From Bugula neritina (taxonomy: Eukaryota > Animalia > Bryozoa): DNA of 64,000 bases. A model generated the notes under the pieces. That model did not search any database, was not told where the DNA came from, and saw only the letters and a list, made by a program, of their open reading frames with translations. Made by a program: the position numbers and the translations under genes. Shown one piece after another: positions 1 to 64,000 of this stretch (positions within the stretch are counted from its first letter, which is position 1; each line of letters opens with the position of its first letter). The DNA is taken from contig OZ037767.1 in the NCBI GenBank assembly GCA_964035545.1, forward strand, positions 14,307,801 to 14,371,800, read 5' to 3'.

Positions 1-1039
1 TGAGTAAGATACACATCCAACTTTACTTGTTTGTCTCCTCCTCCATGTCTTTTCTTATTATCCTTTTTAAATTCCTTTACAAATTTCTGCTCTGCATGCA
101 GCTCATCACTTGTAAAAAGCCGGTCTCTACTCTCATCACCATGGTAGTGCACAAATAAATATGTTCGAGATGACGGAATGTAGGTATCTGTAAAAACCTT
201 CCAAGCACTTTCTACAAGAAATATCGATCCAAACTTGTGTAAAATTAATTTAGATCAATATAACATTTGCTATGGTAGGTTGGCAATTATTTTAAATTAG
301 TCACTTTAATATCTGCGTTGCATATTTATACAGCCATACTCACCATACAGTATTTTTTCGAGATGGAGTCGTGTCTCCTCATCTCTATCCTTCATATCCT
401 GTGTGTACTCCCAATCTTCTTCAATACCCAAATACTGTGTTAGGTCTATGTAGTCCTGCTCTGTGAAAGCTTCCACAGTGCAGTATCGAGATGTCATCAA
501 GTAACACAATTCTTCTATATTTTGATAGTAAGGTGCAGCTACTTTAATATTCAACTCAAAGTTGTAGTCTTTAGCAAATGCTCTCAACTTTGTAGCACAA
601 TTCTTTCCTCGAGCACCACACGGAGCATAGGTAAGATACATGTCCAACTTTACTCGTTCACTTAATTCGTTCTGATATCTATTGGCATACTCGTTTCTAT
701 AAGCATTCATGAAGTTCTCCTCTGCATGTAACCCCATAGCATTTTGAAAAAATCTATTGTGATTCTCGACACTAGGGTGGCGGTGTACAAGTAAGAAGGT
801 CCTAGACTGATAATAGTTGTTATAGCCCATGTTTTTATAGTCAGACCTGACATTATCTAAAAATTATTTAGACAAGTGTAAAATAAAATAATTAATATTC
901 TTAAGAAATTCTTAGCAAAGTTAAAAAATAGTCACTTCAATATCTACATAATAATATTTGTATGTAATCATATATATATATACTCACTAATCACTCTACT
1001 ATCTGTCAATGGTAAAGGAATTCTTGGTTGATTCTGCAT
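1..1039 (-). CDS. AID/APOBEC-like cytidine deaminase with at least two tandem deaminase domains (gene A; 3' end runs off the window)
   Basis: Hand-spliced exons on the minus strand: 1039-988 (MQNQPRIPLPLTDSRVI, donor GTGAGT, phase 1); 856-344 (domain 1: RTFLLVH...GLHAEENF...KLDMYLTYAPCGARGKNC...IKVAAPYY, acceptor TTTTTAG, donor GTGAGT, phase 1); 211 to <1 (domain 2: SAWKVF...SRTYLFVH...ELHAEQKF...VKLDVYLT, acceptor TTCTTGTAG). All junctions are in frame. HxE and PCxnC are the deaminase Zn motif. Confidence 0.88.
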
Positions 1040-1576
1040 ATTCTTCTAATCCGCTGAAGTTTATTGCAACCAACTATTCATGTGTCTAGTTGTTATCTGA
1101 CACAGCATACGCGGTTGTTGAGAATCACAGGTCAGGTTTTTCAGGTTTATTAACCAATCAACTTGTCTAAAAAGTTAGCAGCCATTGTCATGTTGTTATT
1201 CACTATTGGACAAGTAAACCTAAACTATTATAGGAATAAGGTATAGGATAATTGTTTATTAATAATATTTATTTTGAGAAGTTGTCTGTGTACTCTCATC
1301 TGATTGGTCAGACTATTGAGTATATATAGCCTGAGTACCTACTTTATGGAATTATAATTGACAAAGTACACACTAAACTATATGAGTCATATTTATACCC
1401 AAGAACTAAGTATATTTTATATATCTAATCTAATATCTCGCGCAATAAATACTCAGCTACAGGATAATATGCAGCAATATACTGCCACATGCTTCATTAT
1501 ATTTCATATGGCAACACTATCAGTACAGTAAACCTGAAAAGGGTCAGCATTTTGTACTATTGCATGTATTATACTT

Positions 1577-2230
1577 ATTTTATGCAGTAACACTTATAAT
1601 ATGATATACGTATAATAGGAAGATATTAGAGCAACCTACAAGCAATGGGGATACCCATCAAATAATTCATAAGCTAAACACTTACTAAGATAGAGTGTTG
1701 AGTGAAATATTAATAATTATATTATATGCCATCACATATGTTACTACATATAATTTTAGTCCAGTATAATAAAGCGGAAGTAGACTATAAAATATCTTTG
1801 AGTAACAAATTGTATTTAGTGCCAACTTTTCTATTAAATACAGACAATAATATGCTTAAATAATCAACTTCTTAACTTGCCCAGGATTTTGCTGTTAAAA
1901 TGAAAGTATTTATAGGTGACCCAAAGATTTTTCTGTTATAAACTATAGTGTATATAAGAAGTGCAACTGAGTTAGATTGAATAGTATCATTAGTTGATCT
2001 TAGTAGGAATTTTGACATAAATTGTAATACAAAGTTAACAAAATACAGTAAAATTTTTCCTTTTGTCAATCAGAGAGGTAAACATCTGTACAATAATTAT
2101 ATATAATCTAACACACATTTGGTATAACTCTACAACTAACATATAGTTACAGGTAAAGTAGATAAAGGAATGCAGCTGCATGCAGAAAAGTATAGGTCAA
2201 GTAAAACAGGTTAAAATTCCCAGAACTCAG
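1577..2230. repeat. Local segmental duplication, module A (copy 1)
   Basis: Collinear with about 11283-11930 and about 16150-16730 (shared strings include ATTTAGTGCCAACTTTTCTAT, ACACACATTTGGTATAACT and GTTACAGGTAA); an internally deleted copy lies at about 13515-13690. Confidence 0.85.
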
Positions 2231-2392
2231 TTTTATAAATGGACCAGCTCTACATGAACTCAGTTAATTGTTTAGTTCAGGTCCATCTTGCTTCAATTTT
2301 ATAAATGGACCAGCTCTACATGAAATCAATTACTTTTTTAGTTCAGGTTCATCTTGATTCAATTTATTAAGTGGTCCAGCTCTATATGGGCT
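2230..2392. repeat. Short tandem repeat, about 67-bp unit, about 2.5 copies
   Basis: TTTTATAAATGGACCAGCTCTACATGAA...TTTAGTTCAGGT(C/T)CATCTTG occurs at about 2231 and 2297, with a partial third copy at about 2364. Confidence 0.75.
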
Positions 2393-2678
2393 GAATATGT
2401 CCAGCACTGCAAGACAGCTGCAGATGTTCCAGTTTAAGATGTAGGAAATTTTTCTTTAGTTATCAAACTATGTAGAAGTTACTATATATACCTCATTACT
2501 AATCATACAGTCTTTATAAAATGTATGTCCTGCTGTTATGATATATACTCTGTATGTATAATAAATATAAAAAGACAGAACACATGTGAACACTCAATAG
2601 AATACAAAATGTTGAGCCCTAAATATAACACTGCAGGAGAGTTAGATAATATATTATATGTGGTATATTATATACTAA

Positions 2679-3093
2679 GCCTAGGACCACACTGTGCGTA
2701 TTTTTGCATGCGAAAATTTAAAACACAAGTAGCAACGGTGTCCACTGTATGCGTTAAGAAAACATTTGCACTTGTCGCTCAGCATTCTGAACGCAGGTGC
2801 GAATCGTCTCTGTCGTCGTCACGTAATTGGCTGGTAGTTATTTAGCGAGCCCAGTTTTTTTAATTTTAGTACTACATTCCAGAAAGTTGCGTTTTATTGA
2901 AAGCGAGTACGATTGAAAAACGAAAACTTTATTTATCCCGCACTTGTAGCCATAACAACAAGGCGAGCAGTAAAGTTAAACGCAAATATTATTAGCTAGT
3001 AGTTTTCCGATCTCACTGACTCTACAGTGGACATCTTTGCTACTTGTGGTTTCAATTTTCGCATGCGAAAATACGCACAGTGTGGCCCTAGGC
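2679..3093. mobile_element. Non-autonomous PIF/Harbinger-type MITE (copy 1, 415 bp)
   Basis: About 70-bp terminal inverted repeats GCCTAGG(A/G)CCACACTGTGCGTATTTT(T/C)GCATGCGAAAAT..., flanked by a TAA/TAA 3-bp target duplication. Related copies at 5066 and 44435. Confidence 0.85.
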
Positions 3094-3149
3094 TAACATG
3101 GTATATATACAAACATATATATACCATGTATGTATAATAAATATAAATA

Positions 3150-3334
<185 letters not shown>

Positions 3335-4112
3335 ATCTATATATATGTATAATCATATACATAGTTTATGCTGAAAACTATGTTTCAGCTATAGTTAGTA
3401 GGTCTAGTCTTGTGATGCATATCTCATAATACCGAAGTTATCTCTATTATAGCATTTAGCATTTGCACACTACCTATTTTGCTTTAGTTTAGTTTTTAGT
3501 TTATTCTATGCGTTCAGTTGAGCATTTTTAGATCCAGGCTGGACGATTACAGAATTACTAAAGTTCTGCACAGTTTGGCTCCATTGAATATTATCTAAGT
3601 ATGCGATCTTATTTATAACCAGCAATACTTAACTCTATTTCTCTTAATTTTATTATTTATATTATAGATAAATATTTTTTATGTTTTGCAGGTCAAATGT
3701 CACAAAAACATCACAAAATATGCTACCATGTGTCGATAAATTACAGATAAATACTGATTCAAACACGAACATGACAGTAAAGTCACAGTTTTATAATTTA
3801 AACTCCACTATATCATACTCAACCAAAAGTTTAGAAACTTGAGGCTTGCACATTACATAAATTTATAACAAATATTTTGTAAACTGCTCAACTATATAGA
3901 AAAAATTCTATTAATGTCACAAAGAAAAGGTGTTCATACTTACAAATACAAAAAAGTGATCTCCATAGAATAAATAACAATAATTAAAATGTAGTAAATT
4001 CTACAAATTATAAAATGCTATGTAAAACTATTTTATGTTAAATTCAATTTGAAATCGTATTAAGTTCACTCAGATTATAGATGTATATTTTTGACACCAT
4101 CTCCCAACTCAT

Positions 4113-4794
4113 CTAGCTCAATAATCTACGTATATCTATGGCTTCCATTCTTTCGTTGGTTCGCTCATCTCGATTTATCATAGCCTGTGTTCGCTGCCAG
4201 CCATCTTCCAGTGGAAAACCTAAGTACTCTGCCAGCTTCCTGTAATCTCCATCTGTGAAACCATTCACATCAGTGCAGTATTGAACTTCCATCAATTCAC
4301 CTAATTCTATTTCATTTTTATAGTAAGGTGCAGCGGCTTTAATATTCAACTCAAAGTTGTATTCTTCAGCAAATTCTATCAGCTGCCCAGCACAATTCCT
4401 TCCTTGAGCACCACACGGCGCATAGGTAAGATATATGTGCAACTTTACACGTTCTACGTCTGTTTCTAATCTGTCCCCATAATCTGCTCTGTAAGCATTC
4501 ATGAAGTTCTGCTCTGCATGTGACCCCATAGTATTTTGAAATAATCCATTTTTATAACCAGTAGAGTGCACAAGTAAGAAGGCCTTTCGAGGAAAATGTG
4601 AAATGGCGATGTTTTCATAGTCTTTCCAAACATCATCTAATGGAAATATTTAGACAGGTGAAAAATAAATTAATTAATATGAAAGATTAACAGACTACAG
4701 AAATATTTATTGTCATGAATAGTATCTTCATGTAGTCATACTTACTAAGCTGTTCTTGTGTCAAGGGTAAAGCAATTTTTCCTTGATTTGCCAT
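4113..4794 (-). CDS. AID/APOBEC-like cytidine deaminase, single domain (gene B, paralog of gene A)
   Basis: Exons 4794-4746 (MANQGKIALPLTQEQL, donor GTAAGT, phase 1) and 4636-4113 (DVWKDYENIAISHFPRKAFLLVH...GSHAEQNF...KLHIYLTYAPCGAQGRNC...IKAAAPYY...RRLLS-stop). Same intron position and phase as gene A and collinear with gene A domain 1. Confidence 0.88.
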
Positions 4795-5065
4795 ATTCTT
4801 CTAATCTGCTGAAATTTATTGCAACCAACTATTCATGTGCCACAATACTGTAGTAATTGTGCAAATTATCAAGGTGGGTATTGTTTGTATGTCAGGCTAT
4901 AACTGCGTAGTTACTAGAAGATTGCGAGAAAAATCGAGTAGTGAACCTGAATAAGATTTTGTATTTACTTAACAATATACAACAACAAAAATCATATATA
5001 ATTATAGTCAAGTTTACTGAAGATATAAGAGCAGAATAACATTAACCAAATCTATGCAACAGTTA

Positions 5066-8000
5066 GCCTAGGGCCACACTGTGCGTATTTTCGCATGCAA
5101 AAATTGAAATCACAAGTAGCAAAGGTGTCCACTGTACGTGCTGAGAAAACATTCGCACTTGTCGCTCAGCATTCTGAACGCAGGTGCGAATCGTCTCTGT
5201 CGTCATCACCTAATTAGCTGGTAGTTATTCAGCAAGCTCAATTTCTTTATTTTAGTGCTACATTCCAGTAAATTGCGTTTTATTGAAAATGAGTGCGATT
5301 TAAAAATGAAAGCTTTATTTATCACGCATCACTGACGCTACAGTGGACACCTTTGCTACTTGTGGTTTCAATAGACCATGTAAGATTGGTACATTTAGTA
5401 CCTTGAACCAATTCTAGAATATCACCACTATAACTTATATAAACTTCTGCAAGTTCAAATGCAAAATGCATACTTCTAGGAAATAGCTGTGCAACTTTTA
5501 TTGCATGCATTATTTTATTTCATATCTTAAATTTATGAATCATGAGTTCATTTTTCAAAATGTTTATTTTAAGTGCTTAAAAAATGCAAATAGAAGGTAC
5601 AAGTTTAAAAAAATACCCTGGTGCGAATTGACCACAGCCCCATCTGTTTTGGCAAAACACATTTAATGACATATTCATTGACATAGTGGTAAATGGGCTG
5701 GTTGTTTATGGCAGATGGCTAGCCACGCTGTACTGCAACTTTATACAATTCTGATTGGCTAGACTCTACATGACCAGCTATTGATTGTATCTGATTGGCC
5801 TAATAATTCATTTGCATTTGAAAATGTAGAGTTTTATATAAGTTATAATGGTGATATTTTAGAGTTGGTACACACCCCTTTTTTGGTTGAGTTTTATAGT
5901 CTGATCACGCTGTAGTCATCTACAACACTTCAGTGTATGGGGAAATTATTAGTATTACGAAATCTGTTTTGGCTTATATTGCTATGCCAGTTTTCTGACT
6001 TAGTTTTTAATCAACTATATGTAGGCTGTTATAACTTAGGGTGATTTCATCAAAGGTAGACATTACTTCGGCCTTAGAACATCAAATCAACCAGTGCTGT
6101 TACTTGGTTTTATTGTAAAGCAGTAGTGAGAGCATAGCACACTAGCACAGTCACCTAGCTGCAATGGCAGTGGCCACACTAAACTCACCAGTTTTATTAA
6201 AATATCTTATGTAAGGCACTTAAAAACACTAGCCTAGTCTGTTAGTATGTAGAGCAGTAACACAGTGACAGCAGTCACACCATCCCTCTCTATCTTGTCT
6301 ACCAAGTACAGAGGTTGCAAAAATAAAAATCATTTCATGAATTAGTTTTAAATCAATGCATACTACTAAATACATTCTCATAGTCTGATTATTTTGCGCT
6401 TCAGTTTACTTAAATGTAATAATTTAAAAAATTGCTTCACACGCATATTACAAATGCATTAACCTACGCTAACCATAAATTATTTGCTTGTGTACTCACT
6501 ACTGTTTTATTTTAAATTTATTTAGCATTAGCTTTTTTAATCAATCACATATTAATCTGCAAGAGTTTAATTGCACAGCTATTAGCAATAGATAATGTAG
6601 ACATTTTGTATAAAAATTAGTATTAACATGTAATGCCTTGCATGTGGGTCTATATTGCCAGTTGGTATCATCATCATATAATACCACGTTGATAACACTT
6701 TCTTGTATACAATTTACTTAGCGAAACAGCATGATTATCCTACAAATGTAATAACATTAGCCATGGGACAATATAGTCCAGAATCTTGACTCTAGATTCT
6801 TTTAACTGTGAAGTAATCTGCCTCAAACCATTGCTGGATGAACTGTCTACACTTAGCTGTGGAGCTACTGCAATAACATCAACAATTTTACTAATGAGTT
6901 TTCAATACATGTTTTTGTCAGTTGGGTAAAATACAAAGGTTCTCTGGACTGCTAGAATAAATGGTGATTAAACATTGGATTTGATGGACATTTTTTTCAT
7001 ATTGTGTGATGCAACATGATGTTACAGAGAAAACGCTGATCCCACCAAAACTGTAATGAAGGCATTATATTTCAACACTGACTGCATGCAACATTGTTAC
7101 TAACAGAATATTATCCATACATAAGTTTGTATTTTGCAAAAATAAGCATCGAGTCTGAGCTGCCATTTTCTTTCACCCAAAAACCATTAATATCAGACTT
7201 TAGCTTACAAAGCATAGTGGTATAGCACAAGCATATACAATAGCACACCAAGAAGAATATTATTATAAAGTGCTACACTTTATCGGTTACCAAGGGTGGC
7301 TGCAGAGAGCACAGCAGACTATTATAATCTTATCTAAAAGAGGTGCAAACAGTAAGCTTACACCTCCAGGAATATTTAGGATATAAAGTCCTTTATGGAT
7401 TGATTGCTCTTTTAACCTGGATTCTAAAAATAGCAGTTAATTTAGTTTAAAGTTACTGCATTCTAGTTAGTTGAGAATGGCCTTTCTTTCCAGGTGGCAT
7501 GGCCAGGAAATAAGTATTACTGTATGAAGATCGCCATGTAGTAGAAATAGGTGTGCTCCGGAAGCACGATAGTGAAGTTTTAATGGCTGGCATATGGTAT
7601 TGGATACTAGCCCTCAGAATGCTTTTGTCATTTTCCTGCCTCAATGGTGGTTGATGATCACTTTGGGCAAGGAAAAATATGTATTGAAAACTCATTAGCA
7701 TAGCTTCAGAGCTAGGTGCAGATATTTCCTCGAACGATGACTTGAGGCTGAGAAGCTCACGTTAAATATCACTTAAAAATGAAGCAAGCTGCTAACAAAA
7801 TTACTCCATAGTAGAAAGAAACTGGACTATATTATCCTATGGCTGATGGCATTGCATTTGTGGGATAAACATGCTGTTTCACTAAGTAAATCATGTACAA
7901 ATTGGTGATGATACCAAGTAACAGTATAGACTAGCATGCCAAGCACTACACGTTAAAGCTCATTTTTATATAAATCGTTGTCTATTGCTAAAAGCTGTGC

Positions 8001-8988
8001 ATTTTAACTTCTGCAAATAAGTATGCAACCAAGTTAAAAATATTACTGTTGTAAATTCTTTTAAGTAAAATAATGGTGGGTACATAAGCAACTAATTTAT
8101 GCTTAGCACAATATGCTTACATGTGTCCGTCAGTGTGCGTGTAAATATATGCTAGTGCTGATAAATATGGTGCAGCACTGCCATTACAGTTTGCTGACTG
8201 TGCTATGCTATTGCTACTGTTTTACAATAGTAACAGCAGTGATTGATTTGCTGCACCTAAACAGTGTCTACCTTCGATGAAATCACCTAAGTTATATAGC
8301 TGCCTATGGTTTATTACAAACCAAGTCAGAAAACTGGCATAGCAATATAAGCCAAAACAGATTTCGTAATACTAATAATTTCCCCATACACTGAAGTGTT
8401 GTAGATGACTACAGCGTGATCAGACTATAAAACTCAACCAAAAAAGGGGCGTGTACCAACTCTAAAATATCACCATTATAACTTATATAAAACTCTACAT
8501 TTTCAAACAAATGAATTATTAGGCCAATCAGATACAATCATTAGCTGGTCATGTAGAGTCCAGCCAATCAGAATTGTATAAAGTTGCAGTACAGCGTGGA
8601 TAGCCATCTGCCAAAAACAACCAGCCCATTTACCACTATGTCAATGAAAATGTCATTAAATGTGTTTTGCCAAAACAGATGGGGCTGTGGTCAATTTGCA
8701 CCAGGGTATTTTTTTAAACTTGTACCTTCTATTTGCATTTTTTAAGCACTTAAAATAAACATTTTGAAAAATGAACTCATGATTCATAAATTTAAGATAT
8801 GAAATAAAATAATGCATGCAATAAAAGTTGCACAGCTATTTCCTAGAAGTATGCATTTTGCATTTGAACTTGCAGAAGTTTATATAAGTTATAGTGGTGA
8901 TATTCTAGAATTGGTTCAAGGTACTAAATGTACCAATCTTACATGGTCTATTTTCGCATGCGAAAATAAGCACAGTGTGGCCCTAGGC
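5066..8988. mobile_element. PIF/Harbinger-type MITE (copy 2) split by a nested 3.6 kb insertion
   Basis: TTA-GCCTAGGGCCACACTG at 5066 and GTGTGGCCCTAGGC-TTA at 8988. MITE parts 5066-5372 plus 8952-8988 total 344 bp, the same length as intact copy 3. Confidence 0.85.
5373..8949. mobile_element. Foldback-like DNA transposon with very long inverted arms, nested inside the MITE
   Basis: Termini AGACCATGTAAGATTGGTAC...GTACCAATCTTACATGGTCT flanked by AT/AT. The empty site TTCAATTTTCG is seen in MITE copy 1. About 630 bp of near-identical arms (5373 to about 6005 versus about 8322-8949), with diverged inverted homology continuing to about 6915 versus about 7670. No transposase ORF recognised. Confidence 0.85.
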
Positions 8989-8989
8989 T

Positions 8990-9830
8990 TACTAGACACA
9001 AAGAATCCTGGTTCTGGAAACACAATTTTACTGATTCCATTGTATAATATTTAACTGCTCTAGTTAAAAGGAGTAAATGTGAAATAATAGTAAGATGCTT
9101 GTTGTATACATGTTGTGCCTGGCACAGTTTAGCTTTGATTGTTTAGTTTACATTAAAACTTTTATACAATCGAATTACTGTTTAGCTTGTGTATTGATTT
9201 CGATTGATTTCCTATAAATTTCTATAGAAATTTCTATTTAAATAGCGTATATAAATTTTAAATAATGTTAAGATAGGTGTAGAGTTGATACACATTGCAT
9301 TTTAGCTTTTTGCTTAGAACTTTTATACAATCGAATTACTTTTTAGCTAGAATATTGATTTCAATTGATCTCCTAAAAATTTCTATATAAATAGAGTGAA
9401 TGTGAAATATTAGTAAAATATATGCAAGCTTGCATACATTACGTGCTTGACAGAGTTTAACTCTGTTTATTTGGCTCAGAACTTTCATGTTATCAATTTT
9501 TCTATCGCAGGTTTATTGAGTTTAATATATATCGAATATAGAGATTAGCACTATAGAGCTAGTTCATGCAGTAGCCATGTATTGATATACTTTCTCCTTT
9601 ATATGCTATTTATTCACCAGCATGATATTTTATGAACTCAGGCTATTTAAATGCTGCATATAGTTCGACTTGAAATATAGTTGAGTATAATAACTTAGCT
9701 TACTGGTGACATGAAAATAAAAACAGAAAATAAGATAAAGCAAACAAAACTTATGCCCTTAATTCATTAAACTCACAAAAAAGTATGTTGTGTTTGTTTT
9801 TTTTAGTGTGAAACTTTTATTTACAAATTA
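8990..9830. repeat. Local segmental duplication, module B (copy 1)
   Basis: Starts ACTAGACACAA...GTTCTGGAAAC and ends TATGTTGTGTT...AGTGTGAAA. Copies at about 12345-13350 and 14415-15120, with partial or diverged copies at about 17150-17620 and 18390-19100. Confidence 0.85.
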
Positions 9831-11278
9831 CATTATATATCCAGTATATTGTATATTACATTGTATATACAGTATATAGTAAATTACATTGTATATACAG
9901 TATATAGTATATTACATTGTATATACAGTATATAGTAAATTACATTGTATATACAGTATATAGTATATTACACTGTATATACAGTATATAGTATATTACA
10001 TTGTATATACAGTATATAGTATATTACACTGTATATACAGTATATAGTATATTACATTGTATATACAGTACATAGTATATTACATTGTATATACAGTATA
10101 TAGTATATTACATTGTATATACAGTATATAGTATATTACATTGTATATACAGTATATAGTATATTACATTGTATATACAGTATATAGTATATTACACTGT
10201 ATATACAGTATATAGTATATTACACTGTATATACAGTATATAGTATATTACACTGTATATACAGTATATAGTATATTACATTGTATATACAGTATATAGT
10301 ATATTACATTGTATATACAGTATATAGTATATTACATTGTATATACAGTATATAGTATATTACATTGTATATACAGTACATAGTATATTACATTGTATAT
10401 ACAGTACATAGTATATTACATTGTATATAGAGTATATAGTATATTACACTGTATATACAGTATATAGTATATTACATTGTATATACAGTACATAGTATAT
10501 TACATTGTATATACAGTATATAGTATATTACATTGTATATAGAGTATATAGTATATTACATTGTATATACAGTATATAGTATATTACATTGTATATACAG
10601 TATATAGTATATTACACTGTATATACAGTATATAGTATATTACACTGTATATACAGTATATAGTATATTACATTGTATATACAGTATATAGTATATTACA
10701 TTGTATATACAGTATATAGTATATTACATTGTATATACAGTATATAGTATATTACATTGTATATACAGTATATAGTATATTACATTGTATATACAGTACA
10801 TAGTATATTACATTGTATATACAGTACATAGTATATTACATTGTATATAGAGTATATAGTATATTACACTGTATATACAGTATTATAGTATATTACATTG
10901 TATATACAGTATATAGTATATTACATTGTATATACAGTATATAGTATATTACATTGTATATACAGTATATAGTATATTACATTGTATATACAGTATATAG
11001 TATATTACATTGTATATACAGTATATAGTATATTAATTTGTATATACAGTATATAGTATATTACACTGTATATACAGTATTATAGTATATTACATTGTAT
11101 ATACAGTATATAGTATATTACATTGTATATACAGTATATAGTATATTACATTGTATATACAGTATTATAGTATATTACATTGTATATACAGTATATAGTA
11201 TATTACATTGTATATACAGTATATAGTATATTACATTGTATATACAGTATTATAGTATATTACATTGTATATACAGTA
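9826..11278. repeat. 28-bp minisatellite, about 52 copies
   Basis: Unit TTACATTGTATATACAGTATATAGTATA repeated head to tail with few variants (CACTG, GTACA, AGAGT, TATTAT). Confidence 0.97.
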
Positions 11279-14200
11279 CCTACTTATTTCATGCAGTAAC
11301 ACTTATATGATATATACCTATTATAAGTACTGATAGGAACATATTAGAGCAACCTACAAGCAGTGGGGATACTCATTAAATATCTCATAACCAAAACACT
11401 GACTATGAGTGTCCAGTGAAATATAATTGATTATATGTCATCACACATGTTACTATATATAACTTTAGTACAGTATAATAAAGCAGAGGTAGACTATAAA
11501 ATCTCTTTGAGTAACAAACTATATTTAGTGCCAACTTTTCTATTAAATACAGACAATGATATGCTTAAGTAATCAACTTCTCACATTGTCTAAGATTTTG
11601 CTGTTAAAATGAAAATATTATTTATAGGTAACCCAAAAGGTTTGCCCTTGTAAACTATAGTGTATAAGAAATAGCAGCTTGCAACTGAGCTTATAGATTG
11701 AGTAACTCGTCATTCTAGTTGATTCTATTAAAAATTTTGACAGTAAATATAATACAGAATTACTAAAACACAGTAACAGTTTCCTTTTGCCAATCAGAGA
11801 AGTGAACAGCTGTAAAATAAGAATGTGATTTAACACACATTTGGTATAACTTTACAACTAACATATGGTTACAGGTAAAATGAATAAAGTAAAGTAGCCG
11901 CAGTAAAGTAAACCAGGTTCAAAATCCGAGAACTCTAATTACTTATTAGATCAGCTTTACATGAACTCCATTAATTGTTTACTTCAGTTTGATATGCATA
12001 GAAATTCAATCTAATAAGTGAAGTCAGTTTAATCAATACTAAATAATAAAGTCATCTATAGATATTTCATTTCTGTTAAGAGCTTATAAATGTTTTATCA
12101 TTCATAATGTACATTTTGAGTGTAAATTACAAAAAATTATATTTATTTCATTTGCTTTTGTTTTGTTTAATCAAAGTAGTTGGCATTATCCTTTCATCTT
12201 GACTAGTAAGCATGGAAAATTATAGCATATCTTCAACCCTCCTTCACTTTACAATCAATGCTTGATTTAAATAACAATATTTTTCACATTATGATAGGAT
12301 AATAAACTCTTCATTAGTCTTACTATAGACATAGTGATTAGTCACTAGACACAAGGAATCAGCTAACAGCTCTCGGTTCTGGAAACAGAATTTTACTGAT
12401 TCTGTTGTATATAATATATAACTGCTCTAGTTAAAAGGAGTAAATGTAAAATAATAGTAAGATGCTTGTTGTATACATTTTGTGCCTGGCATAGTTTAGC
12501 ATTGCTTATTTAGCTTAGAACTTTCATGCAATCAATTTAATCTACTCATGGGTTATTGACTTCAATAAACTTATAATACCTTTACATTCAAAAGGAGTGA
12601 ATGTGAAATAATATTAGGATAGGTGTAGAGTTTTACACATATTGTGCTTTGCATTTAAATGTTGTTTATTTAGTGTGGAGCTTTCATGCAATCAATTTTA
12701 TCTTATCTGATGATGTATTGATTTTAATTGTTACCCAATACATTTCTATTTAAAGGAGTGAATGTGAAATAATATTAGGATAGGTGTGTAGACGAGTTGT
12801 ATTTTAGCATTATTTATTTAGCTAAAAACTTCAATGCAATCAAGCTACTCTTTGACAGGTGTATTGGTTTCAATTGATATCCCAGACATTTCAATTTAAG
12901 AAGAGTAAATGTGAAATATTAGTAAAATACTTGCAAGCTTGCTTACATTACGTGCTTGACAGAGTTTAGCATTGTTTATTTGGCTCAGAACTTTCATGCT
13001 ATCAAATTATAATATTTGCCTGGTTATTGAGTTTAATATATCTCTAATATAGAGATTAGCACTATAAAGCTAGTTTATGCAGTAGCCATGCATTGATATA
13101 CTTTCTCCTCTATGCTATTTATTCACCAGCATGATATTTTATGAACTCAGGCTATTTAAATTATGTACATATAGTTCTACTTAAAATATAGTTGAGTATA
13201 ATAACTTAGCTTACTGGTGACATGAAAATAAAAGCAGGAAATAAAATAAAACAAACAAAACTTATGCCATTAATTCATTAAAATCACAAAAAATATGTTG
13301 TGTTTGTTTGTTTCAGTGTGAAACGTTTATCTACAAATTAAATTGTATATTTAGTTACCTTCAGGTAGTTCCTTTCTTTTCTTGTTTTAAATAGAATAAT
13401 ATTTAATTCAAAAATAATACTAATGAACTATTTGCTATATTATGAGTCATTCCTACCCATCACTCCTGCTAAGCATCATTTAAACGGATATAAACTTTTT
13501 GCTTGTTTATAGGCAAAGGGGATGCCCATGAAATATTTTATAAGCAAAACACTGATGAGTGTAAAATGAAATATCATGGTTATATGTCATTACATATGTA
13601 TTAAAATCTATAATTAAAAAACGTATTCAAAATCTCAAAACTAAGTTTTATAAATAGATCAGCTCTATAACATGAACTCAATTGAACAGTCTGTAAACCT
13701 ATAATATCTTATTGCGAATGAGAATTGCACTAAGAAAAACTTTTATTGAAGTTATCTTGTTCATTATACATACCAATTTATATACTCATAAAAATGTTTT
13801 ATTCTGTGATAATAAAGAAGATGCAATCTGAATGAATAGTAACTTAATATTGTATCATCATGTGACATCCTCTTGTTTAATATCTCAATATACTCAATTG
13901 AAGATATATTCGCCAAAACTTATTGATATAATAATTATTTCTGTGTTGAGTTTATTACTACTTCACATGTAAAATATGTATATAAAACAACAAAAGAAGT
14001 AAAATGTAATAAACATTATCACGGAAAAAATAAAGCTAAGGTATTAAAATCAATGTAGGTAGAATTCATAACTATACGCCTCTACGTTGATGCTAGTTCT
14101 GGTTCTTCGTTTAAAGTGCACAGACTATACATGGGTTGGTACATAATAATGTATTTTTCTAAAATCAGGCATGTTGTGTTGAAATAGGTTTATTATATCT

Positions 14201-15117
14201 GGAGGCATGGCTGATGGTCTTCCATGTAAATTCATATAAGTGAGTATGACAGTGGAGAAAAATATGAAAACTTGTAGAGTGTCTTTAATTCTCCCTCACT
14301 TGACAATACTTGATGGAAATAAAAACTTAAAGGGCCTGCCCACAATCCTCTAAATTATAAAACGAAAATAAACCCTTCATTAGTCTCACACTAGACATGA
14401 GTGATTATATAGTCACTAGACACAAGAAATCCTAACAGCTCTCAGTTCTGGAAACACAATTTTACTGATTCTGTTGTATGATATTTAACTGATCTAGTTA
14501 AAGAAATGAATGTGAAATAATAGTAAGATGCTTGTTGTATACATTTTGTGCCTGGCACAGTTTAGCTTTGTTTATTTAGCTTAGAGCTTTTATATATACA
14601 ACCAATTTAATCTTTAGCTTTAGCTTGTGTATTGATTTCAATCGATATCCCAGACATTTCTATTTACATAGATTGAATGTGAAATATTAGTAAAATACTT
14701 GCAGACTTGCTTACATTACGTGCTTGACAGAGTTTAGCGTTGTTTATTTGGCTCAGAACTTTCATGCTATCAAATTATAATATTTGCCTAGTTCATTAAT
14801 TTTAATATCACTCTAATATAGAGATTAGCACTATAAAGCTAGTTCATGCAGTAGCCATGCATTGGTATACTTTCTCCTCTATGCTATTTATTCACCAGCA
14901 TGATACTTTATGAACTCTGGCTATTTAGATTCTGTACATAATTCTACTTGAAATATAGTTGAGTATAATAACTTAGCTTACTGGTGACATAGAAATAAAA
15001 GCAGCAAATAAAATAAAACAAACAAAACTTATGCCAATAATCCATTAAACTCACAAAAAATATGTTGTGTTAGTTTTTTCAGTGTGAAATGTTTATTTAC
15101 AAATTAAATTTTATATT

Positions 15118-15320
15118 TAGTATATAGTATAATATAGTGTTTATATACAGTATATAGTATAATATAGTGTTTATATACAGTATATAGTATATTATAGTGT
15201 ATATACAGTATATATAGTATATTATAGTGTATATACAGTATATAGTATATTATAGTGTATATACAGTATATATAGTATATCATAGTGTTTATACAGTATA
15301 TATAGTATATTATAGTGTAT
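15118..15320. repeat. About 28-30-bp minisatellite, about 7 copies
   Basis: AGTGT(T/A)TATACAGTATATAGTAT(A)TTAT units, followed by (AT)n at about 15393-15432 and short TATATATACTGT repeats. Confidence 0.85.
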
Positions 15321-15389
15321 ATAATATACGTGTATGTATATTATTATAGTGTTGATCCTGTATGTGCACTATTCGGTGTATATATGTTG

Positions 15390-15437
<48 letters not shown>

Positions 15438-17664
15438 ATATATACTGTTATATATGCTGTTATATATACTGTTATATATACTGTTATATACAGTGTATGT
15501 ACTCTAGTATTATTTTGTATATATTATGTATTTAGAGCTAACTCCAGGGAAGTCCTGTAATGTTAGTAGCAATTTCAAGAACCCACAAGAAAAAAAACCC
15601 AACAGTCAAACAAAACTCTGATGAACAAACTTTTACCTGCAGGCAGTCAACATTGACTGAACACGGCTTTGAAGTTACAGGAAATACAAACAGAAGTTTA
15701 GAAGAGTAAAACAGTGAAGGAAAAACACAACTGTATATAATGTTAAATATTTATAGCTTATATATACCACTCCGACCGTTATTTTAATAAGCCCAAGTGG
15801 TGCCTCTTTTAACTAAGATATAAACACAGATTAACTGAAATCTTCCAATTATCCTGTAACAAATGCAAATTGTTCAAACTTTCATTATTAGATCAGGCTT
15901 CCTTAATATGTAAATATTTGAATTACAACTCTAGTTATAAATATGAATATAATATAATAGAAAGCATGAAGCTATTCCCTAAAACTTATGACTTTCAAGT
16001 AGTTCCTTTCATTTCTTGTTTTAATTAAAATAATATTTAATTCAAAAATAATATAAATGAACTATATGTTATATATTATGAGTAATTCCTACCCATCACT
16101 CCTGCTAAACGTCATTTAAACAAATAAAAATTTTCTGCATTTATAGGCAAAGGGGATGCCCATAAAATATTTCATAATTAAGTTAAACACTGATGAGTGT
16201 CAAGTGAAATATTATTGATTATATGTCATCAAATGTTACTATGTATAACTTAAGTGCAGTATAATAAAACAGAAGTAGAATATAATATATCTTTGAGTAA
16301 CAAATTGTATTTAGTGCCAACTTTTCTATCAAATACAGACAATGATATGCTTAAGTAATCAACTTCTCAACATTGCCCAATATTTTGCTGTTAAAATGAA
16401 AGTATTATTTATAAGTAACCCAACAGGTTTTTCCCTTGTAAACTATAGTGTATAAGAAGTAGCAGCTTGCAACTGAGCTTATAGATTTAGTAACTTGTCA
16501 TTGTAGTTGATTTTAGTAGGAAGTTTGACAGTAAATATAATACAGAATTACTAAAACACAGTAACAGTTTCCTTTTGCCAATCAGAGAAGTGAACAGCTG
16601 TAAATTAAAAAAATGATGTAACACACATTTGGTATAACTTTACAACTAACATATAGTTACAGGTAAGATGAATAAAGTAAAGTAGCTGCAGCAAAGGAAA
16701 CAGGTTCAAAATCTCAGAACTCTAATTACTTATTGGATGAGCTTTACATGAACTTCCATCAATTGTTTACTTCAGTTTGATATGCGTGGTGATTCGATCT
16801 AATAAGTGAAGTCAGTTTAATCAATACTAAATAATAAAGTAATCCATAGATATTTAATTTTTGTTAAGATCTTATAATTTTTTTATAATTCATAATTCAT
16901 AATGCATATTTTGAGTAAAAATTACAAAAATTAGTTTTTATTTCATTTATTTTTGTCTTGTTTGATCAAAGTTATAGTTGACATTATCTTATAATTTCAT
17001 AATGGGAAAATGACTGTTATGCAACTAATAGAACATGGTAAAATATTATATATAGAAATAAAAACATAAAGGGCCTGCCCACAATCCTTCAAATTATGAT
17101 AGGAAAATAAACTCTTCATTAGTCTCACTCTAAACATGAGTGATTAGTCACTAGACACAAGGAATTAGCTAACAGCTCTCAGTTCTGGAAACATAATTTT
17201 ACTGATTCTGTTGTATAATATTTAACTTCTCTATAAGTTGAAAGAAGTGAAAGTGAAATAATATTAGGATAGGTGTAGAGTTATACACATATGTTATATG
17301 CATATTGTGCTTTGCATTTTAGCGTTGTTTATTTAGCATAAACCTTCATGCAATCAATTTAATATAATATTAGGATAGGTGCATGTGTAGTCTAGTTGTA
17401 CACATATTGCATTTTGTATTTTAGCGTTGTTTATTTAGTGTAGAATTTTCAGGCAATCTATGACTGAAATATTGACTTCAATATCACTCCAATATAGAGA
17501 TTAGCACTAGAGTTACATGCAGCAGCCCTAGAGAGACTTTCCTCTCTATACTATAATTAAGTTTATCAGTATAATATCTTAAAAAATCAAGCAATTCAAA
17601 TACTGTACATAATTCTACTTGACATATAATTAGGTGGTGTGGTGTTGTGTTGGGTTTACTCAGT

Positions 17665-17738
17665 GGCCCCTGTGGTGCAATATGGTGGCCGACCTGTTTT
17701 CAAGCCAGAAGTCTGGGGTTCGAATCCCAGTAAGGGCA
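17665..17738 (+). mobile_element. tRNA-derived short interspersed repeat (degenerate)
   Basis: GGCCCCTGTGGTGCAA...CAAGCCAGAAGTCTGGGGTTCGAATCCCAGTAAGGGCA; B-box GGTTCGAATCC; similar to copies at 40150, 31843 and 25865. Confidence 0.6.
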
Positions 17739-20241
17739 AAAGTTTTTTCAAGCTAGTTTTGGTGCTAGTGCATGTAATATAGTAGAACTCCGAGGAAGCT
17801 GAGAGGCCAGGAGAGCCTAAAAGCACAATTTTTAACTGCTTGCTCTAGTTAGTATAAGTGAATTTGCACCAATATAATATATTGTTGTTGTCTTGTGAAC
17901 TACTACTAACATGGTTTATGTGCAGAACTGCTGAATCATTACCTAACTATGAGGTTTGCAAAGAGAACCGAGGAGGGGTTGTGTTATACAAACAACTAGA
18001 CTTTAGATCTAATTACAGGAAGGCAAAGTATAATAGACAAAAACACCATATAAGATCAGATACAAGCTATTAGCTTAAGCCTATAGTTACCTCAAGACTG
18101 AAGCTGGGGGCCAGTAGGTGCTACTTATGAATAGAGAGTGCCATCTGATTGTCCGGTGGAGTTCTGGCAATAAGTAGTTTTGTGTCGCTTATCCAGGCCG
18201 CAGAAGAGCGACATTTTAGAATGTACTTATACTGAGCATTGTACGTAGAGTTATCGCACTTTGCAAATATAATATAATACAGCTAAGCTTTTTATTACAA
18301 GTGTTTGTAACCTGGTGGCTGAGAAACAGTACTTCCCACAGCCATTACAATATAATATAATTAAATATTATAATATAATACAATATAATATAGTAAAATG
18401 CTTGTTGTATACATTTTGTCCCTGGCATAGTTTAGCATGGTTTATTTAGCTATTAGAACTTTTATGCAATCAATTTACCATTTTTGATGATGTATGGAGT
18501 TCAATTGATCTCCTATACATTTCTATATATTAACAGAGTGAATGTGAAAAAATAGTAAAATGTTGCAGACTTGCATACATTACTTGCTTGACAGAGTTTA
18601 GCGTCGTTTATTTAGCTCAGAACTTTCATACAATCAATTTTTCTGTTGCAGGTTTATTGATTTCTATTGATCTCCAATACATTTCTAATTTGTAAAACAA
18701 TAGTAAGATAATTGTATAGTTTTACACATATTGTCTCTGACAGCATGCAGCGTTGTTTTTTAGCTTAGAACTTTCATGCAATCAATGTACTCTTTTTCTG
18801 TATATTGATTTAGATTAATCTCCAATACATTCTCATGAAAGGGAGTCAGCAAGATATGTAATTGTATAGTTTTACACATATTGTATACCTGGCAGCATTC
18901 GATTAGCATTGTTTATTTAGTTCAGAGCTTTCATGCAATCAATGCAGTCTTTGGCTGCATATTGATTATAATTAATCTCCAATACAGAGATTAGCACTAG
19001 AGGTACATGCAGTAGACATTAAAAGACTTTCTTCTTTACTAAGTTTACCAAGATAATATTTTATGAACTCAAGTCATTTATATGCTGTACATATTCTACT
19101 TGAAGTATTATTGAGCCATAGTTAGCCAACTTGTGGTGATTTGCCATATGCAGAATATTTCGTGAATCGTTTTGATACAATGTATTTGTGGAGAATTAAA
19201 AAGCCTTGCGTATTTGTATGTGAAAACAGTAGAAAGTTTATATATAAAAGTTATGATTCCACACAAAGCATACTAAATTTACTATCATGTGCATAGTTTA
19301 ATATCAATTATTATAAATACGTTGAGTGATATATTTATTGCTATTTTAGTATTTATCTGTAGTACATAATAAAAATAACATATAATGGTAATATGATATA
19401 CTAATAACTAACTGGTCACCGTGGAAACTATTTAGATGGCTTTCAACCTTGCTCTGCTGTATTCAGCAATTAAACTCACAACTCAGCTATGGCTGAGCAA
19501 CATGTTAAAACTGGTACAACTAGTATGCTCTCCTCATAATATTAAATTCTAATTGTATCTGTGAAACAAGATTTGTGAGAAGAATTCTAAAACAAGAATT
19601 TAAATTCTGCTAACAACATTCATTTTTTTTTATTTATAGGAATTTTATCTAAAGTTCTGTCTAGTAATTATCAAGTTAATGTTAATGTGTCAAGACTGCC
19701 TGTACCATGAAACATATTCACAGTATTCCACTATCTGCATACTGTAACCCTTGCTGAGTGATATCTGATTATTCTCTATGCACTGGTGTAGTACTTATTA
19801 TAGTAAAGACTTTAAAGTTTGATATATAAGACTGTTTATTGCTTGTCAGATATCACACAATAAGAACACTGTCATACCAACAATAATATGACTATCTTGT
19901 CTTTGAATAAACTGACCAATATATACACGTAATTCCAGTTGTAACATTCTAACACTATTGGAGAGAAAATATTACTATAAACAAAATATTCTATAAAAAT
20001 TTTCAATTTAGAAAGTACCAGATCTGGTTGGAATGCAATATAGAGAGAATATATACTCATAATGATGCAAAAACAGGAAATTAAAAGTGTTGAATGAAGT
20101 AGGAATGCTAAGTTGACCTAGATATATAGACATGAGTTGACCTAGATATATAGACAGAAGTAATATGCTGGTTCAAACATATAGTATATGAGGTTACTTT
20201 GACCTATATAGAATGGGTATTTGGGTCACATTGACCTAGAT

Positions 20242-23200
20242 TCAATAGTCTGTGGGTGGACTGAGAAGAGTTCGTACAACTTCTGCATATCTGATCTGAC
20301 TTCCTGTTTGACCAGATTCCCTGAGAACTGCTTCCACTGAAAGAAATAAGTTAAATTGACTCGTGGAAAGATTAATCTGCTATGAAAGACACGGGGAGGG
20401 GGACGTGGTGTTCAACGTCCCTAGATTGTGTAGAATGCAAAAATGAACAAAACAGCAATATCTTAATTCGGCATAAATAATGTTACATTAAAACTAAAAA
20501 CAGTTCAAACTGATAAAATTATATTGCCAATATTTTCTTTATATATTATCCTAGAAGATTGTTGACTGAAAAATATTTGTAAAAAAAATATTTTATCGAG
20601 TTTTATTTATAGTTGCAAAAAATTTTCAATTAACTTATAAGGCATGGACTTAAAATATATTAATGAGAGCATACACGAGTGAAGTAACCATAAATATAAT
20701 CTGGGCAACAATAAATATCTTCACTTTGAATATCAGTTACTTAAATATATTGCTTTTTCTAAAAAGTTCATTATTAAAACAAACAGAATTTCAAATCAGA
20801 TTGGCAAGCCATTTTCAGAGTATAAAATGCATGTAATGATGTAAAGCAGTGTTCGGAGTTGTCTTCCATCAGCAAAAAAGAGAATGGGCTGACAACTTCT
20901 CAGCTACGAGTAACACTCACCCATTCTAGCGTTGACCTTTTCACCCGAGTTACACATAATAGCCTTGAAGTCAGCTGCCGATATTAAACCATTTTTCTTT
21001 CTATCCTGAGCAGCGAAGGCAGCCATGATTTCGTTCTCGCAATCCTCGGCCCGAGAATGGTCGTAGAGGATATTGAGGAACTGATCGAATGGAATCCCAT
21101 TGGCTGCACGATACAATAAAATGAGAAGATAATAATATGTTTGAAAGTTGTTTTCTGTTTTAGAATTTCACAGCTGAGTGCTTCCAGTTGATTTCCAACA
21201 CTTCACTTGAATGGAACATTTTTTACTTTTCTAATCTCTCAACTTATTACAAGTTATACATTAATAATTTTAATTTAATGCTTCAAATAAATTATTATCA
21301 CCACTTCAGGTGATTTAGAGCTGGTGGAAAAAAGAACTAATGGTCAATATAAAGGAGGTCAGGCTATGGCAAAGTGTCACCAAAGCCATTTAAAATCTAT
21401 GAGAGACCCAAAATCTTTAGTGATTCAAATTCTCACAGAAATGAACTGATCGGTTTTCACAAATTGAAATTATTTTTCAAAATTTGTCAAATTCTACAAC
21501 ATTGAATAAAGTATTAGAGTATGAAACACATGAACCTTGTTGGAATAAAAAGCAACTTGAAATCTACATCAAAACTATTCCATTGTTAATTAAAAAAATT
21601 GAAAGGAATTTATTCGGGAAAAGTTTTATAGCTTATTCAGACACAACGAATTGATACTTAACCATAGTTGTGCGATAACAAAGTAAAAGTTTTTTTTGTT
21701 AATAAAATAGTCAAATATGACAAATTTAAAATTTATTAGCTGAAAAAAAGCTGAAATTTTAGTAAATTTATGTTAAACAACAATTGGACGATGAAAAGTA
21801 AATGAAAATGACACGTAAAACTGAATGCCATGTTCGTGTTTGTATATCAAACTCAAACTGATTATTTATTTTTTCGTAGGCTTTCTCAACTTATTACTTA
21901 AATTTTTTATTGTTGCAAAATAAAAAAATATATATGCCATGTTTTATTGTATTTCCTCCATAAAAAAACTATTGCTACGGCGCTTTTAGCTGGACTAATT
22001 ATAACATAAAATCAAAAAGAAGCGGGCAGTGATTACTTTATGTGAAATGATTCAGTTGCATCAATTTCAATCAAACCACGTGTTAACTTTTTCATATCAC
22101 TGCTACTCATTCTGACTCATTCTGCACATCAACCCAGTTGTTTAAGTGCATCTTTGTAGTTAGAATTAAAAAGATCATACAGTGCAGCTGGTCTAGCTCT
22201 GACAATTTCTATACAAAAAAAACCTAATTCTGCCATGAAAACTGCTTGAAAATTTTTTGAGATGCTGCTGACTAGTAAGATAATATGCTTCCTACAAATT
22301 AATTCAATTTCATTAATTATTATTTGTTATCCATAATATTACTAATATATTGATTATTCAATTTAGTTACAAGCAATGCCGCTTGGGCACTTGTTTGCCA
22401 TGTGAACTATGCCCCCGCGCTTTTTGCTGTTTGAAACAAGCCGATGATGTACGATCAAATAAAATTCGTCAGCTGAAGCTTAGCTAGGCCAGGTTCCAAC
22501 AAATTTTTGAAAAGTCGATCACTTCGAAAACTCTTCCACTGTCAAACCAATAAAAGGACAATAGTTTGGCGCAATGAACGCACTTGGTCTAATCACGTGA
22601 TCCTAAACGAACAAAATCTGCATTCGCTGTGTTACTATGGCTCGCTAATCGTCCAATTCGTTGATCAGCTGAATAAGCTATTAGCAGGACAACTACTTGC
22701 AAAAAGAAGATAACTTCTAATTACTCACTTGATTTATATTTGTTCCAGTATTTAACAGATTCTTCTAAAGTAGGGCTAAATCCTAGAGACCTCATTGTGA
22801 ATCTCAATGACTTCTCATTCACAATGTAGTGACTCACATTGTTCATTTCAAAGCACTCCTTGAACTCTGAATTATACAGAAAGTAATATTAACTACGAGT
22901 AGACAACCACAACAAAATACAGGCAGCTATGAAAAGAGTAAACAACTACAACACAATGCAGCAGATAGCAAGGATAAACCAGAATATAAACTGCAAAAAT
23001 ATTACTGATCCCAATTGCAAAATAATTTTTTTTAAACTTGGCTTATAGCCAAAAACATTACTGTGCCCTAGAACTTAGCAAAAAAATCTATCAGTTTAAC
23101 TTTCAAAACTAGGATGCCTTTTCATATAACTAAAAAAACAACCACATGCACTTCAAATAAAGTATAAATGAAACATAAAGTGGTGAGATAATACAAACCT

Positions 23201-24814
23201 CTGCAGTAGTACAGCTTAGCCCAACATATTATTCTGGAAGGTTTTTATGAAACAAGCATATAAACAAGTTTTATGTACACGTTAACTATTGCTTGAAGTT
23301 CTCTAATTTAAGAACAACTGTGAACGAGTCTTTGGCTTTAGCTATAGCTACTGTAGACTCTTCTATCTCCTGCTAGGCAAACCGTGTCTGAATAACAAAA
23401 ACATATATCCAACGGATACTGTGTACTACAGCTAGGGAAAACGATTGGGCAGTAGAATTGACTTACCCTGTATGTCATCTTCCTTGAAATGCTGGGCCTA
23501 CAGACAAAAATTATACCAAGAATAGAAGGAATAAAACAAATAGCCGGTCTATTCAATATTTATAACTTTGGTTTAGAATCGCAAGTAGCTTTTAGCAAAA
23601 TGGCTAGGTTATGATGAAGAAAATAACATCCTAAGATTTTTACAAACTTAAAGGACATTCTGTGTAGCATGATGTGAGCTTTTTTAAGATTATTATTGTA
23701 ATGGTTAAAGGCTAAAGAAACTAATGCTCACTCCTCTGTCAGTGTCCCATTTATGCAGGTAAAACTTCCAGTTTATTTTTAAACTCAGTGAATTACATTC
23801 AGGTAGATAATTTCCTATCCTATGCTAGTCTTCCCTGGTAATATGCAGCCAGAGACTAGACCTAGCTATTGGTGCTGGTTCTGCGCAAAAATTGACACTT
23901 TAAAAAAGTTTTTTCATGTGACCACTGATTTGAGCTAAACCACATGCTAATCAAAAACATATTAAAGAAATTAATAATTTTGAATACGATTAATATTACC
24001 ATTAAAATATTAATCATTCAATTATAAAATTTGTAAAACTGAATTGTATAATACAACTTTAACAAACAATCACTATGATTGTATTTATATTAGTATTAAG
24101 CCATGCAGACTAAGGTTGGTATAACAGACACAGTAACTGTAAGTGTAAAACTAACAGTTTGAGTTTCAGTTTATGTTACACTTACAATTACATCAACACT
24201 CAGACACTTACTAAATGACTAAGTGGCTTAGTCTTACACGCACAGTTTAAGTTTACCCTTAATTTAAATCATACAGTTACAGTTACACTTATTCTTACTG
24301 TTAGCGTTACTGGCTAGTGGTTACACTTACAGTTACACCCACAGTTACACTTACACTTACAGTGACACTCACACTGACACGTATATACTTACTTAGTAGA
24401 GCTCATTAGGTCAGTATATAAGTGTAAGTGTCAGTCTGAGTGTCACTGTAACTGTAGGTGTAAGACTAAGAGTAAGTGTGACTGTGGGTGTAACTTAAAC
24501 TATAAGTATAAGCCATTAAGTATAACCACTAACCAGTAACACTAAGTAACTAGTAAGTCATTAACAGTAGCAGAAAGTGTAACTGTAAATGTATGACCTA
24601 AACTAAGTGTAAACTCAAATTTTAAGTGTATGACTAAGCCACTTTGTCATTTAGTAAGTCATTTAGTAAGTGTCCAAGTGCCAATTACTGCTTAGACTTA
24701 CTCACGTAGTCATTACACCTACACTTGAAGTGACAGTCAAACTCAACAGTGCGAGAATTATAGCTTTGCCTTTGGTGTTTGCCCTATCACTTTGAGTTTT
24801 TTATGACTTACCAT
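20242..24814 (-). CDS. CALML4: Calmodulin-like protein 4 (EF-hand family), 149 aa
   Basis: Exons 24814-24812 (ATG followed by GTAAGT, the calmodulin-type first intron), 23497-23467 (AQHFKEDDIQ), 22866-22729 (EFKECF...MRSLGFSPTLEE), 21103-20921 (IPFDQFLNIL...EIMAAFAAQDRKKNGLIS...GEK) and 20336-20242 (VEAVLRE...IRYAEVVRTLLSPPTDY-stop). The 450 nt are phase-consistent. The EFKECF and C-terminal P..DY motifs and the degenerate EF loops match CALML4. Confidence 0.85.
24200..24675. repeat. Imperfect palindrome or foldback repeat built from GTTACACTT-type subrepeats (CALML4 intron 1)
   Basis: ACACTTACTAAATGACTAAGTGGCTTAGTC (about 24204) is inverted to GACTAAGCCACTTTGTCATTTAGTAAGT (about 24632); TTACACCCACAGTTACAC is inverted to GTGTGACTGTGGGTGTAA; centre about 24400. 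Confidence 0.7.
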
Positions 24815-25864
24815 TAGAACTACTATATTTGGTTTGAAGCTTTGAAAAAATTGAATTCTAATTAATTTTTTTAATATTATTATTATAAATACAGATTCAG
24901 AGTTTTGCCACGCCCTGACAGTGCTTGCTAGCTATCTTTTTTATAAGAAATTGAAAGTCGGAATTGACATTTGTGTTAAAAACTTGACGCGTTATAAAAT
25001 CAAGTCTGACTAATCACATGTAGGTTCGATTATCAGTATTTATATAAATATTTTCGACACTTATTTTACGGGAAAATACAACAGCGAACCCATTACATGT
25101 TTTTGTAGACCCATTAATGAAATAATCATGATATTGAGAGATATTTACTTTGCTTAAAGTTTATGATCATCATGAGTATTACACATCATGAATATCAATA
25201 TCCATTGCTAATTATTATCATTATTTTATATTTATGACTTATACTTTAGTTTAAATGTTTAAATTAGTTTTTATTGCTTCACCATCATCATCGCCATGGG
25301 CATGGCCATGGGCATGAGCATGATGATGAGTGATGACTGATGAGACATGATGATTAGTCTTAGATCATGATAAACTCAAAATGATTATGAATTATGATAG
25401 ATCAAATAATAGTTATAAAGTTAAATAAATGTTATCATATTGTTATGGATAGAATCAGAATGTTTGTTTTAACTGGCGATTATCATTATGATTATCATTA
25501 TGATAATGATTACAACTTGAAGTTGAACAGTTAGTGTTACACTTACAGGTACTCTCACTCTTACACTCAGTGTATCTTTTACTCCTAATTAGTAAAGGTA
25601 ATTTTGCGCTTGAAGTTTGAGTACACTGACCTACACTTACAGTTAGTCCCACACTTACTGTTGAGCACTACACTTACTGTTGAGCATTTACTAGATTAGT
25701 TATTGAGTTTCTGTTAGAGTTGCTGGATAGTTAAAGTTTTCTTAGTCTTTAGTAATATTTTTTTACCAATTATAATGTTACTATTTCCAATTTTTTTTAA
25801 TTTCTAATACCTGAAAGTTTTACTACTATAAATGAAAATATTGTTAGGAATCCCGACACCACTG

Positions 25865-25910
25865 TAGTTGCAAGCCGGAGGTTTCTAGTTCGAATCCCAG
25901 TGGGGCCAAT
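25865..25910 (+). mobile_element. 5'-truncated tRNA-derived repeat
   Basis: TTGCAAGCCGGAGGTTTCTAGTTCGAATCCCAGTGGGGCCAATCATTTT matches the 3' half of the 40150 copy. Confidence 0.55.
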
Positions 25911-27074
25911 CATTTTACAGAAAAAATTGATATGCTTACTATATTTATTAATTATAATTATAAATAAGCATAAAGTGATAAATGTCTATAAATTTTAAAC
26001 TTATTTCCACTTTCATGTCTATTCTGATTTTTCTAACATTTCAAAACTTGTCAGTGGTGTTTTTACTGTGGATTTGTTGAGAAAATATGCTAACTTTGGC
26101 TGTATGCATTACAATACTAGTATTGTTATTGCGTATTGGTATTAGCTGGTAAATAAGTATTATAGTTATGAAGTATGAAGGCTATTTAACTTAAATTCTC
26201 AAATTAAATTTTAGACACTAAAGCAGTTATGAGAATAAGCAAAATTAAAGAACTGACTGAAATTTGCATTCATTCACTCACTCATACTCATAATAACTAT
26301 TATGCCTGTAACGTTAATTATATTGGTACTTTTTAGTGATAGCTTCACTGTTATATGTATGGCTATTAGCTATTATTACCCTTGTGATTCTATAATAAAT
26401 TAACTTATTCTGATTATTGCTAATAGACCTGGACATGCTCACATAGTTGTAGTAATACTTTAGTTTGCTGCTGTTACTTATTATATCTAGTTATTTATGT
26501 TTCCCGTGTCACAATTATTGTTGGTGCTAATAAAACAATTTAATTGGGTAAAATAAGAATTTGTGTCAATTGTAAAATGAATAGTAATTTAGATATATCT
26601 AAAAGTTAAAAATAATGTTTAAAGATAAATTTAATAGTTATAGGCATGATTGAGGGAGATTAACTGTGGTAATAGCAATTGCAGTGATCGTTGATATGAA
26701 TGTTTTAAGTTTCGATTTTAATTTGCTAAAATGTCCATATTGTTGCAGACTTTATAATTTTTAACTCAAAGTTGAAATTAGTGGGAAGTTAAACCACTGC
26801 CATTGCTAGTTCTCATTTCAGGATTTGGTCACTTTTATAATTTTTTGGTAATTGTAACACTAAAAGTTTGTGAAACCTAGTCTGATTCCTGATTACTATT
26901 TCCATGTTTTTTAGGCTAAGCTGTTGTGTCAGTAAACTCTAGATCATGTTTTATTAAAATACGCATGATGTAATCTCGAACATATCTTTTGAGTTTTAGA
27001 AATTTGCTCTGCTATAAATGAAAATATTTCATTGGTCTGTGTTAATAAATTCATTTCATGTTTCAGGTTGTAGA

Positions 27075-28071
27075 ATGGCTCTTCCTAATTCAGCATCTGG
27101 TGCAGCTCCTGAGGATATGGTGAAACAGGTGCCACACCTCTGCTCATATCATAGTTTTCTGCAATAGACTTAATAGCGTTTATATATAATTATGTTGACA
27201 TGCTAGATAATGTTTTAATGTTATTTTTCAAAAAAAAATCTTTAAAATATGTCATCCTTTTTGTGTATTTTTGAAAATATATTTTCTCAGGATTTTTCTT
27301 TGCACTGTGCATGTTGATAAAATGAGTTAGGTTTATTACTGGATCTTCTGTTTCTGTAAATTCTAATTTTACAAATTTATTTTTTTCATTTAAATGGTTC
27401 ATTTCGCTGTTATTCTATATACTGTTGCCAGTTTATGAGTAAGAAAAGTTTGAATATGTTTTGAATTTGTAATGTTTTTCTACCTTTTAGTTCAGAGAGT
27501 TTCTGCTTACTTACAATAAAGTGACGGAAATGTGCTTTGAATCTTGCGTTCACGACTTCAAGACTAGAAAAGTAGCCGATAAGGAAGTAAGTTCATTAAC
27601 TCATCTATCTCAGATAACACTGCGTTATTTGTAACCTAATACAGATGTGACTTAATTTGTTATTACGTAATATATTTGTTTTATTTAGTTTGTCTGTTAA
27701 TTAAATTTTAATTAGTTTATCTGACTCCTTTAATTTTAGTATGTAATACTATTACTGAGTTATAATTTAATCAATTTGAATGTCCATCATTTTATATATC
27801 TGTTTCTTTCCTGTTTGAATTTCCTAGAAATTTACTAAATGTTTCCTTATTGACGTTATGTGATTACATAGTTGGTTTACCAAGTATTGCATGCTTATAG
27901 ACTAAGTACCAAGTATTATATACTTTATAGATTGGGTGTACCAAGTATTGTATGGATAAATATCTGAAGATGACACAGAGGATATCGCTACGGTTCGCTG
28001 AACACCAGATTAACCAGAATGAGGCTCAACTTGGACCAATAGCTGTCCAACAGAAAGCCCGAACTAGTTGA
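27075..28071 (+). CDS. TIMM9: Mitochondrial import inner membrane translocase subunit Tim9, 96 aa
   Basis: Exons 27075-27128 ([18 protein letters not shown]), 27491-27586 ([32 protein letters not shown]) and 27931-28071 ([26 protein letters not shown]...stop). Twin CX3C motif and the [10 protein letters not shown] signature of Tim9. Confidence 0.95.
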
Positions 28072-31000
28072 TAAACTAACTGTGACATTGTCTTTGTTAT
28101 TTTTAGATCATTACAAAACTGTATGTAATGCTCTTCTACACTAATTCATTAGTTGCCCTTGTAAATTTTTGTTACCATTTCATAGCTCTGTATACAAAAT
28201 AATTTCTTGTCTTATTTTGTTGGAAGTATAATATAATATAAATATTATGTATTTGTTGAAAAAAATGCTGATTTTAATTAAAATTAGGCTTTTGCATTAG
28301 CATTTACTGATAAGTAGCAGTCAGTCTTAATTCACTGCACTCACCCCATCTTGCTACTGCAGTAGCTTATTCCCCTGTTGATCTGTTATTTAGTTGCAGT
28401 AGTAGAGAAATTTTAATAGCCTAATTTCTTAGATTTCATTTATGCAATTTGGTTTGAGGCGTGAGTTAAAGTTTCGTTGGAATATCAATATCTTTTCTAA
28501 ATTTTTTCTTCAAAAAGCAGGCTTTTCCTAATTTTTTCATTACTGCACTTTTCTCTATTACTAAAAGGGGGGAGGAGAGCAAAATCACTGCCAGTAAATT
28601 GTTCCTGCATTTATGTCTACATCCTAAGACTAAAATACAGCAAGCAATTAGTTATCCTTTTACCAATACTTCTTAGCATTATGTTATCAATCTCAATATA
28701 GTTATAAATAATCCCTTTATGAATCCTAACTTCTAAGTTCTTTTGTTGTTCTACATTCTACAATAAGGATGTTCTGCCTTGTTTAGATGGTTAAATACTC
28801 CGGTTATTAGAACATTTTACCAGCTAGAACTCACTCTAATTAGCACTTCATTCTCAAACTACTGTATGCTTTACCACAGCTGCTTTGTTTTAATTTCAAT
28901 TTGTACATTCTTGACTTGACTATGATGCTTCAACATTATAGCAAATCATAATATGATTTAAATCTCAAAACTATTTACAGTGTACTAGTAGATTGCTTTT
29001 AAAATGTCAAAATCAAGTAAAATTACATGAGCACTTCATTTAATCAATACGAGCAATAAGATCTATTTCAAAATAAATAAAGTAGACCAATCCTTGTTTA
29101 GCAAATCAGAGTATAGTCAGGTAGTTAAAAATAACAGTCTCAAAGCTACAGGTAATTCATTTGCTAAAACTCACGCAAGTTTATATGTCACCATCTCTGT
29201 GAGAACCCCTGATGGAAAAATCTTGTTAAAGTAATATAAGGAATTGTTCAGATGTGTTGCAGAAGCAATTATGACTGGATACTCTTCCCAAACCCTAAAC
29301 CCCTGTTTTCTATATAGTCCAGCTACTCATTTAATGATGAGGGTTTAAAATGGGTCCCAATTCCATACTAAGAGCATAGCTGGAGGCCCTTCAAATTGGA
29401 AGAGAGATTTTGACTTTGTGCACTTCTTGTATCTGTAGTCTGCTGGCCGAAGAAGCTGTTGGAGCAGTAGCTATTCAACCACGGCTGCCCTTCAGGAATT
29501 GAATGTTTAATAGAGAAAGATTTAGCAATAAATACATAATTATAATGTGTTTTAACTGGTTCATTGATAATACTAGAAATAATGTATGTAATGTTAGTTG
29601 AAGTAAATTGATTAGCAATAAAAATTAATACCAATAGTATAATAAAATTGTATTGACTTTTTCGTGGTGACAGTGCTCGATGGCAAATGAAATACAACTT
29701 TGCTCACTTAGCCAAGAAGAAATTGCTTCAGGTAATAAAAATTCCGGACTATAATTTAAAGCGAGTGTGGATGTATCACTGATCTAAAGGTTGTGACCTT
29801 CACATCTCCGAGAGCTTATAATCCTATCATTACACAATTAGCCTCTCAAGTGCTCACCATTGGCTGGTGAAGCAGTGGCAGCAGCTGCTATGGTTCTTAT
29901 ACTATAGCTAAGTGCTGCCACCAATTCCATCTCACTTGAACAGATACCTGCTGCCAAAGTGGACAAGTGCTTCTCTTAATCTGCTGCTGCGGGCTGCCGA
30001 TAAATATTTAGTCAAGTGAGTTTAGTTTTTAAAATATTTATGACATCTTACAGTGGGATTGTGCATTATCTGGTATATATTATGTATACTTTTTGAGAAT
30101 TACTTATTTACTGAGAAGAAAATTCTTTACCCGACGTAAAAGTACCAAAATAACCTATAATATTATTTGTATGATTGACTCTTTTGAGTTGAAAAGAAAA
30201 ATTTTATTGGTGAGTCTTTTTTTTTCAAATTTTTTTAAACATGACAAAACAGTTAGTATTTTGTTAAATCCAAACAATTGAACTACTTTTTTAAAACAAT
30301 ACTTTTTCAGGTGGTCAACAGAAAGAGTGGGTACTGGTAAGTTAAAGTAGTTTTTCACAATTGCATGGCATGAAATACCATATGCACCTTAATTGGCCTC
30401 TTGAATCAGCAGCAGAACTTAGAATTAGTTGGTAATTGGTAAGTTGATTTAAAATAGACTTTTATAAATTTTAGGTTAAAGTACTTGAGTTATTTTTAAT
30501 AGCAAAGTTAAGAATTGTTTATCTTTGCATATTTAATTAGACAAATTAAACTAAATAAAAAAACTGCAGCCTGACCTAGCTTGAAACTAGCTATAAATAT
30601 ACTAAGTTTTGTAGGCTATATGTCTTCCTCTTAATATATTCATGTTATATTATATTGTACAATACTATATTAAAATATATACAATTTTATTATATATTAC
30701 ACTCATATTGTATTATGTACAGTACTATTTTATTATTATATACAGTAATATATTATAATATTGTTCTATAATACTGTATTATAATATTGAATTATAATAT
30801 TATATTACAGTATCATTATCTATATAACATTGTACTATATATACTAGTTATTACTATATCAAATATATACTTTATGTTATATTGTGCTGGTTTATAATAA
30901 TATACTATATTGCATTAAACTAAACTTGGTACAGTTTATTAATTTGCATCATTCTATTAAAGTAATACGTTACCTATGTTTATATTATATAATTTTTATT

Positions 31001-31842
31001 TTTTTTTTGCTTTATATTGCATCAAATAATTGTAATAGGATATATTTTTAAAATATAATACACTCTAAGATATTATATTACATTATATTGCACTTGATAC
31101 TGTTCGGGTAACTTTAGGAAGAATTTAAAATACAATATAGTGAAGTATTACATGCGTTGACATACAGCATAAAATTGATCTGCAACAGATTGTCTGATTG
31201 CATAATATTTATTGCAGCATATCATGAAGGGTGCGCATGGCTCAATGCCTTTTCAACTTGCACATACGTGTATAACAGTTAATATACATTACCAACATGC
31301 AAAGCATCTACTGAAGTCCGTGTTTTTATTCCCATTATTCTATAATCTTTTGTCATGAAATTCAGCCTCAATAGCTGTAACAAATGATAAGCAATTTAAA
31401 CCTCTTGACATTATGATCCTGTGCCCTTTTCTTAAAAGCTGCATCTTCCCTTCCTTACAAATAAGATCTTCATGAAACAATTAGGAAACATTGGAAATTT
31501 TGTCAAAGCAATTAAATGTTTTTGATTGAAATTAATTATGTCATTGTATGTCTAATTTTTTTCATCTTGTTTGAGGGTTTAATTTTGTTTGAAACTAAAT
31601 TTCTTTGTAAAATATTGAAGCATAATTACAAAAATGTTTATTTTGAAAATGTATGTAATAAGATTTACATTGTTTACCATAATGAAAGGTTAAGCAATGT
31701 TTAACACTTGTAGTATAACTTATTACAAATACAACTTATATGTAGATACAGAGATAGCTTAGAGATATACAAGGCACATTGTTCATTCCAATATAATTTA
31801 ATTTTTGATAACCATTGAAAATGCAAACAACTGAAATATAAT

Positions 31843-31914
31843 TGCCCCCACTGACAATCGAACCCAGTACCCTCTGGCTTGCAAGCAAGTGTGCTACCAT
31901 TACACCACAGGATC
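31843..31914 (-). mobile_element. tRNA-derived short interspersed repeat
   Basis: Minus strand GATCCTGTGGTGTAATGGTAGCACACTTGCTTGCAAGCCAGAGGGTACTGGGTTCGATTGTCAGTGGGGGCA, with A and B boxes; close to the 40150 copy. Confidence 0.65.
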
Positions 31915-33299
31915 ACTGGGTTAACTCTAAACTACAACAACAATAATTATATAATTGATTTCATTTATGGTAAAACAAGAATGACACGGATCTGTCAATG
32001 ATGTCAATTCGTGGTATCTTTCCCGTCGTCGGTGTTTTAAGCATCTAGGCATGAGTGTCAGAATATTCTTTTCAGTTTCAAATGATCATTCGGTATAAAG
32101 ACGTTGACATGGCTGTAGGAGAATGTCAAAAATAGGAGTTAAAAACAGACCATCATGCAAATTCTAAACAAAATAAGATTCTTTAAAACAAAATAATTTC
32201 CACCTTATGGAAACATTAAGGCTGGTGCTGCTGCTGCTACTGCTGCTAGCACTTGGTCTCAAAAAGGCTATTGTTTATCCCTGAAATTTGTTCATCTTAA
32301 ACTCTACTGATACTGCATTTGTGAAATGTGACCAATGTAGAAAACATAGCAGTTGTCAATATATTTATATTTCTATTAGCAAAACTTTAATTATAAAAGT
32401 CAACATTTGTGTCATATAATATGATGTGCAAGTGACAAGAGGAATGAAGTTGTGATATAGGGTGGCAATTCTATATGCTGAATTTTACTTCAAAAAGAAT
32501 ATTATTTCAAAATCATGCAAGAATTTCTTTATACATTTGAATAGGTATATGTAAGCTATAAAATTAATTTCATATAAGAGCAAATGCAAACAAATAAGTA
32601 GGTAATGCCTTTAATTACTAAAGCACAAAGTGCACTGACCTATTAATTGATATCCTATATAATCAGCTATACTTACAAATAATACTTAAAATCAGAAGCA
32701 GCTATATGAGCATACATGCTATAAATTAGTCAATTATGCGGGTCAAACTATATAATATATGCACTAATAGTTTTTGTAGAAAAGCCCCGATGGCTACAAA
32801 CATGAAAAGAGCGGTAGTTGCAATAGGGAAATTAATGTTTCAATTTTAATAGAAGTTAGAAAACACATTTTCCGTTTAACAGAGTTCAAGTAATGCCTAA
32901 AGGAAACTACGAGGCAGCTTTTCGCTTATATAATATTTGCATATATTTAACTGCCATTAGGTGAAATAAATGACTTTTGATTTTCAATGTGCAAAGTTGA
33001 CTAGACTAATAATTATGCTAAGTATAGTCATGGGAGATTAATTAGTAGTAAATGGAAAAGGATTTTTCTTAAAACTTCGCTTAAAATGAATTTATATTCC
33101 TTTTATAAATTTAAACATTAACCATAATATGCTATGGGCCTAATAAAAACTATAAATTACAGTCTACATGTTAAATACCAATTGTTGCTGACAAATTATG
33201 CCAATACTGTTTCTAATAATTAATTTTGTATTTGCTAATAATATAAAAGCTTGTTTCACTTTCTATTCCAGAGTATATAAAGAGTCTACAAGGGACATT

Positions 33300-34664
33300 A
33301 TGGAATCGGAAATTTTCTACAACTCTTTTGCAAGCACCCAAAGTATTTTAGAAGAAATTAATGAATTTAAAGAAAACTTTACTCGGAATGACAGTGAAAC
33401 TGTGTCAAAAGCTAGACAAGTGTATTACATTATCAACGGTCATATAGCACCAACTATTTGTGCTCTTGGGATTTTAGGAAATATTATCAATATGATAATA
33501 TTTGGCAGATTTTTACGCACTGCTCGTTCTGCCATCTACAACTGTCTATTTGTCATCTCTTTAGCTGATTTCTTTGCGGTAGTTGTGTATTTGGTATACA
33601 GTATCGCGTGCATTCATACACCTGTTGGACCCATCCTCAGTCAACGAGATATTCCAATTGATTTAGCCGGAACCTTCTCTCACTTTACTTTCTTTATATG
33701 GACAATACCAATAAATGTGTTCATGGCCATATCAAACTGGTGCACAGTAATATTAATGGCAGTGAGATTCATTGCTGTGTATTTTCCTTTGAAAGCATCG
33801 GAGTGGTGTTCGCCTTCCCGAACTAGAAAGGTACTTTGCTGTATCTGTTTACTGGCTATTTTGTGTGCCATCCCAGAATGCTACACTCGTGAAGTAATTT
33901 ATGTCAAGCATATTGGAGTCACTATTAAGTTTACTGATTTGCAGCATAACACAGCTTTCAGAAATGCTTACTATCTTGTGTACTATGAAGTTATTAATTG
34001 GCTGATTCCCTTCTTTGTGAATTTAATTTTAAGCGGACTGCTGATAAACACACTTCGACGCAGCAATTCGTTGTTTCGGTCCGATAGTCACGTCACGCCT
34101 CAGAGACAGCGAGATCAAAGAAAGGTCAGCATTATGTTGCTGGTGGTTGTATTCTTTTTTATCATCTGTTCAAGTCCCTCTTTGGTTTGGCGAAGCCTTG
34201 AAAATGCTGCACAGATGACAAACATAGACTTAGGTTCATGGATTTTGCTACGAGGCATTTCGGATATAATGCTAATAATTAACTGCTCTGGAAACATTGT
34301 TCTCTACCTGTTTACTAATGAGAAATACAGAAAGAATATTAAAGAAATAGCTTGTTGTAAGTTTCGCAGGGGAACTACAAACAACAGCAGCTCTGTAATG
34401 ACAAATATCGGCAATCAGACTTCTAGCAGAGGAAGTAGTCGCTACCAAGCATGCTCACTCAACACGAATGGTATCCAACAGCCCACAACGAGTGCAGCCT
34501 ATCAAAAAGAGTTACACACAGTTACCACTTCTTGTGGCAAGAGCAACACCTCCGGTTTGCTAAGCCCTGCCCTACCTCTGCTACCACGTGATACATTAGT
34601 GGAAACAAGCCTCTCAGTTGAGAACTGCGATTCAGAACCCAACATTTCTCCTGAATTTCTGTAA
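33300..34664 (+). CDS. Rhodopsin-class (class A) GPCR, FMRFamide/neuropeptide-receptor-like, single coding exon
   Basis: Seven hydrophobic segments: GILGN (TM1), SLADFF (TM2), AVRFIAVYFP (end of TM3), IPE (TM4), LIPF (TM5), FFIICSSP (TM6), INCSGNIVLY (TM7). N-terminal N-glycosylation sequons NFT and NDS, and a Ser/Thr-rich tail. A splice-acceptor-like TTCTATTCCAG ending at 33271 suggests the start is MESEIF at 33300 rather than 33198. Confidence 0.9.
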   Translation: MESEIFYNSFASTQSILEEINEFKENFTRNDSETVSKARQVYYIINGHIAPTICALGILGNIINMIIFGRFLRTARSAIYNCLFVISLADFFAVVVYLVYSIACIHTPVGPILSQRDIPIDLAGTFSHFTFFIWTIPINVFMAISNWCTVILMAVRFIAVYFPLKASEWCSPSRTRKVLCCICLLAILCAIPECYTREVIYVKHIGVTIKFTDLQHNTAFRNAYYLVYYEVINWLIPFFVNLILSGLLINTLRRSNSLFRSDSHVTPQRQRDQRKVSIMLLVVVFFFIICSSPSLVWRSLENAAQMTNIDLGSWILLRGISDIMLIINCSGNIVLYLFTNEKYRKNIKEIACCKFRRGTTNNSSSVMTNIGNQTSSRGSSRYQACSLNTNGIQQPTTSAAYQKELHTVTTSCGKSNTSGLLSPALPLLPRDTLVETSLSVENCDSEPNISPEFL

Positions 34665-36176
34665 AAGCTTTACAGAAGTTTCTGACGCGAAGACTTTCTA
34701 TTACAAAGTCTGATCATATTTTCTTATCTTGTTGTCCCCTTTTTAGATGTTTTGTTTTGTTGATTTTGTGATAGATATTAGGTTATGAATTTATACAAGT
34801 ATGAGAGGCATCTTTAATATTGTTACTTAAGGCTAAGAGACTCTAATTTCTATTTATTACTGTATTAGTATGTATCATTATCGTTATTGTGTTTGTATTA
34901 TCAAGTTGATTACTAGAATAGGAATTATTGAACATGTTTTAGGAGTTAATTGACTTTATCATATCAATAAGTACTAAGCATCCTTAATAAGTCTACGTAA
35001 CACATCAAATGTCTTTCAGTTTAAGGAATTTATATTGATTGAATTTCTAATTAATAGATCGACACGATACAGGATACATACACTTACAATTCCATGTTTG
35101 ATGTTGATTTAGTTTTAACTTCAGTGTCGGCTTTTTTCGATTGTGCTTTATTCATTTTCGTGCCAATAAAAAGAAATTTAATTGATATCAATGTTATTAG
35201 TAGTCTTATTAGTCAAGCTAAGAATGTACTATGAACTAAGCTTTATAATAGAAACATACAGTAGTTTGAGTGTCGAGTGCTAATTAACATGATTTTAGCC
35301 GTTGAATTGTTCTAATAAACCAAAACGAGGCAGAAAATTAAAATTAAAACTGTGCAAAAGGAATATAATTATTATGATGATGCAATGCTAAAACATTGCA
35401 ATACACATGTGTAGACAACTAACTACCATGGAGCAAATAATGCTTTTGGTGCATTTGATATGTTGAAGCAGTGTTGTTTATATTGAAATGATTTTCAGCC
35501 AGTAATAATTGGTTTGACAAAGGAAACCCAACCAGTAATAATTGGTTTAGCAAAAGATAAGCCAATAAAGAATGAAAGAGTTTTTAGCTTTGTTTTGCCT
35601 TTTACATTTGATTTTTTAAGAAAACTAGTTCTCAGAAGTTGCAAAATGACATGATATATATTTATGACTTTGAAGTGCAAAGTTTTAACTTAATGCATCG
35701 TTTAGTGAAAACTTTCAATTACAAATCTAACTTAAGGAATACTTCATAGCAATAAGATTTTAAAGCAGAAATAATTTATACTAGTTATATTATGGTAAGC
35801 AGGGTCTCATTGTACAAAAATTATTAGTTATAGGTATTAGTGTCAATAAGGGGGTAAATTCAAAATTTGATAAATTAGAGTTGCTTTATACAAAAAGCAA
35901 CTGAATTATTGACTTTCTATTCCATCATGTAATATAGAAAATAGTTTAGTGAACATGTGTTTAATGTGGAATTTAATTTTTTATCACCAGCTGTTATATT
36001 TATTGAAAAACTCATAACAATTTATAGATATTATTATAAATTTTGCCAATTTTCATCAATTTCATGCATCGAGTAAGTTGGACTATATCCTGGTTTACAT
36101 TATATTGATGCTATTTAACATTGCCAGAAATTGCACATATAGGGTTTATAATGTCAGCATAGCAATACAAATGATA

Positions 36177-36300
36177 GGAGCAGCCGTGGTCTAGGGGTTG
36201 AAGCGTTTGCTTTGTGAACAAGAAGTCGTGGGTTTGAACCCTGAGAAAGGCCATTGGTGATGTTAGGAAGAGCATCCAGTCATAATTGCCCCTGTGCTTC
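36177..36300 (+). mobile_element. tRNA-derived SINE fragment (second family)
   Basis: GGAGCAGCCGTGGTCTAGGGGTTGAAG...GTGGGTTTGAACCC (A/B-box-like) followed by a non-tRNA body GGTGATGTTAGGAAGAGCATCCAGTC. Confidence 0.5.
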
Positions 36301-38449
36301 ATTTGAACAAGCCATTAGCCTGCTTTAACAAAAACCCTTTCCATCAGGAGTTGCTCACAGGGATAGTGACTATAAACTTGCGAGATTTTTTTTATAGCAA
36401 TACAAATAATAAGCTAAAAATAGATTTTATCAAATATGTTATGTACCTTAAATATGATGTATATTTGCAAAGTTGGTTATAGTAACAAGTAAAAAAGTGT
36501 GCTTGATGATAAAGTACAAGATGACAGATGTGACTAGAGTCCGTATTATTAAGTATTTCATTGCATTGAATGTATCTCACAATATTACAAGCTATGCACG
36601 TGGGAGTCGTCTTCCCTATATGTTACCATATACGACATTATATTGATGCTTATTTTTATAATTTTACATTAATAATTTTGTATAATAACTATTTATGCTA
36701 GCATTTAGTGCACACCAAATAATTTGAAATATGTATTTCCATATAAAATTGATATTAAAATCCGTATTACCATGACTTGATTAATGTCAAAAAATTGGAA
36801 ACTAAAATGACTTACAGACATTAATAGTGTGAACTGCTCCCTGCTTCAAAATTACTGCAACTTTCTATATACTCTAAAAACTTTTGGCTCACTTAAAACT
36901 TATCAGGCAGTACATGCAATGCTAAAATATCATAAACTAGCAGCAATTGAAATGTTGCTTTTTTATGTAATTTAATGGTTTATATTTGTTCAGCTTATTC
37001 TGAGATTATTTAGTATTTTAACCAAATGCAACTATTTACAGTCAACTAAACTGCTACTTTAATGTAATATATGATACAGTGTTTCGCAATCGGTGCTGCT
37101 TACAAATAGCCCTCTGTACTTGCGCCATACATTTCAAGCGAGACATGAGGACACAACTTCTCTTAACAGATTTTTTAGCTAATTAAGCCGTGTTATATAA
37201 CTATATACATCTCTTATATAAGAAAACTTTGACTATAGCATGCATATTGTAAATGCACTGCATTTGTAAAATTTGATATTTTTTCAAAATTATATAATTT
37301 TTTAATTAATAAAATTGAAGCAAAATATTTATTGTTTGATTATACACTCACTGTTGCAATGTTGAAAAATGTACTAGAAGAATTTCATTTGTTTTGATAT
37401 TTTCATCGATTAGTTTTGAGTCTACACAAAATCACATTATTCAAAGTAATTAAGTAACAGCTATATTCCTCTTTTAACAAGAAAAATATTTAGGGAACTC
37501 AATAATCTTGTGAGATTTTGCTTAAAAAGACAGCTACATATATTTTATAACAAACTACCTTTGACTACTAAACAAAACATATTATTATTGCATAATGAGT
37601 TATAAAAAGATTATGCATTAAGTTATATATACTGTATTTCATAGTCAGAAATGTATTACTGTTTTCCAGTTTCTCTCTCAGATCATTCACTGCTGTTTTA
37701 TTGCAAACAAAAGGACTGGAGTGCAGTGCATCAGTCATTATATTCATATTGATTATTGTCTCATTTGGAATTGAAGTATTGCTGTTCAATTGTAACGCAT
37801 ACAATGCGTCGTAACAACATATCTATTAGAAATCTTTGCAGTATTAAAATATGGTATTGTGTTTATACCTGTTTACTAATAGTGAATTGTATGATCTCCA
37901 GTAGTGTGGGAGGATTTCGCTTCACACCAACAACTTTCTTTCTCAAGGTAAGTCATTGCTTTACTATGACGAGTGTGATCAAATGTTGTTCTACTGCAGC
38001 ACAGAGTACAATGTAGATTACAGTTAGTTAAGCTAATATAGCTGTAAGAATATTGAGCTTAAAGATTTCATAAAATTTATAAAAAAACATTTATGTCTTT
38101 TATTAAAACATATTACACTATTTTGCCATTATTTTGTGTTTAATTTACTTATACTCTATATGAACTAACCCTAGTAGTTAGTAGTACTAAAGCTTAGGCT
38201 CTAGTCTATAAATTTTATTCTTCCCAGGTACACTAAGCTGTGTCAAAACGTAAAGGATATCATACTTTTATAAACGCTGTGAAATATGTGATTAATGCAG
38301 TTTTCTTTCTTTCCAAGCATTTAGTAATATGAAGTCTGATATAACCTGCCAGGCAGTCCATTAAAAATTTAATACAATCTATATAGTAGAAACCAAAACT
38401 AGCAAAAATTTATATGACTTCAAGCTTATAACTCTGTAAAACATACACA

Positions 38450-39002
38450 ACACTACACTACCTCTACACTACACTACACTACACTACACTACACTACACT
38501 ACACTACACTACACTACACTATACTATACTACACTACACTATACTACACTACACTACACTACACTACACTATACTACACTACACTACACTATACTATCTC
38601 TACACTACACTATACTATACTATACTACACTACACTATACTACACTACACTACACTACACTATACTACACTACCTCTACACTACACTACATTACACTACA
38701 CTACACTACACCACACTACACTACACTACACTACACTACACTACACTACACTACACTACACTACACTACACTACACTACACTACACTACACTACACTATA
38801 CTACCTCTACACTACACTACACTACACTCCACTACACTACACTACACTACACTATACTATACTATACTACACTATACTACACTACACTACACTACACTAC
38901 ACTATACTATACTATACTACACTACACTACACTACACTACACTAAACTACCTCTACACTACACTACACTACACTACACTACACTATACTACACTACACTA
39001 CA
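38450..39002. repeat. (ACACT)n pentanucleotide microsatellite
   Basis: About 110 ACACT/ATACT units with occasional ACCTCT variants. Confidence 0.97.
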
Positions 39003-39322
39003 AAAAGCTTAAAATGCTTGCATAATATTCATATGATCATTTATTAGTAAATGCACATAATTTCTCTACGTCAAGACAAAAAATAGCTTTTAATAAGCAA
39101 TAATTATATAACCATGACGTGACCTTTTGGTTTTTTTTTAATTTAACTAGCTCGAATTGAAAACACAAACTTATCAAGCAATCATATACTTCATTTAAAT
39201 AGATAGGGTCTCAGAAATACGTCATTTTACTAGAAAGTTTTCAGATTTGACCATAAAGCAGTTATCTAGCTTTGAATCAGCCATATTTTAGACCAGTTCT
39301 ATAACTTTATAGATTGTAGGTG

Positions 39323-42300
39323 ATGGGGGCGGCGTGCAGCTCCAAACCCACCATCAAAGAACCTAAGCCATCTAAGAAGAAAACTCCAACTGTTCCGTAC
39401 ATAGTGGTCAGCAGTGTCTCTCTAAGTAGTAAGTGACATCACATCACACTTTAGTGACATCACAGCGGATTAAGATAATGTCATATTTTGCTTTATCATT
39501 TTACGTATTATTGAACTGCCATTGTGTGTCCATATGTGGCAATACACCATCTGAAAGCAAAATATATCTACTCATAACTTTTTATTATAAACTTTGAGCT
39601 TTAAGTTATCAATAATTGATAATCATTTTTTTACTTGCTTAACGCAAGAAGAAAATTTCAAAATAATATTGCAGACAAAAATTTCAAATAATTATTTAAA
39701 TAATTATATTGGATTATGTATTTAATTATACTATGTTGCATTAGTATTATATACTACACTAGCTATACTTTAATATAACTTATTGCACAGTATTATAATT
39801 TATTATATTATATTACTATGACATAGTATATATTAATGCTACATTGTACTGTAATATATGTAATATATATGTTGTGCATTACTATACAGTTTATAATTTG
39901 CATTGCTATTATATATATTATATTGTATATTACCCTATATTTCAATGGGCTTTATCATATTGTATATTGCATTATATAAATTGGATATTATTATATTACA
40001 TCTTATACAGTTTAAACTTCTGATTTATATTATTGTGTCAACAAGTGACGGTACTAACAAATGAAACTTTAAGATATCTACTATCAAATTAATTCGTAGA
40101 ATCTAATAGTTCAACAAAATGCTTTCACAGTTGAAACTTGTAAAATAATTGCCCCCGCTGGGAATCGAACCCGAGATCTCCGGCTTGCAAGCAAGTGTGC
40201 TAACCATTACACCACGGGGACCACTGGATTAACTCCTCACTACAAAACTCTATTGACTGTACAAGTTTTACTGTTGCAGGGAAGATCGCTGACGAACACA
40301 TGTGTCTGTCTGTGACCAACACTCCTTCTACAACTTCCTGTCAACCACATTCCGCCTCTCACCACAGAACCTCTAAGTCAGCGCGCAAACGCAGAGGCAG
40401 CACCGTGACACCAGAACCTCACACCACAGACACCATTCTTCTACAAGTAAAACTGTAGTGACTTCTACATTATATTAAAATATACTGTATAGTATATTAT
40501 TAGCTTATGTTATTTTATTATCAACTTATATCATAGTATTAACAACTTATGCTACCTTATAGTTATGACATAACTTACTTTGTTGCGATATAAATAAAGT
40601 TGTGATGAAAATATTGCTCGTTTATTTCTCATATTAATATATATTTTTCTCAGATATAACATACTTTATAATTTCACATGAATTATTTTTTCTCCTCATA
40701 GGATGAGCAACACAACAGCAAGTTACAGGTGGAGATAAGAAACAAAGGAGACGTTCCTTATCTGAGCCTTAGCAGTAGTAATCTTAGATCGGAACATCCA
40801 GGCACTTCCCCAACTATACCCAGCAGGTAGAACTCAGTCTAAATATTGCCTTTATATAGTTTAAGAATCTTTGAGCTTGATTCACAGTTGAGTAACGTAG
40901 CCGTAGCTGGTTTGTTAGGGAATGGCTTAAAGCAGCACCAAGTTGAAGGTGACTGATTTCGGTAGTTCTCGAGTTTGGAGCTTTGAGTTTGAGGTTCAAC
41001 AACATTGTTTAAATGCAAATATTGTTATCAGTCACCAGTGCTGCTTTTAGCGACTCCGGTTTTGTGACTATGCACTATAGCTTTGTGCAAGGTGAAGGTA
41101 AAAATTGTACTTAGAAACATTCAGATATTTTAGAATGCTCACACCTGAATGAATTTACAACAAATTACTAGAAGCAGGTTGTCATCATTTCTCTGTAAGA
41201 TAAGCTATGATTTGCTAATAATAGAAGATTCAAGATAGTGTCTATAATTGGCTGAGGGTAGCATCTAATTGGCTGATAGTATAGGAAGTAGTATTTGATT
41301 GGCTAATAGATGATAGTATTTGATTGAATGACATATAAATACAACTATTATGTTTAAAATACTAATCTTGATGAAAGTAAATAGCGAAATAGTGAAAAGT
41401 CTCATATTATCTAAGAGTGTATGGAGAAAGGTTATTCTGCAGTGTTTTATGTCAGCTTTCCAGGGTAAAACTGTGGAAAGAGAATACGCCGTTAGCTGAT
41501 TTTAAATATATATTATATATATATATTTATATATTGATTATTAGTGTCAGTGAAATGAAGCAATCAGCTTGCATAGGTATAACATGCTGATGATTCCTAT
41601 TTATCTCAGGTTTTCAACTTGAACAAAACTCCACTCTGACATGAAGTACTGTAATATATATCTATGAATTATATACACTCTATAAAACTATCAGTAGGAT
41701 GTATTGAAATTTACGGAGCCGTTGACCTATGCATGTCTATTCAGTTTAGTGATTAACAACAATGGCAGCCATTCTCTGTCAGCACTATCAGGCTAACGGT
41801 TGAATAGAAAGTAGTACTTGTCTTTCAAGTGTAGAATTGATTTCTGCGATGGATCAAAATTTTTAGTAATTAATCATGGCTTACGTTGCCTTAGGAAGCA
41901 ATCACAAGCGTATCTCACTACATATATATGTACGTTATTATAACTCTCAGTCTATTCGGGTGTCCATGCACTCCCCCCCCATTCCAGAACTCATGGGACA
42001 TTCCCTATACGGTACCATTGCTTCAGATTATGGAAAGTGATTTTTTATTCAGTGTTTGGGAAACATAAGCTCATACAAACCACAACCAAAATCCACCCAT
42101 ACAGCACCACTTCAAAGAAGTAATGGAAACAGTGAATGCAAGTAATGGAAAATTATTGGAACTGCAGTGTATAAAAGAAACATGTAAAATTCTGCATATA
42201 TTTTGAATTCCTACAACTTTAACCTTGTTAGTCGAATCTTGTTTACAAAGGAAGTAGTTTCATGTTTATAACAAACAATACATGCAAAGCAGTCTAATTG

Positions 42301-45300
42301 AGTTATAACATAACTCAAAGCTATAACAATTATACTTGGCGGAGAATTAGTAAAACATCAGGCAGTTTTACTGTCATGCATGTGTGATATAGTTTTACAG
42401 TTAGACAAATCACAGCCTGATATAGACCTTGTCTAGAGTAAACCAATGTACTGCAACTATAATTCAGGATCAATGTATTTGTTACTATTAATACTTCACC
42501 TAGGCCCTGTTTTCTTTACAGAAAATAAAAACAATAATTATCTCAAGTTAATCAATATGTTACCACCATTAGAATAATTGCCATTGTCTACTCTTTTACT
42601 TGGAAGATAATTAACTAGGTACCACTCGTAAGCTTGTATTAACAGCAGATTTTGAGTAGTGTAAAAGTTTCTTATCCTATTTCTTTACTCAATCATTCTG
42701 GAGATGCTTTGTAATAATATTATAATATACTATATAGAAATTATCCTCCCTTTGTCAGTCAACTCATCAAACATTATTATTGTTTCATTATAGTTAAGTT
42801 GCCAAATTAGTGGTATGAAGGTGTTTTGTAACAGCTAGGTTAGGCCATGAATGACAATTGGTATTTTCTTTAGATAATTTACAGCAAGCTAGACTGAGTG
42901 TTTACAATAAAAAGTCTTATTGCATGGAGTAAGTTTGTAAATTTATAGTTTAAATACTTAAAACAGGCTGTTGAGCTTCAACGTCCAGCTTGCAAAAGTT
43001 ACACTTTTTACTTGTTTGTTCAAAAAAACAAACCTTCATTGATATTTCATGTTATGCAATTAAAAAGCTATATTATATTGAAAAATATCATATATTTATA
43101 TTTTAAAACAACTGATCTTTTACATACATCTATATGCTCTCCAGCAGTTTGCTGTAAAGGGGAAAGTTTTATAAAATTATGATTTTGAAAAACAGTCTAG
43201 CAGTTGCAGTTTTGGAAATTTGAATAAATTCATATCTTATCATATTTTCAGAGTCACCTCAGTGGTCAGTCTAGCTGAGAGCAAAGATGACGTGTCCTTG
43301 ACTTCAGAGCTTCTCCGTCCCGAGAGTCACATGCAGCCAATCAGAGAAGCCTCTAATCTAACACTCCCTCCATCTCGCCTGTCTCTCAGAACTGAGGCTA
43401 TAGTTGAACCGGCGCTGTCAGTAAAGCGTAGTGACAGCACTAAAATAAATAGACTAAATTCTAAAGATTCAAAGAACATGAATGGGGAGGATGGTGACAC
43501 CTCGTGGTGGGACGATGAATTTACAAGACAACAGCTAAACAAGGCAAAGTCTATAAGTGCAATTGATATGCTGCAACAGTTCAAGGAGAGCGGTGACCTT
43601 GATAAGGACCTCTCACAAGACAATGACATCTGGCATTGGCTTGAAAATAAGAAGGATAGCGGCAGATCCTCGCCTGCTGAAGGGACGGGACGAGAGACGC
43701 CCTTAGAAGAAAAAATTACAGTAAGAAATAACCTATGTTTCTTGAATGCAGTTTTACAATGTATTAATAAATAATTAAAGATGACATCTTTTATAACCGA
43801 GGTGATCAAACTGCTACAGAACCTAGGCTAACAAAATATCAGAGTATAAAAATATTTTGTCACTTGATTTACTTCAAAACACTTGGAAACAAAGAGATAT
43901 GAAAGCTGCTTTCATTTATTTCGTCTTCCTTAACCTCATCTCACTTGGCATGTACTTTTAGCTATCCATAAGCGAATACATTTATGTATTGAAGCTATAA
44001 TAATATATTACCTATAGGCTAAATTGGAGTTACTTTCTCTCTATGCACCCATAAAAGGACCAACAATGCAGTCTAGAGTGTCCTCAATAGCCAATGAAAT
44101 TGTTGTAATTTACGAAAAACTGACCAATCAAAGGCTGAGAGTAGTAAGTTTGGGCACCAAGGAATGCATTATAATTTATTCCCACCATATAATATTTTCC
44201 AGCACTATAATTTGTATAAGTTCCCATAATGCTGCATTTCCTATTATTTTTAGTGATTCCTTCGCGTTTTAAATTATAAGTTGGAGTTGCCCACCTTCAT
44301 GACACTTGATGAGGTAAGAGAAGCAAACACCTACCTTCAGTATTGATAGAATTACAGATTAGCAATTGCATGATAATTACCCAAACATATTGAGAGAACA
44401 CAATTCTAATCTTGATCAAATTAGTTTCCCCTTAACCTAGGGCCACATTGTGCGTATTTTCGCATGCGAAAATTGAAATCACAGGTAGCAAAGGTGTCCA
44501 CTGTAGCTTCAGCAATGTGAGATAAATAAAGCTTTCATTTTTAAATTGCACTCGCTTTTAATAAAACGCAATTTACTGGAATATAGCACTAAAATATAAG
44601 AATTGGGCTCGCTAAATAACTACCAGCCAATTAGGTGACGACGACAGAGACGATTTGCACTTGCATTCAGAATGCTGAGCGACAAGTGCGAATGTTTTCT
44701 CAACGCATACAGTGGACACCTTCGCTACTTGTGGTTTAAATGTTCGCATGCGAAAATACGCACAGTGTGGTCCTAGGCTTACCCTTAGCCAAACGAAAAA
44801 TTATACTAAGACACAAGGAATCAAATTATATAACATATAAAGCTATTGGTCAATTTAATTTTTTGATTTAGCAATTTGATTTAATACATGATAGAAATAG
44901 ACATATCCTTATTGGACAGATATACATGTAACTAATTATCACCCAAGTCTATTGATTGCATAGTGCAGCAGTAAATATATTGATAAATTCTGTTTGTTAA
45001 ACAAAATTATTTGCTTCCTAGAAAATGAAAATGGTTTGAATGGGTACTTAATTACTGTTCGGTTGGGTTTTAACAGTTTACTTAATCTAAAGCACATGCA
45101 TGCACATTTTTGCTGTTATTTGCACCTTATATTTTGATTCATTACTATATTGATAAGATTTAAAATAACCAAAATTTGTTCATAACTTTATAACACCACA
45201 CTTCCGGGATGGGAAACATGCTATAATATACCATGTGGCACAGTATTAATTACTGTACCCCTACTGAGCTACTATATAAGTAACGTTGATGGTTGAACCC

Positions 45301-45467
45301 TTTGTATATCTGGGATAAAAGTCCTTTTATTAGTTATCTGTAGCCTACTTCAAATAGGATGGATATTTTCTATGTTTTAGGAGTTGTCGGAAAAAGAAAT
45401 TATTTCTAATATTGATGCAATAAGAAAGTATACAGACATACAGCATTACATATACCTTGTAAGATAA
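39323..45467 (+). CDS. Uncharacterised Ser/Thr/Pro-rich protein with N-terminal MGAACS acylation motif, about 328 aa
   Basis: Phase-consistent exons 39323-39428 (MGAACSSKPTIKEPK...), 40280-40446, 40702-40826, 43252-43720 (matches the 43220 ORF), probable 44281-44313 (LELPTFMTLDE) and 45381-45467 (ELSEKEIISNIDAIRKY...). All are bounded by AG/GT and GC-richer than their flanks. The last two exons are less certain. Confidence 0.7.
40150..40221 (-). mobile_element. tRNA-derived repeat or tRNA pseudogene (best-preserved copy)
   Basis: GTCCCCGTGGTGTAATGGTTAGCACACTTGCTTGCAAGCCGGAGATCTCGGGTTCGATTCCCAGCGGGGGCA. Acceptor and D stems pair and A/B boxes are intact. The 5' half resembles tRNA-Gln, but the anticodon stem does not pair canonically. 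Confidence 0.65.
44435..44778. mobile_element. PIF/Harbinger-type MITE (copy 3, 344 bp, opposite orientation)
   Basis: TTA-ACCTAGGGCCACATTGTGCGTATTTTCGCATGCGAAAAT...ATACGCACAGTGTGGTCCTAGGC-TTA; the interior is the reverse complement of copies 1 and 2. Confidence 0.87.
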
Positions 45468-46598
45468 TTCATATATATGCATAATATTGTTCAACTATTA
45501 CATGTTACTCAATGTTTAGTTGTGGTAGTTACAGGGAGGAGCTGAGTCCATATTATAGCAATTAAAAACCAATTAATAAGTTAAAACAAGTGCATGTATA
45601 ATTGGTTAGTAATTAAATTTGCTTTGAATTTATTATCATTTTGTGTAAACCGGTATCATTTATAAATATTATATGCTTTAAGTTACTAAGTGACATCTCT
45701 GAGACATTTTATAAAAATAGAAATTGACCCAAAGCCTCCATGCAATAGAATATAATCTACCTCTACCATATACCAAGTTGTGCAAATTTTAATGTTCTGA
45801 AGTCATATTTTTAAATATTATAGCTATATTTGTATCAGTTATATTATCATTGTGAACGTTGAGTTTGTTCTTGTATTAAAGTGTATGCAGTAGTAGTAGT
45901 GCTGTTTATGTAAATATTGTATTAGGTTGAAATCTTAAATGATGTTTAAACCTATACAACTTCATACCGCCATTTCTTGTAAATGATTTATGTATGTCAA
46001 CATATGTTACCTGAATTTGCTCAACGCATTTTTCTCGTTCCGTTCTTTGACTGAGTCAAAATTTTTTAAATAAGATGTGAATACATTATTTATTATATTT
46101 ATAGTAAAAATAATAAAATGTATATAATTATTATGTTTTATTATTTAAAATATAATATATTACAGTATTTGTGAAACACAGTAAACATGCTGAATACATT
46201 CACTTCACTACATTTTCATTAAAACTTATTCACCATATAGCAATAACACACCGACTTGAATATTATAAATAACAACCAATACTATTTATGTACAAAAACT
46301 GAAAAAGTTAGGAGTTATCCTGTGCTGCAGTTTCAAGAGGCTAATTGCAAATTAGAGGATGATGAGTAAATATGAGTTCCGATTCTAACACAATACTTTG
46401 CAACAAAAAGGAACATAAATTAAATACACAAAAAACAATACAACTGGTTGATTTACAAAATAGAAACAATAGCTTTAGTCCTAATATAGCCTTAACACAG
46501 CTACATTCAGTAAATAAAAGTAAAAATATAAGAACTATTTAACAATAATAATTAAGTGTAAAAAATTAGAATACAAAGTATTTTTAGAGTTGTCTTTT

Positions 46599-63748
<17,150 letters not shown>

Positions 63749-64000
63749 TTTGCTGACTGTGCCTTCACCCTGATTGATCCTCTACAAACATTTGAATCCT
63801 CACTGAATATGGCTTACATAGCAACAACACTTTATCTTAACAACATAGTTATTATTAACTTAAACTGTAACCCATAATTTGCAAACACCAACACTAACAG
63901 CTTCTTTCCTGGATTAACAGCTACCTATTGGTGTCTGCCTTTTCAGCAAATATGAATTCAAATGATTGCAAAATATAATTATTGATTTTAGTCCTAGAGA

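What the first reader, a model, noticed from the sequence alone, without database searches (positions are those of the whole stretch)
1..1039. Double-domain deaminase made by tandem intron+exon duplication, convergent with APOBEC3G-type architecture
Seen in sequence: the domain-1 exon (856-344) is phase 1 at both ends and splices in frame (ILY-E-SAWK) to a second deaminase exon. Intron 1 (857-987, 131 bp) and intron 2 (212-343, 132 bp) have almost the same length, the same GTGAGTAT donor and a shared internal string (AAATAGTCACTTCAATATCT versus AAATTAGTCACTTTAATATCT). Inference: the second domain arose by internal duplication of an intron-exon cassette, which could be repeated to give more than two domains. 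Established: double-domain deaminases are best known from mammalian APOBEC3B/D/F/G, so an independent invertebrate origin would be notable. Domain 2 has a much more basic segment after HAE (KEFKKDNKKRH), hinting at specialisation for nucleic-acid binding.
Basis: partly seen in the sequence, partly recalled or inferred. Interest (0 to 1): 0.8.

Follow-up and report, generated by a model that had tools for sequence, protein, structure and literature searches.

The report
Three-domain APOBEC-like deaminase gene, bryozoan
The window's left edge cuts through a probably bryozoan gene in which one short start exon is followed by three (not two) AID/APOBEC-like deaminase domains, each on its own duplicated intron-plus-exon cassette, the middle one having lost its zinc-binding cysteines; this resembles mammalian APOBEC3G and the known two-domain brachiopod enzyme, but no transcript data could be obtained.

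Summary
On the minus strand a 52-nt start exon (window 988-1039) is followed by a 513-nt deaminase exon (344-856). A second deaminase exon starts at 211 and runs off the window.

Extending into the genome (L009) shows:
- domain 2 is a 474-nt exon that keeps HAE but has lost PCxxC;
- a third 132-nt intron follows;
- a third, terminal deaminase exon carries HAE plus PCx6C and the stop.

All junctions are phase 1, and the exon lengths sum to 523 codons. The three introns (131/132/132 nt) share GTGAGTA donors and internal similarity beyond shuffles.

The same chromosome holds a 1-domain gene (window 4113-4794), a second 3-domain gene and a 4-domain gene. Related bryozoan contigs show the same arrays.

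Domains 1 and 2 fold like APOBEC3/AID. Zinc-less domains form one clade and stay open across paralogs.

Two-domain invertebrate AID/APOBEC-like enzymes are already published (Lingula LaAIDL1). The tree suggests an independent origin here. I rate this a new variant of a known kind.

Splicing into one protein is therefore inferred.

The scan had noted this stretch before (s1-466984).

The parts
1053..1078 (-). Conserved 26-nt upstream/5'UTR motif (AATAGTTGGTTGCAATAAACTTCAGC) ending 13 nt before the ATG. It occurs once per gene, never between domain exons.
   Evidence: found once upstream of the ATG in genes A, B, C and D and in the related contigs L013, L015, L017, L018 and L020.
988..1039 (-). 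Exon 1 coding part, 52 nt: MQNQPRIPLPLTDSRVI plus 1 base. Phase-1 donor.
857..987 (-). Intron 1, 131 nt, from GTGAGTAT to TTTTTAG.
   Evidence: z=10.4 against intron 1 of the single-domain gene D.
344..856 (-). Domain-1 cassette exon, 513 nt, phase 1-1. It carries HAE and PCGARGKNC and is predicted catalytic.
   Evidence: translation. (Pfam NAD1 46.9 bits, SNAD4 41.5 bits, cut-off 27). (pLDDT 84.7; best Foldseek matches APOBEC3H/3B/3G and AID).
212..343 (-). Intron 2, 132 nt, from GTGAGTAT to TTCTTGTAG. If it is retained, the reading frame stops at 306-308.
1..211 (-). First 211 nt of the domain-2 cassette exon. The whole exon is 474 nt, L009 9011..8538. HAE is kept and PCxxC is deleted (YLTHSMNDAGQL). 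Beyond the window lie intron 3 (L009 8537..8406, 132 nt) and the terminal domain-3 exon (L009 8405..7876, HAE plus PCGAQEKNC, with the stop).
   Evidence: (domain-2 model pLDDT 86.4, APOBEC3 fold, TM 0.65-0.76).
4113..4794 (-). Neighbouring single-domain paralog (gene D): exon 1 at 4746-4794, a 109-nt intron at 4637-4745, and one deaminase exon at 4113-4636 ending in its own stop. It looks like the unduplicated ancestral layout.

Best explanation
The finding is the 5' two thirds of a gene for an intracellular, three-domain AID/APOBEC-like polynucleotide cytidine deaminase. The animal is probably a bugulid bryozoan.

Gene layout:
- A 17-codon start exon is followed by three homologous cassettes, each consisting of a roughly 131-nt intron and a single-exon deaminase domain.
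- Every junction is phase 1, so the exons read through as one frame of 523 codons (522 aa).
- Domains 1 and 3 keep the HAE...PCx6C zinc and catalytic site and are the predicted deaminating units.
- Domain 2 keeps the fold and HAE but lacks both cysteines. It is inferred to be a non-catalytic module for nucleic-acid or partner binding or for oligomerisation, in the way the non-catalytic domain serves APOBEC3G.

Origin: the array arose by repeated tandem duplication of a unit running from the intron-1 donor to just before the original stop codon of a single-domain gene like the neighbouring gene D.

Shown here: the anatomy, the homology of the cassettes, the folds of domains 1 and 2, the paralog series and the conservation of the open frames.

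Inferred: splicing into one mRNA, deaminase activity, an immune or anti-mobile-element role, and the role of domain 2.
For: Anatomy:
- The exons sum to 52+513+474+530 nt = 523 codons.
- No exon-1-like sequence or conserved upstream motif lies between the domains. The motif occurs once per gene.
- Domain 2 has no Met before its HAE. The in-frame ATG just upstream of domain 3 is not conserved in gene A or L013.

Cassette homology:
- Donors GTGAGTA and acceptors TTGTAG are kept at homologous positions in genes A, B and C and in six related contigs.
- Introns are homologous: z=3.8 to 14.9 against shuffles.

The domains are coding:
- Frames of 150-282 codons stay open in AT-rich DNA across paralogs as little as about 40% identical.
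- dN/dS for domain 2 between genes A and C is 0.59 at dS 0.34.
- Zinc-less domains form one clade, support 92/86. The catalytic plus non-catalytic array therefore predates the split of genes A/C and B.

Family and fold:
- Pfam NAD1/SNAD4 score above cut-off for domains 1 and 3.
- A PDB profile search hits APOBEC3H.
- Models of domains 1 and 2 match APOBEC3H/3B/3G and AID.
Against: - There is no transcript evidence.
- No protein model longer than 282 aa from this lineage exists among 1.84 billion representatives.
- The only named relative, Bugula neritina EB796_010653, is a single-ORF model that reads through the donor.
- The one Logan contig found (L016) is unspliced.
- dN/dS values of 0.46-0.91 show weak constraint.
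- In the four-domain paralog, domains 2-4 have lost H or C ligands and domain 4 is truncated after LMTS, so some cassettes may be decaying.
- Retaining intron 2 or intron 3 gives early stops, so shorter isoforms are possible.
Confidence: 0.68

Rival explanations
1. Cassette choice instead of concatenation. Because every domain exon is phase 1-1, exon 1 could be spliced to any subset of them, or an intron could be retained. One locus would then give a set of one-, two- and three-domain isoforms. The full three-domain protein would be a minor product or absent.
For: - All cassette exons are symmetric, and all introns share the same donor and acceptor types.
- Retained intron 2 stops after 12 codons. 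Retained intron 3 stops after 2 codons.
- Alternative splicing is reported for other AID/APOBEC-like genes (PMC5889660).
Against: - A zinc-less domain 2 has no obvious use alone, yet it is conserved as an open frame in many paralogs. That argues it is expressed together with a catalytic domain.
- Short introns of 123-144 nt with strong consensus sites favour constitutive splicing (inference).
Confidence: 0.2
2. The layout is a tandem array of separate single-domain genes or gene relics. Only domain 1, with exon 1, would be expressed, ending at the stop at 306. Domains 2 and 3 would be untranslated duplicates or independently transcribed units.
For: - The read-through ORF 306-830 exists.
- An ATG lies in frame 4 codons upstream of the domain-3 acceptor in this gene.
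- Domain 2 has lost PCxxC, and domain 4 of gene B is truncated.
- AID/APOBEC-like pseudogenes in tandem arrays are known (PMC5889660).
Against: - Only 131-144 nt separate the domains, with no copy of exon 1 or of the conserved upstream motif.
- The domain-3 ATG is absent in gene A and in L013.
- Domains 2 and 3 stay open with in-frame indels only (for example a 24-nt difference in domain 2) at dS about 0.3.
- Neutral AT-rich sequence would, by my estimate, carry a stop about every 14 codons.
Confidence: 0.08

Closest known systems
Lingula anatina AID-like deaminase 1 (LaAIDL1; Liu et al. 2018, PMC5956068)
   Same: - It is an invertebrate (lophophorate) AID/APOBEC-like protein with tandem deaminase domains in one polypeptide.
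- It is the best named hit of the profile outside the bryozoan clade (P0045, E=1.1e-6, 2 matched stretches).
   Different: - LaAIDL1 has two domains and both keep H-x-E. The mutant used in the paper changes H81/E83 and H298/E300. Here there are three or four domains and the internal ones lack the cysteines.
- The two Lingula domains pair with each other (100/100), apart from all the bryozoan domains. The duplications are therefore independent, or were homogenised separately.
- The exon structure of LaAIDL1 was not examined here.
Mammalian double-domain APOBEC3B/D/F/G
   Same: - Tandem deaminase folds with one non-catalytic domain.
- The genes lie in a lineage-specific tandem cluster.
- Structural matches have TM 0.65-0.78.
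- Signs of recombination between paralogs.
   Different: - From established knowledge: APOBEC3 Z domains are each split over several exons, double-domain genes arose by fusion of neighbouring genes, and the inactive domain still binds zinc.
- Here each domain is one exon joined by a duplicated intron of about 131 nt, the inactive domain has lost both Cys ligands, and there are up to four domains.
- Sequence identity is only 15-21%.
Classical invertebrate AID/APOBEC-like deaminases (Krishnan et al. 2018, PMC5889660); Pfam NAD1, SNAD4 and Inv-AAD
   Same: - Pfam NAD1/SNAD4 score above cut-off.
- Lineage-specific expansion in a tandem cluster, most of the coding frame on one exon, and mosaic paralogs.
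   Different: - Bryozoa are not mentioned in that paper ('bryozoa' and 'Bugula' gave 0 occurrences).
- The sections of the paper I read (6 and 12) and the passages shown by the term search describe no multi-domain cassette arrays or zinc-less internal domains.
- The NAD1 clade proper is a vertebrate clade, so the Pfam hit shows superfamily membership, not orthology.

Membership tests
AID/APOBEC-like deaminase (AAD) superfamily | Zinc and catalytic motif H-[AV]-E ... P-C-x(n)-C | tested here: met
   Domain 1 has HAE...PCGARGKNC and domain 3 has HAE...PCGAQEKNC. The six-residue spacer is longer than the PCx2-4C I recall for vertebrate APOBECs. That comparison is from memory and was not tested.
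AID/APOBEC-like deaminase (AAD) superfamily | The same motif in domain 2 | tested here: not met
   Domain 2 keeps HAE, but the PCxxC segment is deleted (YLTHSMNDAGQL). The same deletion is present in A_D2, B_D3 and B_D4. Domain 2 is a homolog by sequence and fold but cannot hold zinc in the canonical way.
AID/APOBEC-like deaminase (AAD) superfamily | Curated profile match above the gathering score | tested here: met
   Domain 1: NAD1 46.9 bits and SNAD4 41.5 bits against a cut-off of 27. Domain 3: SNAD4 38.1 bits. Domain 2: no Pfam hit, but E=3e-66 against the profile of the locus family, which includes domain 2 itself.
AID/APOBEC-like deaminase (AAD) superfamily | APOBEC-type deaminase fold | tested here: met
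   AlphaFold2 models have pLDDT 84.7 (domain 1) and 86.4 (domain 2). The best Foldseek PDB matches are APOBEC3H/3B/3G/3A, AID and APOBEC1, with E from 1e-9 to 1e-6 and TM 0.61-0.78. Domain 3 was not folded.
AID/APOBEC-like deaminase (AAD) superfamily | C-to-U deamination of ssDNA or RNA | not testable with these tools
   Needs an enzyme assay or an E. coli mutator assay.
Multi-domain (APOBEC3G / LaAIDL1-type) deaminase | Two or more deaminase domains in one polypeptide | tested here: inconclusive
The genomic phases, the lack of internal start exons and the conserved splice sites all fit.
Multi-domain (APOBEC3G / LaAIDL1-type) deaminase | Common descent of the multi-domain state with LaAIDL1 | tested here: not met
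   The N and C domains of LaAIDL1 are sisters (100/100) on a long branch, outside the bryozoan domain groups. Separate homogenisation by gene conversion cannot be excluded.

The most novel reading that the evidence does not exclude
Bugulid bryozoans may carry a modular 'deaminase array' system. Catalytic cassettes and zinc-less AID/APOBEC-like cassettes, each one exon with its own short intron, would be duplicated, swapped between paralogs by recombination, and possibly chosen by splicing. This would produce proteins with one to four or more domains.

Two observations fit this. Identity between genes A and C breaks sharply at the cassette boundary. The zinc-less domain family is large and diversified, and some members carry coiled-coil inserts. 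Together these would make a combinatorial innate-immune diversification mechanism not described for this enzyme family.
Probability: 0.2. Interest if true: 0.8.

Novelty: new variant of a known kind. Interest (0 to 1): 0.55.

Why it matters
Multi-domain AID/APOBEC enzymes are central to mammalian antiviral defence, and how the second, inactive domain arises and what it does are studied almost only in APOBEC3.

This locus appears to preserve the steps in one genome: a one-domain gene, three-domain genes and a four-domain gene. They were built by a very simple mechanism, tandem duplication of a symmetric intron-exon cassette. An inactive domain emerged independently of mammals and of Lingula.

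If it is expressed as predicted, it would:
- extend the family to Bryozoa;
- show that loss of catalysis in an internal domain is a recurrent outcome;
- offer compact single-exon domains for testing what non-catalytic deaminase domains contribute.

It is not a new kind of enzyme, and two-domain invertebrate forms are already published.

Tried and rejected
- Frame continuity was checked by arithmetic on exon lengths, and each exon was handled by reference.
- Transcript-derived models: the word search and the full profile search returned only ORF-style calls of 282 aa or less from this lineage.
  - The Logan contig L016 is unspliced.
  - The B. neritina model EB796_010653 is a truncated single ORF.
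- Literature: 'triple-domain' with APOBEC3, and 'three deaminase domains', each gave 0 papers. 'bryozoan' with APOBEC gave only incidental mentions.
- The exon-length 'mod 3 = 0' column is not independent evidence, because my script only accepted phase-compatible sites. I do not count it.
- Domain 2 as a basic nucleic-acid-binding domain: rejected as a general property. Net charge is -5 here, +4 in gene A, and 0 and -1 for the zinc-less domains of gene B.

Full report
**1. Observation.**

- The ATG is at 1039. A 52-nt coding start exon ends in A|GTGAGTAT.
- Intron 1 is 131 nt (857-987).
- A 513-nt exon (344-856) encodes a deaminase domain with HAE and PCGARGKNC.
- A second G|GTGAGTAT donor lies at 343, and intron 2 is 132 nt (212-343).
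- The acceptor is TTCTTGTAG. After it the frame continues (…KILY-E-SAWKVF…) into a second domain with HAE that runs off the window.
- The shared intron string and the KEFKKDNKKRH stretch are present.

With 9 nt trimmed at the donor end and 8 nt at the acceptor end, local alignment of intron 1 with intron 2 gives z=3.8 against dinucleotide shuffles (1 of 300 shuffles reach it).

**2. Extension beyond the window.**

The window is G000:C3:14307801-14371800. I fetched the left flank as L009, where window position = L009 position − 8800.
- Domain 2 is a 474-nt exon (L009 9011..8538). It ends in A|GTGAGTAA, again phase 1.
- Intron 3 is 132 nt (8537..8406) with the acceptor TCTTGTAG.
- The third deaminase exon (8405..7876) carries HAE, PCGAQEKNC and the stop.
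- The exon lengths 52+513+474+530 nt sum to 523 codons, so the frame is continuous by arithmetic.
- Every exon was used by reference.

It does not keep PC-x-C: the segment is deleted (YLTHSMNDAGQL).

**3. What the domains are.**

- Pfam places domain 1 in NAD1 (46.9 bits) and SNAD4 (41.5 bits), and domain 3 in SNAD4 (38.1 bits). The cut-off is 27. Domain 2 matches nothing in Pfam.
- A profile of the eleven domains of this genome hits APOBEC3H chains in the PDB (E=4e-4).
- AlphaFold2 models of domain 1 (pLDDT 84.7) and domain 2 (86.4) both have the deaminase fold.
- Their best Foldseek matches are APOBEC3H, 3B, 3G, 3A, AID and APOBEC1, with TM 0.61-0.78.
- Exon 1 does not look like a signal peptide (read by eye), so the protein is probably intracellular.

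**4. The paralog series.**

A six-frame search of the genome finds eleven domain exons, all on the minus strand of C3 between 14.25 and 14.31 Mb. They resolve into four genes.
- Gene D (window 4113-4794): start exon, 109-nt intron and one domain ending in its own stop.
- Gene C: the gene of the finding, three domains.
- Gene A (L012): three domains.
- Gene B (L011): four domains.
  - Only domain 1 of gene B has HAE plus PC…C.
  - Domain 2 has TAE, domain 3 has SAE and no PC, and domain 4 has DVE and no PC.
  - Domain 4 is cut short after LMTS. Its remaining sequence appears to continue in another frame (read by eye).

Other features of the series:
- Every inter-domain junction has a GTGAGTA donor one base after a codon, followed by a pyrimidine-rich …TAG or …CAG acceptor.
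- Inter-domain introns are clearly homologous across genes (z=12-15) and weakly homologous to intron 1.
- A conserved 26-nt motif just upstream of the ATG occurs once per gene and never between domains.

The duplicated unit therefore runs from the intron-1 donor to a point a few codons before the ancestral stop.

**5. Relatives elsewhere.**

- The best named sequence relative is a Bugula neritina hypothetical protein. The genome is thus most likely a bugulid bryozoan, an inference from this hit and from the 216-Mb genome size.
- JGI metagenome contigs carry the same arrays.
  - L013/L014 hold a three-domain gene close to gene A.
  - L017-L020 and the B. neritina contig L015 hold two or more consecutive domain exons with the same splice motifs.
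- Zinc-less domains are numerous and diverse (P0019, P0021, P0023, P0024, P0026, P0027, P0029, P0033).
  - Some carry a K/E-rich repeat insert of up to about 120 residues at the position of an 8-residue insert in gene A.
  - Some carry acidic C-terminal tails.

**6. Are the extra domains coding?**

- All of them are open for 150-282 codons in DNA of about 18-33% GC in the introns.
- Between genes A and C, domain 2 has dS 0.34, dN/dS 0.59 and a 24-nt in-frame length difference. Domain 3 has dN/dS 0.91 and domain 1 has 0.46.
- Constraint is weak, as in other fast-evolving AID/APOBEC-like clades (PMC5889660), but frames are maintained.
- Domain 2 has no Met before HAE.
- The ATG in front of domain 3 in gene C is ACG in gene A and in L013.

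These points favour one multi-exon coding unit. They do not prove it.

**7. History.**

In a maximum-likelihood tree the zinc-less domains (C_D2, A_D2, B_D3, B_D4, P0021) form one clade with support 92/86.
- The cysteine loss therefore probably happened once.
- It also follows that a catalytic plus non-catalytic array predates the split of genes A/C and B.

The two domains of Lingula LaAIDL1 are sisters (100/100), apart from the bryozoan domains. The multi-domain state thus arose independently in the two lophophorate lineages. Separate gene conversion is the caveat.

**8. A mosaic between genes A and C.**

- The two genes are 93-100% identical from at least 1.5 kb upstream through intron 2.
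- Identity drops to about 80% exactly at the intron 2/domain-2 boundary.
- It stays low through intron 3 (76%) and domain 3, then rises again in the 3' flank.
- Because the intron is as diverged as the exons, this looks like exchange of a two-cassette block by recombination, not selection on the protein.
- Similar mosaics were reported for other AID/APOBEC-like paralogs (PMC5889660).

**9. What is known.**

- Krishnan et al. 2018 describe invertebrate AID/APOBEC-like clades, tandem clusters, pseudogenes, mosaics and alternative splicing. They do not mention Bryozoa.
- Liu et al. 2018 describe LaAIDL1 of Lingula, with two tandem deaminase domains and mutator activity in E. coli, and compare it explicitly with APOBEC3B/D/F/G.
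- My searches found no paper on three or more domains.
- The profile search of 1.84 billion representatives returned only 56 hits and no multi-domain protein model from this lineage.

**10. Limits.**

- The exon-length column is circular, because the script only accepted sites in the compatible phase. I do not use it.
- Domain 3 was not folded.
- The species name is inferred.

**11. Verdict.**

- The sequence observation is confirmed and extended to three domains here and up to four in a paralog.
- The cassette-duplication mechanism is well supported.
- Expression as one protein is likely but unproven (about 0.68).
- Cassette-choice isoforms are the main alternative (about 0.2).
- The thing is a new variant of a known kind, of moderate interest.

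Noticed in passing
window 4113-4794 (minus): A single-domain paralog (gene D) has its own start exon, a 109-nt intron and a stop. It shares the 26-nt upstream motif with the multi-domain genes and looks like the ancestral layout.
   Followed up: partly
L009 9013 (window ~213), compared with L012: Identity between genes A and C falls from 93-100% to about 80% exactly at the intron 2/domain-2 boundary and recovers in the 3' flank. This points to exchange of a two-cassette block between paralogs 55 kb apart.
   Followed up: partly
L011 1575-4310 (C3:14274075-14276810, minus): A four-domain paralog (gene B) has only its first domain with intact HAE and PC..C. The fourth domain follows a 517-nt intron and is truncated after LMTS, and its remaining sequence appears to continue in another frame. 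It may be partly decaying.
   Followed up: partly
L019 111-959 (protein P0023); also P0019: Zinc-less domains in related bryozoan DNA carry a K/E-rich, repeat-like insert (EEELxELMK units, up to about 120 aa). It sits at the spot where gene A domain 2 has an 8-residue insert, and may be an expanding coiled-coil.
   Followed up: no
window 2227-2388: A 66-nt tandem repeat of 2.5 copies, 87% matches, lies upstream of the gene.
   Followed up: no
window 3102-3363 and L009 6880-7480: Long (TA)n microsatellites of about 260 nt and about 600 nt flank the gene on both sides. They could favour unequal recombination in the cluster.
   Followed up: no
L013 1745-1919: Intron 1 of the gene-A-like copy in the JGI contig is 175 nt instead of 131 nt, because of an internal tandem duplication of about 44 nt.
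   Followed up: no
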